This document shows, one piece after another, positions 1 through 49,629 of a stretch of 49,629 nt of DNA. The number at the start of each line of letters is the position of its first letter. Position 1 is the stretch's first letter. The notes beneath the pieces are model-generated. The model made no database searches and was not told the origin of the DNA. It was given only the letters and a program-made list of their open reading frames with translations. The position numbers were made by a program, and so were the translations under genes. The stretch comes from Klebsormidium nitens. Its lineage: Eukaryota; Plantae; Klebsormidiophyceae. The stretch spans positions 1-49,629 of the forward strand of contig DF237583.1 of assembly GCA_000708835.1 (NCBI GenBank), in the 5' to 3' direction.

Positions 1-21
1 GCAGTCCCCATTAGGAGCAGT

Positions 22-75
22 ATGGTGAAAATTCTGGAAGCACCCGTACTGCGTGTCCTACTTGTGTCGACTCAA
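22..75 (+). pseudogene. Truncated, recoded duplicate of the glycosyltransferase 5' end
   Basis: ATG at 22 reads MVKILEAPVLRVLLVSTQ; the gene at 1509 reads MVKIVEAPTLRVLVVSTH (14/18 aa identical). Similarity then ends and the frame stops at 166-168. Confidence 0.85.
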
Positions 76-246
76 GATCCAGGGCTATCCTTGAGGGGGC
101 ATATGTATGGCAATCCGTCAGTGAGGAGTCTTGGCATCAAGCTCGTATCATGTCAAAAACCACACTAATTGCATTCTCATGGTTTAGCATGAAGCCCGCC
201 ACACTTAGGGACAAGACATTAGGCAGAAAGAGCACGTTCAAGAGAG

Positions 247-1440
247 ATGGCTGATTCCAGTGTTACCACCAGCATGACGATCAGTGTGAAGCGCAAGCAC
301 AGCCAGATAGATGATCCCAAGCAACTCGTGTGTGGATTTGCTGGCTGTGGCAAGGTGTTTACTAGCCAACGGTCATTCACACGCCACATGAACTCGCACT
401 CGGAGCAGTATGCGCCATTTTCGAGCTACCAGGGATGGAAGCAGCATTTCGAGTACAAGCATATTCACGGGCTCCCAGATGGCCGGGTCTGGAGCAGCAA
501 AGCCGGGCGCTTCTTGAATGGACACTTTCAGGGTGGTTACGTTCACTTGGGGATCGAAGGGAAGACTATCCAGCGCCACCGCTTGAACTTCGAGATCGCC
601 AACGGGCGTGCCATTCTTCCTGGGTTGGATATTGACCACATCGTCCCTTCAAAGACGCCGGACGACAGCTGGGCGAACCTGCAGGAGATTACACGGCCGG
701 AGCACAACATCAAGACTCGTGCGGACAATCCGGGGATGGCCAAGAAGTGTAGTGTGACCAAGGGCTTCCCAGTATTCGTACAGCACATTGCGAGCGGCAA
801 AGAGGATGAGTACGCTTCGATCAATGCTGCCGCTCGAGCGTTGGGGCTAAACGTGGCAGTGGTGGCGTTGCGTGCCAAAGAGGGGTCAAACACGGAGTAC
901 AAGGGATACGTGTTCCGCAGGTGCCCGGTGCACGTGGCCTCGCAGGCGGACAGGCCCGATGAAGAATGGATGGACGCGAAGCTTGAAGGGCGGGTTCTCG
1001 ATGGCATACGGGTCAGCAGCCTGGGCCGCGTCCAGCTTCGCCACGGGAGGCGCACGGAGGGCAAGATTGTGCATGGGCGGCACAAGGTCAATCTTCGGAT
1101 CGACGGGAAGGACGTTGAAGTCTTTGTCTACAATCTCATGGCCCACACGTTCATTGGACCGCCGCCCAGCAACAAGCACACGGTCGACCACATCGATGGA
1201 ATCTGCAACCACGACGTGATTGGCAACCTACGCTATGCGACCAAGATTGAGCAGGGGCGGAACATGAAGAACAACAGGGCCGTTAGCAAGCACGATCTCC
1301 AGGGGACGCTTTTGAAGACGTATGGCACCATGGCAGAGGCCGCCGAGGACAGCAATCTGTCTTACGAGCGGATGAAGTATGCAGTCAGGACGGCCCGCAG
1401 CACGGCAACCGGTTTCCAGTGGAAGTGTGTGAGGCAGTAG
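247..1440 (+). CDS. HNH homing-type endonuclease (C2H2 finger, two HNH domains, NUMOD1-like modules)
   Basis: CGFAGCGKVF..HMNSH finger; DIDHIV...WANLQEITRPEH and TVDHIDG...GNLRYAT HNH motifs; EYASINAAARALG and TYGTMAEAAE NUMOD1-like segments. Confidence 0.85.
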   Translation: MADSSVTTSMTISVKRKHSQIDDPKQLVCGFAGCGKVFTSQRSFTRHMNSHSEQYAPFSSYQGWKQHFEYKHIHGLPDGRVWSSKAGRFLNGHFQGGYVHLGIEGKTIQRHRLNFEIANGRAILPGLDIDHIVPSKTPDDSWANLQEITRPEHNIKTRADNPGMAKKCSVTKGFPVFVQHIASGKEDEYASINAAARALGLNVAVVALRAKEGSNTEYKGYVFRRCPVHVASQADRPDEEWMDAKLEGRVLDGIRVSSLGRVQLRHGRRTEGKIVHGRHKVNLRIDGKDVEVFVYNLMAHTFIGPPPSNKHTVDHIDGICNHDVIGNLRYATKIEQGRNMKNNRAVSKHDLQGTLLKTYGTMAEAAEDSNLSYERMKYAVRTARSTATGFQWKCVRQ

Positions 1441-1508
1441 ATGTACGGGTTGGAGGCCGCGTTCCATATAACCTTTATCTTTTGCCAGCATTGAAGCATG
1501 ACTCCTCT

Positions 1509-2750
1509 ATGGTGAAAATTGTTGAAGCGCCCACCCTGCGCGTGCTAGTCGTCTCAACCCATGTCTCGCAAGTTACAGGATATTCCAAGGTCTCCTGGAA
1601 CCTGCTCAAGCAGCTTGGAAAGTTTGACGATCTCGAGGTCATCCACTACGGGTTTCAGCACTTTAACAACGACTCCGACCCTCAGCAGAAGCGCCTCAAG
1701 GCCCTACCAGAGTCGATCATTGTGCATGACGCCGCGAAAGCCGAAATTCCCTTTGAGCAAGGCTTTGGGATCAAGAACTTTCGGGACTTTGTGAGGCTGA
1801 GCCGGCCGGATGTCATTGTGATCTTCAACGATGCCTTCATTGTGGCCAAGTTTCTGAATGAATTGGCCATTGAGCCGCGCGCGTGCCCGGGGGCTCGCAT
1901 CATTGTCTACCTCGATACGGTGTACCCTTTCGTCAACCCCGACCTGTTGGCAATAGTCGACCGGGGTGCAGACCACATCATTGCATTCACAGAGTACTGG
2001 AAGCAGGAGTTGCTGGCTCAGGGTATAACCAAGCCAATGAGCACGCTCATGCACGGGTTTGATCCTGATCAGATATACCCTACGGAACAGCCTTCAAAGC
2101 CGGCCGATGCACCCATGATCTGTCTGAACCTGAACAGGAACCAGCCCCGCAAACGCTACGACCTGATGGCGATCACCATGGCCCTCGTGTGCGCAAAGAG
2201 GCCCGATGCAAACGTGCGCTTCGTGGCCGCGACCGACCTCAAGGGCGGTGCTTGGGACGTTCCTAGGCTGTTTGCAAGGGAGCTATGCAAGCGGATGGAG
2301 CCGGAGAAGGTGTCCCACTTCTTGGGACACCTTCTGACCGTCAAGAATCCGAGCGCCATGACCGACGAGGACGTGAATAAGCTCTACAACGAGGCGGATG
2401 TTGGCCTTAATCTTGCACAGGGCGAGGGCGTGGGGCTTACATCCCTCGAACATGCAGGAGTGGGCAAGCCCCAGATCTGCGGCCGTTTAGGCGGCTTTCA
2501 AGAGTACTTGGACGACAGCTGCGCCACACTGCTCGATGTAAAGGGCCGTGAGTACATTGATTCAAGGGATGTGATCGGAGGGGAGGCGTCGATCATCGAC
2601 CCTCAAGATGCATGCGATGCTATTTTGAAGTATCTGGACGATCCAGAGCTGCGTGCGAAGCACGGCAAGGCGGCTCGCGAGAAGGTGCTCAAGTACAAGT
2701 GGGAGGACGTTGGCAAGGCTCTCTACGATGTGATTGTGGAGTCCTCTTAG
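1509..2750 (+). CDS. GT-B glycosyltransferase (GT4-like)
   Basis: LNLNRNQPRKRYD and EGVGLTSLEHAGVGKPQI motifs. ATG at 1509 preferred over the track start at 1419, which overlaps the HNH gene. Confidence 0.85.
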   Translation: MVKIVEAPTLRVLVVSTHVSQVTGYSKVSWNLLKQLGKFDDLEVIHYGFQHFNNDSDPQQKRLKALPESIIVHDAAKAEIPFEQGFGIKNFRDFVRLSRPDVIVIFNDAFIVAKFLNELAIEPRACPGARIIVYLDTVYPFVNPDLLAIVDRGADHIIAFTEYWKQELLAQGITKPMSTLMHGFDPDQIYPTEQPSKPADAPMICLNLNRNQPRKRYDLMAITMALVCAKRPDANVRFVAATDLKGGAWDVPRLFARELCKRMEPEKVSHFLGHLLTVKNPSAMTDEDVNKLYNEADVGLNLAQGEGVGLTSLEHAGVGKPQICGRLGGFQEYLDDSCATLLDVKGREYIDSRDVIGGEASIIDPQDACDAILKYLDDPELRAKHGKAAREKVLKYKWEDVGKALYDVIVESS

Positions 2751-3535
2751 AGGTCGTTCACCTTGGGAGCTAAAAGGAATCGCAGCCTGCCCAAGCTAGC
2801 AACACTGAAGATCATTAGCAATGGGAACGACTGCCGCAAGCAGAGGGTCACCTGCCGACAGAGCGACGAGCTCTTGCTAAATAGGTTCAAGTATCGCAAT
2901 GCGTACGTATTGTCAATCACGAGGTCCTTATTCTCTCCTTCTACCTCCTCATTAGCCATGTTGAGCGTGGTCTCTTGAGTGGCAAAGTCGCCGGAGCAGC
3001 TGAGCGTGAGAGTGCTGCCATTGAGCCTGAAGCGGCAGGACGTCCCAATGGCTGACATGTCCCTCATCAGCCTCTGGAAATCCACGGCGCTCAGCGAGAT
3101 CGTAGAGTCCATCTTGAGGCGCGGCACGCTGATCGGGTCCTCGTCAATGTCCAGCAGCTTCAAGGAGTACTTGGTGCTGCTCTTCCTTTCGGGGCTGTCT
3201 ATCCTGATCCCCAGCTGGTGCGGATCTGCTGCGGTGAGATACATGCACAGGACGTCGTTGCTGGTGACCGACTTTACAAGCTTGAAGAGGGATGTCATAT
3301 TCACGCCCAGGACCAGTGGCTTTGTACAGCTGAAGCTCTCAAAGTTTACCGCATCAAGCTCGCAATGGATCATAGAGACCTTTGAGCTGTCCATTGTAAT
3401 GAGCTTTATCCCCACGCCGGGCGTCACGGACAGGTTGACGTCGGTGAGCCATTCTTTGCACAGCTCAATCAGCGAGCGGAGGGCTGTGGCTTGGACGGTC
3501 TTGAGTTCAAAGAGGAGGTCTGCAGGTTGTTCCAT
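2747..3535 (-). CDS. PCNA: Proliferating cell nuclear antigen (sliding clamp)
   Basis: ELKTVQA..., MDSSKVSMIHCEL, LGVNMTSLFKLVK, YSLKLLDIDED, LRFLLAPK; 262 aa, intronless. Confidence 0.95.
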   Translation of the reverse strand: MEQPADLLFELKTVQATALRSLIELCKEWLTDVNLSVTPGVGIKLITMDSSKVSMIHCELDAVNFESFSCTKPLVLGVNMTSLFKLVKSVTSNDVLCMYLTAADPHQLGIRIDSPERKSSTKYSLKLLDIDEDPISVPRLKMDSTISLSAVDFQRLMRDMSAIGTSCRFRLNGSTLTLSCSGDFATQETTLNMANEEVEGENKDLVIDNTYALRYLNLFSKSSSLCRQVTLCLRQSFPLLMIFSVASLGRLRFLLAPKVNDL

Positions 3536-3584
3536 CTCTACTTACCTTTTGCTAATCTGCAAAGCCTTAATACCGCACAACTTT

Positions 3585-3977
3585 TCAGGCCCGTGCGATA
3601 GGCCTGGCCACCTCGGCGTTGCGTTGAGCCACCAGGGCATCTAGAGATGTGGCCGGTGGAGCATCCACGCCAACGGAAGCGGGGTCCTCATCGAGGAATG
3701 TATAGTTGATGCCAGCGGTAGGGGAGGCCTGGTCACCAAGGGTGAAAGGCTTCACGGACACTTGGCTCTCTTTTTTGAGCCATTGAAAGGCCCTTTCGCC
3801 ATACAAAGGGCTTGAATTGTCAATCACAATCGCAGGCACCATGCGGAGATTGTGGGGTCTGTTTCTCCCAACCTGCACCCTGCGCACCCGCTTGCTTATC
3901 TCGGGGAGGGCGTCAAGCAGCTTCAGGAAGGTCACAGAGTGCGGGCATGACAGCGAGTAATACAACACTGTATCCAT
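3585..3977 (-). CDS. Thioredoxin/glutaredoxin-fold protein, NCLDV type
   Basis: LYYSLSCPHS (CxxS) and VPAIVI...LYGERAFQWL. Confidence 0.7.
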   Translation of the reverse strand: MDTVLYYSLSCPHSVTFLKLLDALPEISKRVRRVQVGRNRPHNLRMVPAIVIDNSSPLYGERAFQWLKKESQVSVKPFTLGDQASPTAGINYTFLDEDPASVGVDAPPATSLDALVAQRNAEVARPIARA

Positions 3978-4065
3978 TCTGCAATTGGTCAGTTAAATTT
4001 ACAGCGAGGATTGAGACGTGGCCTAGATTGTGGCCTCAATTCGCTCACCTATAATGCAAGTAAAT

Positions 4066-4247
4066 TGCATCAGTGAGATCAGCAATTTGCATCAGTTGTT
4101 TGCATCGGTAAACTGCATCAGTGGGTTGCATCAGTCATCTGCATCAGTCATCTGCGTCAGTGAGCTGCATCAGTAAGTTCCATCAGTACGTTGCATCAGT
4201 ACGTTGCATCAGTAATTGCATCAGTGAGTTGCATCAGTGGATTGCAT
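4066..4247. repeat. 13-bp-period array of TGCATCAGT with variable 4-nt spacers
   Basis: 13 full copies (3 with one mismatch) at 4066, 4088, 4101, 4114, 4127, 4140, 4153, 4166, 4179, 4192, 4205, 4217, 4230, plus a partial copy. Confidence 0.95.
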
Positions 4248-4718
4248 GGCCCAATGGTCTTGAGACGCGACTTTCAGACCAATGCCGCGTCACCAGTCTA
4301 GGGGTCCGGCTCAACAGTCATGTAACGCGCGTTGTCTNNNNNNNNNNNNNNNNNNNNNNNNNNNNNNNNNNNNNNNNNNNNNNNNNNNNNNNNNNNNNNN
4401 NNNNNNNNNNNNNNNNNNNNNNNNNNNNNNNNNNNNNNNNNNNNNNNNNNNNNNNNNNNNNNNNNNNNNNNNNNNNNNNNNNNNNNNNNNNNNNNNNNNN
4501 NNNNNNNNNNNNNNNNNNNNNNNNNNNNNNNNNNNNNNNNNNNNNNNNNNNNNNNNNNNNNNNNNNNNNNNNNNNNNNNNNNNNNNNNNNNNNNNNNNNN
4601 NNNNNNNNNNNNNNNNNNNNNNNNNNNNNNNNNNNNNNNNNNNNNNNNCAATGAATCACGGCCCAATGGTCTTGAGACGCGACTTCAGTACTGGTGACGC
4701 GTCACCAGTCTAGGGGTC
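4248..4718. repeat. Direct repeat unit on both sides of an N gap, with a 20-bp palindrome
   Basis: GGCCCAATGGTCTTGAGACGCGACT at 4248 and 4659; GCGTCACCAGTCTAGGGGTC in both copies; perfect palindrome ACTGGTGACGCGTCACCAGT at 4690-4709. Confidence 0.85.
4338..4649. other. Assembly gap
   Basis: Run of N. Confidence 1.
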
Positions 4719-4800
4719 TCGTAACGCGATTTTAAAATTGCTGCCGCGTCCTAGTTTGAGGGTCCGGCTTATTAGTACTGAGCCGCTTTTGGGGAGGTCC

Positions 4801-5834
4801 ATGGAAGACACACCCATCGCAGCAGCCTTCAGGAGCGCCAAGTTCGCTGTTGACTTGGATGAAGCCCTGCGTTCTTTAAGTGGCTGTTACAGCAGAAAGT
4901 CACACGTGGTTGCTAGATTGAAAAATGCCTCCTTGTTCGAGCAAGGAAAAGACTATATTGTGTCAAAGCTACCCCTCAGCAAGCACAAATATTATTTGAC
5001 AGAATCATGTCTCAAGCGGCTGAGGTCTCAAAGGGGGGTGAGTGTGAAAACGCCATCAGCAAAGACAAGATCTGGCAACAGGGATCAGGTGGACTTGGTG
5101 ACACGGCTGGAAAGGTTGGAGAGGCGGGAAGCAGAGCTGGAGGAGCAGGTTGCCACGTTGGCAGACAGTCACGTCTCTGGACAGCTGCAGGAGGGGCAGC
5201 AAGCCTCGAAAGGCTCGGTGGGGCATGCAAGCACGGCAGAAGTTGCAGGGCAAGCCGTCATTTTGGATAGCATCAGTGACAATGGTTCTTGGGTGGGGCA
5301 GGGCTGGGTTGACAATGATCAGCTTGTCGATGGCTTCCGAGTCTGTAAGACAGAACTACAGCGCTTGTTAGAAAGGGGCAGCCCTCTGGTCACGGAGAGA
5401 GCATGCAAGCTCTATGACATGCCATGCCCAAGGGGGTTGAAACCTCTGCGAGATCTTGTTTGGAAGCGGCTCACCGCTGCGCTGGGGGATCAGTATGTCT
5501 TGTTGAGCTCCAGAGTCATTACAAATGATGCCAAATCAAGCGAGCAGATGCTGCACAGGGATATTGATGTCTGTGCAAGCCCACAGTCTTGATTGTCTTC
5601 ATGCTGCCGTTTGTGGAGGTCAGTGGAGACCAAGGGCCAACTGAGGTGCTCTGCCCGGGAGGAAGTGCAAAGATGACCACAAAGCCGGGGGCCATGTACG
5701 GGTTTGATGCTTACTTGAGGCATAGAGCAACTGCCAATACAAGCTGTATGAGTAGACCTGTCTTGGTACTCGACTGCTGCTTGCGCTCACACCGGGCTAT
5801 GCTGAGGAAGGATCATTTGTACAAGCTGAGGTAA
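4801..5834 (+). pseudogene. AntA/MSV199-like DNA-binding domain fused to a PhyH-like Fe(II)/2OG dioxygenase, frameshifted at about 5589
   Basis: N-terminus FAVDLDEA...YSRK...FEQGKDY...YYLTESCLKRL. C-terminus QMLHRD (HxD), continued in the shifted frame by IVFMLP..GPTEVLCPG...GFDAYLRHRATANTS..SRPVL. One extra T in TCTTGATT would join the frames. Confidence 0.7.
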
Positions 5835-5848
5835 ACTTTAGAACATCA

Positions 5849-6688
5849 TCAATCAGGCTTTGCCTTTGCTCGTATCTTGATGAAGGTGGCCATCTCTGCA
5901 TTACCCCTGGCCACCATCCTCTCAATCTCTGCTGCACCTGGAAGTGTCTTCTCTGGTTTGGTCTTGATGCGCAGTATGCTACATTCATCATTCGCTGGTG
6001 CGGGGCACAACCGCAGTGCTGCTGCCAGAAGCATGCAGAAGTATGCGTACATGTTGAGCTCCTTGCCAAGTATGCGGTCAGCTCCCAGTATGCAAACTCC
6101 TATCTTGCTGTGATTCGGGATGTCATCCAGCTCTTCATAAGGAAAGTACCGCATGATAGCACCGTCCACACACACCTCGCCACCATGCATGCAGAATGGT
6201 AGCAGAAATGGAATGCTGCAGCTGATCCTTATTGCCTCCATGATTGGCATGTTTGGTGTGGTATCTGCATCAAATGTCAAGGCTGAGCAAGAGTCGAGCC
6301 CAGTTCCGAACATGCACAACTCTTTGCCACGTGCCCGCAGCGAAGTGAATGTCTTTGGTTCACCAGCTCGCCACCCCATGTCCATGTAGGTTTCCACCTC
6401 CTCAAAGAGACGCTTGCCATCGCTGAGGCCCATGATCTCCAGAAACCTAATAATGCTCAGGTCCATGATGCTCGCAAAGTCCAGGCGTCTTTCGATGATC
6501 GACTTGGAGACATCCTTTGCACTGATTCCCAGTGCTGCAAATGCTGCAATGATGCTCCCAGCACTGGTACCCACGAAGCGCGTGGTTTTGTCAAGCATCC
6601 CAGATTCTTGCAGCGCTTCGAGGACACCAAGATGGATGAATCCCTCAAAGCCCGCAGCAGAAAAAACAACTCCTTGGATGGACTGCAT
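5849..6688 (-). CDS. Patatin-like phospholipase
   Basis: VFSAAGFEG..HLGVL, GTSAGS nucleophile elbow, VDGA motif. Confidence 0.9.
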   Translation of the reverse strand: MQSIQGVVFSAAGFEGFIHLGVLEALQESGMLDKTTRFVGTSAGSIIAAFAALGISAKDVSKSIIERRLDFASIMDLSIIRFLEIMGLSDGKRLFEEVETYMDMGWRAGEPKTFTSLRARGKELCMFGTGLDSCSALTFDADTTPNMPIMEAIRISCSIPFLLPFCMHGGEVCVDGAIMRYFPYEELDDIPNHSKIGVCILGADRILGKELNMYAYFCMLLAAALRLCPAPANDECSILRIKTKPEKTLPGAAEIERMVARGNAEMATFIKIRAKAKPD

Positions 6689-6693
6689 GAATC

Positions 6694-7047
6694 CTATTCA
6701 TTGGCTCCGGAAATGTGTTCACTTTGCACGCCCCTGGCCACATCGAACGACTCTCGTTCAGTCAGCTTGAGCAGCACCTTGGAGCCCCGGCCTTGGTTCA
6801 AGAGGATCTCTAGCTGGGGCTGCTCGTCGATCTCAATCAGGTCCTTGGGGACAATATCCACTATTGAAAGCGTTGATGTGGAGAGCAGGTGCCGGCGAAC
6901 CAGCTTGGTGACATTCACCTCCATGCTGCTGTTTGAGAACGTGGCTCGTTCCACCAAGCTCGATCGCAGCACATTACGGTACAAGATTAGCGCAAGGGTA
7001 AGGCAAAGGAATACAAGCACAGGAAGCAACATCGTTCTCATACGCAT
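6694..7047 (-). CDS. Hypothetical membrane-anchored protein
   Basis: N-terminal hydrophobic helix LLPVLVFLCLTLALILY; fills the gap between neighbouring genes. Confidence 0.55.
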   Translation of the reverse strand: MRMRTMLLPVLVFLCLTLALILYRNVLRSSLVERATFSNSSMEVNVTKLVRRHLLSTSTLSIVDIVPKDLIEIDEQPQLEILLNQGRGSKVLLKLTERESFDVARGVQSEHISGANE

Positions 7048-7100
7048 ACTTTCAAGCAGCTCATTGTGTGACGCAGGCCGCAAAAATCTGGCTAAAGGAC

Positions 7101-9344
7101 ATGGCTCCGGTGTTCCTCCCTGTGCTGCTTCTGTTGCTCTCCGTCCTGCCGACCCACTGTACATTCCTCGACCCATCGACGGCTCAGAGCTTCGGCTATT
7201 GTGATATCATGCACCGCCCAGACGGATCGGTGGCCGCCACAAACAGGGAGCACACGTTCTCCGGGCCTAGCTGGGACGTATCAAAGCTTGTTCAGGGAGG
7301 CACCACCTACACTCTGAACACAGAGTGCACGGTGGCTATCGGGGCGGGCACCCTGAAGATGAGCATCGCTGAGCACCTGGGCAGCATAGCATGGAACCCA
7401 AACATGGCCTCTGCTAACGTATCACTTGGCAACTGGGCAACCCTCTCGGTCAATTATGGGGTCGACGGGGCGTTCAATCCTTCAAAGGGGGACAAGCTCA
7501 TCGTATACGTGGAAGGAGCCGCTGCCGGAGTGGACCTGATCTGCAGGTCAGCAGCACCACTGATGCCGGCCGGCACTAGCGGTGGGGGCCTCAAGCTAGC
7601 GGCGGCACGGACAAACCGTTTAATCGGGACAGCTGTCGATGACCAGAAGCTAAGCGACCCACAATACGCCCGGGCATTAAAAGCTGACTTTAACTTTGTG
7701 ACCTGTGAGAATTGCATGAAGTTTGACGCAACGGAAGCTAATCAGGGGAGTTTTAGCTTTGGGGGAGGTGATGCGCTTGTCGCCTTTGCTGCCCAGAACA
7801 ACATGACGGTCAAGGGACACTGCTTGGTGTGGGGCCAGCAGCTTCCGGGCTGGATTGCGGGTGTTGGGGACCTTCAAAAGGCAATGGTCGACCATATAAA
7901 CGGGGTGGTAACGCACTACAAGGGAAAGGTAAAATACTGGGATGTTCTGAATGAGGTGATCGATGATAATCCCGGCAGCCAGGACGGGATGAAAGGAACA
8001 GTGTATCAGAGCCGTTTGGGCACAGGCTACGTCGAGGCTGCCTTCCGTGCGGCCCATGCAGCCGACCCGGACGCTCTGCTGCTCGCCAATGATTACGGGG
8101 TAGAGCTGATGACGGACAAGTCACAGAGGTTCTACGACATGGTCAGCCGCCTGGTGAAAAAGGGGGTCCCTATCCACGGCGTGGGCTTCCAGAGCCACTT
8201 TGATGGCACAGAAAAGCTGACGGACATGGCGACAAACATGCAGAGATTTGCGGATCTCGGGCTTTTCATCATGATCTCCGAGCTGGACGTGCAGTACCTC
8301 AAGTTTCCTGGCAGCGATCAGGACAAGCTGAAGGCCCAAGCAGACTTCTACAAGAAGGTGGTCTCCATCTGCATGTCACAAAGGGCTTGCAAGGCAATAA
8401 CCACATGGGGTGTTCGTGACTCTGACTCGTGGTTGCTAACTCAGATTGGCCCCAATGAGAAACCGCTGCTGTTTGACATGAAATACACAAAGAAGCCGGC
8501 GTACAGCGCAGTGCTTGACGCCCTGAACGATCAGGCACCTGCGACCACAACGCGCAGGCTGCTGCAGGCGGAGCAAGGGACCGCTCCGCTGCCGTTGGGG
8601 AGCAGCTCCCCAGTTTCGGTCACTTTCTATGAGAGTCCGGGCATGCGGTGCAGCGACGGCTTGGGGATGTGTGGATTTGGGAATACCGCAGCAGGAGGAA
8701 CGGACTTTTTGAAGAACGCCTTGTACCCGTTGCATGCCGCTAGTGGAAACTTCGAATTCTTAGGGGGTTGCGGAGCCTGCGGGGTTCTTCATTACAATGG
8801 CCTGGCACGCGGTTACACGATCACGGATGTTACCGATGCAATTGACAGCCTAGGGGAGCGGGACTGGCCACCCAAAAGAGCGCACCTTGATCTTTGTTGT
8901 TCTGAATTCAGTTACTTCCAGTCCCTCGACAAGGGGTACGGGATCGATTGTTCGCAAGGAGGAGAATTTACTGGGGTTTGGACCCGAGTATCTTGCGAGA
9001 CCATGGGCCACCCAAACTGGAACAATGATGGAGCAGTTGTCAGGATCATGAAGTGGAATCGATATGCGGGGGCCTTGTATGTTGCACGATTGCCTGGGGT
9101 AGGTGAGGTTGAGTCAATTGACTTTTTAACAAGCAATGGGGAACACTTTCCAGGAAAAAAGGTGGAGGGTTGGGGAGCATATTACAGTTCAAACACGGAC
9201 CTATCTGGCAAGGGTTCGGTTGGTTTGAAAGTCACACTTGTTGATGGCTCTATATTTGACTGGTCCATGGCCTTCCCCCTGCCTGACTTTGTCCTTTGGC
9301 AGGATGGTAACGTGTACATGCTACCTCTGCCTACGAGTACATAG
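7101..9344 (+). CDS. Secreted GH10 endo-xylanase fused to an expansin-like (DPBB plus CBM63-like) module
   Basis: Signal peptide MAPVFLPVLLLLL; GH10 motifs ENCMKF, KGHCLVW, WDVLNE, GVGFQSH, ISELDV, TWG; RRLLQ linker; then GMCGFG..GGCGACG..HLDL..WTRVSC. Confidence 0.85.
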   Translation: MAPVFLPVLLLLLSVLPTHCTFLDPSTAQSFGYCDIMHRPDGSVAATNREHTFSGPSWDVSKLVQGGTTYTLNTECTVAIGAGTLKMSIAEHLGSIAWNPNMASANVSLGNWATLSVNYGVDGAFNPSKGDKLIVYVEGAAAGVDLICRSAAPLMPAGTSGGGLKLAAARTNRLIGTAVDDQKLSDPQYARALKADFNFVTCENCMKFDATEANQGSFSFGGGDALVAFAAQNNMTVKGHCLVWGQQLPGWIAGVGDLQKAMVDHINGVVTHYKGKVKYWDVLNEVIDDNPGSQDGMKGTVYQSRLGTGYVEAAFRAAHAADPDALLLANDYGVELMTDKSQRFYDMVSRLVKKGVPIHGVGFQSHFDGTEKLTDMATNMQRFADLGLFIMISELDVQYLKFPGSDQDKLKAQADFYKKVVSICMSQRACKAITTWGVRDSDSWLLTQIGPNEKPLLFDMKYTKKPAYSAVLDALNDQAPATTTRRLLQAEQGTAPLPLGSSSPVSVTFYESPGMRCSDGLGMCGFGNTAAGGTDFLKNALYPLHAASGNFEFLGGCGACGVLHYNGLARGYTITDVTDAIDSLGERDWPPKRAHLDLCCSEFSYFQSLDKGYGIDCSQGGEFTGVWTRVSCETMGHPNWNNDGAVVRIMKWNRYAGALYVARLPGVGEVESIDFLTSNGEHFPGKKVEGWGAYYSSNTDLSGKGSVGLKVTLVDGSIFDWSMAFPLPDFVLWQDGNVYMLPLPTST

Positions 9345-9346
9345 AA

Positions 9347-10534
9347 CTACTCAGTCTCTCTCTTGCGCTTTGCCTTCCTCTGCCTCGCACCCTTGGTTTG
9401 GCCCTGGTCCTCCCAGCTGTAGCCGTCATAGAACAGGTGCTCGACGGTCACTTCGCGTTCAGGCACGTGCGTGAGGTGGTAGTTCAGGCGCTCAAGGTAA
9501 ACCTTCATTCGTGCTTCCCACATGGCCTGATCCCTGATGACGGGCACCCCGAGCTTGTTGTACTTGAAGCAGCTCGGGTGCTTCAGGCCATCAGCAGATG
9601 TGAAGCTGTCTGGGTTGAAGCGCAGCTGCACCTGGGGCCGGTTGCCAGCATCCTGAAAGAGCTCCATGAGCCTCTTGTTGTCACAGGAGTAGTTGCTGGA
9701 AGAGTGCTGCTCCTCGTCGCACTCCGAGTGTACGGTGTGGGTGTACACATCGACGAAGATGTCCGGCCTCCGCGCCGAGCACCCCCCCTGAAGCTTCTTG
9801 TCGAAGGTGACCTGCGCCGTGTCTGGGAGAACGCCTGCTGCCTTGATGTGGTCAACGAAGTGTTGCTCCTTGATTTTGTAATTCCGAGAGACCTTCTCGT
9901 CTGGGAAAAGGAACACAAAGCAGCGAAGACAATAGCCCTTGTTGCGGTTCTGCACGATCGTGCTGCATCCGTTGAGACACTTGTTGTGCGCAACGTCCTC
10001 CATGCCCTCAGTCTTACAGTGTGCACAATGAGTGCGTGGACCACCTATGAGGCCAAAGCTCGGGATTCCCCTCTGGCAGAAGCACTTTTTAGTAACAACG
10101 TTAAGCATGTCCTCAGTTTTGCATATGGCACAATGGGTAGGCTGTCTCCACTTGAGCCCGAAGCTGGGCAGCTGTTGCCCACAGTAGCACTTCTTGTGAA
10201 CCAAGTCCACCATGCCTTCGCCCCTGCATTCGGCGCAGTGGGTGGGGCGCTCGTCTCTGAAGCCAAAGCTTGGCTGCCCGCGCCCGCACACACACGTTTT
10301 GTTTTTGACATCCACCATACCATCCAACTTGCAGCGGGCGCAATGTGTAGGACTCTTTCCACCATTCCCAAAGGTTGGCTGCCCTTGTTTGCATGCACAT
10401 CTCTTGTTCTTGACATCAATCATGCCCTCCAGCTTACACTTCAAACAGTGGGAGGGCTTGTTTCCTTCAAACCCAAAGGTAGGCCGAGCCCGCTTGCACC
10501 TGCACAAAGGCCTCTTCCGTTGTACTTTTTCCAT
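9347..10534 (-). CDS. EsV-1-7 Cys-rich repeat protein (5 x 35 aa) with C-terminal Vsr/PD-(D/E)XK-like endonuclease
   Basis: Repeats CxC...PxFG...PTHCxxCKxxGMxDV; then RRPDIF...SECDEEQH...QLRFNPD. Confidence 0.85.
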   Translation of the reverse strand: MEKVQRKRPLCRCKRARPTFGFEGNKPSHCLKCKLEGMIDVKNKRCACKQGQPTFGNGGKSPTHCARCKLDGMVDVKNKTCVCGRGQPSFGFRDERPTHCAECRGEGMVDLVHKKCYCGQQLPSFGLKWRQPTHCAICKTEDMLNVVTKKCFCQRGIPSFGLIGGPRTHCAHCKTEGMEDVAHNKCLNGCSTIVQNRNKGYCLRCFVFLFPDEKVSRNYKIKEQHFVDHIKAAGVLPDTAQVTFDKKLQGGCSARRPDIFVDVYTHTVHSECDEEQHSSSNYSCDNKRLMELFQDAGNRPQVQLRFNPDSFTSADGLKHPSCFKYNKLGVPVIRDQAMWEARMKVYLERLNYHLTHVPEREVTVEHLFYDGYSWEDQGQTKGARQRKAKRKRETE

Positions 10535-10743
10535 ACCGTTTGAGTATGAATCAGCAGTTTGTTTGTTCTTAAGCCAACGCACTCTCTGTCAAGCATTAGG
10601 CCCTCCTTGGCAAGCCTTGGCATGCAAGCCAATTGCTGGCACTGGTGGTGCCCTCTCTTGCCAGGGAGTGCCACCCGTTGCAGGAACAAAGAGTAAGAAA
10701 GTCGCCTTTGGTGCTTCATTTTCAAAATACTCCAAGCGCCAAG

Positions 10744-11274
10744 ATGATGCTCTTCATCGGACCTTTGGTGGATCTCTGGCCAGTCAGGCGCTATGCGTAC
10801 GCACACAGCGATTTCATCTATGTCGATGGCCTGCCCAAGAGCAGGTACTTTGAACCCAATCAAGCTGGTTGGCAGGTTTCAAAGGACAAGGAAACGATGG
10901 TATCCCACATCAGAGACAATCTGCAGTCTGACGATGCACTTGTCTCTGATGAAGAGCTTCCCAACGACGTGCACGTCTTCAGGCTGCAAGGTGGTGCCAA
11001 ACTCACGTACTACTTCAACAGATTGGACACCGACATACCCAGCGACCCACTTCTGAAGGACGTTCTGCCCCTGGTGACCGCCGTTTACATTCAAGGATGC
11101 CGGCCCAAGTTGCCACAATTGCCCCTTCTAAAAAGGTGCTACTACACTGGAGCTTGTAGTGATGTTGAGGTTCCAGAGTCTGTTCTGACCATCATAGTCC
11201 CTGAGGTGGATGACAATCTTGAATATTCTCACGAAATAAGGTGTGATTATTGCGAGGAGACTATTGAGCTGTAG
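10744..11274 (+). CDS. Hypothetical protein
   Basis: Open frame filling the interval; no motif recognised. Confidence 0.5.
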   Translation: MMLFIGPLVDLWPVRRYAYAHSDFIYVDGLPKSRYFEPNQAGWQVSKDKETMVSHIRDNLQSDDALVSDEELPNDVHVFRLQGGAKLTYYFNRLDTDIPSDPLLKDVLPLVTAVYIQGCRPKLPQLPLLKRCYYTGACSDVEVPESVLTIIVPEVDDNLEYSHEIRCDYCEETIEL

Positions 11275-12154
11275 AGAGGATTGGGGCGGAACTCTGCTTT
11301 CCAGCTTGTGCGTCCAGAGCAAGGGAGTCATTCGCCGCGTCGAGTGCTTGATCCTCCCCTGGTGCCAACAAGCACTGAATGTACACTCTCAGTGTGTGAT
11401 AGTGGAGGTCAATTGGGTCATAGATTCCAAAAAGCCGCCGCAAAGCATGTTTCAAGAAGAAAATCCAGTCTCTCATACCGTGCGGTCCTTGTAAAGTGCA
11501 CTCTGTTGGCACGTGCGCGTACATGGAAAGATGCCGGGGGATGGGATCAAACTTGTGAGAGACTCTGATCGAAGTCTTCACCCTTTCTGCAAAGCGGATT
11601 ATAAAGGTTGCATTGCCCAGAGGAGGCGAACCGAAAGTGACGCATCTAATCCTTGCGTCTGGGAACTCGCGGGTCATGTCGTAAGCACAGAGCGTCGCAA
11701 TTGCCCCTCCACTAGAGTGGCCCGTGCACGTGATTGCTGCATTCGGGTGGTCATTGAGGAACGTTCTCACAAGTTCGACACATTTTGGAGCATATCGGGC
11801 GTACCTCTGGCAGAAGCCCCTGTGAACAAACACTCCGGGGTCCATCTCGGACGCTGGATGCTCGCGAAGAAGGTCGAGGTCCTCACATACGTCAGAGAAA
11901 TCGGCCGTTCCTCTGAAAGCCAAGACGATCTCGCGCTCGAGTTTCAAACAGATGAAGCCTTCTGCAACGGTCTGAATGTCAGTCACATCTATCTTGCACT
12001 CTTCTGGAAGCCCTTCACTTGTATAGGCGAGCCACGAGTAAGCTGCACATGCAAGGACGGTAGACATTGACGGACGTACTATCACCGTCAGCGCGAAAAA
12101 ATCTCGCACGTATTCAGGTGCAGCTGTTGCTGGTGCTGGAGCATCGTTGGGCAT
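11261..12154 (-). CDS. Class 3 lipase
   Basis: IVLAFRGT, VHRGF, ITCTGHSSGGAIA, TFGSP, RVSHKFDPIP. Confidence 0.9.
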   Translation of the reverse strand: MPNDAPAPATAAPEYVRDFFALTVIVRPSMSTVLACAAYSWLAYTSEGLPEECKIDVTDIQTVAEGFICLKLEREIVLAFRGTADFSDVCEDLDLLREHPASEMDPGVFVHRGFCQRYARYAPKCVELVRTFLNDHPNAAITCTGHSSGGAIATLCAYDMTREFPDARIRCVTFGSPPLGNATFIIRFAERVKTSIRVSHKFDPIPRHLSMYAHVPTECTLQGPHGMRDWIFFLKHALRRLFGIYDPIDLHYHTLRVYIQCLLAPGEDQALDAANDSLALDAQAGKQSSAPILSTAQ

Positions 12155-12350
12155 GTTGCCTCAGCTGCTCGTAGGCGGCATAGTGCTGGTACTCGGTTTT
12201 GTCATCTATGCTAGAGAGTCAAAGAAACTCAAGCAACAGCAGAGTCGATTCAGGCTGTACTTTGGGCTGGCTGTCATGCTGCTTGGCAGTATCATAGGGC
12301 TCGGTCTTGGTGCGGGCTTTACATTTCACCAATTGATGGATCAGGTGTAA
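12153..12350 (+). CDS. Small two-TM membrane protein
   Basis: Two hydrophobic helices separated by a basic loop. Confidence 0.55.
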   Translation: MLPQLLVGGIVLVLGFVIYARESKKLKQQQSRFRLYFGLAVMLLGSIIGLGLGAGFTFHQLMDQV

Positions 12351-12378
12351 GGCACGCAGTAGTGAAGTCTCAAAGCTA

Positions 12379-12987
12379 CTATCCTGCAGTGCTTGCGATC
12401 GCACTGCACACGTTCCAGGAAGAGGTCGCCTCACTGTAGCTTTGAAACAGTAGAGCGCCCTTCGTTGCAAGGATGCGCCAAGAGCCATCGGCTTTTGGCC
12501 CAAACATTACAGCGTTGACGTCATCAGACGAAAGATCCACTGTTTCGCCATTGTTCTGGACAACAATTGTGGTCTGTGGGGCGAGCTTCTCGCTTGTCAC
12601 GGCCCCAGGTGCAATGTTTGCACTTCCCACGGCGTTTGTCCCGAGGAGAATCTTGATCTTGGCCCACGAGCTGCTGTTGTCCCCCAAACCAGGCCCAAGG
12701 AAGACGTACGTGTCCCCAGCATGCGCAAGGCTGCTGTCCGATTGCGGGGCGAAGCCGGGATAGCTCAGCAGCCCCCCTCGAGCAACCCCAAAGTAGTCAC
12801 CCACGACACGCCCAGCAGTGTTGTTTTCCAGGAGAGGATTCGGGCTCGGATCGCTCACATCTACATCGCCCAGCCATCTCTTTGTTGGCAAGGTCAGCGT
12901 GCCACTCGTTGCCCCGGAAGACGTCCCCGGAGCATTGATGCCGGGGTCATCATCGAACTCATTCAACAGCTGGTTGAACAAGCTCAT
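12379..12987 (-). CDS. Putative virion structural/fibre-associated protein
   Basis: NIAPGAVTSEKLA fibre-type motif and C-terminal DGSWRI...LLFQSY...W motif. Confidence 0.5.
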   Translation of the reverse strand: MSLFNQLLNEFDDDPGINAPGTSSGATSGTLTLPTKRWLGDVDVSDPSPNPLLENNTAGRVVGDYFGVARGGLLSYPGFAPQSDSSLAHAGDTYVFLGPGLGDNSSSWAKIKILLGTNAVGSANIAPGAVTSEKLAPQTTIVVQNNGETVDLSSDDVNAVMFGPKADGSWRILATKGALLFQSYSEATSSWNVCSAIASTAG

Positions 12988-13257
12988 GGCGGGCACAGTA
13001 CCCCCCTGAAGGACGGCTGCAAATTTGGATCTTCTTTTTTCCGTGCTAGCACTCCGCAGACTCCTTCTTGCTGACCCCTTTGTCAAGCTCTCTCTTGTTG
13101 TCGAGGCTTGTGCTTCTGTGCATCTTTGTCATACCTCTTGTCAGCTCCTTCAGCTGCATGGCATGTTGATTGGAAGGCTGTGGTGCAAGATGTCTGGTGC
13201 GAACGTGTACTTAAGGTTAAAGAGTCTCTTAAAACTTACCAACGTTTCAAAGAGGCA

Positions 13258-14730
13258 ATGGCAGGCAAGCGGAAGAGGAGTGGACAGCTTTGCGTCACCA
13301 ACGCATGCACGAAGGTAGCGCGCAGCAAGAGTAAGCATTGTGTAGAGCATGGTGGAGGCCGTCGCTGCCTGAGTAACGGTTGCATAACAATTGCACGGGG
13401 CCAGACGGATTATTGTGTGAAGCATGGAGGCGGCCGCCGATGCCTCACTGAAGGATGCAAAAGGTCGGCACAAGGCACAACAGATCACTGTAAAAAGCAC
13501 GGGGGCGGTCGCCGCTGTCGGACCAATAAGTGCACAAAGTCGGCTGTTGGCAAGACAGATCACTGCGTGGAGCACGGAGGCGGCCGCCGTTGCCTGACAG
13601 AAGGATGCACAAAGTCGGCTGCTGGCAAGACAGACCATTGCGTAGAGCACGGAGGCGGCCACCGGTGCCTGACAGAAGGATGCACAAAGTCGGCTGCTGG
13701 CAAGACGGACCGCTGCATAGAGCACGGAGGCGGCCGCCGGTGCTTGACTGAGGGCTGCAAGAAGTCTGCACAGGGCAAGACAGACCACTGCATAGAGCAC
13801 GGAGGCGGCCGCCGGTGCCTGACTGAGGGATGCACAAGAGGGGCACAGGGGAAGACGGACCACTGCATAGAGCACGGAGGCGGCCGCCGGTGCCTGACTG
13901 AGGGATGCACAAAAGGGGCACAGGGGAAGACGGACCACTGCATAGAGCACGGAGGTGGCCGACGGTGCCGGACCAGGGGTTGCACGAAAGCTGCACGGGG
14001 CAAAACGGACCACTGCGTGGAGCATGGGGGCGGCCGCCGTTGTGAGAGAAGCGGGTGCACAAAATCAGCAGCAGGCAAAACGGCGCACTGTGTAGAACAT
14101 GGGGGCGGCAGCCGGTGCCTGACCGATGGGTGCACAAAGTCGGCCGTTGGCATGACGGACCACTGTGTGGAGCACGGAGGCGGGAATCGCTGCATTGTCT
14201 GCTCTGGAGTGTCCGTTCCTTTCTCTGGTGGGGCTTGCTACTCGTGCCGGTCTGGCACGTCTCTCAAGAAGTGGGAGACATTGACCACCCAATGGCTCCG
14301 CAACCTGGACTGGCCCTGGTCCTATAACGACGAGACGCTCCCGTGCGCCAATGCAATGTCTACACGGGACAAGTCGTGCATCAAGCGCCCCGACTACGTC
14401 TTCGTCTTTGAGACGCACGCTGTCATCCTTGAGGTCGACGAGAATTACCACCGCTACTACGAGATCTCGTGCGAAGTAGACCGCATGGGCAAAATCAAGG
14501 ATCTTGTGAGGCTCCCGCTGCACTTTGTGCGCTTCAACCCGGCCAAGACGCGCTACCCGCTCCTCAAAGACCTCCTCGAACGCCTCTTTCGGGACCCTGA
14601 AGGGGCACAGAACGCTGCAGGCGTTCTCGTGCACTTTGTTGGTTACCCAGAGGATAGGATTCAGGACCTCGAAGATCAGGAGGAGTTCTGTTATGAGTAC
14701 GAGAGGATTGCATGCAGGGCTGCGATGTAG
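13258..14730 (+). CDS. WRKY19-like CCCH zinc-finger array (12 x 25 aa) fused to a Vsr/PD-(D/E)XK-like endonuclease
   Basis: Repeat RRCLTEGCTKSAxGKTDHCVEHGGG; then KRPDYVF...ILEVDENYH...VRFNP. Confidence 0.9.
   Translation: MAGKRKRSGQLCVTNACTKVARSKSKHCVEHGGGRRCLSNGCITIARGQTDYCVKHGGGRRCLTEGCKRSAQGTTDHCKKHGGGRRCRTNKCTKSAVGKTDHCVEHGGGRRCLTEGCTKSAAGKTDHCVEHGGGHRCLTEGCTKSAAGKTDRCIEHGGGRRCLTEGCKKSAQGKTDHCIEHGGGRRCLTEGCTRGAQGKTDHCIEHGGGRRCLTEGCTKGAQGKTDHCIEHGGGRRCRTRGCTKAARGKTDHCVEHGGGRRCERSGCTKSAAGKTAHCVEHGGGSRCLTDGCTKSAVGMTDHCVEHGGGNRCIVCSGVSVPFSGGACYSCRSGTSLKKWETLTTQWLRNLDWPWSYNDETLPCANAMSTRDKSCIKRPDYVFVFETHAVILEVDENYHRYYEISCEVDRMGKIKDLVRLPLHFVRFNPAKTRYPLLKDLLERLFRDPEGAQNAAGVLVHFVGYPEDRIQDLEDQEEFCYEYERIACRAAM
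13291..14184 (+). repeat. 75-bp coding tandem repeat, 12 units
   Basis: Unit approx. CGCCGGTGCCTGACTGAGGGATGCACAAAG...GACCACTGCATAGAGCACGGAGGCGGC. Confidence 0.95.
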
Positions 14731-14740
14731 ACACCCCCTG

Positions 14741-15751
14741 CTAGCTCTCTTGTGGGTCCTTGAACAGATAATATGCGGCTGAACCGAGACCCACGAGAGC
14801 AGCCGCCGCAACCACCTTCTTTCCCACTCCCGAATCCTTTTCTGGCAGTGGCTCTTTTGCTCTGATTGTTGGTACCAACGGAGCGCTGAGCGTCACTGGC
14901 TTGCAAACAGGTTGCTGTGAGCTTAGAATGTCATTTTTGAAAGCCATTGCGAGCTGCACGACCTCCAGAGTCAGGCTGTGGTCCAGGCCGTCCGGTAGGT
15001 AAGCGCGGCCCTTGTCATTGACAAGTCTCATTGTCACGCGGTCTAGCTTGATTGGTTGGAAGTAATTGTGGAGCATGTCACATGCATCGGCATAGTAGTA
15101 CTTGATGGAGCCCGTTACACAATCTAAAGGAACTCTGGCAAGCACGTTCCTCACCTGCATAGCCCCGTTCTGCCTCGAAACCACGCGCTTTGCAGCTATG
15201 CTTGGGAGATTCTCCATCACAAAGTCAACAAACAGAGATGAGGCCAGGTTCACATGCCCACCGGCCGTTTGCACGAGGCCGAAGCTGGTATCAGCCACGG
15301 TGAAGCCCAAGAGTGGTGCTAGACTGTTCTCTGCATTCGGACCACTCCCAAACAGGAGCTTGAAAGGCACCGCGTTCCTGCCGTTTGCCGTGATCGAGAT
15401 CTTGTTGCTCACCGAGTCTATTGCTGCGAGGTACGTGTTCTTCCAGAGGCCAGATGCGAGTGCGACATTCAAAAGGTAGACAAACGACTTGGCAGACACG
15501 TTCCCGGGGTCTAGGCAAATGCTGAAGATTGCCGGGCTGCCCTGCTCGGAAAAGTCCAACCAGCACGCCTGTTCGTTGATGACAGGCATGCTCTTGGGGA
15601 ACACGCACTGTACCAGGGACACGCCAACGACGTCGTTCAGAACTTCTGGCAGCACAATCTCGTACCGTGCTGCCGATGGGTAACGTGCCATGTCCCTGTC
15701 TGCCGAGTCGATGATGAGGTGGCTCCTTAGGATCTTTCGAACAGCAGCCAT
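14741..15751 (-). CDS. NCLDV DUF5901-like putative minor capsid/structural protein
   Basis: Likely start MAAVRK; LIIDSADRD..RYP...YEIVLPEVLNDVVGVSL N-terminus, YFQPIKLDRVTMRLVNDKG, C-terminal TM. Confidence 0.6.
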   Translation of the reverse strand: MAAVRKILRSHLIIDSADRDMARYPSAARYEIVLPEVLNDVVGVSLVQCVFPKSMPVINEQACWLDFSEQGSPAIFSICLDPGNVSAKSFVYLLNVALASGLWKNTYLAAIDSVSNKISITANGRNAVPFKLLFGSGPNAENSLAPLLGFTVADTSFGLVQTAGGHVNLASSLFVDFVMENLPSIAAKRVVSRQNGAMQVRNVLARVPLDCVTGSIKYYYADACDMLHNYFQPIKLDRVTMRLVNDKGRAYLPDGLDHSLTLEVVQLAMAFKNDILSSQQPVCKPVTLSAPLVPTIRAKEPLPEKDSGVGKKVVAAAALVGLGSAAYYLFKDPQES

Positions 15752-15808
15752 GCAATAGCCAAGGATTTGAACATGATAAGCTGATTGCTTTTCCTCTTTG
15801 TATATTGC

Positions 15809-16948
15809 ATGGCAGGCTGCAAGACATGCGAAGCACTCACTGTAAAGCGGACGCAGTGTAGAAAAGCGTCTGCTTGCATCAAGTACCCTGGAACCAGGTT
15901 TTGCTCCACTCATCAACCAGCGACTCACGCCGGGCCGCCCGTGCCTCCCACTGCCCCCGTGCATCCACGCCAGCCCCCAAGGGGAACCCCGGGGCGTAAG
16001 CGTCCACCCGTGACCCCAGTCCCTCCAGTGCGTCAGCGCCAGCCACCTGTGCGCCGTGTGCGCCCACCCAAGACTCCCATCTCCCGAGTGCATCCCCGCC
16101 AGCCTCCAGGTCCCTTTCTCGGGACGCCCCACTCTGGCATGACGAACCTGAACCTGAGCGCTCCCAGACAGCTCAACAAACCCGCCGTAGTCGATAACCT
16201 GGCACGGATCCGGTCTCAAGGATATTACGGCTTGGCATCTCATGGAAACCTTAATGGGAAAGCGTTCCGCGTCCCTGGGGACAAGATCATCGTTGTGATG
16301 ACAGCCCCTGGGGCGTCTATATACACCAGCATTGCAATCTGGCTGATGCAACACATGAACTTGGTTCAAGATGCAGAACGGGGGAACTTGAGCATGCTAA
16401 ACCGCCACATATACACAAGGACCTTCTTGCCCGGTGAGAAAATGCCCGATTTGGACTTGCAATTTAGGGACGATACCCGCTTACACGGTCTCTACAGGCT
16501 TCCGATGTCAAAAGATCAGGGTACGATCAACCCAACCGCAGCTCATCGGGCACAACATGGTGCCAACGACATCCTTTCAACGTTTGACTCAGCATACGTT
16601 CCAGGTAATTACGTCACCAAGCTGAAATTGTTGATGCATCATCATCTTCCATCAGGGGTGTATTTGATCACGTCATGCCGTGACAGGGACGATGTTGGGT
16701 CTGGCAAGTTGCGTAAGATCCAAGACTTGAATTTCAGACGGACATTTGCACAGTTCACCGGAGCCGACCCGAATCCTCCTGAGAGGCCGCCGAGGACGAG
16801 AGCCGAAATACGCAAGTACGAAGCAGATCTGGAATTGATCTCCAGGTGGTGCGTTTCGGAACTGCATAAGGACAAGTTCGACGAGATCCAACGCAAAATC
16901 AACGACCTCAAGAGAAGGATCACCGGTGCACGGAGACCGCGGCGCTAG
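15809..16948 (+). CDS. Protein with N-terminal Cys/His knuckle, Pro/Arg-rich linker and possible peptidase-like (SHG...SCR) domain
   Basis: CEALTVKRTQC...C.....FCSTH; repeated PVHPRQPP; YGLASHG..FRVPG and VYLITSCR. Confidence 0.55.
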   Translation: MAGCKTCEALTVKRTQCRKASACIKYPGTRFCSTHQPATHAGPPVPPTAPVHPRQPPRGTPGRKRPPVTPVPPVRQRQPPVRRVRPPKTPISRVHPRQPPGPFLGTPHSGMTNLNLSAPRQLNKPAVVDNLARIRSQGYYGLASHGNLNGKAFRVPGDKIIVVMTAPGASIYTSIAIWLMQHMNLVQDAERGNLSMLNRHIYTRTFLPGEKMPDLDLQFRDDTRLHGLYRLPMSKDQGTINPTAAHRAQHGANDILSTFDSAYVPGNYVTKLKLLMHHHLPSGVYLITSCRDRDDVGSGKLRKIQDLNFRRTFAQFTGADPNPPERPPRTRAEIRKYEADLELISRWCVSELHKDKFDEIQRKINDLKRRITGARRPRR

Positions 16949-16951
16949 CTG

Positions 16952-17257
16952 TTAACAGTTTTCCTCAAAGAACCTGCAAGCAACCTTCTGCCACGGCTTC
17001 CTTGGAGATGCTGGGGCCCCGCTCGTAGACAGGAGGTCAAGATCACAAAACGCTTCAAACAGCCGGGTCTTGTCTACACTGTCGCACAAGGCCTCGGGTG
17101 CTGTGTACACTCGGTCGCGAAGGATGGCTTCCTCCACCTTTGTCATTGCATCTAACAGCACCTTTGGCGCCCCGTTCTTGGCAAGGACGTCCATCAATCC
17201 TTGGCTGTACTCTTCAAACGAGAGGGTGCGTCTTGCCGAGGTGTCGAAGAATGCCAT
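16952..17257 (-). CDS. Hypothetical protein
   Basis: Open frame, convergent with the neighbouring stop. Confidence 0.45.
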   Translation of the reverse strand: MAFFDTSARRTLSFEEYSQGLMDVLAKNGAPKVLLDAMTKVEEAILRDRVYTAPEALCDSVDKTRLFEAFCDLDLLSTSGAPASPRKPWQKVACRFFEENC

Positions 17258-17307
17258 GCGATTGCTATGCAATTTGTTTGTTTGCAAATTTCCGCATCAA
17301 CCATATC

Positions 17308-17745
17308 ATGGCGCACTCAGCTCTTCTTCAAAGGACCTGCTTACCTGCCACGCGCGCGCTCCGTGAGACTGAGGATCGGAAGCTCCATGTCCGGCGTGGA
17401 ACTCTGCCTGAGCCAGTGCACGTCCTTCGATTCGGCCAGTCCGTTTTGTGCAACCCAACGGGGCTGCAGGACAACAAGATGTGTGCGGTTGCATTCCCGT
17501 GCAGGCAGCTCCTGCAATCAATCCAGGAGATCCTACCACACCGATGCCAGATTGCCAGCATCAGCACCAATGCATTGCTGGACCATGTCGAGGAGCTGCA
17601 CGGCATCGATGGGATCTTTGAGCTCACTGACTGCTTTTGCCAGCTGCAGAATCGGACCACATACTACAAGGTGAGCCAGCTCGAGAACGATGGGCAGTTT
17701 GTTCGGATCTCTGAGCGAACCGTTGAGTTTGATAACCCAGAGTGA
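17308..17745 (+). CDS. Hypothetical protein
   Basis: ATG at 17308; tiles between neighbours. Confidence 0.45.
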   Translation: MAHSALLQRTCLPATRALRETEDRKLHVRRGTLPEPVHVLRFGQSVLCNPTGLQDNKMCAVAFPCRQLLQSIQEILPHRCQIASISTNALLDHVEELHGIDGIFELTDCFCQLQNRTTYYKVSQLENDGQFVRISERTVEFDNPE

Positions 17746-17753
17746 CAGATCAC

Positions 17754-18047
17754 TCAGTGCTGATACACGTTGCGGAAGCAGTTGTAAACTCCCCCCGCCT
17801 TCTTGTCAGCGGCTGGCTGCCAAGAGGCGTAAGACCAGCCGCCACCCAGGATGTCGTGGCAAGCTTGCGGCCCTTGCACATCTGCCTCAGCAGGCTTTCT
17901 CGGGAAGAACTTTTGTCCCCTCGTGAGCGGGATTGTGTCGCGGTCCACCCGTACCAAAGTCCTGAACCCTTCCCTCCTGGTTGCACAGGGTACGAGCAGC
18001 ATCAGCACGACGGCACCAATCAAGATCCCCAATACAGTGTTCTCCAT
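17754..18047 (-). CDS. Small N-anchored membrane protein (virion type)
   Basis: MENTVLGILIGAVVLMLLV..RREGF. Confidence 0.6.
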   Translation of the reverse strand: MENTVLGILIGAVVLMLLVPCATRREGFRTLVRVDRDTIPLTRGQKFFPRKPAEADVQGPQACHDILGGGWSYASWQPAADKKAGGVYNCFRNVYQH

Positions 18048-18097
18048 TTGAATGTACAGTCTCCACAGAGAAAAGTCTGCAGAGGCTTTTTGTGCGC

Positions 18098-18397
18098 ATG
18101 TATCAGATGGAGCAGTCAAAGAACGAGCCCGAAGAGCTGGTGGCTCAGATCAAGCGTGCTGGCTTTGACGTCGTTTGCATCATGCTCATATTCACACTCT
18201 TCTCCAACCTGTCCAGGCACTTTGACCCCGAGCTCCCAGCCATCAAGTACGAGCGGCTGATTGGCTACGGGCTCTTCCTGATATTAAGCACGGCCACGCT
18301 GCGCAGGTTCAAGCCTTCTCTCGCGCAGCTCTTCATCAATGCTCTGTTTATAGGAGTCGCAGCAAACATGGCCAACCACATCAACCACAAAAAGTAG
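18098..18397 (+). CDS. Small multi-TM membrane protein
   Basis: Three hydrophobic segments. Confidence 0.55.
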   Translation: MYQMEQSKNEPEELVAQIKRAGFDVVCIMLIFTLFSNLSRHFDPELPAIKYERLIGYGLFLILSTATLRRFKPSLAQLFINALFIGVAANMANHINHKK

Positions 18398-18434
18398 GTG
18401 CCGATGCCACCAATTTTCCGGTCACCTCATAAAG

Positions 18435-18656
18435 ATGCAGCAGCCCTCGATGCCCGTAGCACTCTGCCTGATGGTTCTGGCCTTCCTCTTGCTCAGCAAG
18501 AAGCAGCTCATCGACAACGGCTACCTGTCGGATTCGGATCACCAGGAGGCTGGCAGGATACCTTCGGAACCTTCGTTGCCCGCGCCACGGGGAGCGGGGA
18601 TTGCCACAGGTGTTGCAGAAACGGCGGCCTTTGGCCCCTTTGGTCGCTCGTCGTGA
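18435..18656 (+). CDS. Small TM protein
   Basis: PVALCLMVLAFLLLSKK helix. Confidence 0.45.
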   Translation: MQQPSMPVALCLMVLAFLLLSKKQLIDNGYLSDSDHQEAGRIPSEPSLPAPRGAGIATGVAETAAFGPFGRSS

Positions 18657-19201
18657 GCCCGGACGGGGTAGAGCTCCAAGGTCCAGGAGCCCCTCAGGGT
18701 CTCTGCCCCCAGCCTGACTGAGGCCGCAAAGACGTCCCTTAGCGGGGTGGGCTGGTGCCTACCTCGCCCCAATCCCCTCGCAGCAGCAATGACATCGTTT
18801 AGATTGAACCAGCTTATCTCGCTCTTCTCGAGAAAGCGCCGTTTGGCATCCATGTACCGAGCAAAGCGAGCGACCTTTTGGAAGAGCGTCCCGTAGGTAT
18901 GGAAGAACGGCACCCCGACAACGTACATGCTGTAGACCTGCCCGCCCATAGTCCGAGACTCGATCAGAGAATGGCACTTTGGGCATTGCAACCGGGCTCT
19001 GATTGCGTCAATGTCCAGAACGACCCCCATCGACTCCTCAAAGAACTCGCGGCATGCTGTCCGTTTGGGATCATTCCTGTCCTCTCCCTCGCTTCTGCCT
19101 CCAAAGTCCGACCACTGACCATCGACACGATCGCGCCCTAAGAGAACGAGCAGCTCGCCCTTGTACCTCGAGACTGGGAGAATACCTGCAGAGTAAGACA
19201 T
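18539..19201 (-). CDS. Nudix hydrolase
   Basis: SAGILP...VLLGRD...WSDFGGRSEGED....TACREFFEES Nudix box. Confidence 0.9.
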   Translation of the reverse strand: MSYSAGILPVSRYKGELLVLLGRDRVDGQWSDFGGRSEGEDRNDPKRTACREFFEESMGVVLDIDAIRARLQCPKCHSLIESRTMGGQVYSMYVVGVPFFHTYGTLFQKVARFARYMDAKRRFLEKSEISWFNLNDVIAAARGLGRGRHQPTPLRDVFAASVRLGAETLRGSWTLELYPVRAHDERPKGPKAAVSATPVAIPAPRGAGNEGSEGILPASW

Positions 19202-19333
19202 TGAAGCAGCTTGCCTTGGAGGCTTACAATACGTTGTGGAATTATTGACGGGTACATTGACGCCATCAAGGCTCTCCACGTGTGATGAGACCTCTCAAAA
19301 AGCAAGCACTTAGGGATAGGGGCCGGCGTGAGA

Positions 19334-21733
19334 ATGAGCACTGACACAATGCCGCTCGACAATGAACAGATGCAAGTGGTCGAGGCTCCGATCAATTGCC
19401 ACATCCGCGTGCTGTCCACGCCCGGCGGGGGCAAGAGCTCCGTCCTTGTAGCCAGAGTGGTCCATCTGATCGAACACTGTCACGAGGACGCCAGCTGCAT
19501 GCGCATCATGTCCTTCTCGCGCCAATCCGCGGCCGAGGTGGCTTCCCGCCTCCCGGAAGGGGTCCGCTGCTCGACAATCCATTCGTTCTGCAGCGAGCTT
19601 TCCTTCCGGCTTGAGCCCACCTTTGAGGATCCCGAGCGGTGCCTCATCGGGGCCGAACGACTCGCAGCAGACGAGGAGGATGCCGCGCGAGAGCTCTTTA
19701 GCCCCGACGAGTTCCTCTTCCGCCTCCGTGACCTGTTGACCGCTGGGAAGTGCAAGCACGACGACGTCGATGGCCTTCGCTTCCTCTTTGTTGACGAGAT
19801 GCAGGACCTGTGCCCCGTCCAATTTGATGTCATCAGGCTCCTGAGCGAGCTCTTTGGGGTGCGGGTTTTCGGAGTGGGTGATAGAAATCAGAACATCTAT
19901 GGCTTCCGGAGCTCCGATGCAAGGTTTCTGGACGAGATGGAGAAGCTCCCAAGTCATGAGTGCATATCCTTTGAGCTGACGCGCAACTACCGCAGCCTGC
20001 CACCCATCATCTCCTTTTCAAACGCGCTCGTGGAGGGGAGAAAGCGGATGGTTGCTGCGAGGTCGGCAGAGCTTGAGGCGGCACCAACCCTGACTTGCTT
20101 TGAGCACCAGGGCCAGGAGCTAAGCTGGGTGGTAGAACATGTGTGCAAGCGGCCGGCAGGGGACCTTGCAGTCATTGCCAGGACGCGCAGGGAGGTCTTC
20201 CTCCTCGCGCACAAGCTGGTCGAGAGGGGTGTTCCCAACAAAGTAATTGTCACAGAGGGGGACTCTGCAAAGCTCCTCAAGGACTCTGAGAGCGTGTCAC
20301 TCTGCACGATGCACGGCTCCAAGGGCTTGGAGTGGCCTGTGGTCTACTTGGTCGGTTTGAATGACCGCCACAACAAGTCCTTGCTGACAAAGGTGGAGCA
20401 GGAGCAGGAGGACAACCTGCTGTTTGTTGCAACCACCCGGGCCCGAGACGAGCTGCACATCACCTCTCCTTACGGAACCGTCAGCCGTGTCATCTCACGG
20501 GTGCCTCGTGATCTCTTTCTGAGCACTCCCCCAGACAAGAGCAGGGGGGTTGTGAAGCCAAGGTTCTCGGAGGGGGGGCGCGACCCGTACGTGCGAAGCG
20601 ATCGCTCAGTCTCGAGCTTTGTGCAATACTGCAGTGGTGCGCTCTACCAGCAGATGAAGGATGGTGGCCTTCTGCCCCGCCGCTTTCCTGGTGCGCGCAT
20701 CGAGAGGCTCCATGCTGCGCACCCGTTTCCCAAGGCATTTGAGGATTCAAAGGCACTGTACGGGTCGATCGTGGAGCGCGTCATCTTCAAGCAAGTGGAC
20801 AAGCAGGTCAGGGAACGTGCAATCCGGGCGGGTGGTTCTTCGGACCTGCTTCACATGCGCAGTCAGGACTCCCACGCGAGCCGCTGCTTCCTCTATGTGA
20901 GGACGGACCGCCTCACCTGGGACACGCGTGCGGCTACAGAGGAGGAGCTCCGGGTTCAAAAGGATGCACTGGCCTCCGAGTTCGGGCTGACTGCCGAGCA
21001 CGTCAGGGAGTACGACATCAGGTCACAACCTGCCTACGTCGGATCCAAGGGCGTCCTCTACGCTCAGCACGCTGACGAGGCGCATGCTCGGGCCTTTGAC
21101 GGTCGGATCAGGGGCATCCGAGAGTCGTACAAGCGATACATCAAGAATGACGTTGATCTGGGAACAGAGGAAGGCCTCCGCGTGATCTCGGATGTTGCAA
21201 CCTGTGCACACATCTGTTCCGCCCCGGCAAGGACGCACCTGCTCTTCAAGCGGCCTGCTTGTGGCAGTCTAGACATGGACTCCAATTTGGGGCTTCTCCA
21301 ACAAACCGCAAAGGTGGTCCGCAAGCCGTTAGGACCCCATTTTGACAAGCATCCGCCTCAAGTGATTACGTCTCCACCAGACATTGCAAAATCTCCGTAC
21401 ATGCTGCGCACTTTTGGAGTAGCAACGGACCTTGACATCTCTATTGAAGCAGTTAAGGGGATCTGCGACCTGGTAATTGGCACGACCATGGTGGAGATCA
21501 AGGCGTCAATGGAGCCCGGTGGAGTGCAGATTGGCTGGGTGTTGCAGGCGCTTCTCTATGCAGCGCTGGCACGAGAGAGGGGGTTGGACATTCAAGAGAT
21601 CGCAATCTATAATCCATTAAAGGGCTTTCTTTGGCGAGCGCCGATCAGCGAATGGACAAAAGGGCCAGAGCTATTGAGATTGGTCGCAGAGGAGACCTCA
21701 TCACAGGTGGCTCCAGTGGGACGGGCATGCTGA
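19334..21733 (+). CDS. UvrD/Rep-family helicase with C-terminal PD-(D/E)XK nuclease-like domain
   Basis: LDNEQ, PGGGKS (Walker A), FVDEMQD, VGDRNQNIYGFR, NYRS, TMHGSKGLEW, FVATTRARDEL; C-terminal CDLVI...VEIK...QALLY. Confidence 0.9.
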   Translation: MSTDTMPLDNEQMQVVEAPINCHIRVLSTPGGGKSSVLVARVVHLIEHCHEDASCMRIMSFSRQSAAEVASRLPEGVRCSTIHSFCSELSFRLEPTFEDPERCLIGAERLAADEEDAARELFSPDEFLFRLRDLLTAGKCKHDDVDGLRFLFVDEMQDLCPVQFDVIRLLSELFGVRVFGVGDRNQNIYGFRSSDARFLDEMEKLPSHECISFELTRNYRSLPPIISFSNALVEGRKRMVAARSAELEAAPTLTCFEHQGQELSWVVEHVCKRPAGDLAVIARTRREVFLLAHKLVERGVPNKVIVTEGDSAKLLKDSESVSLCTMHGSKGLEWPVVYLVGLNDRHNKSLLTKVEQEQEDNLLFVATTRARDELHITSPYGTVSRVISRVPRDLFLSTPPDKSRGVVKPRFSEGGRDPYVRSDRSVSSFVQYCSGALYQQMKDGGLLPRRFPGARIERLHAAHPFPKAFEDSKALYGSIVERVIFKQVDKQVRERAIRAGGSSDLLHMRSQDSHASRCFLYVRTDRLTWDTRAATEEELRVQKDALASEFGLTAEHVREYDIRSQPAYVGSKGVLYAQHADEAHARAFDGRIRGIRESYKRYIKNDVDLGTEEGLRVISDVATCAHICSAPARTHLLFKRPACGSLDMDSNLGLLQQTAKVVRKPLGPHFDKHPPQVITSPPDIAKSPYMLRTFGVATDLDISIEAVKGICDLVIGTTMVEIKASMEPGGVQIGWVLQALLYAALARERGLDIQEIAIYNPLKGFLWRAPISEWTKGPELLRLVAEETSSQVAPVGRAC

Positions 21734-22297
21734 GCAGGAGTGCATCACCGATTGACTTGACCACATGTTCCAGTCGTTGAGATCCATGCACTCCTTGATT
21801 GCCCCAGGGAGTAACGAGTCTCTGGAGTCTCCCTTGTAGAGCAGCAAATCCGGTAGAACAATGGATTTACTGCTTCTGCCAATTGTTGCAAGCCGATCCG
21901 CGAGCTCATTCCCAGGTATGCCAACATGGCCCTTGACCTTTGCAAGAATTAGTTCCGACTTCCTTTCGAGCAGCCACCGCGAACATCGGACCAGCACCTC
22001 GAACCGGGGATCAAGTGTCCCCTTTCTGATCAAGTCTATGCTCGTTTGGCTGTCGGTGAAGATGTGCCCGTCCTGAGAGTGCAGAATTGCAACAAAAATT
22101 GCGGCCAACTCTGCATGATTGCTATCTGCTCTCCTCGACCTACACGGTACCAGACTGTAGCTTTCAAGCCGCCTACGGCTTTGATAATTGACTCCAATCC
22201 CAGCACGCCCACCCTTCACACTGGCGTCCGTGTAGGTCTCATGCCTTCTCACCGGCAGTGCACGGCAATATGCAATCTGACGTGCAGTGCATGCCAT
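21701..22297 (-). CDS. Ribonuclease H1
   Basis: YTDAS, NHAELAAI, FTDSQ, KVKGHVGIPGNELADRLA. Confidence 0.9.
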   Translation of the reverse strand: MACTARQIAYCRALPVRRHETYTDASVKGGRAGIGVNYQSRRRLESYSLVPCRSRRADSNHAELAAIFVAILHSQDGHIFTDSQTSIDLIRKGTLDPRFEVLVRCSRWLLERKSELILAKVKGHVGIPGNELADRLATIGRSSKSIVLPDLLLYKGDSRDSLLPGAIKECMDLNDWNMWSSQSVMHSCSACPSHWSHL

Positions 22298-22317
22298 GCT
22301 CCTTATTACATATGCCT

Positions 22318-22896
22318 CTATGATTCGGCCGGTTGAGAACGCGCTTGAGAGATGATTGCATCATAGTGCTGCGTGTCAGCATCAAACAGCAGGTGCAGCA
22401 CCGGCCGCCGTCCGACATTGCGGCGCCTCTCCACACTTCTGGGTCCTGCGCGACTGGCGAAGAAGATCCCTTTCTCTCCATTCTCCGGATCGTGAGCCGG
22501 ATGAACGAGAATGCAAACATTCAGCAGCGCAGACAGCGCCAGCAACTCCGTCTGCCCTCCAAACGTTCTGTTCTCCACCATATGAGCGGCATAGCTCTCC
22601 TTGTCAACGATCTCTGGGCAACCCGGGTCCGCCGCATACTCCATCTCGACGCTCTCCTTCCCAGTGACGTTGCCCCGAATCCCACCCAGGGGCCAGGTCC
22701 AGTGCTGCACGACATAGTTGACCGTCTCTGTGCGCAACTTCTGCACGGCAGCCTTGAACCTTGCGCTGTTTGGGTCGGGAAGCTTCCCCTTGGAAGTGTG
22801 ATAGAAGCACAGGAACGTTGCAGCAAAGAGGCACGCGCCATCGCCGGGCACTGAAACAACCTCGGGGTCGTCCGGCAAGCCGCTTGTTCTGTACAT
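22318..22896 (-). CDS. OTU-family cysteine protease (deubiquitinase-like)
   Basis: VPGDGACLF (Cys), FGGQTELLALS, QHYD (His). Confidence 0.9.
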   Translation of the reverse strand: MYRTSGLPDDPEVVSVPGDGACLFAATFLCFYHTSKGKLPDPNSARFKAAVQKLRTETVNYVVQHWTWPLGGIRGNVTGKESVEMEYAADPGCPEIVDKESYAAHMVENRTFGGQTELLALSALLNVCILVHPAHDPENGEKGIFFASRAGPRSVERRRNVGRRPVLHLLFDADTQHYDAIISQARSQPAES

Positions 22897-22954
22897 GGCG
22901 TACTTAGGGTGAAGGATTTGCTGTTTGTGGCAACGCATCCCAGCCCCCAAAGCC

Positions 22955-23221
22955 ATGATCAAGCACGCGAGATCGGTCCTCCTATCCGCGCCTGCCCAAG
23001 CACTCCTCTGTGCCCTTGCCGTCCACAGCACGTACTATGCGGCCGAGGTGCTCCATGCCAGATACTGCACACCCTCCTTCTTCTGGAGCGCCTTCAGCAG
23101 CAGCTCGAGCAGCTGCCTCGCTCTGCGGCGCCTCTCCGACCTGTCTCGAGACTACTTCCCGATGTTCCTCGCGGCTATTGCTTGTGCTGTGGGCTCCGCC
23201 TTGCGCAAAAAGGCGGTCTGA
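22955..23221 (+). CDS. Small NCLDV-type membrane protein
   Basis: Hydrophobic; HSTYY..EVLHARYCTP..F.....SSC.ALR pattern. Confidence 0.55.
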   Translation: MIKHARSVLLSAPAQALLCALAVHSTYYAAEVLHARYCTPSFFWSAFSSSSSSCLALRRLSDLSRDYFPMFLAAIACAVGSALRKKAV

Positions 23222-23545
23222 CGCGAGATGCCTCTTTCGTAAAGCGAGAACCGACCGCTCGTCCGCCCGGATCTTCCAGTGAACATGGTTGTGATTAACC
23301 CAATTGCCAAAGCTGGCATAGATCTGGTAGTCGGGCAGCTCTATAGCCTCCATGAAAGCAGCGACCTCTTGAAACGAAGCCCGAAGCTCTTCGCCCGAAA
23401 GATCGAGCGTCGAGGCCTTGTGTACATGTGGTGTGTAGATCAGAAGCGGCCGTCCCTTGAGATCAAAATGGAATCGCCCGTGCCTCCCATCCGCAATCAC
23501 CAGGCTGCGAGCATATTGTGTCAAGTGACAGGTGTAGCAACTCAT
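22982..23545 (-). CDS. HIT-like protein
   Basis: SCYTC N-terminus, LIYTPHVH, HNHVHWKI histidine triad; the tail overlaps the antisense gene. Confidence 0.6.
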   Translation of the reverse strand: MSCYTCHLTQYARSLVIADGRHGRFHFDLKGRPLLIYTPHVHKASTLDLSGEELRASFQEVAAFMEAIELPDYQIYASFGNWVNHNHVHWKIRADERSVLALRKRHLASDRLFAQGGAHSTSNSREEHREVVSRQVGEAPQSEAAARAAAEGAPEEGGCAVSGMEHLGRIVRAVDGKGTEECLGRRG

Positions 23546-23602
23546 CAAAGGCCCACCGCGAATTTCGGGTTGAATTGGGTGGAGAAAATCAGCAGCTCTG
23601 AT

Positions 23603-25372
23603 ATGGCGCAGCGGTGGCTCGCATGGCGCTCGTGGTTTGGGCCGCCTCTCATCACCGCGGCATACCTGGGTGTTGCCCAGTTTGGAAGGCTCCTGGTGGA
23701 CAGCAAGACCCATAGTGCGTCCGTCTGGCCTCCTTCTGGGGTTGGCCTGGCAGCTGCTCTCCACTTTGGCAGGCCATCAGCAGCTGTAGGCATTGCGGCC
23801 GGCTCACTATTGCATCTCCTCTTGATGTACCTGACGACCGAGAGGTACCACCGGACAATCTTCCTCGCAATCTCCCCAGCTTTTGCGGCAATCAACGTCC
23901 TGGAAGCTCTTGTGAACTGCACACTCATCCAGTTCGTATCAAAACAAAGGTCGGGGTGGTTTGAAACTTGGCGGGGAGCGGTCCTTTTCTTTCTTCCGAT
24001 CCCGTTCGCCCCCCTCGCATCTGCTTACCTCATTGCTTTCTTACTTGCCCTTGTCAATTTTGTCCCAACAGCTTACGTGGCCAAGTATGGTGCAGCAATA
24101 TGGCTGGGCCGCCTCGGTGGCATATATGCTTTCACGCCAGCACTGACAAACCCGTGGAACGGACTGTTTCGGATTCATCAATGGAAGGTGATGCTGACAT
24201 TTGCCGGCATTGCAGTAGTATTCTCATTCACTTTCATGAACGGTTGGGGGCTTATAACGTCTTCTCAACCACGACTGTTCATTTTTCCAGCCACTGCTAT
24301 GCTAGTTCTTGCAACACCTGCTTTGGGTAATCAGGAGGTCACTGGGGCAATCTTTCTCGCAATGGCCATGGTTATTGTCGGAACCGCCCGGGGGATGGGT
24401 CCATTCAGTGGCGACAACCACTCGCCAATCTTTTGGCTGACGTTGGAGCAGATCTACATATGCGTCACCAGTGCCAAGACGATCTGTATTGCAGCCTTGT
24501 CACGTGAAAAAGACGACAAGCACGTGCAACTGCAGAGGGTCAACGAGTTGCTCGAGACGCGGGTGCAGCACAGAACAAGCGAGTCAACGGCTGCGATTGA
24601 CCGTGCGGAGGAGGTTGGTCGGCAGAAGCTGGGATTCGTGAGGCATGTACGCGAAGAGATACGCGCGCCTCTGGTAGGGATCCAACGGCTGTGCTTTACT
24701 GAAAGCCCTCTCGACATTGACTCCCTCCGGGCACGGGTGGCCGGCACGGCAGAGCTGCTGGTCACCGTTCTGGACGACCTGGTCGACGTGGGGTACGGCG
24801 AAGGTGGCAGGCTGTGCTCTGAGATGCTGAAGTTTGAACCGGAGGCGCTCTTTAGGCGTGCACTGGACCTGGTCAGGCCGGATCTATCGAAGGTGGCCAC
24901 CCTTGAAGCTGACAAGGACCTTCCTCGGTATGCCGAAGGCGACATGAAGAAGCTGCAGCGCTGCCTGGTTGCGATGATCAACTGCTGCTGCACCGGTGAT
25001 GTGTGTTCGGTCCGGCTTGGCATCCTGTGCATGCCGCCCGAGATGATGGCGAACGGCGTCCATTCCCGCCACAGGCTGTGGATACGCTTCGAGGTGCATG
25101 CAGAGCCTCACGGGGGGCAAGCAACGGACCTCGAGGGCGGCTGGGTGCTCAACCCATACGATCCAAAAACCTCTGTGGATGACCGCCCCGTGGTGCTAGC
25201 TGACGAGATGGGTGGACGGCTCTTCCGAGCCCGCGACGGCCTCAGTGCAAGGCTGGAGGTCCCTTTAAGACGCACAATGGACAACAACTCCCTGGGGTCC
25301 AGTGTCCGCTTCCGTGAGGCCCGAGCGCAAGCCATTCTGGACGGGCTGGAGCTGAGCCCGCAGAAAGAGTAG
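23603..25372 (+). CDS. MASE1 sensor fused to a degenerate histidine-kinase core
   Basis: VWPPSGVGLAAAL MASE1 motif and many TMs. H-box reads VREEIRAPL (no His). GDMKKLQRCLVAMI lacks the N-box Asn. Confidence 0.75.
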   Translation: MAQRWLAWRSWFGPPLITAAYLGVAQFGRLLVDSKTHSASVWPPSGVGLAAALHFGRPSAAVGIAAGSLLHLLLMYLTTERYHRTIFLAISPAFAAINVLEALVNCTLIQFVSKQRSGWFETWRGAVLFFLPIPFAPLASAYLIAFLLALVNFVPTAYVAKYGAAIWLGRLGGIYAFTPALTNPWNGLFRIHQWKVMLTFAGIAVVFSFTFMNGWGLITSSQPRLFIFPATAMLVLATPALGNQEVTGAIFLAMAMVIVGTARGMGPFSGDNHSPIFWLTLEQIYICVTSAKTICIAALSREKDDKHVQLQRVNELLETRVQHRTSESTAAIDRAEEVGRQKLGFVRHVREEIRAPLVGIQRLCFTESPLDIDSLRARVAGTAELLVTVLDDLVDVGYGEGGRLCSEMLKFEPEALFRRALDLVRPDLSKVATLEADKDLPRYAEGDMKKLQRCLVAMINCCCTGDVCSVRLGILCMPPEMMANGVHSRHRLWIRFEVHAEPHGGQATDLEGGWVLNPYDPKTSVDDRPVVLADEMGGRLFRARDGLSARLEVPLRRTMDNNSLGSSVRFREARAQAILDGLELSPQKE

Positions 25373-25567
25373 AGTGCTCGGACACTTATGATCAAAGAAC
25401 AAGTGACTTTCGAGCAATGGAGCCAATACTTGCAGTTTTCGTTGGGATCGCACTTGTGTCGTACGCACTGCTGTGCTGTTTCCTTTTCATTGACGCATTG
25501 TGCTTGGAGGACGACGCGGACGGCCTGTGAAGCGAGCGCTCTTTTTTTCATGGTATAGCTGTTAGGT

Positions 25568-25963
25568 ATGACGCATGCTATCAGATATGCACGCCCCTTT
25601 TGCATCATGAATGTAAGGGCTTGCGAGCCTCGTTTGCCGGTCCTTGAGGCAACCGATCACGTGTACATTTTACGCCATAACAGGAACATTCTGAGAGCGC
25701 CGCTTCCCATCGAGCGGCCATTGGAACCACCGATGGCGATGCTGTTTCATGACAAGAGCTATGCAACCGAATTTCACTACCAGTTTGACCCTAGCGCCCA
25801 CCTGGAGGAGGTGGAGCTCGGCAAGTTCGAGACATATGCCCACTCAAATAACCTGCCCTTGCAGATAGTCTTCGTCAATGGCAAACATGTTGTCCGCCCA
25901 CCACGCCGAGACCCCCAACACTATCGCCAGATGCTAGCAACTATGTGGGATTCGTCCCAGTGA
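25568..25963 (+). CDS. Hypothetical protein
   Basis: Open frame tiling between neighbours. Confidence 0.45.
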   Translation: MTHAIRYARPFCIMNVRACEPRLPVLEATDHVYILRHNRNILRAPLPIERPLEPPMAMLFHDKSYATEFHYQFDPSAHLEEVELGKFETYAHSNNLPLQIVFVNGKHVVRPPRRDPQHYRQMLATMWDSSQ

Positions 25964-27065
25964 CTTCTACTACTTCGCCCTGAGTGATGCGTGCCAGTTT
26001 TGCCAACGGATCGCTGGCAAAGTCGACGCGGTATCTCTCTGTCCAGTGCACCCCCGCTGTCTCTCCAGAATACCTGGCGATCACAGGCCGATGCGGGTAT
26101 ACACGGATGCACCCCTCGGATTTGGCGCCGCCGATAAGACGACGTTCAGCCAGCAAGCCTTTCGGGATCACATAGCAGCAGTTCACTTTGGTTTCTGGTA
26201 GCTGAATGCAGAGGAAGTCGAAGTCGTCAACTGCATACTGCCTATAGGTGGATTTGCCACCCACTCTGCCTGCGTTCTTCTGGCAACTTACTTTGTACTG
26301 GTCCTTTTTGACGTCGTATCGGGCCAACTTCAATTGCCATCTCTTGCCCTCTACAAGGTAGTCATAGCTCATGTGCTCGGCTGGAGGGTCCACGAACGTA
26401 ACTGACAATGAGCGCTGGAGCCTTTTGAAAGCCTCGTACTCCGCCAAGGCAGTTGGAGCCGTGGGCTTCTCGTGCTCCGTCGGGCTACGTAATACGTAAT
26501 TGCTCGAGCCTGTCAAGGCCTCCTCATATATCTTGTGGATTGCACTGGCCAGGTTAGCAAAGTCCACTTCCTGAAGTCGATCAGGATTTATGCTATATCG
26601 GACTCTTGTTACCGGAATCTGAACGCATTGGCTGACCAGTTTGGATCCTTCTGCCAGCCATATGCGAGGGGGCTGGACGTGAACTGCTATGAAGACTAGC
26701 AACAAGCCCGTGTAGCCGTTCGTATGTTTGAAGCTGTAAAAGTTTGTCCCATTGCGGCCGTCCACCCCGGTTACACCAGTGGTCTTGAGTTGTATGCCAA
26801 GGGCAAGTGCACCAGGCATGTAAACGCAGCAGTCGGCACGAGCTTTCTCGAAAGATTTGTGGAACTCGAGACGACCGTCCTTCTGGATCGCACGCGAGAG
26901 TATTTGCAGGCCCCGTGCTTCTTTCTCGTTGTTGTCACCGTATTTTGCCAGATTAGCAAAGCGTGCAACGGCAGCCTCGTCCATCTCCAGATATGCTTTT
27001 CGAGACAATTGCAAAGCCTTAAGTGTCTCGCGGGGCTTGTACAAGCGATTCTTACTTAGGGCCAT
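25941..27065 (-). CDS. Tandem PD-(D/E)XK endonuclease-like protein
   Basis: RADCCV...GIQLKT and SYDYLV..KRWQLK...QYAVDDFDFL...YVIP. Confidence 0.65.
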   Translation of the reverse strand: MALSKNRLYKPRETLKALQLSRKAYLEMDEAAVARFANLAKYGDNNEKEARGLQILSRAIQKDGRLEFHKSFEKARADCCVYMPGALALGIQLKTTGVTGVDGRNGTNFYSFKHTNGYTGLLLVFIAVHVQPPRIWLAEGSKLVSQCVQIPVTRVRYSINPDRLQEVDFANLASAIHKIYEEALTGSSNYVLRSPTEHEKPTAPTALAEYEAFKRLQRSLSVTFVDPPAEHMSYDYLVEGKRWQLKLARYDVKKDQYKVSCQKNAGRVGGKSTYRQYAVDDFDFLCIQLPETKVNCCYVIPKGLLAERRLIGGAKSEGCIRVYPHRPVIARYSGETAGVHWTERYRVDFASDPLAKLARITQGEVVEVTGTNPT

Positions 27066-27090
27066 TCCAACGTTGCAAAAGAGCACCGCC

Positions 27091-27668
27091 ATGATCACTG
27101 TTGAAGGGAACGTCTCTTCAGGCAAATCGACTTTGCTGAAAGGCCTGCAGGCTGCCGGCCATGACGTGTACTTGGAGCCAGTCTCTACCTGGTCGAGTCA
27201 GCTCGGGCCTTTTACGCGGACCCGGCCCGTTACGGCCTCCCCCTGCAACTGAAGGTGCTGACCTCCTTCCTTCGAGCCGGCAAAAAGGAGCAGTCAATAG
27301 TGGAGAGATCTCCAGTGAGCTCGAGGTACATTTTTGGGCGCCTCTTGCACGAAGCGGGGCTACTCACGGACGTAGAGATGGACACGTATCGAAGCATCTT
27401 TGACGCCCTTAGCCCCCTACTGATCCAACCGGCAGCGTGCATATATGTTTTCTCAGACCCTGCTGAGTGCTTCACACGAGCCACGCAAAGAGGCAGACAA
27501 GAAGAAGCCCAACTCACGGAGCACTACTTGGCAAGGCTGCACGCTGCTCACGAGAGCATCTTTGAGCGCTCTTGTGAGGAGGTCGCTGAGGGTGTCTTTA
27601 AATGTGAGAGTCCCTGCTTTGCAAGAGCTTCTGGATCGACGGGCGGCGATCCAAGGATAAGGTCTTAA
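27091..27668 (+). pseudogene. Deoxynucleoside kinase, frameshifted at T-run 27210-27213
   Basis: ITVEGNVSSGKST P-loop, YLEPV..W; shifted frame gives FYADPARYGLPLQ, IVERS, QRGRQEE, YLARLHAAHE. Confidence 0.85.
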
Positions 27669-27753
27669 GAGCGTGTGCAGCAGCCCTGCAGTACCTAACA
27701 TCACCTTCGTGAGGAGCTTCTGGCGCCGCATAATTTCTGGATGCTCTGAAAGA

Positions 27754-28266
27754 ATGGGCAAATCCAGTGGGAAGAAGACGAGACCCGGAAAAACGGAAAC
27801 GAACAAGTTCTCAAGAATCGGTCCCACTTTGGTTGCGTGGATCGATTCGCAGGTTGAGGAGGTGAACATTGAGGCTGCTTTCCAACAGGAGGTGAAGCAG
27901 CGGCAGGACGAAGTGAAAGAAACCCCTGTGCCTCCGAAGCAGATGCTCAAGCCTCCGGAGCTCAAGCTAGAGAACCCCAGGGCCGCTCCAACCATCGGGG
28001 AAGCCGAAGAGACAGACCATTCCTGTATCGACGAGAGCGACGCACCATGCTGGGACTCTGGAGATTTCGGTGATGATGACGAACGGGGCTCCGAGGCATC
28101 TTTTGCGGAGCGCGAGCCCGAGTATTCGTCAGACGAAGAATGCTATCAGATTGTTGAGCAGCCAAGGCTGCCACATAGTCGCTTATTCAGCTCGAGACCA
28201 CGGCGTAACATCATTGTTTGTGCTCAGGCGCCAGCATTGAAAGAAGAAGACTTTGTGCCAGAGTAA
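27754..28266 (+). CDS. Acidic hypothetical protein
   Basis: Basic N-terminus, D/E-rich centre. Confidence 0.5.
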   Translation: MGKSSGKKTRPGKTETNKFSRIGPTLVAWIDSQVEEVNIEAAFQQEVKQRQDEVKETPVPPKQMLKPPELKLENPRAAPTIGEAEETDHSCIDESDAPCWDSGDFGDDDERGSEASFAEREPEYSSDEECYQIVEQPRLPHSRLFSSRPRRNIIVCAQAPALKEEDFVPE

Positions 28267-28273
28267 GAAGACA

Positions 28274-28777
28274 TTACACGGACTGGGCCTTGAGTGCCCT
28301 CAATGTCATTGACGATCTATTGAAGCAAAAGTCTGCCACCTGTCGTAAGTATCCCTCCTCAAACTGCGTCTTATGGAACAATCGAGCCATGATGGTGTCG
28401 TAAGCCTCAAGGATAGCTCTCCTATGCACATGTATCCACTTCTCCCTCCCAAGGACCCTCTTGATGAATTGCTCGCCCGGCTCCGGAACGCCGCCTCTGT
28501 CCACTTCAAGCAGGCCCCAAGGGATCGGGTGGAACCTCTTGCGCAGCGCTCGTTGATTGGCATCCATAAGCTGGCGAAGCTTGAAGATAAACTGGCAAAA
28601 CTGGGGGAAGCTGCAGCGGTCGAGGACCGGGTGGCCTCCACTCCTCATGAAATCCTGCACCTCCTCGTAGCAGGCAAGCAGATCGTCCTGATGTGCAGAG
28701 ATGAACGTCTCTTCTTCACCAAAGAAGTCGTCCTGCAGCAACTGCTTATCGTCATCTGACTCGGCGTCAGACATCAT
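28274..28777 (-). CDS. NCLDV-type hypothetical protein
   Basis: Acidic N-terminus; LDRCSFPQFCQFIF pattern. Confidence 0.55.
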   Translation of the reverse strand: MMSDAESDDDKQLLQDDFFGEEETFISAHQDDLLACYEEVQDFMRSGGHPVLDRCSFPQFCQFIFKLRQLMDANQRALRKRFHPIPWGLLEVDRGGVPEPGEQFIKRVLGREKWIHVHRRAILEAYDTIMARLFHKTQFEEGYLRQVADFCFNRSSMTLRALKAQSV

Positions 28778-29258
28778 TCTCGTCCTGAGAAGACTCCTCC
28801 TCTTCTTGCGGGGGCGGCTGTTCCCTAAGTGCCGATGTGGCACTGTTGTCGCCTCCTTGACCCTTCTTGGCCCCTCCGCTCCTCCTAAGTGCATGGTTGA
28901 CCTTCACTGCGCGATTGGCCAGGATGAACTCGGCCATCTCCCCAGCCACGGGGTCGTTCGGCTTGCCTTCTCTGCTGGCCAAGAAGCTAGAGATGGCGGT
29001 CTTGATCGAATCTTTTGTGAGCGCCTCTTTGGCCTTTGTGCGATAGAGCTGCACTTTGCCCCCCGCGATATTGCAGGCATCCAACTGATTGGCAGCCATA
29101 AAGTCGCACACGCTCTCTTTCAGCTCCCGCAGTCTCTCGTTGAGAACCTTGATATCCTTTGAGACCTGTGCCTTTTGCTCCGTCAACCTGAGCCACAGTC
29201 GTACATCGGACTTGAACTTGTCCGTGACCTCAACGGTGGCGGGGTTGTTGCTTGCCAT
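28767..29258 (-). CDS. DUF5760-like NCLDV protein
   Basis: FKSDVRLWL...LKESVCDFM..NQLDACNIAGGKV...EALTKDSI. Confidence 0.7.
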   Translation of the reverse strand: MASNNPATVEVTDKFKSDVRLWLRLTEQKAQVSKDIKVLNERLRELKESVCDFMAANQLDACNIAGGKVQLYRTKAKEALTKDSIKTAISSFLASREGKPNDPVAGEMAEFILANRAVKVNHALRRSGGAKKGQGGDNSATSALREQPPPQEEEESSQDENDV

Positions 29259-29469
29259 CTGCTCTTTGATGCCTCTATTGGAGAAAAGCTTCACCCTAAG
29301 TACGTACGCCTCTAGCGAGGGTACCCATCAGGGTCCCTGCCGTGGCCAGGCCATGTACTTGGGGACAAGCTAATCCGTCACTTCGACTCCAGGTATGGAT
29401 CAGACCTACGTTGCCCGTGCAGCTTTGTTACTTACCATAGGACGGCCTACCTACTGCTTGTGGAGGTGC

Positions 29470-29805
29470 TCAAAACATTGCTCCAGATGGGGGCCCACGC
29501 CGACCCGGTAAAACCCTGAAATGGGACCGCCCCACAACATTCTTGACCATGGCAGGATTAGAAAGGAGCTGTTCCTGTTTCTCGAGGGAGACAATGACGT
29601 GCTCGGTCAACCTCCTACCTGTGGCACCTCTCTTTAGCCCCAGATTGTCCCTCATAAGCTTGCCACCCCTGGTCATCAAAGCACGTCCCTTCCAAACATC
29701 AACACGTGTTCCGTAAACAGGGTAGCGAGCGATGCGTTTCTTCACTTCCCAGGCTGTGCCAAACTCCTTCTCAAAGCTTCCTTCACGCTCACGAACGTGT
29801 GCCAT
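29470..29805 (-). CDS. DVNP-like (dinoflagellate/viral nucleoprotein)
   Basis: YGTRVDVWKGRALMTRGGKLMRDNL...IVS resembles the DVNP consensus GSRAQVWHGTAxKTSGGLxKxDL...IVS. Confidence 0.7.
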   Translation of the reverse strand: MAHVREREGSFEKEFGTAWEVKKRIARYPVYGTRVDVWKGRALMTRGGKLMRDNLGLKRGATGRRLTEHVIVSLEKQEQLLSNPAMVKNVVGRSHFRVLPGRRGPPSGAMF

Positions 29806-29878
29806 TGTGTTGTAGCATAGGCGCAGAAAAAGACTCTTCGGCTTCCCGGCCAAGAGTCCGGTGTGAAGCGGACAGCGT

Positions 29879-30367
29879 TCATAGCTTGTACCAACGATAC
29901 ACGTCTGCTCTTCCGCTGTGCCTCGAGATGTATGGCAGTCCGTCATTACCAAGCATGACGACACCTCGACACTTGTTTCCAGGATAGGGTGGCCCTGGCC
30001 GCGAACCATACTTTTTCAAATGGCTCATGTCGATGCATCCGCTAGGCAGCTTTGTCAGGTTCGTGAAAGCAACGCCACCTGGTGCTGGAGATTTCGGACG
30101 ACGAGTTGCCCGTGTTGGCACAACAACGGGTACAACTGGCACATGCACAGCGGCCCCACGCGTTCCCTGCCTTGGCCTCCTCGCTTGTGTTCTCCCAGCA
30201 GGAGAACGTCTAGCAGGAGCTGCAGGGACGACGACCGGCATGACGACCGGGGTTGGAATCGCTGGCATGTGTCTCCAGCAGAACGTTTGGCCCCGTGCAA
30301 CGCACGCCTTGCATCTCGTGTTTGCACGTGTGTAGCCCGCACAAACGCCGACGCGACACCTTACCAT
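29879..30367 (-). CDS. Basic NCLDV-type protein, possible core/DNA-binding
   Basis: CAGYT....RC.....FCWRH knuckle; C-terminal KKYGSRPGPPYPGNKC.....GNDG..Y.S....YRW. Confidence 0.7.
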   Translation of the reverse strand: MVRCRVGVCAGYTRANTRCKACVARGQTFCWRHMPAIPTPVVMPVVVPAAPARRSPAGRTQARRPRQGTRGAAVHVPVVPVVVPTRATRRPKSPAPGGVAFTNLTKLPSGCIDMSHLKKYGSRPGPPYPGNKCRGVVMLGNDGLPYISRHSGRADVYRWYKL

Positions 30368-30431
30368 GATGTACTAAACTTCAAACAAAATAAGCTGACC
30401 GCTCATGAAATCCAATGCCGAGTTTTTAGAA

Positions 30432-30582
30432 TTAGGGTTTTGAATATTCATATTCTGCAAGGTGAGAGGATTTTACGGTTTTAGGGTTTTAGGGTTTGCA
30501 GAGGGGACAGCAAGGAGACAGCTAGGGTTGTAGGGTTTTAGGGTTTCATGGTTTTGGGCTTTTAAGGTTTTAGGGTTTAGAA
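30432..30582 (+). repeat. Degenerate interstitial telomere-type (TTTTAGGG)n repeats
   Basis: Several TTTTAGGG units plus variants (TTGTAGGG, TTTTGGG, TTTTAAGG); G-rich strand on +. Confidence 0.85.
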
Positions 30583-31430
30583 TTTCAGGGGGGCAGCAAN
30601 NNNNNNNNNNNNNNNNNNNNNNNNNNNNNNNNNNNNNNNNNNNNNNNNNNNNNNNNNNNNNNNNNNNNNNNNNNNNNNNNNNNNNNNNNNNNNNNNNNNN
30701 NNNNNNNNNNNNNNNNNNNNNNNNNNNNNNNNNNNNNNNNNNNNNNNNNNNNNNNNNNNNNNNNNNNNNNNNNNNNNNNNNNNNNNNNNNNNNNNNNNNN
30801 NNNNNNNNNNNNNNNNNNNNNNNNNNNNNNNNNNNNNNNNNNNNNNNNNNNNNNNNNNNNNNNNNNNNNNNNNNNNNNNNNNNNNNNNNNNNNNNNNNNN
30901 NNNNNNNNNNNNNNNNNNNNNNNNNNNNNNNNNNNNNNNNNNNNNNNNNNNNNNNNNNNNNNNNNNNNNNNNNNNNNNNNNNNNNNNNNNNNNNNNNNNN
31001 NNNNNNNNNNNNNNNNNNNNNNNNNNNNNNNNNNNNNNNNNNNNNNNNNNNNNNNNNNNNNNNNNNNNNNNNACAGCAAGGGGACAGCAGGGGACAGCAA
31101 TGGGGTCAGCAAGGGGTACAGCGGATCATCAAGATCATCCCCTACATGATGCGACCATAGCACGGAGGCGCAGGTGATTTCGACCCCCTCCTATATTGAA
31201 GAAAGTGGTGTCTCAATTTTGGACATACTTTTGAAAGTTGTGCTCCATCTGCGCATCGTTGCAAGGCCGCAGTTAATCATAAATTCTGTCCCTGTCTCTG
31301 TCTCTGTCTCTTGGTGGTATGGTTTAATTACAGAGGTCATCGCAATCTGCTACAAAATCATCCTCTCCATGATGCGACGATAAACGGACGGGGGACAGCG
31401 ACTGGGGACAGCAGGGGACAGCAGAGCCTT
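30503..31430 (+). repeat. GGGGACAGCA-type satellite on both sides of the gap
   Basis: Copies at about 30503-30525, 30588-30599, 31073-31120 and 31391-31424. Confidence 0.8.
30600..31072. other. Assembly gap
   Basis: Run of N. Confidence 1.
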
Positions 31431-32157
31431 ACAATGAAACCGTGAACGCCCGAATACCCTTCAACCCTTACAGCGTGGTTGCACACTTTGAATCAGCAGA
31501 TACATCAGTAAGTGCATGAATGTACAATGTTATTTCCGCTTCAACCCTGGAGTGTCTTTACACTAACCGGCTCTTGCTATCCATGCACTCGGCATGTCCT
31601 TTCCTCTAAGTTGGCATCCTTTCTTAATTACGTCCCAGACAGTCTTGCCGTACACTCTCTTTCGTTTCTTCGGACCAGTCGGCACGTCAAGAGCCCATCG
31701 ATCTGACTTCCCTTTCCGTTTGTGTATGAAGGGTCTGTTTATCCCCAAGTCGTGCCAGAGAGGATCTTCGGCCTCCGGGCCATCGTCTGGCCACACCTAC
31801 ATTACAAAGTTACATACATTCTGGTCAGAGTAAAAGCCTTATAACGTTTAGAAACGGCAGTTGGCAAACAAAGTCACACAGCGTGCAGGCTGCAGGAGCA
31901 ATTCTGCTACAGCAGATAACAAAGTGAGCAAACTGTGAATATCATACCAGGGTGAGTAGCTTCTGGCGCTTGCCAGGTCGATCGCCCGAATCTTCCGAGG
32001 ACAGCCCCATGGGGGCCGTGGCAGCAGGCACTGAAGCTGGAGGGCTGCCTGCAGCAGATGGTGAGACTTCAAAAGATGGGGAACAAGACCGTGCAAATGC
32101 CAAGCACTATTTTCAAGCTCATGCAGCCTTACTTGCCGGAAAGGAGGTTAAAATTTG

Positions 32158-34434
32158 TCAGGAAAGGGAGGATGGAAACGAACCTGGAGAGCTCGGAGCT
32201 TGGTGAGTGGGAAGGACCAGGCAAGGGCTGGAAAGGGGATCATTATAGAGAACTGGTCCGGAACTCCGGCTGGCAGTGGGTTCGACAGCAGGGAACAGGA
32301 CGGGAGCGTTTGGGGGAAGCCACGCAGAAGGGCCGGAGTCCGCAGGAGAGGGGGAAACAGGAGGGCTAACTCGAACGGCGGGGGTTGCGGGCGGAGCAGG
32401 GAGGGTGGATGTCGAGGGGCTGCTGTGGAAAAGGCTGAGGAGATCCGCTGCAGCCTGTGCAGTGTCCCTCGATCCCCTCCGCTTCTCCGCAAGCAGCTTC
32501 TCGAGCTCAGGTTCTCGTCCCTGGAACAGCTTGAAGACAGGTGGTGGCAGCAGCCCCAGAACCGGGAGCAGTCCCTGGGCTGCAGCACGTTCTGCCGCAG
32601 CCTCCGCACCGGCCGTATACACCCGTTCCGCCAGCTCCCCGGTTAAGCCCTTCGCCCCAACCGAAAGCTTGCCATCCGCAGACAGTTTGAGAACTCCTCC
32701 GAGGCCAGGCGCCTCCAGGCAATCCCTAAAGACCAGGTTTCCAGGCGGGGGTTCCGAGCTCTTCAGCTCCGCCAGCTCCCCATCGGACGCTCCGATGCCC
32801 TCCCGGCAACAGGATTCGCAAGGTGAAGGGGCCACGAGCTGAAGGGCTTTCCGGAGCCGCTCAAGCTCCGGGTAGACCAGGATTCCCAACTTTTCCTTGT
32901 CATCCAGAACGCCTTCCTCGAGGCACTTGAGGCACCCCACATACGAGCCCTCGACCTTGACAGCAGCAAGGCATGTGTCACCTCCGCAGATCAAGCACGG
33001 TGCTGGCAGCCCCACGGAGCTCAACCAGCTGCTGTATTTCGGACCCCTTTCTTTGGGAGGGTAGCGGTGGGCGGACTCGTCATCGGATGGGAATGACTTT
33101 TGGAGGCTGGTCTCGTGCAGTGTTTTGTTGATGTCCCCGAGGAGCTTCCAGAGGTAGTCCACGGCATGCGAGCAGACCCCAGCACGCTTCTGCTCGGATT
33201 CGAGGAAGTCGACCGCAAGCCTGAGTACGGGCACCTGGTCGCGGCCCACTTTGGGATTTTGCAATGTGACCTGGCGCAGGTAGTCAGCAGCTGTAAGATA
33301 CCGGAAGAGGCTCCTAGGAACCGGGAAATTGACCGCGTAGGCTTTGTTGAACCCGGAGTTGCGCACCTGCATGTGCAACAGCACAGCATCAGCAACAGCA
33401 GCATTCACAGCACTGTCCAGCGGCGTCCTTTGCTTTCAGCAGCAGCATAAATAGCAAGCTCACACTTTATCCTCCTCAATATCGCCATGCAGCAGAGTCA
33501 ACTGTTGAAAGCTGGTGACTAGTCTCAACCCTACTTCAGCGGCATTCACAGCACGGTCAAGCAGCACTTTTTGACCATTCTCGCAAAGAGTGAGTGCTAT
33601 CAAGCAGTCAAGAGAGCTTGCCTGGTGGAACCCTGTTGTGACAACGAACCAGCCGGGTAATTGGGTCGCTGTGTAGTAGGTCACCCCAAGCAGATCCAGG
33701 AGGCGTGTTGGCAGGACCAGCTTCTTGTTGAAAAAGTCATTGAGCAGGGACATGCGCCTGAAGTAGCCCAAGACAGTAGCAGACCATAGTCCAGGAAGGA
33801 TGAGCCACTGCTTAGCGTCCCCTTCAAACAGGTAGTTCAGGCTCTCAAGCTGGGCATCCTCAGTATGGAAGGCGGCAATGGTATTCCTGTAGCCAACATA
33901 GAACATTCCCACCGTGATCCCAATCAGAACGTACGCAAAGTGAAAGAGAAACCTGAGATTGTCAACAAAGAGCTGCCCTACGCTCTTGCCCGCTTTCTTG
34001 CCTGCTCCCGCAGTTTTGCCCTCTGAGTCTGATGCATACCATGTTGCCTGAGGCAAGTGACCTTCCCCTTGCTCTCCAATCTTCTGGTAAAATGTGAGGC
34101 CATCCTCCACTGCCTCAGCAAGCGACTCTGCACTATCCAGCCCCGTGTCATGCTGCTCTTGATAGTGCTTGAGGGACTCTTGTCGCACCTTGCCTTTTGT
34201 CAGGAATCTAAGCTCGCTGTGCTTGCTGTCAAGGGTCAATTTCTGGGCTTGCAAGTCGAGTTGCGTGCTAGGGTTTATACTTTCAAGCTTGCAGCCTGTG
34301 AATGTCAGCAGCCCGCCACCATAGGGTGCTACCAGAGGGACGACAACGTTATTGCAGAGCCTGTCAACCCCCCCTGCAAGCGCAACGGCAGCAGCACTGA
34401 TCTCAATCCTTGGCACCTCTCCGCCCCAACCCAT
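32158..34434 (-). CDS. Spliced JmjN/JmjC (KDM4/KDM5-like) histone demethylase-like protein; predicted GC-AG intron 33367-33621
   Basis: Exon 1: PLVAPYGGGLL (JmjN-like), WYASDSEG, GITVGMFYVG....AFHTED....LNYLFEG..KQW, GFHQ. Exon 2 resumes VRNSGFNKAYAVNF. CAG|GCAAGC and TGCAG|GTG join in phase 0. The 3' exon structure is uncertain. Confidence 0.8.
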
Positions 34435-34731
34435 TGCGCCCAGATGCTTGCTACTTTTGACCCTTCAAGTAGCTTTGGCATTATTCTCAGCCTTGCTCGG
34501 TACCAACCGCGTCACTTTCGGGCTGAACCGGCAAGGTCCAATCGACGACTCCGGAGTAAACTGCGTATATACGCAGTTTGGGTCACAGCCGTCGATCTGC
34601 TTACTTTCACTGGTGACCTCTACACCAAACTCGGTGTTTCGCGCCGATCTCGTTGCCAGCACTTCCAACTGTGTTGAGCTAACGCCGGGCACAGTTCCCG
34701 CTTAAACGCGAAACAGGACAAACCGTACGCA

Positions 34732-35943
34732 ATGGGGAGGAAGAGGGCGTATGACGTGCGCCTGTTGGTAGGGAATGAGGACTGGACAGGCACGGGGCCG
34801 CTTTGGTCCAGCCACACCGACCCTTACAGCTCAGTCGACATACGCTCTGATTCGACACGCAGCATTGCTGCAGAATGTAGGCAGCGGTTGCAGGAGCAGG
34901 GGGTCAATTTGGGTGTGAGCTGCGAGCTGATCGAGGCTGACCTTGCTGCGGCGCTTCCAACAGATGCAATCCTGCGGGCTTTTCGCAAATGGGGCAGCCC
35001 ACTGCACCTGGTTCACAGCAGCGCGCACCCGCCCCGGGCATTCTGGTTACCGCCTCAGCTCAGATCACTGGCCACCAACGAGCGGGGACCCATCCCACGG
35101 CAGGCAGAGTCAGAGAGATGGTTGCAGCGCTTTGTTGTGGAGCAGGTTTACGAGGGGAAGGTCACAAAAGATGCGAGCAGATGCAGGGAGCTCGCTGCGG
35201 GGTTCGAGAGGCTCACGGGGGCTGTGAAGGGTCTGCAGGGGCTGCCAGTGCAAGAAGCCCGCGCGCATGCCTTGGAGAACTGCTTGAGTAGGCTCACAGA
35301 GTGCAGCCTCCGGGAAAGTGAGCTCGCAGAGAGGCTTGTCAGGCTATTGCGCGACATGGACCAGCGGCAGGAACGGCAGGCTGCTGCTGTAGCAAAGAGC
35401 AAGGAGCAGCTGCGAGTGGAGCGGGAGAAGAGGCAAGAACAGAGCAGAGCTGTGCAGCAGCTGAGGGCAGAGAAGCGGGATCTGGCAGAGGAGTTGAAGC
35501 GGCTGCGGGTCGGTGGGGGGCGCTTGGACCGGGCAAAGCGCGGGCGGATGCCGGAGAATAAGCGGCTGCAGGTCGGGCAGGAGTTTGTGTGGCCGAGCAA
35601 GAGCTTTGCGTCCAAGCTCGATGCTGCGATGCGGGAGCACATGCAGGAGGAGCGCGAGCTGTGCAGGCCGCGGAGGTTCAAGCTTGCCAAATCAGAGCAC
35701 GTGGCGTACGTTGCTGAGGGAGACAAACGGAGGGCAGTGAGCCTGGGCCTGGGGCTGGTCGCACGCGAGCCCTTGCGAGTCAACATATCACCAATCGGAA
35801 ACCACAGGGAAAACTCTGTACTGCTAATCTGTTATATTCTCTTCTCCAAAAAATCAATTACTATATTGCATCTTTTTCAGGTATGGCCTTATATACATAC
35901 ATATTGGCAACTGGAAACCAAATGGAAAACTCTGTACTACTAA
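34732..35943 (+). CDS. Coiled-coil hypothetical protein, divergent from the JmjC gene; 3' end runs into the repeat array
   Basis: Long open frame with an E/R/Q heptad region; the last ~45 codons are repeat-derived. Confidence 0.45.
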   Translation: MGRKRAYDVRLLVGNEDWTGTGPLWSSHTDPYSSVDIRSDSTRSIAAECRQRLQEQGVNLGVSCELIEADLAAALPTDAILRAFRKWGSPLHLVHSSAHPPRAFWLPPQLRSLATNERGPIPRQAESERWLQRFVVEQVYEGKVTKDASRCRELAAGFERLTGAVKGLQGLPVQEARAHALENCLSRLTECSLRESELAERLVRLLRDMDQRQERQAAAVAKSKEQLRVEREKRQEQSRAVQQLRAEKRDLAEELKRLRVGGGRLDRAKRGRMPENKRLQVGQEFVWPSKSFASKLDAAMREHMQEERELCRPRRFKLAKSEHVAYVAEGDKRRAVSLGLGLVAREPLRVNISPIGNHRENSVLLICYILFSKKSITILHLFQVWPYIHTYWQLETKWKTLYY

Positions 35944-36680
35944 TCTGTTATAATTCCTTCCCTGGGGAAGAAAGAAAATATAACAGATTGTAGTACGAAA
36001 GTTTGGGATTCCCACAGGCTTGCTGATATGTATGTATGTAGGGTCCCTCCTGTAAAATACAAGGAAAAGAGAGCGGGATGGGCGACTCACCTGCTCGCTT
36101 TCACCCCATCAGGCCGTTCCCCATGACTTAAGCCCCCAGTGGATGTGCCGTGTGTCTGCACAAGTCTGAGGCCACTTCAACACCCAAGTAGCATCGTGCA
36201 GGGCATGGCCTTACATACATACATATTGGCAACTGACAACCAAAAGGAAAACTCTGTACTACTAATCTGTTATATTCTCTTCTCCAAAAAGTCAATTACT
36301 ATATTGCATCTTTTGAGGGTATGGCCTTACATACATACATATCGCCAAAAGGAACCCAAAGGGAAAACTCTGTACTACTAATCTGTTATATTCTCTTCTC
36401 CAAAAAGTCGATTACTATATTGCATCTTGTTCAGGTATGGCCTTACATACATACATATCAGCAAATGGAAGTCAAAGGGGAAACTCTCTACTACTAATCT
36501 GTTATAATTCCTTCCCTGGAGAAGAAAGAAAATATAACAGATTGTAGTATGAGAGTCTTGGACAGCCCAGAAGCTTGCTGATATGTATGTATGTAAGGTC
36601 CCTCCTGTGGAAGACAACAAAAAGAGAGCGGGATGAGTGACTCACCTGCTCGCCCCCGCTCCTTCGGGCCGTTTCCCTTA
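35808..36680. repeat. ~117-bp AT-rich tandem repeats with two long imperfect hairpins
   Basis: GGAAAACTCTGTACTACTAATCTGTTAT (1-2 mismatches allowed) at ~35808, 35924, 36246, 36362, 36478; CATACATACAT motif; inverted copies centred near 35963 and 36517. Confidence 0.9.
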
Positions 36681-36948
36681 CCCTTAAGCCCCTGATGGCT
36701 GCCCGCTGCCCGCCCCCACTCCTTCGGGCTGGTTCCATTGGCCCTAAGCCCCTGAGAGATGCCCGCCGTCCTCCCCAGCCAGTCCACCGTGCTGATGCCG
36801 TCCCAGGCCCGGCCGTCCTAAGTACCGGCTCCTTGCAAAGTCCGGGTAAGATATGCAGAACCATGCATGAGGCAGACAGACATCTGCACATGATGTTGCG
36901 TGCTGTGCAAACAAAAGGTGGAGGTAATGGTGCGTGTCTTGTTACACC

Positions 36949-37135
36949 TCAAGCGGACACGTTGTTGCGGCGCTTGTCCAGTCCGTATCGATCCAAAGCT
37001 TGATTGTATGCCCTGGCTGCATCCTCTTCTTCCCCACCGAAACTTCTCGACGCTCTCGCGGTCGCACTCGCTGATGAGGGCCTCAGCGACAAGGTTCTGC
37101 TCTCGGTCTCGAAGGGGGATCTTGCAGACTGCCAT
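36949..37135 (-). pseudogene. Internally deleted HNH/AP2-type endonuclease remnant
   Basis: MAVCKIPLRD....EALISECDRESVEKFRW N-terminus joined out of frame to EEDAARAYNQA..RYG....RNN (AP2 C-terminus). Confidence 0.55.
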
Positions 37136-37277
37136 TTGCTTTACGTGCCCTTTCTGTTGAGCTCGTTGCCCCTAAGCTTGGAACGGGAGGCATCTTCACT
37201 CGTCCTTCCCAGCTGTTTTATGTTTCACTCGTCCTTCCCAGCTGTTTTAAGTTCCTTAAGGCTATTCGAAGGAGTAC

Positions 37278-37694
37278 TTAAGGGCAGTCCAGCGGTTTTC
37301 GGAACGGATCCCCCACGATCGTGCTGTTGTTCCATGGCGACAGATTAGCGATTCGCGGCACGACAGGTTCGCTCCGTAAACCATAATTCGAATTCCTGTT
37401 GGTCCCATTTATTGAGCTGAGGCCCACAAACTGCGCAGGACTTAAGAACGACTGCCCCTCGAGGCCGCGGGTGGGGGGCTTGAACTCACCGTACGAAAGC
37501 TGGGGCCTTTCTTCTGATGGCAGCAGCTTGCTGTCAACGGGGAGGATCGACATGGCACCCAGTGTGGAGTTGCTTGGCAGCTTGTCCGCAGGAATGTAAT
37601 CTGTGAATCTCTCCCGTGTCTTGCCCGTGCAGCGCGCCAGGATTAGGACAAGCCCAATTGCCAGCGCAGCCTTGAGCATGAGGTCAGTCTCCAT
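37278..37694 (-). CDS. Minor capsid protein P11-like
   Basis: N-terminal TM; C-terminal NSNYGLRSEP..P....SPWNNSTI..DPFRKPL. Confidence 0.8.
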   Translation of the reverse strand: METDLMLKAALAIGLVLILARCTGKTRERFTDYIPADKLPSNSTLGAMSILPVDSKLLPSEERPQLSYGEFKPPTRGLEGQSFLSPAQFVGLSSINGTNRNSNYGLRSEPVVPRIANLSPWNNSTIVGDPFRKPLDCP

Positions 37695-37749
37695 GCGTGA
37701 TCTCCTATACCAAGCAAAAAGAAAAATTCAGGGTGCCATTGCAACCGCC

Positions 37750-37974
37750 CTAGGCATAATCTGCATAAACCCGCTCGCCATCAGTGCTTGGGAGAAATTC
37801 CACGGAAGGGCCTCCAGAGGGAGAGACAAACGCTTGCACGCCCTCATCAGAGCCAGTGAGTGGGACCTGGAAGGTTACCTCCTTGCGCGGGCTCGGGGTG
37901 GGCCTTTGGAAGAAGAGCAGGAAGATCACGATGGCAGCTCCAATGATGAGCGCCGCCTTCACGGTGTTCTCCAT
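37750..37974 (-). CDS. Small N-anchored membrane protein
   Basis: MENTVKAALIIGAAIVIFLLFF. Confidence 0.7.
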   Translation of the reverse strand: MENTVKAALIIGAAIVIFLLFFQRPTPSPRKEVTFQVPLTGSDEGVQAFVSPSGGPSVEFLPSTDGERVYADYA

Positions 37975-38007
37975 GGTTGTTGATATCGTTCTGCGAGGAA
38001 ATTTTGT

Positions 38008-38172
38008 TTACTGATACTCGTCCTCAAACCCCTCCTGCCCAGTGAAGCCCTCTTCCTCTTGGTAGTATTCGTCGTACCGTTCTCTTCTCGTCGGACAGTG
38101 CACAAAGAACACGAGAAAGACGACAAAGGCTGCAAGTCCGAGTTTCACGGCAGTCTCCTTCTCCATGAGCAT
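38008..38172 (-). CDS. Small N-anchored membrane protein (54 aa, absent from the ORF track)
   Basis: My translation: MLMEKETAVKLGLAAFVVFLVFFVHCPTRRERYDEYYQEEEGFTGQEGFEDEYQ*. Confidence 0.65.
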   Translation of the reverse strand: MLMEKETAVKLGLAAFVVFLVFFVHCPTRRERYDEYYQEEEGFTGQEGFEDEYQ

Positions 38173-38192
38173 AGTAGTAAGTCCAGAGAAAA

Positions 38193-38918
38193 TTATGCCA
38201 CCTCATCGTCGTCCTCCTCAACCTCAAAGACGTTGACGCCCTTCTCGATGCGGTCCCCTTCGGCGTTGTCCTTCTGGGGCGCATCGGGCAGGACCCGCAG
38301 CTGGCTCAGCTTCCAGATGCAGACGGCGAGGCCATTGCGCTTGGCCACCTTCACCCCTGCCAGCTCTGCAATAAACTGCACCCGCACGTCCTCCAGGTCT
38401 GCAGCGTCCTTGCCCTCGGTGTTGAAGAGGCCCTCGTCGAAAAAGTCTTCGGTGCTGAGGCGGAAGGCGGGCATGGAGGCCTTCTTCGCCTTCTGCAGGG
38501 TCATGAGGGAGCTCTTGAGGAGGCGCTTTGCGCTCTCCCCCTCGGTCTCACGGTCGATGTTGCGCGAGAGGAACTCGACCACCTTGTGCTCGATGGCCTC
38601 GATCTTCCTCACAAACTCACGGCTCTGCTTCGAAGACGTCTCCCACAGGTCAAAGTCGACATACTTTTGCGTCTCACCATCCACAGTCAGGGGTGACCTG
38701 AGGGTACATGCGGCAGATTGCAGGTATATCGTCTTCTTCCTATCACCCTCGCGATACTTTACCTTGATCAGGTCCTTTGCAGTGCCTCTCGCATCAAAGG
38801 TCAAGGCATTCTCATCCAGATCATTCTTGTAGCGCAGGATGACATAGTTGCGCTCCCCAGAGGTGCTGGGGCTGGGGGCACTGGAGGCCTGAGTTGCAGT
38901 GGAGACAGCTGATGCCAT
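38193..38918 (-). CDS. DUF2738-like ssDNA-binding protein paralogue
   Basis: TIYLQSAACTL, FVRKIEAIEHKVV, SSLM..., IWKLSQLRV; acidic tail. Confidence 0.6.
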   Translation of the reverse strand: MASAVSTATQASSAPSPSTSGERNYVILRYKNDLDENALTFDARGTAKDLIKVKYREGDRKKTIYLQSAACTLRSPLTVDGETQKYVDFDLWETSSKQSREFVRKIEAIEHKVVEFLSRNIDRETEGESAKRLLKSSLMTLQKAKKASMPAFRLSTEDFFDEGLFNTEGKDAADLEDVRVQFIAELAGVKVAKRNGLAVCIWKLSQLRVLPDAPQKDNAEGDRIEKGVNVFEVEEDDDEVA

Positions 38919-39019
38919 GAGTCAAGCTTGATGTGAGCACCTAAAGAAAATCACGAGATTTAAACGCGCGAACGCGGAACGTCCAGTACTCAAGAGTCCA
39001 TCCTAGGCTACACAACCGC

Positions 39020-39850
39020 TCAAGCCTCTTCCTCACTGCCACTCTCTACCCCTGCAGCGGTCCCAGCATAGCTCTCGAGCGGCTCTGGGGCCCTGGTCCT
39101 GGACGGAGGGACGATCTGGCAGACGTTGTCATCATAGTCCTTGTGCTCCGACTTGAAGATCATCGCCTGCTTGAGCCTGAGGGTGGGCCCGAAGCCCTGC
39201 GGGGTGACAAAGACGTACGCCACCTCCAGCACGCAGATCACCTCGTCCCCCTTCTCCAGCACGTCCATGCCCGTCCTCACGTTGCCGTCGGCGTCCTTCA
39301 TGATGGCGGGCTGCCCGTCCGCCCCAAAGGCCTGGCATGCCCACTCCTTCTCCCTCCTGGCCTCGGTGGTGGGGAGGCCGTCCTCCCCAGTGACCGGGTA
39401 CTCGACCTCCTTGTCCCTCTTGAGCAGCTTGAGGTTGAGCCTGGGCGCCCACCTGGGGTCCTTGGACGGCTTGACGATCGCGCTGTACTTCTCGCGGATG
39501 GTCTCCTCGCTCAGGCTCTTGCCGTTGAACCAGTCGGGGCTGTTGGCCACCGCCGTCTTGATGATGAACTCGTCCAGCTCCTGCATCTTGTCGTAAAAGG
39601 CCTTGAGGTCCAGGTCGTTCTGGATGTTGAGGAAGGGCAGCCCCAGCGTGTAGGAGGGGCCCTGGCCGTTGCTGTCCTCCCACTCCTTGATGCCCCACTG
39701 GGCAATCATCCTCGGCGTCTGGAACACCAGGCTGCGGCCGGTGGGAGGGGCGTTGATGTAGGCCTGAAGCATGTTGGCGCGCTTGGACATCTTCCTTGGG
39801 ACGGTGACCAAGAGCGTGGAGGTGTTGATCTCGTCAAAGTTGGGCGCCAT
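39020..39850 (-). CDS. DUF2738-like (T7 gp2.5-fold) ssDNA-binding protein
   Basis: LVFQTPRM..QWGI, FYDKMQELDEFII, WFNGK, YSAIVK, FGPTLRLKQA; acidic C-terminus. Confidence 0.8.
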   Translation of the reverse strand: MAPNFDEINTSTLLVTVPRKMSKRANMLQAYINAPPTGRSLVFQTPRMIAQWGIKEWEDSNGQGPSYTLGLPFLNIQNDLDLKAFYDKMQELDEFIIKTAVANSPDWFNGKSLSEETIREKYSAIVKPSKDPRWAPRLNLKLLKRDKEVEYPVTGEDGLPTTEARREKEWACQAFGADGQPAIMKDADGNVRTGMDVLEKGDEVICVLEVAYVFVTPQGFGPTLRLKQAMIFKSEHKDYDDNVCQIVPPSRTRAPEPLESYAGTAAGVESGSEEEA

Positions 39851-40059
39851 CGTGCTTGCTTGGTTGCTGTCTGAGGCTGAGAGGCTTTCCTCAAGTGTGC
39901 GAAGCGAAGCGCTTGGAGGCAGCGAACTTGGAATGAGCTTCTGTGCGGCCCGAATTTTGCTTTATAGTCCCAGTTGGCTGGCAGGGGCTGGCAGGAGGTT
40001 GCCAGGCACCGCCACCGTTGTGGCACCTGGTGCCGTCCCCGCCAGCGCACGCCACCCGC

Positions 40060-40590
40060 CTACCCCCTTCTCAGGGTCTTAGGGCCAGACCGCCGGTCTT
40101 TGCAAGCCAGAACTATCACCTTTGCCCTCTTTCTGAAGCCCGTGCGCCCGTCGCAAGTGTGGTGGCCCTTCTCCTTGGCCGAATCGGAGCAGGTGTGCGC
40201 CCTGTACGTCTCGTAGCGGCTCCTGACCCTCTCAAAGGACGGCACCCGCGTCTTGCCCAGGCGCTCGTTGACCAGGTTGTGGAGCGCGTACAGCCATCTG
40301 GAAAGTGAGTCTCTGTTTCGCATGGTTGCAAGCCTCAGGGGGGCGCGCCCCTTTTGTGAGACAAACTTGTTGTACGAGGCTCTGCAGTACTTGCATGGAA
40401 GGACGTGTCCGAGAGCCCGGAAGAACTGCAGGTAATGGAGCCTCTGCAGGGACGTGGGCTCTGTTGGATAGCCAAAGGTGATTGAGTGGAGTGCGACCCA
40501 AAGGGGGGGTCCAAACACCCTGGATTGCATCCCGTTGTCGCTGCCGAATCGGCGGCTGCCGAATCGTCCGTGACCTCTGCCCTTGGCCAT
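40060..40590 (-). CDS. Erv1/Alr sulfhydryl oxidase
   Basis: FGPPLWVALH, LPCKYC, WLYALHNLVNERLGK. Confidence 0.92.
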   Translation of the reverse strand: MAKGRGHGRFGSRRFGSDNGMQSRVFGPPLWVALHSITFGYPTEPTSLQRLHYLQFFRALGHVLPCKYCRASYNKFVSQKGRAPLRLATMRNRDSLSRWLYALHNLVNERLGKTRVPSFERVRSRYETYRAHTCSDSAKEKGHHTCDGRTGFRKRAKVIVLACKDRRSGPKTLRRG

Positions 40591-40643
40591 CCTGCTCTTA
40601 CCTCACCTTATTTTTGCTGTTTGCAGCTTGGGATGATGGCAGC

Positions 40644-41006
40644 ATGTCTCTCATGGAGTCTGCGGTCGGTGTGACCTTTGGGAAGCGCCCGCTGTACGTG
40701 AGGAACCTGGTGCCAGGCCAACCCCTGCTGCTGGTCAGGGAACCGGACAACCCCCACGACCCAAACGCAATCGCAATCTACGACACCCTCGACAACCACC
40801 TGGGCTACCTTCCGAGTTGGCTCGCACGCACGCTCGCAGCGTTCTTGCCGCCGCAGGGGAGGCTTGCAGCCAGGGTGAAGAGCGTGGGGAGGAGTTCCAT
40901 CTGGGGCCCTTACGGGTTCTCTGTGGTGTTTGACTTGCCAGATGGAACGAAAGGCGCAGGCAATAATCCGGCTCGGAAGCGTCCATACTCCAGGATCAGC
41001 ACATGA
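40644..41006 (+). CDS. HIRAN domain protein
   Basis: VGVTF...LVREPDNPHDPNAIAIY....LGYLP. Confidence 0.85.
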   Translation: MSLMESAVGVTFGKRPLYVRNLVPGQPLLLVREPDNPHDPNAIAIYDTLDNHLGYLPSWLARTLAAFLPPQGRLAARVKSVGRSSIWGPYGFSVVFDLPDGTKGAGNNPARKRPYSRIST

Positions 41007-42785
41007 GAAGGCGCTCAGCGAGGCAGCCAGGCCAGAGGGTGCGGCGACTCGCCTCGGAGGCCTCCAGCTGTATCCACATCAGGCGGAGGACGTCATCTGC
41101 ATGGCTGCTGTTGAGAGGATGGGGCCCTGGCGCCCGTTCACTGCTGAGATGCTGACCAACGTGGGCATCCTGGCTGAGCCGGGGGGTTCTGGGAAGATGG
41201 TCACCATGATCGCTCACCTGGCGAGGGCGCCCCGCCCTGACCCAACGCACCCCTTTGTTGCTACCTACGACCTCGCCAAACGCGCCTCTGGGGGCCCAAG
41301 ATCCAGATATGCGGGAGCAACACGGTGCGCTTGGAGGAGCCAGAGGAGTACGTGCCCCCCGTGTTCTTCCCCCTCACCGTCGTGGTGGCCTCAGCAGCAA
41401 ACGTCTACTCCTGGACCGAGGCCTTGGTCACGCACGGGGGGCAGCGGGTGATCAAGGTTGCCTCACGTGCTGAGCTGAACAGCTTCGACGTCAAGCGGGA
41501 CAACCTGCCTGGGAGCTGCGACGTGGTGGTGATCAGCAGGACCTTTGTCCGGCAGCTGGCGACCAGGCTCCGCTTCATGCGGGTGTCCAGGCTGATCCTC
41601 GACGACGCGCTGGACATGGGGGGAGGCCGCTTCGACATCCGGTGCTGCTTCCTGTGGCTCATCGATCACCGCGTCAGCGACTTTCTCAGCCACTTCAGCT
41701 CCTTGCCGTCGTGCGTGAGGAGCGCCTTGGCCGGGCTTAGCCTCCCCTCCATTGAGGACCCGTCGCCCATCATCATCTCGCACTCGCAGCAGGAGGTGGA
41801 CGTCAGCCTCGGCCTCGAGCACCCCCTGCACTCCTTCTACCACATCTCCCGGGCGTACAGCTGCGAGGTTGCCCACCTGCCCCCCCTGAGCGCGGCAGAC
41901 TGTGCGGAGCAGCTGGTCGTGCGTCACCACATCCCGATCTGGAAGAAGGAGGTAGCAGCAGACATGGTGGAGCCCGGGGTGCGCGAGCGGCTCGAGGCGC
42001 AGCTCGAGTCTGACGAGGGCTGTATGGTGTGCCTGGAAGCATACACGGGGGGCGGCACCTGCCTCTTGACGTGCTGCACCCGGCTGCTTTGCTGCACGTG
42101 CGTGTGGAAGATCGTCCACACAAGCGGCACCTGCCCAAACTGCAGGGGGGCTATGGAGCACAAGGGTGCAGCGGTGGTCATGATCAGCGACTGCCTGGAC
42201 AACCCCCTCAACGTGACGCACTACTTTTGCTCTCAGATGGAGAGAAAGTTTGAAGCGCTCTCCTTCCTGCTGTCCCGGATCGGTCTCGGGGGCAGGGTTC
42301 TTATCTGGACCGGGTGCGCAGACCACTGGGACGAGCTCACAGGGATGGACTTCCAAGACTTGTTCGAGTATGAGCTCAACATGCAGCTTGTCACTTTCTC
42401 GGGCAGCGGCGTCCAGCAGAGGTCGAGGCTGATCGAGTATCAGGGCATTGGGGACACCGCAATCCCGGACCAGTTGATCCGACTCAGCACTGTCCTGGAC
42501 CCCCACCAGACCGCCCGTGGCCTGAACCTGGACGCAACGACGGACCTCATCTTCTACTCCTCTCCAACACAGGAGCAGTATGATTACGTCATGTCTAGGG
42601 TTGTGAATGCAAGGACGCCAGGCATTAGGAGACGCAGTGGCCGCCGGCTGAAGGTTCACATGATGGCGGAGAACAAGGCATACTTGCCGGCCATACGAAC
42701 ATCGCAGGAGGGCATAGGCAGTGGTAGGGGGGTGGACCCAGGAGCATATGAGCTTGCGATAGCGCAGGATTTGGTAACATTCTGA
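40942..42785 (+). pseudogene. SNF2-like helicase with inserted RING finger, frameshifted near G-run 41290-41294
   Basis: LYPHQ, GILAEPGGSGK; in the shifted frame RLILDDA, RING CMVCLE...LTCCTRLLCCTC...CPNCR, ARGLNL. Several motifs are degenerate. Confidence 0.75.
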
Positions 42786-42899
42786 GAACAATGTTGGCAT
42801 GTACATCTGTTGAACATGCACGCAAGGTTGACTCTCTGCAACACACTTTGAAGCTATGTCCGCAACCGATGGCATGCATGTCGAGAGCAAGAGGGGCTA

Positions 42900-43273
42900 N
42901 NNNNNNNNNNNNNNNNNNNNNNNNNNNNNNNNNNNNNNNNNNNNNNNNNNNNNNNNNNNNNNNNNNNNNNNNNNNNNNNNNNNNNNNNNNNNNNNNNNNN
43001 NNNNNNNNNNNNNNNNNNNNNNNNNNNNNNNNNNNNNNNNNNNNNNNNNNNNNNNNNNNNNNNNNNNNNNNNNNNNNNNNNNNNNNNNNNNNNNNNNNNN
43101 NNNNNNNNNNNNNNNNNNNNNNNNNNNNNNNNNNNNNNNNNNNNNNNNNNNNNNNNNNNNNNNNNNNNNNNNNNNNNNNNNNNNNNNNNNNNNNNNNNNN
43201 NNNNNNNNNNNNNNNNNNNNNNNNNNNNNNNNNNNNNNNNNNNNNNNNNNNNNNNNNNNNNNNNNNNNNNNNN
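42900..43273. other. Assembly gap
   Basis: Run of N. Confidence 1.
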
Positions 43274-43737
43274 NTAAACGCACTTGTCCCCTGATTAGGG
43301 TTTACTGAGGACCCCTCCTCTTTAGCCATGTTCTGTATGTCACGCAGCCGATCCTTTAATGCAGCTACCTCATCTTGCAATCGAGAGCAATCTTGCCTAG
43401 ACCTCCTTGCTGCTTCCTCGCTCTCCTTCAGTCTCTCTGCCAGTACCCTACAATCGTCTCCTCTGTCCTTCAGCGCCACCTTCAACCTTTCACAATGTCC
43501 ATCAAGTACGTATATCTGCAGCTCGGTGACTAAGAATGAAGGCCCCTCTGCCAAGTCAATGACAGTCTGGTGATCCCCTCCTTGGGGCTGCTGTGCCATA
43601 GGCAAGGAAAGGGGTTGCATAGCAGAGGGATGATGTCCTGCTTGAGGCTGCTGAGAAGGTGCCGGAGAGAGGGGGCATGGGACGCCCATGACAAGCGGTT
43701 TGGGAAGGATGTGAGCGAACCGGCCAAACCTGGACAT
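43274..43737 (-). other. Coiled-coil coding fragment running into the gap
   Basis: CERLKVALKDR...LQDEVAALKDRLRDIQ heptads; incomplete. Confidence 0.35.
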
Positions 43738-43886
43738 TTTGTCACGGCTTTCCGGGTGAAACGGGCCTCCGGGTGTGTTTCAGAGTCAAAAATCAGCATA
43801 TTCTGGACGTACCTCTCTGCTTGGTGGGTGGGCGCACGCGGCACTTGGGGCATATGTCTGCGGATCTTTCACGGATCTTGAACACC

Positions 43887-44216
43887 GGTTATCGACGGCT
43901 TACTCACTGGTAAATCTCGGTTATCGACGGCTGCCTGTCTGGACATTCTGGCAGTATGGTTGACCTGGGAGATCAACGGCGTACTTCCCAGTATCCGGCG
44001 GTGTTCAACGGCTGCGTGTCAGGGCAGGCTGACTGTTGCAGTTAAAGCGGGAGATCGACGGCTGCTTATCAGGACGTTTTTCGCAAAGGCCGAGTCACCG
44101 CGGCTCAACTAATGATGAGGTGTCATCAACGGCCCGCCTTTGAGCGATTTTTCGGGGATTCCACTAGGTCTGGTAACTTGTTTTCACGTGGAGTGTCCTT
44201 TGGTGTCATCGACGGT
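43887..44216 (+). repeat. Iteron-like array, 7 copies of TC(G/A)ACGG
   Basis: GGTTATCGACGGCT x2, GGGAGATC(A/G)ACGGC x2, GGTGTCATC(A/G)ACGG x2, TTCAACGGCT x1. Confidence 0.75.
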
Positions 44217-44335
44217 TACCTACCCTCGGCTTACCGGTTCTTTTGGTGACGGGCGGACAGGGTATGTTGCAGTCTCGGCTCGGCCTGCTTGAAAATGAGC
44301 CATTGTTCTGTGTCTGAACGGCTTTGAGAGAGGCA

Positions 44336-45613
44336 ATGGACCACCTGGACGAGCACACGAGGGCGTTGGTCAGCGCGGGGCGTTGGGTAGACACGGAAAC
44401 AAGGTGGGCACTGAACAAGTGGCTCACGTCGCTCTGGTCTGGAAACCCTGTGGATCAGTGCGATTTGAGTGTGGAGGAGTGCCGCATCTTGTTGGGTTTC
44501 GCCAATGCCTTCACTGTGAGGAGAGCCCTTGAGAAGAGCAGTGACGAGCACCTAAAGCAACATAAGCATCGTGGGTACAAGGAGCATGAGGGGGTCATGT
44601 TCGTTTCTGGGTCTCTGCTACTGAAGACCGCACTGAGAAGTGGGAAAGGGAAGGGTGCAGATTACAGGCTGGTTGCTGAGGGGATCCTGAGGGATTATGT
44701 GGCCCTAAGAGAAGGCAAGAGAAAGCAAAGGGATTGGGAGGATGAAAGGTCCGTGCGGAGGCTGCAGCAACCCTATCGGCAGCAGCAGCAGCAGCTTACA
44801 GCCGCTGGAACAGTGGCTCAGCACCAGCCCCAGGTGCAGATGGTGCCACAGATTGCACAGGGGCGGGGCATGCAGGCCAGCCAGCCAAGGTGCAACCAGG
44901 GCCTTATGCAGTCAGGGCAGCTGAACAGGCAGGGGCGGGGCATGCAGGCCGGCCAGCCAAGGTGCAACCAGGGCCTCATGCAGTCAGGGCAGCTGAACAG
45001 GCAGGGGCGGGGCATGCAGGCCGGCCAGCCAAGGTACAACCAGTGGCAAGCTGGGCAGGGGGGAGGGATGCAGGTTGGCCAGCGCTTCAATGGGCAGCTG
45101 GGGCTGGGGCCGGTGAATATCCAGCAGCAGGCGGGGGGCGTGCCCCTGGGAGGCGGGGAACAACCTGAGGTTCAGGCGGTTCTGCCTGGGCTTGAGGGTT
45201 GGGATCTGGAGGCTGAGTTGGAGGTGGGCGTGCAGTTTGCACAGGGGGGGGAGCAACCTGAGTTGGAGGGGGGCGTGCCGCGTACACAGCAGGGGGGTGA
45301 CCAACCTGAGCAGCCAACTCAACCGCACAACGTGCCCCTGGAACTTGATCCCAGACTGTCTGCTGAAGACCGTCGCAAGTGGTATCGCGAGCATGGTTTC
45401 ACCACTGAGGACGTGTGGAAGGGGTTGGTCCAGGCGTCAGACAAATTCGAAGAGGAACAACATGAGCGCGAGCAGGCCCTGCGTCAAGTCCGGCAGCTCA
45501 AGCTGCAGCAGGGTGTTGTGCCGACGCCCCCTCTGGAGCTTGGTCCATCTGTTACCGAGCTCTTCAACTGGTTCAAAGTGCAAGGGTACACCTATCAGGA
45601 TTCGCCAAGATGA
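44336..45613 (+). CDS. MSV199/AntA-like N-terminal domain protein with Gln/Gly-rich 24-aa repeats
   Basis: DLSVEECRILLGFANAFTVRRALEK...LLLKTALRSGKGKG; QGRGMQAGQPRCNQGLMQSGQLNR x~2.6 (72 bp, ~44858-45043). Confidence 0.5.
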   Translation: MDHLDEHTRALVSAGRWVDTETRWALNKWLTSLWSGNPVDQCDLSVEECRILLGFANAFTVRRALEKSSDEHLKQHKHRGYKEHEGVMFVSGSLLLKTALRSGKGKGADYRLVAEGILRDYVALREGKRKQRDWEDERSVRRLQQPYRQQQQQLTAAGTVAQHQPQVQMVPQIAQGRGMQASQPRCNQGLMQSGQLNRQGRGMQAGQPRCNQGLMQSGQLNRQGRGMQAGQPRYNQWQAGQGGGMQVGQRFNGQLGLGPVNIQQQAGGVPLGGGEQPEVQAVLPGLEGWDLEAELEVGVQFAQGGEQPELEGGVPRTQQGGDQPEQPTQPHNVPLELDPRLSAEDRRKWYREHGFTTEDVWKGLVQASDKFEEEQHEREQALRQVRQLKLQQGVVPTPPLELGPSVTELFNWFKVQGYTYQDSPR

Positions 45614-45723
45614 TGGAAGAGAATGAAGAAGTGGAGATGATCCTAACGTGTCGGAAAAATGAAAGGGTGAACAGTCAGTAGCAGCCTGTGGACCTTGAGA
45701 TAGATGCTTACTGGCTCCCAGAA

Positions 45724-46485
45724 CTACTTGTCTGACACGGTTAGTCTGCCATTGACTCTTCTAGGTATAGGTGGTTCTGCCGCCTCGCAAAACCCATACA
45801 GCTTGTCTTGTGGCTTGAGATTGCTGTCCATCAGAGAGGAACCTGATGCAATCTGTATTGTGATCCCCAAGCTGAGTGCCTTGCATATAAGGAATTCCAT
45901 GCATGGCCGGACTTCGAGGGCGTCCACCCCGTACATCTTGATCCTTGCCACTCCGTGCATCATGGCAAATGCAAATGCATATGCGCTGGATGATGTCAGA
46001 TATGGAACACCCACGGTGTTCAGTGCCTCCTCAAGCGGGTAGGTCACGCCCCCTGCATAGGGTGGTGGACTGTCGCTGCAGTACAAGGGGCCTGGGTGCT
46101 CTTGTAGCCAATACCATGTGGCAGCTCTTTTGCCAAGAGGCTTCATGGTGAATGCTCGGTCATGCGCGATAACGCCCCCCATCTCATCTATAGCCCACAC
46201 CTCATCCGCGATGCGGTGCGGCCCGCCTGCAGCCCCCGCCTCGGCCAAATAGTCCTTGCATGAGAACCCCACGTCCACAATAGCGATGGTCTTCCCTTGC
46301 AACGTTAAGGGGGCTTCATCAACTTGCTTCTCCTCGGTGTGCTCATCATCACTGGCCCCAGGGCAGCATGCTTTGTCGGCCTCAGGGTTGCATGATTTGT
46401 CGGCCTCCTCCGAGTCATCGAAGAAGCGCAGGATCTTCTCGGGGCTCTTTGCACACCTGGCAGACCTCGTTCGCTTTGGCACCAT
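45724..46485 (-). CDS. Phage-type hypothetical protein (possible glycosyltransferase-like fold)
   Basis: IAIV..G.S, DEVWAI, DRAF.M, YPLEE, SAYAFAFA, IKMYGVD, KLYGF. Confidence 0.5.
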   Translation of the reverse strand: MVPKRTRSARCAKSPEKILRFFDDSEEADKSCNPEADKACCPGASDDEHTEEKQVDEAPLTLQGKTIAIVDVGFSCKDYLAEAGAAGGPHRIADEVWAIDEMGGVIAHDRAFTMKPLGKRAATWYWLQEHPGPLYCSDSPPPYAGGVTYPLEEALNTVGVPYLTSSSAYAFAFAMMHGVARIKMYGVDALEVRPCMEFLICKALSLGITIQIASGSSLMDSNLKPQDKLYGFCEAAEPPIPRRVNGRLTVSDK

Positions 46486-46581
46486 GGTGAATTCTGGTCT
46501 TTGTGGCCTGTCGCAACCCCCTAAGTAGCTCGTCAGGATCTCGCGGTTTTTTTCTCACAAGGACTTAACAGCTGTGTCAGG

Positions 46582-48108
46582 ATGCCGCCGAATGCTGCTT
46601 CCTACTCTGGAGCCCTCGGTGCCTTGATCGTGAGAAAGGCAAAGCTCAACACGATCGCTAATGGGACTGACTCTGCGGGAAGCAACGCCGATCTCCAGCT
46701 GACATGCTCCAAGGATTTTTACATCAACGCGAGCACGGGCACAGGGTCGAACCTGACTCCAAACAATATAAATGTTATTGGCAATCTCTTGACGTCCACT
46801 GGCACGTTCGGGTCAGACTCCAACGCATCTGGTCTGACGTTGACCACAGCAGTTGGAGACATCAACTTCGCCCCTGCCGGAAAGGTCAATCTGACAGGTG
46901 AGATTGCACTGGCAAACGGGACCTTGACCGCTGCCGGTGACATGACTCTTGTCCCTACCAACGACTTGAAGCTGGACCCAGGATCTGGAAAGGTGGACAG
47001 CAGCGGTACGCTCTCATCAACAAATTCGACCGCAACGTTGACCGGTGACGGCGTGCCGACCAGAATCGTTTCCTCGACCGGGCAGGACATCCAGCTCCGC
47101 CCTGTATCTGGTCAAAGTGTTACCACGGACGCGCCAATCGTCACTTCCGACACCCATGTGACAGGAACGACTGCCCTAGTGCTCGGAGCGCAATCTGGCA
47201 ATGTGACTCTTGCTCCCACCTCAGGGAATGTAATTCTCACCCCTGGGGGCTCAAATGCTGTTATCAAGATGTCGAGCGATGTGTTGCTCAGTGCTCAGAA
47301 CGTTGTTGGGTCAAATGCTTCCGGGGTTTTGATCAACGCCGCTGCTGGTGACCTCGGGCTGACCAGTTCGGGCTCTATCATTGCAAACAGCCTCTTCAAG
47401 ACGAGCCAGGGCACCATCCAGTCGACTGCCAGCAACCTCGAGCTGAATACGTCCGGCCAGGGGGACATTCGGCTTTATCCTGGGGGATCCAACGCTAATG
47501 TCGCTATCGGTGCTGTTGGGGCGGGTACTTCGACCGTTCTTCAGGTCAACGGTGGAGCGATTACTGGAAGCAAATCGACAGTTCTTTCCACGACGTCAGG
47601 GGATCTGACGCTCACCTCAGCTGCAAACATTGTGGTCACTTCTCCTATCGTCACTTCCGCAGGAGCAATCACTGCTTCTGGCACAGATCTCACCCTTTCT
47701 GCGCCTAGTGGCCACAAAGTGGTGATTGATGGTGATTTAGATGTGACTGGGACTGTTACGCATGTGAATTCAACGGACCTGTTGGTCGAAGACAAAACAG
47801 TGACTTTGGCACACAGCGACTCTCCGGGTGCGTTGGCTACGGTAGATGGAGCAGGTATCGTTATTGACAACTCAGACACTGATGTAAGCCTGAGATTCAA
47901 CGATAATGCAGGAGTGCCGTTCTGGGCTCTGAACGGTGGTGACTTCCGCTTCCAGAAGACCTTCGTTTTCAACGGTACGACACGTATGGTGGGTTATGAG
48001 CTGAGTATTGACCCTGAGAGCGAAAATCTGGTATTCTCGAAGTATGCTGCCGACGGAACGACTCTCGGCGCTGCTTCACCAGTCAGCGTTTTCACCGTAG
48101 GACCTTAA
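46582..48108 (+). CDS. Thr/Ser/Gly-rich fibre-like virion protein
   Basis: Recurrent DLxLxxxxGxIxL units; VNSTDLLVEDKTVTL...DGAGI motif. Confidence 0.65.
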   Translation: MPPNAASYSGALGALIVRKAKLNTIANGTDSAGSNADLQLTCSKDFYINASTGTGSNLTPNNINVIGNLLTSTGTFGSDSNASGLTLTTAVGDINFAPAGKVNLTGEIALANGTLTAAGDMTLVPTNDLKLDPGSGKVDSSGTLSSTNSTATLTGDGVPTRIVSSTGQDIQLRPVSGQSVTTDAPIVTSDTHVTGTTALVLGAQSGNVTLAPTSGNVILTPGGSNAVIKMSSDVLLSAQNVVGSNASGVLINAAAGDLGLTSSGSIIANSLFKTSQGTIQSTASNLELNTSGQGDIRLYPGGSNANVAIGAVGAGTSTVLQVNGGAITGSKSTVLSTTSGDLTLTSAANIVVTSPIVTSAGAITASGTDLTLSAPSGHKVVIDGDLDVTGTVTHVNSTDLLVEDKTVTLAHSDSPGALATVDGAGIVIDNSDTDVSLRFNDNAGVPFWALNGGDFRFQKTFVFNGTTRMVGYELSIDPESENLVFSKYAADGTTLGAASPVSVFTVGP

Positions 48109-48213
48109 GGATTTGACTCTAGGCACAATTCACTTTGATCGCATAAGAGGCCGTAAACAGTCCTCGTTGCGGACTTAGGGACAACAATATGATGATAGAC
48201 AGACAACAATAGG

Positions 48214-49488
48214 ATGGCTTACAAGTGTCACTGCGGAACTCGGGCAAACTTCGGCATTGTTGGCGGTAGAGCCACGCGCTGCAAGAAGCACAAAGATGTG
48301 GGCATGGTAGACGTCAAGAATCGACGCTGCCGCTGTGGCAAGAGTCAGCCCTTTTTTGGATTCTTGGGAAAGAGAGCAGAGTGTTGTTCTGGGTGCAAGC
48401 TTCCCAACATGGTGGATGTGCGAAGCCCTCGTTGCAGATGCCGGAAGAGCCATCCAAGTTTTGGTTACGTGGGCAAGAGGCCCGAGTGCTGCTTGAAGTG
48501 TAGACTCCCCGAAATGGTTGCTCTTGACAGTCGTCGTTGTGCTTGCGGGCAAGCACGACCAAGTTTTGCACTCCACGGAGAGAAGGCAGGCTTTTGCGTG
48601 AAGTGCAAAACACCGGCAATGGTTGATGTGGTAAGTCCGCGTTGCCAGTGCGGGAAAGCTCAACCCAGCTTCGGCTTTCCAGGCAGTAAGGCCGCTTGTT
48701 GCACAGATTGCAAAAGTCCAGGGATGGTTAATGTTGTTAGCCCGCACTGTGCATGTGGTAAACATCAACCGCGCTTCGGGCTCCTCGGTGGGAGGGCAAC
48801 CTGTTGCAGCGAATGCAAAGAGGACGAGATGATAGATCTCACGCAACCTCGGTGCTCGTGTGGAGAGATCGCGTACTACGCGCTCGCGGGAGGCGAAGCG
48901 GTCTGTTGCAGAGGCTGCATGACACCTGATATGGTCCACACGAGGAAGCACACGTGCGTTGTCGGCTCTTGTGAGCCGATAAAGTCAGTGCGCTTTGCCA
49001 ACACGGCCTGTTACGAGTGTAGCGGAAAGGTCCCGCAAAAGATGTGGGAGCGCAAGGTTGTGAAGGAGTTGAAGCGCCTCGGTATCGAGTATAGCTATTA
49101 CGATGTGAGCGTCCCGTGCTCCCAGGCCAAGGGGATCAAAGCATTCCGGCCGGACCTCATATTTGCACTTCAGGACTTCGTGGTCATCCTCGAGGTGGAC
49201 GAGAACGAGCATCGGGCTTACGAGCTGTCGTGCGAGGTGGGGAGAGTTGGTGATATCAAGGATGCCATCGAGCTGCCCCTCCTCCTCATCCGCCTCAACC
49301 CCTCCGAGGCGCGCATCAAGGCACTGGGCGAGACAATGAAGTGGGCTTTCTCCATGGGAGAAGCTGTCAAGGCACAGGAAGCGGGGCTCATGCTTGCATA
49401 TCACGGGTACTCGGACAGCAGGAGGGCCGAGCTTCACGAGCAGATGGTCAGGCAGAACGGCTTTGCATACGAAACGATTGTTTTGTAA
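48214..49488 (+). CDS. EsV-1-7 Cys-rich repeat protein (7 repeats) with C-terminal Vsr/PD-(D/E)XK-like endonuclease
   Basis: CxCG..QPSFG...CCxxCK.P.MVDV repeats; FRPDLIF...VILEVDENEHRAYELSCE...IRLNP. Confidence 0.88.
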   Translation: MAYKCHCGTRANFGIVGGRATRCKKHKDVGMVDVKNRRCRCGKSQPFFGFLGKRAECCSGCKLPNMVDVRSPRCRCRKSHPSFGYVGKRPECCLKCRLPEMVALDSRRCACGQARPSFALHGEKAGFCVKCKTPAMVDVVSPRCQCGKAQPSFGFPGSKAACCTDCKSPGMVNVVSPHCACGKHQPRFGLLGGRATCCSECKEDEMIDLTQPRCSCGEIAYYALAGGEAVCCRGCMTPDMVHTRKHTCVVGSCEPIKSVRFANTACYECSGKVPQKMWERKVVKELKRLGIEYSYYDVSVPCSQAKGIKAFRPDLIFALQDFVVILEVDENEHRAYELSCEVGRVGDIKDAIELPLLLIRLNPSEARIKALGETMKWAFSMGEAVKAQEAGLMLAYHGYSDSRRAELHEQMVRQNGFAYETIVL

Positions 49489-49629
49489 CCGGCACGTTAT
49501 GAGGGACTCACTTTTCATGCATTCTGTTTGCCTTTTCGTACATTTCGGAACATGCAATGTGCACGGAGTGATGCAAGCATTCACGCGCACTTTGTACGAA
49601 TACTCAGAGGATCACGCCCAAGCACTGTC

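Follow-up and report, generated by a model that had tools for sequence, protein, structure and literature searches.

A diverged orphan copy of the 5' end of a glycosyltransferase gene next to a putative HNH homing endonuclease gene in giant-virus DNA endogenised in Klebsormidium nitens

We find that the first 18 codons of a giant-virus glycosyltransferase (GT) gene are present twice near the start of contig DF237583.1 of Klebsormidium nitens, once as the beginning of a complete gene and once as an orphan stub, and that a putative free-standing homing endonuclease gene of the HNH type lies between them. The stretch of DNA that was analysed, all 49,629 nucleotides of it, is called the window here; it is giant-virus DNA endogenised in K. 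nitens. The two copies are diverged alleles, each of which evolved as coding sequence. We consider that the order of stub, spacer, HNH gene and complete GT gene probably arose (probability about 0.62) by homing-type double-strand-break repair between two diverged virus genomes, which would have left the orphan 5' stub behind. What is new here is a recombination scar resembling the mobile-ORF (mORF) gene hybrids at a gene's 5' end and in a giant virus, the kind itself being known from fungal mitochondria and from phages. The features of the locus are listed in Table 1.

Table 1. Features at the left end of the window, with the evidence for each.
Position	Strand	Feature	Evidence or remark
22-75	+	Orphan 5' stub of a GT allele, ATG and 17 codons	40/54 nt and 14/18 aa identical to 1509-1562
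22-168	+	48-codon ORF (putative only): stub, then 30 unrelated codons to the stop	no Pfam family
76-246	+	Spacer from stub to HNH start	no significant GT similarity, RNA family match or unusual fold
247-1440	+	Intact 397-aa putative endonuclease gene: N-terminal C2H2 zinc finger, then two tandem I-HmuI-like HNH modules	Pfam, PHROG, Foldseek
1294-1880	+	Tract near-identical in protein to GAQ93198.1 (last 49 aa of the HNH protein plus GT codons 36-124); candidate co-conversion tract	
1441-1508	+	Intergenic region from HNH stop to GT start, 68 nt; presumed present GT promoter	
1509-1562	+	In-gene copy of GT codons 1-18	
1509-2750	+	Full-length GT4-type glycosyltransferase gene, 413 aa, all family-invariant residues present	Pfam

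Both members of the pair (22-75 and 1509-1562) begin at an ATG and correspond to codons 1-18 of a GT4 glycosyltransferase; the upstream copy is translated as MVKILEAPVLRVLLVSTQ and the in-gene copy as MVKIVEAPTLRVLVVSTH. They form a direct repeat with both copies in the same orientation, 1487 nt apart, and the same pair is recovered by a repeat family (D8, 21-74 and 1508-1561) at 76% identity. The 14 nucleotide differences between the copies are distributed 3/1/10 over codon positions 1/2/3 (P = 0.004 versus an even spread), and the Nei-Gojobori values are pS 0.58, pN 0.13 and dN/dS ~0.1; the divergence is thus concentrated at silent sites (Fisher P = 0.0007), which are near saturation. An earlier note on this DNA had listed six synonymous codon pairs, and these are exact, at codons 7, 11, 12, 15, 16 and 17, but its list omitted four codons with conservative replacements: 5 (L/V), 9 (V/T), 14 (L/V) and 18 (Q/H). 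The same note took the copies for two diverged functional alleles and not for a fresh target-site duplication. Both views agree with the data, since the copies have diverged and the third-position bias together with the dN/dS of ~0.1 indicates that both evolved as coding sequence.

Homology of the upstream copy to the GT gene extends from the ATG to codon 18 and then ends. Beyond nucleotide 75, a collinear extension of the GT similarity is at the level of chance (52% of shuffles equal it), the strongest local similarity between 76-246 and the remaining GT gene (158-178/1971-1991) is equalled by 2-7% of shuffles, and no frame of 76-246 is GT-like. The upstream copy is therefore truncated, as had been claimed, with ORF 22-168 leaving GT homology after codon 18. 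The stub itself resembles the conserved N-terminus of the GT family, matching the metagenomic homologue P0004 at 16/18 amino acids. It is the sole extra match in a tblastn search of the GT against the whole window (E = 0.004), and the only orphan gene-end copy that was found with 48 gene-end queries from the viral block (E = 3e-5). A search for small proteins similar to the 48-aa stub ORF returned no candidates and was uninformative, and the intergenic region 1441-1508 could not be aligned with the 21 nt that precede the stub. Only 21 nt separate the stub from the start of the window, probably a scaffold end, so that nothing more of its context on the left is available.

The gene between the copies probably encodes a homing endonuclease with two HNH modules, similar to I-HmuI. 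The ORF matches Pfam HNH_3 in two stretches with 34.8 bits (cut-off 24.8), two parts of the protein, residues 45-158 and 238-348, are matched by PHROG HNH families, and the family alignment shows conservation of H131/N144/H153 and H315/N327/N339. In an AF2 model, the top structural match by Foldseek is I-HmuI (1u3e, E 4.3e-9, 27% identity). A NUMOD-like helix-turn-helix is predicted to accompany each HNH module: PHROG families match the NUMOD-type region at residues 164-224, the predicted model has helix pairs after both modules, and the Pfam I-HmuI_NUMOD-like family reaches 22.8 bits, which is under its cut-off of 27. The length of the protein agrees with that of the family, and the gene is free-standing, with its own start and stop and no Rfam intron in 1-3000. 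The earlier description of an HNH gene between the copies, with the downstream copy running on as the full GT, is thus borne out by these matches and by the 413-aa ORF that follows. The HNH tree did not resolve a lineage specific to the GT site, and the idea of such a lineage was dropped.

The downstream gene is assigned by its sequence to the GT4 glycosyltransferases (GT-B fold) and to a giant-virus clade; it matches Pfam GT4-conflict, Glyco_trans_1_2 and Glycos_transf_1, each above cut-off, and is whole and presumably functional. Among 399 homologues, the closest are 91-69% identical and 411-417 aa long; further copies in K. nitens are 91%, 56% and 52% identical to the GT of the window. In trees of GT codons 19-150 and of codons 151-413 alike, the GT of the window groups with P0001, P0002 and P0003; at the level of clades the gene is therefore not a mosaic, and that idea was rejected for want of a clade switch between the two trees. 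The in-gene copy of codons 1-18 is closest to P0002 (15/18), from the clade of the gene body, and P0004, the match of the stub, belongs to the sister clade; diagnostic positions conflict on which copy is native, in a comparison of 18 codons only. The divergence of the stub best fits an allele that is 23-31% diverged, but a level of 8% is also compatible with it (P ~0.1). A metagenome scan for relatives found GTs at 35% identity only. IMG/VR scans yielded one distant HNH and GTs that were 37-41% identical, and none of these had HNH-GT adjacency or common neighbours. The upstream regions of 24 viral ORFs have no obvious common promoter motif by eye.

Co-conversion of flanks during homing leaves sequence close to the nuclease gene more alike than distal sequence (Edgell et al. 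2010, PMC2988022). A second HNH-GT copy exists in K. nitens as GAQ93198.1, a gene model in which the C-terminal part of the HNH runs on into a GT and whose locus is on a 7.7-kb contig that breaks within the HNH gene. Compared with GAQ93198.1, the window has 2 differences in 138 amino acids on the HNH-proximal side and 24 in 289 in the distal GT (Fisher P = 0.004); within the GT alone the corresponding values are 0/89 and 24/289 (P = 0.002), measured on proteins and with this one partner, in which the visible GT part starts at codon 36. The variability of the family does not account for this contrast. We therefore regard 1294-1880 as a candidate co-conversion tract. The earlier proposal that a replacement start of 54 nt alone was supplied is not supported, since the near-identical tract reaches at least GT codon 124 and both GT-part trees give one clade for the window GT; a replaced tract, if there was one, exceeds 54 nt. 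Outside K. nitens, the GT homologue P0005 and the HNH homologue P0122 are each on a single Logan contig, both of 5605 nt, and on the strength of these equal sizes HNH probably adjoins GT on one metagenomic contig. GT homologues on contigs of 39-93 kb have no HNH-family match on a contig of equal size, which suggests that the presence of HNH next to GT is patchy, as judged from equal contig sizes and not from sequence.

In the homing-type repair that we favour, a GT allele would have been broken ~54 nt into its coding sequence, just ahead of the most conserved motif of the family, STH.SQ.TGY. On the right side of the break, repair would have copied the HNH-bearing genome, bringing in the HNH gene, a short intergenic region and the 5' part of that genome's GT; on the left side, a junction that needed no homology would have placed codons 1-18 of the broken allele ahead of the HNH gene, where they would have become the orphan stub. 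We infer that the HNH nuclease itself would have made the break, cutting near codon 18, that the broken allele would have been the resident one and that the in-gene copy may be cleavage-resistant. It is more doubtful, although possible, that the stub, instead of being a one-off scar, marks the edge of a self-propagating homing cassette inserted at codon 18 of the GT gene, made up of HNH, promoter and recoded codons 1-18, with the GT rebuilt downstream without an intron or intein. In such a cassette, the recoding would mask the target and reduce recombination between the repeats, and the cassette would be the 5'-end counterpart of the mORF hybrids of fungal mitochondria.

The nuclease could instead be a bystander, ordinary illegitimate recombination having placed a fragment of a different GT allele in front of HNH-GT, either between co-infecting viruses or between endogenous copies after integration. 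K. nitens has several diverged GT copies, and two of its several HNH paralogues are fused or nested (P0141), and thus rearrangement among viral inserts happens; moreover, the HNH has no known cleavage site. Chance joining of this kind would however have to pick the start of the very gene that follows HNH, in the same orientation and exactly from the ATG, no other orphan gene end was found in the viral block, and an identity tract next to the nuclease is a prediction of homing, so that we consider this explanation unlikely. We give still less weight to an assembly artefact, in which the 75 leftmost bases of the scaffold would belong to another GT allele and would have been misjoined upstream of HNH. 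The position of the stub, 21 nt from a probable scaffold end, would suit such an error, as would the contig of the GAQ93198.1 copy, the break of which inside the HNH gene indicates that the region assembles poorly; but there is no similarity at the 75/76 junction that could mislead an assembler, and the other visible GT N-termini of K. nitens (P0013 and P0015) are unlike the stub.

Two further explanations are very improbable. Had the 5' end of the GT been duplicated in tandem locally and one copy then decayed, a direct repeat in the same orientation at a distance of 1487 nt would result, but in-place decay of a non-coding relic would spread changes evenly over codon positions, and what we observe is divergence that is mostly silent (dN/dS ~0.1, Fisher P = 0.0007; pS 0.58) in a stub that is still a good N-terminus for the family. 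The earlier note had named a decayed local duplicate, with dN/dS near 1 over a longer alignment, as the outcome that would speak against it; neither such a value nor any homology past 54 nt was found, and this origin is disfavoured. Alternatively, a self-splicing intron might hold the HNH gene, exon 1 being 22-75 and exon 2 starting at 1563. Joining ...ACT CA (73) to T GTC... (1562) would indeed restore the family motif STHVSQ, and fungal introns with homing endonuclease genes and partial exon duplications offer a precedent (PMC7902536). Nevertheless, an Rfam search of 1-3000 for group I and II introns gave no match at E<=1 and the RNA fold is not unusual (z-score +0.98), and an intron-encoded endonuclease was discarded because no ribozyme core was recognised there; splicing is also unneeded, because the downstream GT ORF is complete and has its own ATG.

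Homing endonuclease genes usually spare the host gene: they are hidden in introns or inteins, or they occupy intergenic positions. If our reading is correct, entry of a nuclease at the front end of a gene, with a replacement start supplied downstream, would be a further way to spare it, a kind of solution for which gene tails in fungal mitochondria are so far the only documented case. Events of this kind in giant viruses would be evidence that nucleases drive the exchange of gene segments between co-infecting lineages, and the scars that remain can be dated.

The closest parallels are the mORF hybrids of fungal mitochondria, in which a duplicated end, an endonuclease ORF and the displaced native end follow one another at the 3' end of a gene (PMC3630166). 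They comprise atp6, atp9, cox2 and nad3 of Glomus (Beaudet et al. 2013, PMC3630166) and, according to that paper's citation of Paquin et al. 1994, atp6 of Allomyces macrogynus. As in those hybrids, an endonuclease ORF lies between diverged copies of one gene end, of which one is in frame and keeps the gene whole and the other is an orphan, and the copies differ mostly at silent sites, which in fungi is read as import from another lineage. The fungal cases differ in that the 3' end is duplicated, the nuclease is of the LAGLIDADG or GIY-YIG type and the genome is mitochondrial, while here it is the 5' end, with a double HNH and in a giant virus; with duplication at the 5' end, the gene has to be provided with a start codon and presumably also with a promoter. 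In fungi the native copy was shown to be the orphan one, whereas here 18 codons do not decide which copy is native.

Intronless homing in T4-like phages (SegF, SegG and MobE; PMC2988022, PMC2790892) likewise involves a free-standing intergenic nuclease gene that is patchy among relatives, as the present one may be, presumed cutting of the neighbouring conserved gene in nuclease-free genomes, and inheritance with co-converted flanks. In the phages, cleavage, inheritance in mixed infections and co-conversion tracts were measured, whereas here they are inferred from protein comparisons only, and the phage cases are normally without a duplicated gene fragment. Insertions of homing endonuclease genes also split phage genes, such as mobE in nrdA of Aeh1 and mobA in gene 60 of T4 (PMC2988022); there, too, a free-standing nuclease gene landed within a conserved coding region, but both pieces are needed and reassemble as protein, whereas in the window the GT gene is complete and has no need of the 18-codon stub.

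At the level of the protein, the likeness to I-HmuI (PDB 1u3e, Bacillus phage SPO1) consists of an HNH_3-type motif and, probably, a NUMOD-like element for DNA binding after it. I-HmuI is intron-encoded and has one HNH module, while the protein of the window is free-standing and has two tandem HNH modules, each with a predicted NUMOD, and an N-terminal C2H2 finger. I-HmuI is a nicking enzyme. The locus offers a putative natural double-HNH zinc-finger nuclease with a target that can be guessed, the conserved 5' region of a viral glycosyltransferase gene.

The first 18 codons of the GT4 glycosyltransferase (GT) gene occur twice at this locus, once in the gene itself (the in-gene copy) and once as an orphan stub on the far side of the HNH endonuclease gene, and the match between them (40/54 bases, 14/18 residues) exceeds chance. 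Homology begins one base before the ATG and stops after codon 18; the 21 nt 5' of the stub do not align with the 68 nt 5' of the GT start, collinear extension past codon 18 is at chance level, and the spacer between stub and HNH gene (76-246) resembles GT in none of its reading frames. The pair is the sole long direct repeat touching the locus detected by the repeat finder, and the stub is the only additional match of GT to the entire window by tblastn (E=0.004). Similarly, when orphan copies of gene ends were sought with 48 gene-end queries from the 24 viral-block ORFs, the stub alone was recovered (E=3e-5). Its sequence follows the conserved N-terminal pattern of GT-family proteins, MVKI[VL][ED]AP..RVL.VSTH; GT has hundreds of homologues, encoded on metagenomic contigs of giant-virus type and by Tetraselmis virus 1. 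A further match of ∼20 nt, interrupted by two mismatches and a one-base gap, connects spacer positions 158-178 to 1971-1991 (GT codons 155-161). This match is borderline, being equalled by 2-7% of shuffles, and is probably due to chance, but could be a second scrap of a broken allele.

Features of the stub, HNH and GT locus
Feature	Position	Protein	Description
Stub	22-75	MVKILEAPVLRVLLVSTQ	starts with ATG
HNH	247-1440	397 aa	C2H2 finger and two HNH modules
GT	1509-2750	413 aa	full-length GT4-type glycosyltransferase
In-gene copy	1509-1562	MVKIVEAPTLRVLVVSTH	starts with ATG

The differences between the two copies are predominantly silent. The six silent codon pairs described in an earlier note based on the sequence (gca/gcg, cgt/cgc, gtc/gtg, gtg/gtc, tcg/tca and act/acc) are all present, as are amino acid changes at four further codons (L/V, V/T, L/V and Q/H) that the earlier note lacked. 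The 14 differences are distributed 3/1/10 across codon positions (P=0.004), and the Nei-Gojobori method yields 9 silent changes in 15.5 sites and 5 replacement changes in 38.5 sites (pS 0.58, pN 0.13, dN/dS ∼0.1; Fisher P=0.0007). Thus, both copies diverged inside working genes, which upholds the proposal of two functional alleles. Given this silent-site bias, most of the differences cannot stem from a recent local duplication or from in situ decay of a relic. A decayed local duplicate, for which a dN/dS near 1 had been suggested as the sign, is contradicted as an explanation of the locus by the ∼0.1 obtained over the 54 nt, and we consider it highly improbable.

Comparisons with the loci of relatives, all made at the protein level, point to a tract of identity next to the nuclease. 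A second K. nitens HNH-GT locus lies on a 7.7-kb contig that starts within the HNH gene; its gene model, GAQ93198.1, begins with the last 48 HNH residues and goes on into GT at residue 36. This join is consistent with an intron predicted to start at GTGAGG (window 1429-1434) and end at CAG (1611-1613); the fusion is therefore an artefact of a eukaryotic gene finder applied to viral DNA, and the model conceals the first 35 GT codons of this second copy. Over 49 aa of its C-terminus, HNH is set apart from GAQ93198.1 by a single substitution and a 3-nt indel, while GT residues 36-124 show no changes and residues 125-413 show 24. Changes are thus fewer close to the nuclease (2/138 versus 24/289, P=0.004), as they are within GT alone (0/89 versus 24/289, P=0.002), and the pattern of family variability along the gene does not account for this tract. 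Homing with co-conversion of flanks leaves such a tract near the nuclease (PMC2988022).

The HNH protein has a single C2H2 zinc finger (residues 28-51) N-terminal to tandem HNH modules (residues ∼95-160 and ∼280-345), each followed by a NUMOD-like helix-turn-helix; both modules keep their motif residues across a family of ∼15 equally long relatives. The only significant structural match of its AlphaFold model (mean pLDDT 75) is I-HmuI (1u3e, E 4.3e-9). The tandem arrangement hints that each strand is nicked once; with two nicking modules in one chain, a monomer could produce a double-strand break.

We favor HNH-linked repair of a double-strand break between two diverged virus genomes as the origin of this arrangement. 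Homology inside GT would have guided repair at one end of the break, while the other end would have been joined to sequence upstream of the HNH gene independently of homology, orphaning codons 1-18 of the broken allele. The break would lie directly before the most conserved motif of the GT family, typical of a homing target. A less likely variant is that spacer, HNH gene, promoter and recoded codons 1-18 form a heritable cassette inserted in coding sequence. Recombination without the nuclease is unlikely, and an assembly artefact at the scaffold end is more doubtful still; the stub, HNH and GT structure does lie at the extreme start of the window. That the stub is exon 1 of an intron-containing GT gene is very improbable, as a complete GT ORF follows downstream and the region has neither an Rfam match nor a stable fold.

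If such a repair occurred, the native copy could be either one. In trees of GT codons 19-150 and 151-413, the window GT and GAQ93198.1 group beside homologues P0002 and P0003 (support 86/90 and 95/98), so the gene body has no clade-level mosaic. The in-gene copy matches P0002 at 15/18 residues and the stub matches P0004, a metagenomic homologue in the sister clade, at 16/18; both copies have the L10 of that clade, and the diagnostic positions give conflicting signals. The stub carries replacements at 3/17 residues (junction codon left out), compared to 3-4 expected between alleles 23-31% apart and 1.1 expected for alleles 8% apart, as the two K. nitens copies are (P about 0.1). In one scenario, the stub is the start of the resident allele, and the import comprised HNH together with 370 nt or more of GT; in the other, the stub came from a more distant lineage in an older event. 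Under either, any replaced tract would be longer than 54 nt, contrary to the replacement of 54 nt alone envisaged in the earlier note.

HNH and GT are probably linked in a metagenome as well: a GT homologue with 71% identity (P0005) and an HNH homologue with 62% (P0122) are each on a 5605-nt Logan contig, very probably the same one. GT homologues on 39-, 41- and 93-kb contigs had no HNH-family match on a contig of equal size, and HNH relatives also occur on contigs without a GT of this type; therefore, judging solely from contig sizes, other close GTs probably lack an adjacent HNH gene, and the distribution of HNH is probably patchy. The family is dynamic in K. nitens viral DNA. P0121, an HNH copy 92% identical to that of the window (Logan contig of 3619 nt, another data set), has a frameshifted middle, with residues 248-303 read in the frame that the overlapping ORF 872-1219 uses in the window, and is probably decaying. 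P0141 (GAQ93140.1, K. nitens, 605 aa) is one gene model fusing two different HNH-family members, the first truncated close to its C-terminus, the second without its N-terminal third; these genes are either nested or recombined.

The nearest parallel is found in fungal mitochondrial mobile-ORF hybrids, in which an imported 3' end, in frame with the gene, and the native 3' end that it displaced lie on either side of an endonuclease ORF and differ mostly at silent sites (PMC3630166); our locus is the mirror image, with a 5' end, an HNH nuclease and a giant virus. Intronless homing in T4-like phages shares its logic (PMC2988022, PMC2790892), but normally leaves no duplicate, whereas one is present here. 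Homing endonucleases of giant viruses have been treated mainly for introns and inteins (PMC5871332), and a limited literature search found no description of this 5'-end arrangement.

The features of the window fit giant-virus DNA carried by K. nitens; genes of nucleocytoplasmic large DNA viruses were found previously in Klebsormidium assemblies (PMC5294986). The nearest named homologues of both GT and HNH are K. nitens proteins, and the neighbors of the locus encode PCNA, a patatin-like lipase, a GH10 enzyme, an EsV-1-7 cysteine-repeat protein and a UvrD-type helicase. Beyond GT, a 13-nt tandem repeat, higher in AT than its surroundings, is followed by a 62-nt direct repeat of 85% identity (4078-4220, 4245-4306, 4657-4718), the copies of which flank one of the three N gaps in the window (4338-4648). 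The viral block includes unusual giant-virus cargo, namely a GH10 glycoside hydrolase weakly matching a carbohydrate-binding module (7101-9344) and a 695-aa ORF encoding a MASE1 membrane-sensor domain (23285-25372). EsV-1-7 cysteine-rich repeats occur in the viral ORF at 9347-10534 and again at 48226-48837, near the far end of the window, and thus viral-type sequence may resume there.

Follow-up and report, generated by a model that had tools for sequence, protein, structure and literature searches.

Nucleases with modular DNA-binding domains are a known kind of protein. Engineered ZFNs and TALENs join a tandem modular array to the FokI nuclease domain, and in TALEs the repeats are near-identical and carry 1-2 specificity residues each. 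Hjc, DUF2726 and DUF559 fall, together with Vsr, in one PD-(D/E)xK clade that includes the homing endonuclease I-Bth0305I (PDB 3r3p) (PMC3424549). The R2 retrotransposon protein features zinc fingers/Myb at its N-terminus, followed by a CCHC knuckle and a restriction-like endonuclease. Many CCCH zinc fingers are RNA binders. A brown-alga genome encodes EsV-1-7 repeats in hundreds of genes, one of which is the developmental regulator IMM, and the literature describes these repeats only as a possible new zinc finger. No function has been assigned to a related "2-cysteine adaptor" motif (PMC6163548), and an Ectocarpus Tc1/mariner transposase features an EsV-1-7 domain (PMC12477816). The literature searched contained no mention of Zf_WRKY19 (PF24906) and no link between EsV-1-7 and a nuclease.

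The window, which is the whole stretch of DNA that was analysed, comprises 49,629 nucleotides from Klebsormidium nitens (GCA_000708835.1 DF237583.1:1-49629). It is a giant-virus insert integrated in the genome of this alga, and giant-virus inserts in K. nitens have already been published (PMC5294986). The ORFs near the gene under study encode PCNA, a patatin, a GH10 xylanase, a lipase, DUF5901 and DUF5871 proteins, a UvrD-type helicase and an HNH endonuclease. The gene itself is a single intact ORF in which an array of CCCH units is joined to a C-terminal nuclease domain (Table 1). This agrees with the original prediction of a natural zinc-finger-array nuclease fusion. The domain models as a PD-(D/E)xK-type nuclease, and every family-invariant acidic and histidine residue is present. 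With moderate confidence, the protein is read here as an array-targeted DNA endonuclease of a giant virus of the Nucleocytoviricota, in which the array would direct binding and the PD-(D/E)xK core would cleave, encoded by a selfish mobile gene. The kind of protein is familiar, and the family is of wider interest because it points to a function for the EsV-1-7 and WRKY19-like repeats.

Table 1. Features of the array-nuclease gene, its paralogues in the window, and the sister-lineage sites that lack the gene
Feature	Position	Strand	Remarks
Array-nuclease fusion gene	13258..14730	+	single intact ORF, ATG to stop, 490 aa
KRKR basic patch	13267..13278	+	possible nuclear localisation signal
Array of 12 CCCH units (C-x4-C-x10-C-x2-H-GGG-x-R)	13291..14190	+	aa 12-311
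Cys4 zinc ribbon (C-x2-C-x11-C-x2-C)	14191..14247	+	directly after last unit
PD-(D/E)xK-like nuclease core	14248..14727	+	predicted from AF2 fold and family-invariant residues
RPD motif	14386-14394	+	aa 377-379
LEVDENYH motif	14428-14451	+	aa 391-398
CEVDR motif	14470-14484	+	
RFNP motif	14530-14541	+	aa 425-428
Paralogue, 6 EsV-1-7 repeats and same nuclease domain	48214..49488	+	
Second paralogue, 4 EsV-1-7 repeats and divergent nuclease (RRPD ... ECDEEQH ... RFNP)	9347..10582	-	Pfam
Empty-site sequences, sister lineage	L099 3388-3670; L109 11057-11271 and 11942-12271		

The array consists of 12 in-register units of exactly 25 amino acids (75 nt), with unit i beginning at 13291+75(i-1). Pfam assigns 12 stretches of the 490-aa protein to PF24906 Zf_WRKY19 with 183.9 bits and an E value of 3.4e-55, where the curated cut-off is 27 bits, and TRF reports a period of 75 (score 709) and a period of 225 (score 802). 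The C-x4-C-x10-C-x2-H-GGG spacing is exact in 12 of 12 units, and the three cysteines, the histidine, the GGG, the alanine of the xAy triplet (unit positions 9 to 11) and the arginine before the next cysteine are constant throughout. The predicted number and register of the repeats, the invariance of the zinc ligands and HGGG, and all twelve of the listed xAy triplets were reproduced exactly. With four invariant ligands per 25 amino acids, each unit would bind one zinc ion. The array is strongly basic (net charge +28, pI 9.25, 56 K+R and 28 D+E), unlike the nuclease part, which is acidic. An AF2 model of five array units, built without metal, has a pLDDT of 89 and a pTM of 0.57, and its sole regular structure is a beta-bridge from the residue before the first cysteine to position 9. 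The invariant Ala10 may be buried, with residues 9 and 11 exposed together on the same face. A Foldseek search of the PDB with the five-unit model returned nothing below E 1.

The variation among the units is not TALE-like, and in this respect the original prediction of TALE-like position-restricted variation was not supported. Whereas TALE repeats are near-identical, the window repeats are 60-85% identical at the DNA level, and their variation is spread over about 12 of the 25 unit positions. The exceptions are units 5/6 (93%) and 8/9 (96%), which are recent copies; the repeats are otherwise old. Column entropy in the window array ranks y first of the 25 positions (1.96 bits) and x third (1.78 bits); 1.90 bits fall on the residue three positions after the first cysteine, 1.42 bits on the residue that follows this cysteine directly, and 1.28 bits on the residue after the third cysteine. 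The proposed concentration of variation in xAy is borne out to the extent that y is the top-ranked column, but x and y jointly account for only about 21% of the entropy summed over all columns. Between the window repeats pS is 0.60 and pN is 0.18, which gives an overall pN/pS of 0.30; the ratio reaches 1.0 at x and y but is 0.16 when the five most variable positions are left out. The array is thus constrained at the protein level, apart from a few positions that are free or diversifying. Purifying selection acts on the constrained repeat positions and also on the nuclease, for which dN/dS is 0.08-0.21 between six orthologues.

When per-position pN was pooled over seven arrays from two lineages, unit position 11 (y) ranked first overall (0.58, pN/mean pS 1.13), as it did in most of the seven arrays taken singly. 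It is followed in pN/mean pS by positions 18 (0.89) and 4 (0.82), and then by 24, 2, 9 and 7 (~0.65), and the same order is obtained from the within-array entropy of ten nuclease-linked arrays. The per-position analysis of selection and entropy that the original prediction had proposed therefore does single out position 11 as the most variable in every lineage, but with a pN/pS of about 1; omega is not above 1 at x or y. The alphabet of position 11 is narrow, mostly R, Q, V and A in nuclease-linked arrays, and E, R or Q in 99% of 990 plant units. The pattern of variation is as compatible with a free surface patch as with a small recognition surface.

The Cys4 ribbon that follows the array is assigned to the nuclease module and not to the array because it is kept in family members without any array. 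The C-terminal domain, which is 165 amino acids long, has no usable match in Pfam (E up to 10), NCBIfam or PHROGs, and sequence searches of the PDB, whether the query was the single domain or the family profile, found thioredoxin and ribosomal-protein matches only, which were dismissed as spurious. An exhaustive HMMER scan with the nuclease domain yielded 826 cluster representatives at E<=1e-3, 72 of them at E<=1e-10, and these are mostly from giant viruses. This is a large giant-virus nuclease family without a Pfam, NCBIfam or PHROGs model. Nine residues are invariant across a 44-member alignment (D69, E82, D84, E85, H88, E96, R99, R115 and P118), and their equivalents in the window protein (D379, E392, D394, E395, H398, E406, R409, R425 and P428) are all present. 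The motifs RPD, EVDENYH and RFNP were found as predicted, the second as part of LEVDENYH.

The AlphaFold model of the nuclease domain has a pLDDT of 91 and a pTM of 0.82, and DSSP gives its core order as alpha-beta-beta-beta-alpha-beta. When this model was compared with the PDB by Foldseek, nearly all of the top 50 matches were PD-(D/E)xK nucleases, each with an E value above 1e-3. The best neighbour is the R2 retrotransposon endonuclease 9nl2, at an E value of 2e-3 and a probability of 0.87, which falls short of the usual threshold; the other sub-threshold neighbours include arenavirus and bunyavirus cap-snatching endonucleases, Bax1, EcoO109I, PspGI, EcoRII, BamHI and McrC. Against BFVD there were 29 matches with E<1e-3, down to 2e-8, all of them giant-virus proteins with names such as "Endonuclease", "C2H2-type domain-containing", "DUF559" and "DUF2726". 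A few relatives also show weak Pfam matches to Hjc, DUF2726 and DUF559. The canonical Lys of (D/E)xK is absent and D379, E392-V-D394-E395 and H398 are present, a motif set that we take to resemble the Vsr/DUF559 variant; the Vsr/DUF559/DUF2726 homing clade features the same motif order, D ... E-x-D-x-x-x-H ... R ... R-F. Membership of DUF559 was considered and not adopted: hhalign of the family profile with E. coli YcjD pairs the expected motifs at a probability of only 2%. Because this match is non-significant, the domain is labelled as a PD-(D/E)xK fold with a Vsr/DUF559-like motif arrangement and not as DUF559. The sub-threshold PDB matches (best E 2e-3), the missing canonical Lys and the YcjD result were counted against the main reading.

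Of the systems described above, the R2 protein is alike in that its zinc fingers target a PD-(D/E)xK nuclease preceded by a small zinc knuckle. It differs in that the window protein lacks a reverse transcriptase and features twelve tandem CCCH units where R2 has 1-3 C2H2 fingers, and the fold match between the two nucleases is weak and without sequence similarity. The ZFNs and TALENs share the tandem modular array joined to a nuclease domain, but they use FokI, whereas the window protein is natural and its nuclease is a Vsr/DUF559-like PD-(D/E)xK variant. Unlike the genes of homing endonucleases, the window gene does not lie within an intron or intein.

The same nuclease is combined with many N-termini. 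Among the best 150 of the 826 representatives, EsV-1-7 arrays occur in 39 and WRKY19 arrays in 24. Others carry a MerR HTH, C2H2 fingers or cysteine motifs of an IBR-like type, and many are short proteins made up of the ribbon and the nuclease. IMG/VR giant-virus contigs contain 80 loci with the nuclease domain, and a single contig can have as many as four; the ORFs carry up to 12 EsV-1-7 units or 5-10 Pfam-confirmed C2H2 fingers, and some feature 6-12 units of a repeat, C-x-H-G-x4-C-x2-C, for which Pfam offers no model. A WRKY19-type array was found in none of the 83 nuclease-bearing IMG/VR ORFs, which have at most 2 WRKY19-spaced units. Giant-virus proteins named "Endonuclease" or "C2H2-type" (from cedratvirus, pithovirus, AaV, HaV and marseillevirus MAGs) share the nuclease by structure and by sequence but carry other array types, some of which are real C2H2 arrays. 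In a FastTree phylogeny of the nuclease domain the array types are clustered, with at least four changes for WRKY19 alone, although the branches are long and the changes of array type are to be treated lightly. The window of about 50 kb itself holds three family members, which are mutually distant paralogues in the nuclease tree. The nuclease of the six-repeat paralogue is 35-38% identical to those of the WRKY19-type genes (the window gene and related loci), and the divergent nuclease of the four-repeat paralogue matches the family profile with an hhalign probability of 96.6%. Across this large family, the catalytic module thus appears to be kept while the N-terminal array is exchanged or remodelled. 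The main argument for the repeats as DNA-targeting modules is that one nuclease occurs on C2H2 arrays, on an HTH and on cysteine repeats, and the EsV-1-7 domain of the Tc1/mariner transposase points in the same direction.

The array also occurs outside the nuclease family. A search with the array region found 2254 proteins, and the best matches are conserved land-plant proteins of about 600-650 amino acids that match most of the array at 52-62% identity and bear the names "WRKY19-like zinc finger domain-containing" or "loricrin-related" (AT5G64550-like); dinoflagellate and labyrinthulid proteins come after them. Among the matches listed, only the protein P0243 carries the nuclease. The land-plant proteins feature the same repeat as the window array but are without a nuclease, and since these arrays are conserved, targeting a nuclease is not an inherent role of the repeat. 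Profiles of the WRKY19 and EsV-1-7 units align over a C-x4-C ... C-x2-H skeleton with an hhalign probability of 55%. The brown-alga EsV-1-7 proteins, such as Ectocarpus IMM, share this skeleton but lack a nuclease, and EsV-1-7 units are fused elsewhere to the same nuclease that the window gene carries.

P0243 belongs to a sister lineage and features nine very regular WRKY19 units and a variant of the nuclease (hhalign 97.9%). Its 90%-identity cluster contains proteins with 9, 8, 7 and 4 units, and these array alleles are drawn from short-read metagenome assemblies. The 8-unit gene is identical in two samples (L089 and L090). The 7-unit gene (L092) is identical in DNA to the 8-unit gene over the 73-codon leader, the last four units and all 170 ribbon-plus-nuclease codons, so that the differences are confined to units 1-4. 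These are I18K in unit 1, the replacement of two units by one different unit, and T8A in the unit following the replacement; compared with its nearest counterpart, the replacement unit carries A11R, I18A and five synonymous changes. In the 4-unit protein the first unit is a hybrid of units 1 and 5.

The gene order in L089 is A, block X (657 bp), gene, Y, and in L091 it is A, gene, X, so the gene lies at two different intergenic sites, either side of block X, in two strains. The original prediction had also proposed to search flanks and empty-site alleles for a target, and sites that seem to be empty came to light in the sister lineage only: tblastn detected no copy of the nuclease gene in any of the 20 related IMG/VR giant-virus contigs that contain block X, of which about 17 also have the flanking gene Y and eight have gene A. 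A segment of 1263 bp that includes the gene in L089 corresponds to 282 unrelated bp in L099, and 1417 bp in L091 correspond to 214 bp in L109. The junctions at these sites are not clean. In one contig the X|Y site is occupied by a 752-aa gene of no relation, so that the region may simply be variable in general. This presence and absence looks like the pattern of a free-standing mobile gene, and it resembles the sporadic distribution of free-standing homing genes. The restriction of the mobility evidence to the sister lineage, the variability at X|Y and the short-read origin of the alleles were counted against the main reading.

K. nitens has at least two more WRKY19-type copies on other contigs (L001 and L007), and its three copies are old and divergent, with dS above 1.5. 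Five orthologues of the window gene have differing gene neighbourhoods; a DUF5901 gene adjoins in three of the orthologue loci, in two different orientations, and the synteny between the window locus and L002 is loose. For the window's own lineage, neither close relatives nor empty sites came out of searches of viral contigs with the DUF5901 neighbour, of metagenomes with the helicase flank of L003, or of metagenomes with the window nuclease domain. Because this lineage shows only differing contexts, the mobility of the window copy is something that we infer and do not observe.

In the favoured reading, the KRKR patch would carry the protein into the nucleus, and the basic array of 12 one-zinc CCCH modules would lie along the DNA and account for the greater part of target recognition. 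Cutting nearby, with a divalent metal, would fall to the Cys4 ribbon together with the PD-(D/E)xK core (D379, E392/D394/E395 and H398). The gene would belong to a large family of free-standing nuclease genes that are probably selfish, in the manner of homing genes. A different account makes the array a non-specific DNA/chromatin tether or a protein-protein adaptor, leaves specificity, if any, to the nuclease, and assigns the protein to bulk work while the virus replicates, for example recombination, the resolution of junctions or the degradation of host DNA. The roughly 12 variable positions and the pN/pS of about 1 at the top ones fit the unconstrained surface that this account expects, and it is also consistent with the short family members that have no array, the plants that keep similar arrays without a nuclease, the weak Pfam matches of some members to the junction resolvase Hjc, and the unassigned function of the "2-cysteine adaptor" motif (PMC6163548). 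However, C2H2 arrays and the MerR HTH, on which the same nuclease is found, are typical sequence-specific readers, the few residues used at position 11 are of the base-reading type, and sporadic presence and absence is more easily reconciled with a selfish gene than with a core enzyme of replication. We regard the tether or adaptor account as unlikely, although it deserves serious weight.

It is highly improbable that the array binds RNA and that the protein acts on RNA or RNA-DNA hybrids. In spacing and fold the units depart from the CCCH fingers known to bind RNA, and the PDB search gave no relative of the array model; sister architectures carry DNA-binding domains, and the closest fold neighbours are mostly DNA nucleases. 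Such a role would nevertheless agree with the cap-snatching RNA endonucleases among the fold neighbours and with the frequent RNA binding of CCCH fingers in other families, the latter having been counted against the main reading. The window copy may also be a silent relic of an endogenised virus, without a present function in the alga, and this appears very unlikely. The gene is located in an integrated giant-virus region, the age of the three K. nitens copies is compatible with a relic, and the selection signal would reflect the history of the viral lineage and not current use. Against this, the ORF is intact with all of its invariant residues, the neighbouring viral ORFs are long and open, and the question concerns expression and not how the protein acts. 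That the copy is endogenous and may not be expressed was likewise counted against the main reading.

If the reading of an array-targeted endonuclease is true, it would give the EsV-1-7 and WRKY19-like repeats their first testable biochemical function, DNA targeting, because the same nuclease is fused to these arrays and to C2H2 arrays. It would also identify a giant-virus nuclease family that seemingly acts as mobile selfish genes, which bears on the remodelling of viral genomes and of their endogenous copies. A bolder proposal, which we consider rather improbable and offer tentatively, is that both the WRKY19-type and the EsV-1-7 repeats are a new class of modular DNA-reading fingers that recognise a small, fixed number of bases per unit, and that the nucleases are retargeted by repeat replacement. 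The main contacts may then be made by the exposed residues at unit positions 11 and 18, together with 4 and 9. The alphabet of position 11, the allele substitutions at 11 and 18, and the replacement of repeats are circumstantial for a per-repeat code. Were the repeats to read DNA modularly, the family would be a natural library of array/nuclease pairs for studies of specificity, and giant viruses would possess hundreds of naturally retargeted array nucleases as a natural counterpart of ZFNs and TALENs. Modular reading would also provide a biochemical handle on the brown-alga EsV-1-7 gene families and the conserved plant WRKY19-like proteins.

There are some discrepancies between the ORF described here and the existing gene model. 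The C-terminal part of the 12-finger gene is 100% identical to the K. nitens "hypothetical virus protein" P0001, but the gene model of P0001 is 414 amino acids long, with three repeats spliced out of the continuous ORF. A TTG start is available upstream at 13108, and the ATG at 13258 was preferred because this is a gene of a eukaryotic virus, because the K. nitens gene model starts there, and also because P0002 aligns from its first finger, just downstream. Three minus-strand ORFs over the array (13150-14025, 13445-14137 and 13560-14195) are regarded as by-products of the repeat periodicity. The sole pair of inverted repeats around the gene (12828-12844 / 14829-14845, 17 nt, 88%) lies inside neighbouring ORFs and is for this reason taken as chance and not as terminal inverted repeats, and the low-GC islands of the window are runs of N. 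Basic patches like KRKR are also located ahead of the first finger in P0006 and P0080.

The array-nuclease gene (positions 13258-14730 of the window) is one of three such genes within 50 kb, and the other two, both of the EsV-1-7 type, are its distant paralogues (see table). One open reading frame encodes a C2H2 finger together with two further domains, an HNH_3 endonuclease domain and one that is I-HmuI NUMOD-like, and is a predicted homing-type endonuclease of a second kind within the same viral region as the array-nucleases. The array region (amino acids 1-313) shares 52-62% identity with conserved WRKY19-like proteins of land plants. The viral array is about as similar to these proteins as it is to the arrays of its viral orthologues, which hints that there was exchange between streptophyte hosts and viruses of theirs. 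The public model of the gene, the K. nitens protein P0001 (414 amino acids), lacks 76 amino acids, equal to three repeats, that were excised as an intron. The open reading frame is continuous there, and the intron is probably a gene-prediction artefact within the repeat.

The array-nuclease is immediately adjoined by a DUF5901-type gene at three loci, which are the window and the two orthologue loci L005 and L007, the latter a further K. nitens contig. In the window the two genes are arranged tail-to-tail with their stop codons 10 bp apart. This adjacency could be leftover synteny, or it could reflect recurrent insertion next to a single conserved gene.

In two strains of the sister lineage, L089 and L091, the 657-bp block X lies beside the nuclease gene. 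Block X contains 3-4 copies of the motif ATGATAACAAAATGATAAC, which is kept in both strains and may serve as a promoter-like element or as a binding site for a protein. An unrelated gene occupies the intergenic site X|Y in one related giant-virus contig, L105, so the site accepts differing genes. The viral region of the window also encodes a protein with MASE1, a membrane sensor domain that is mostly bacterial. The composition profile of the window shows three low-GC dips, all of them due to assembly gaps.

Coordinates of the features in the window and at related loci
Feature	Locus	Position	Strand	Remark
HNH_3 endonuclease ORF	window	247-1440	+	397 aa
Array-nuclease paralogue	window	9347-10582	-	4 EsV-1-7 units, same nuclease domain
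Array-nuclease paralogue	window	48214-49488	+	6 EsV-1-7 units, same nuclease domain
DUF5901-type gene	window	14741-16369	-	adjoins array-nuclease
DUF5901-type gene	L005	1521-3156		upstream, same strand as array-nuclease
DUF5901-type gene	L007	2804-3505		upstream, same strand as array-nuclease
MASE1 ORF	window	23279-25372	+	697 aa
Assembly gaps	window	4338-4648; 30600-31072; 42900-43274		N runs
Block X stretch with ATGATAACAAAATGATAAC	L089	7780-7928		
Block X stretch with ATGATAACAAAATGATAAC	L091	3209-3748		
Unrelated gene at X|Y	L105	9500-11758	-	752 aa, long Pro-Thr linker
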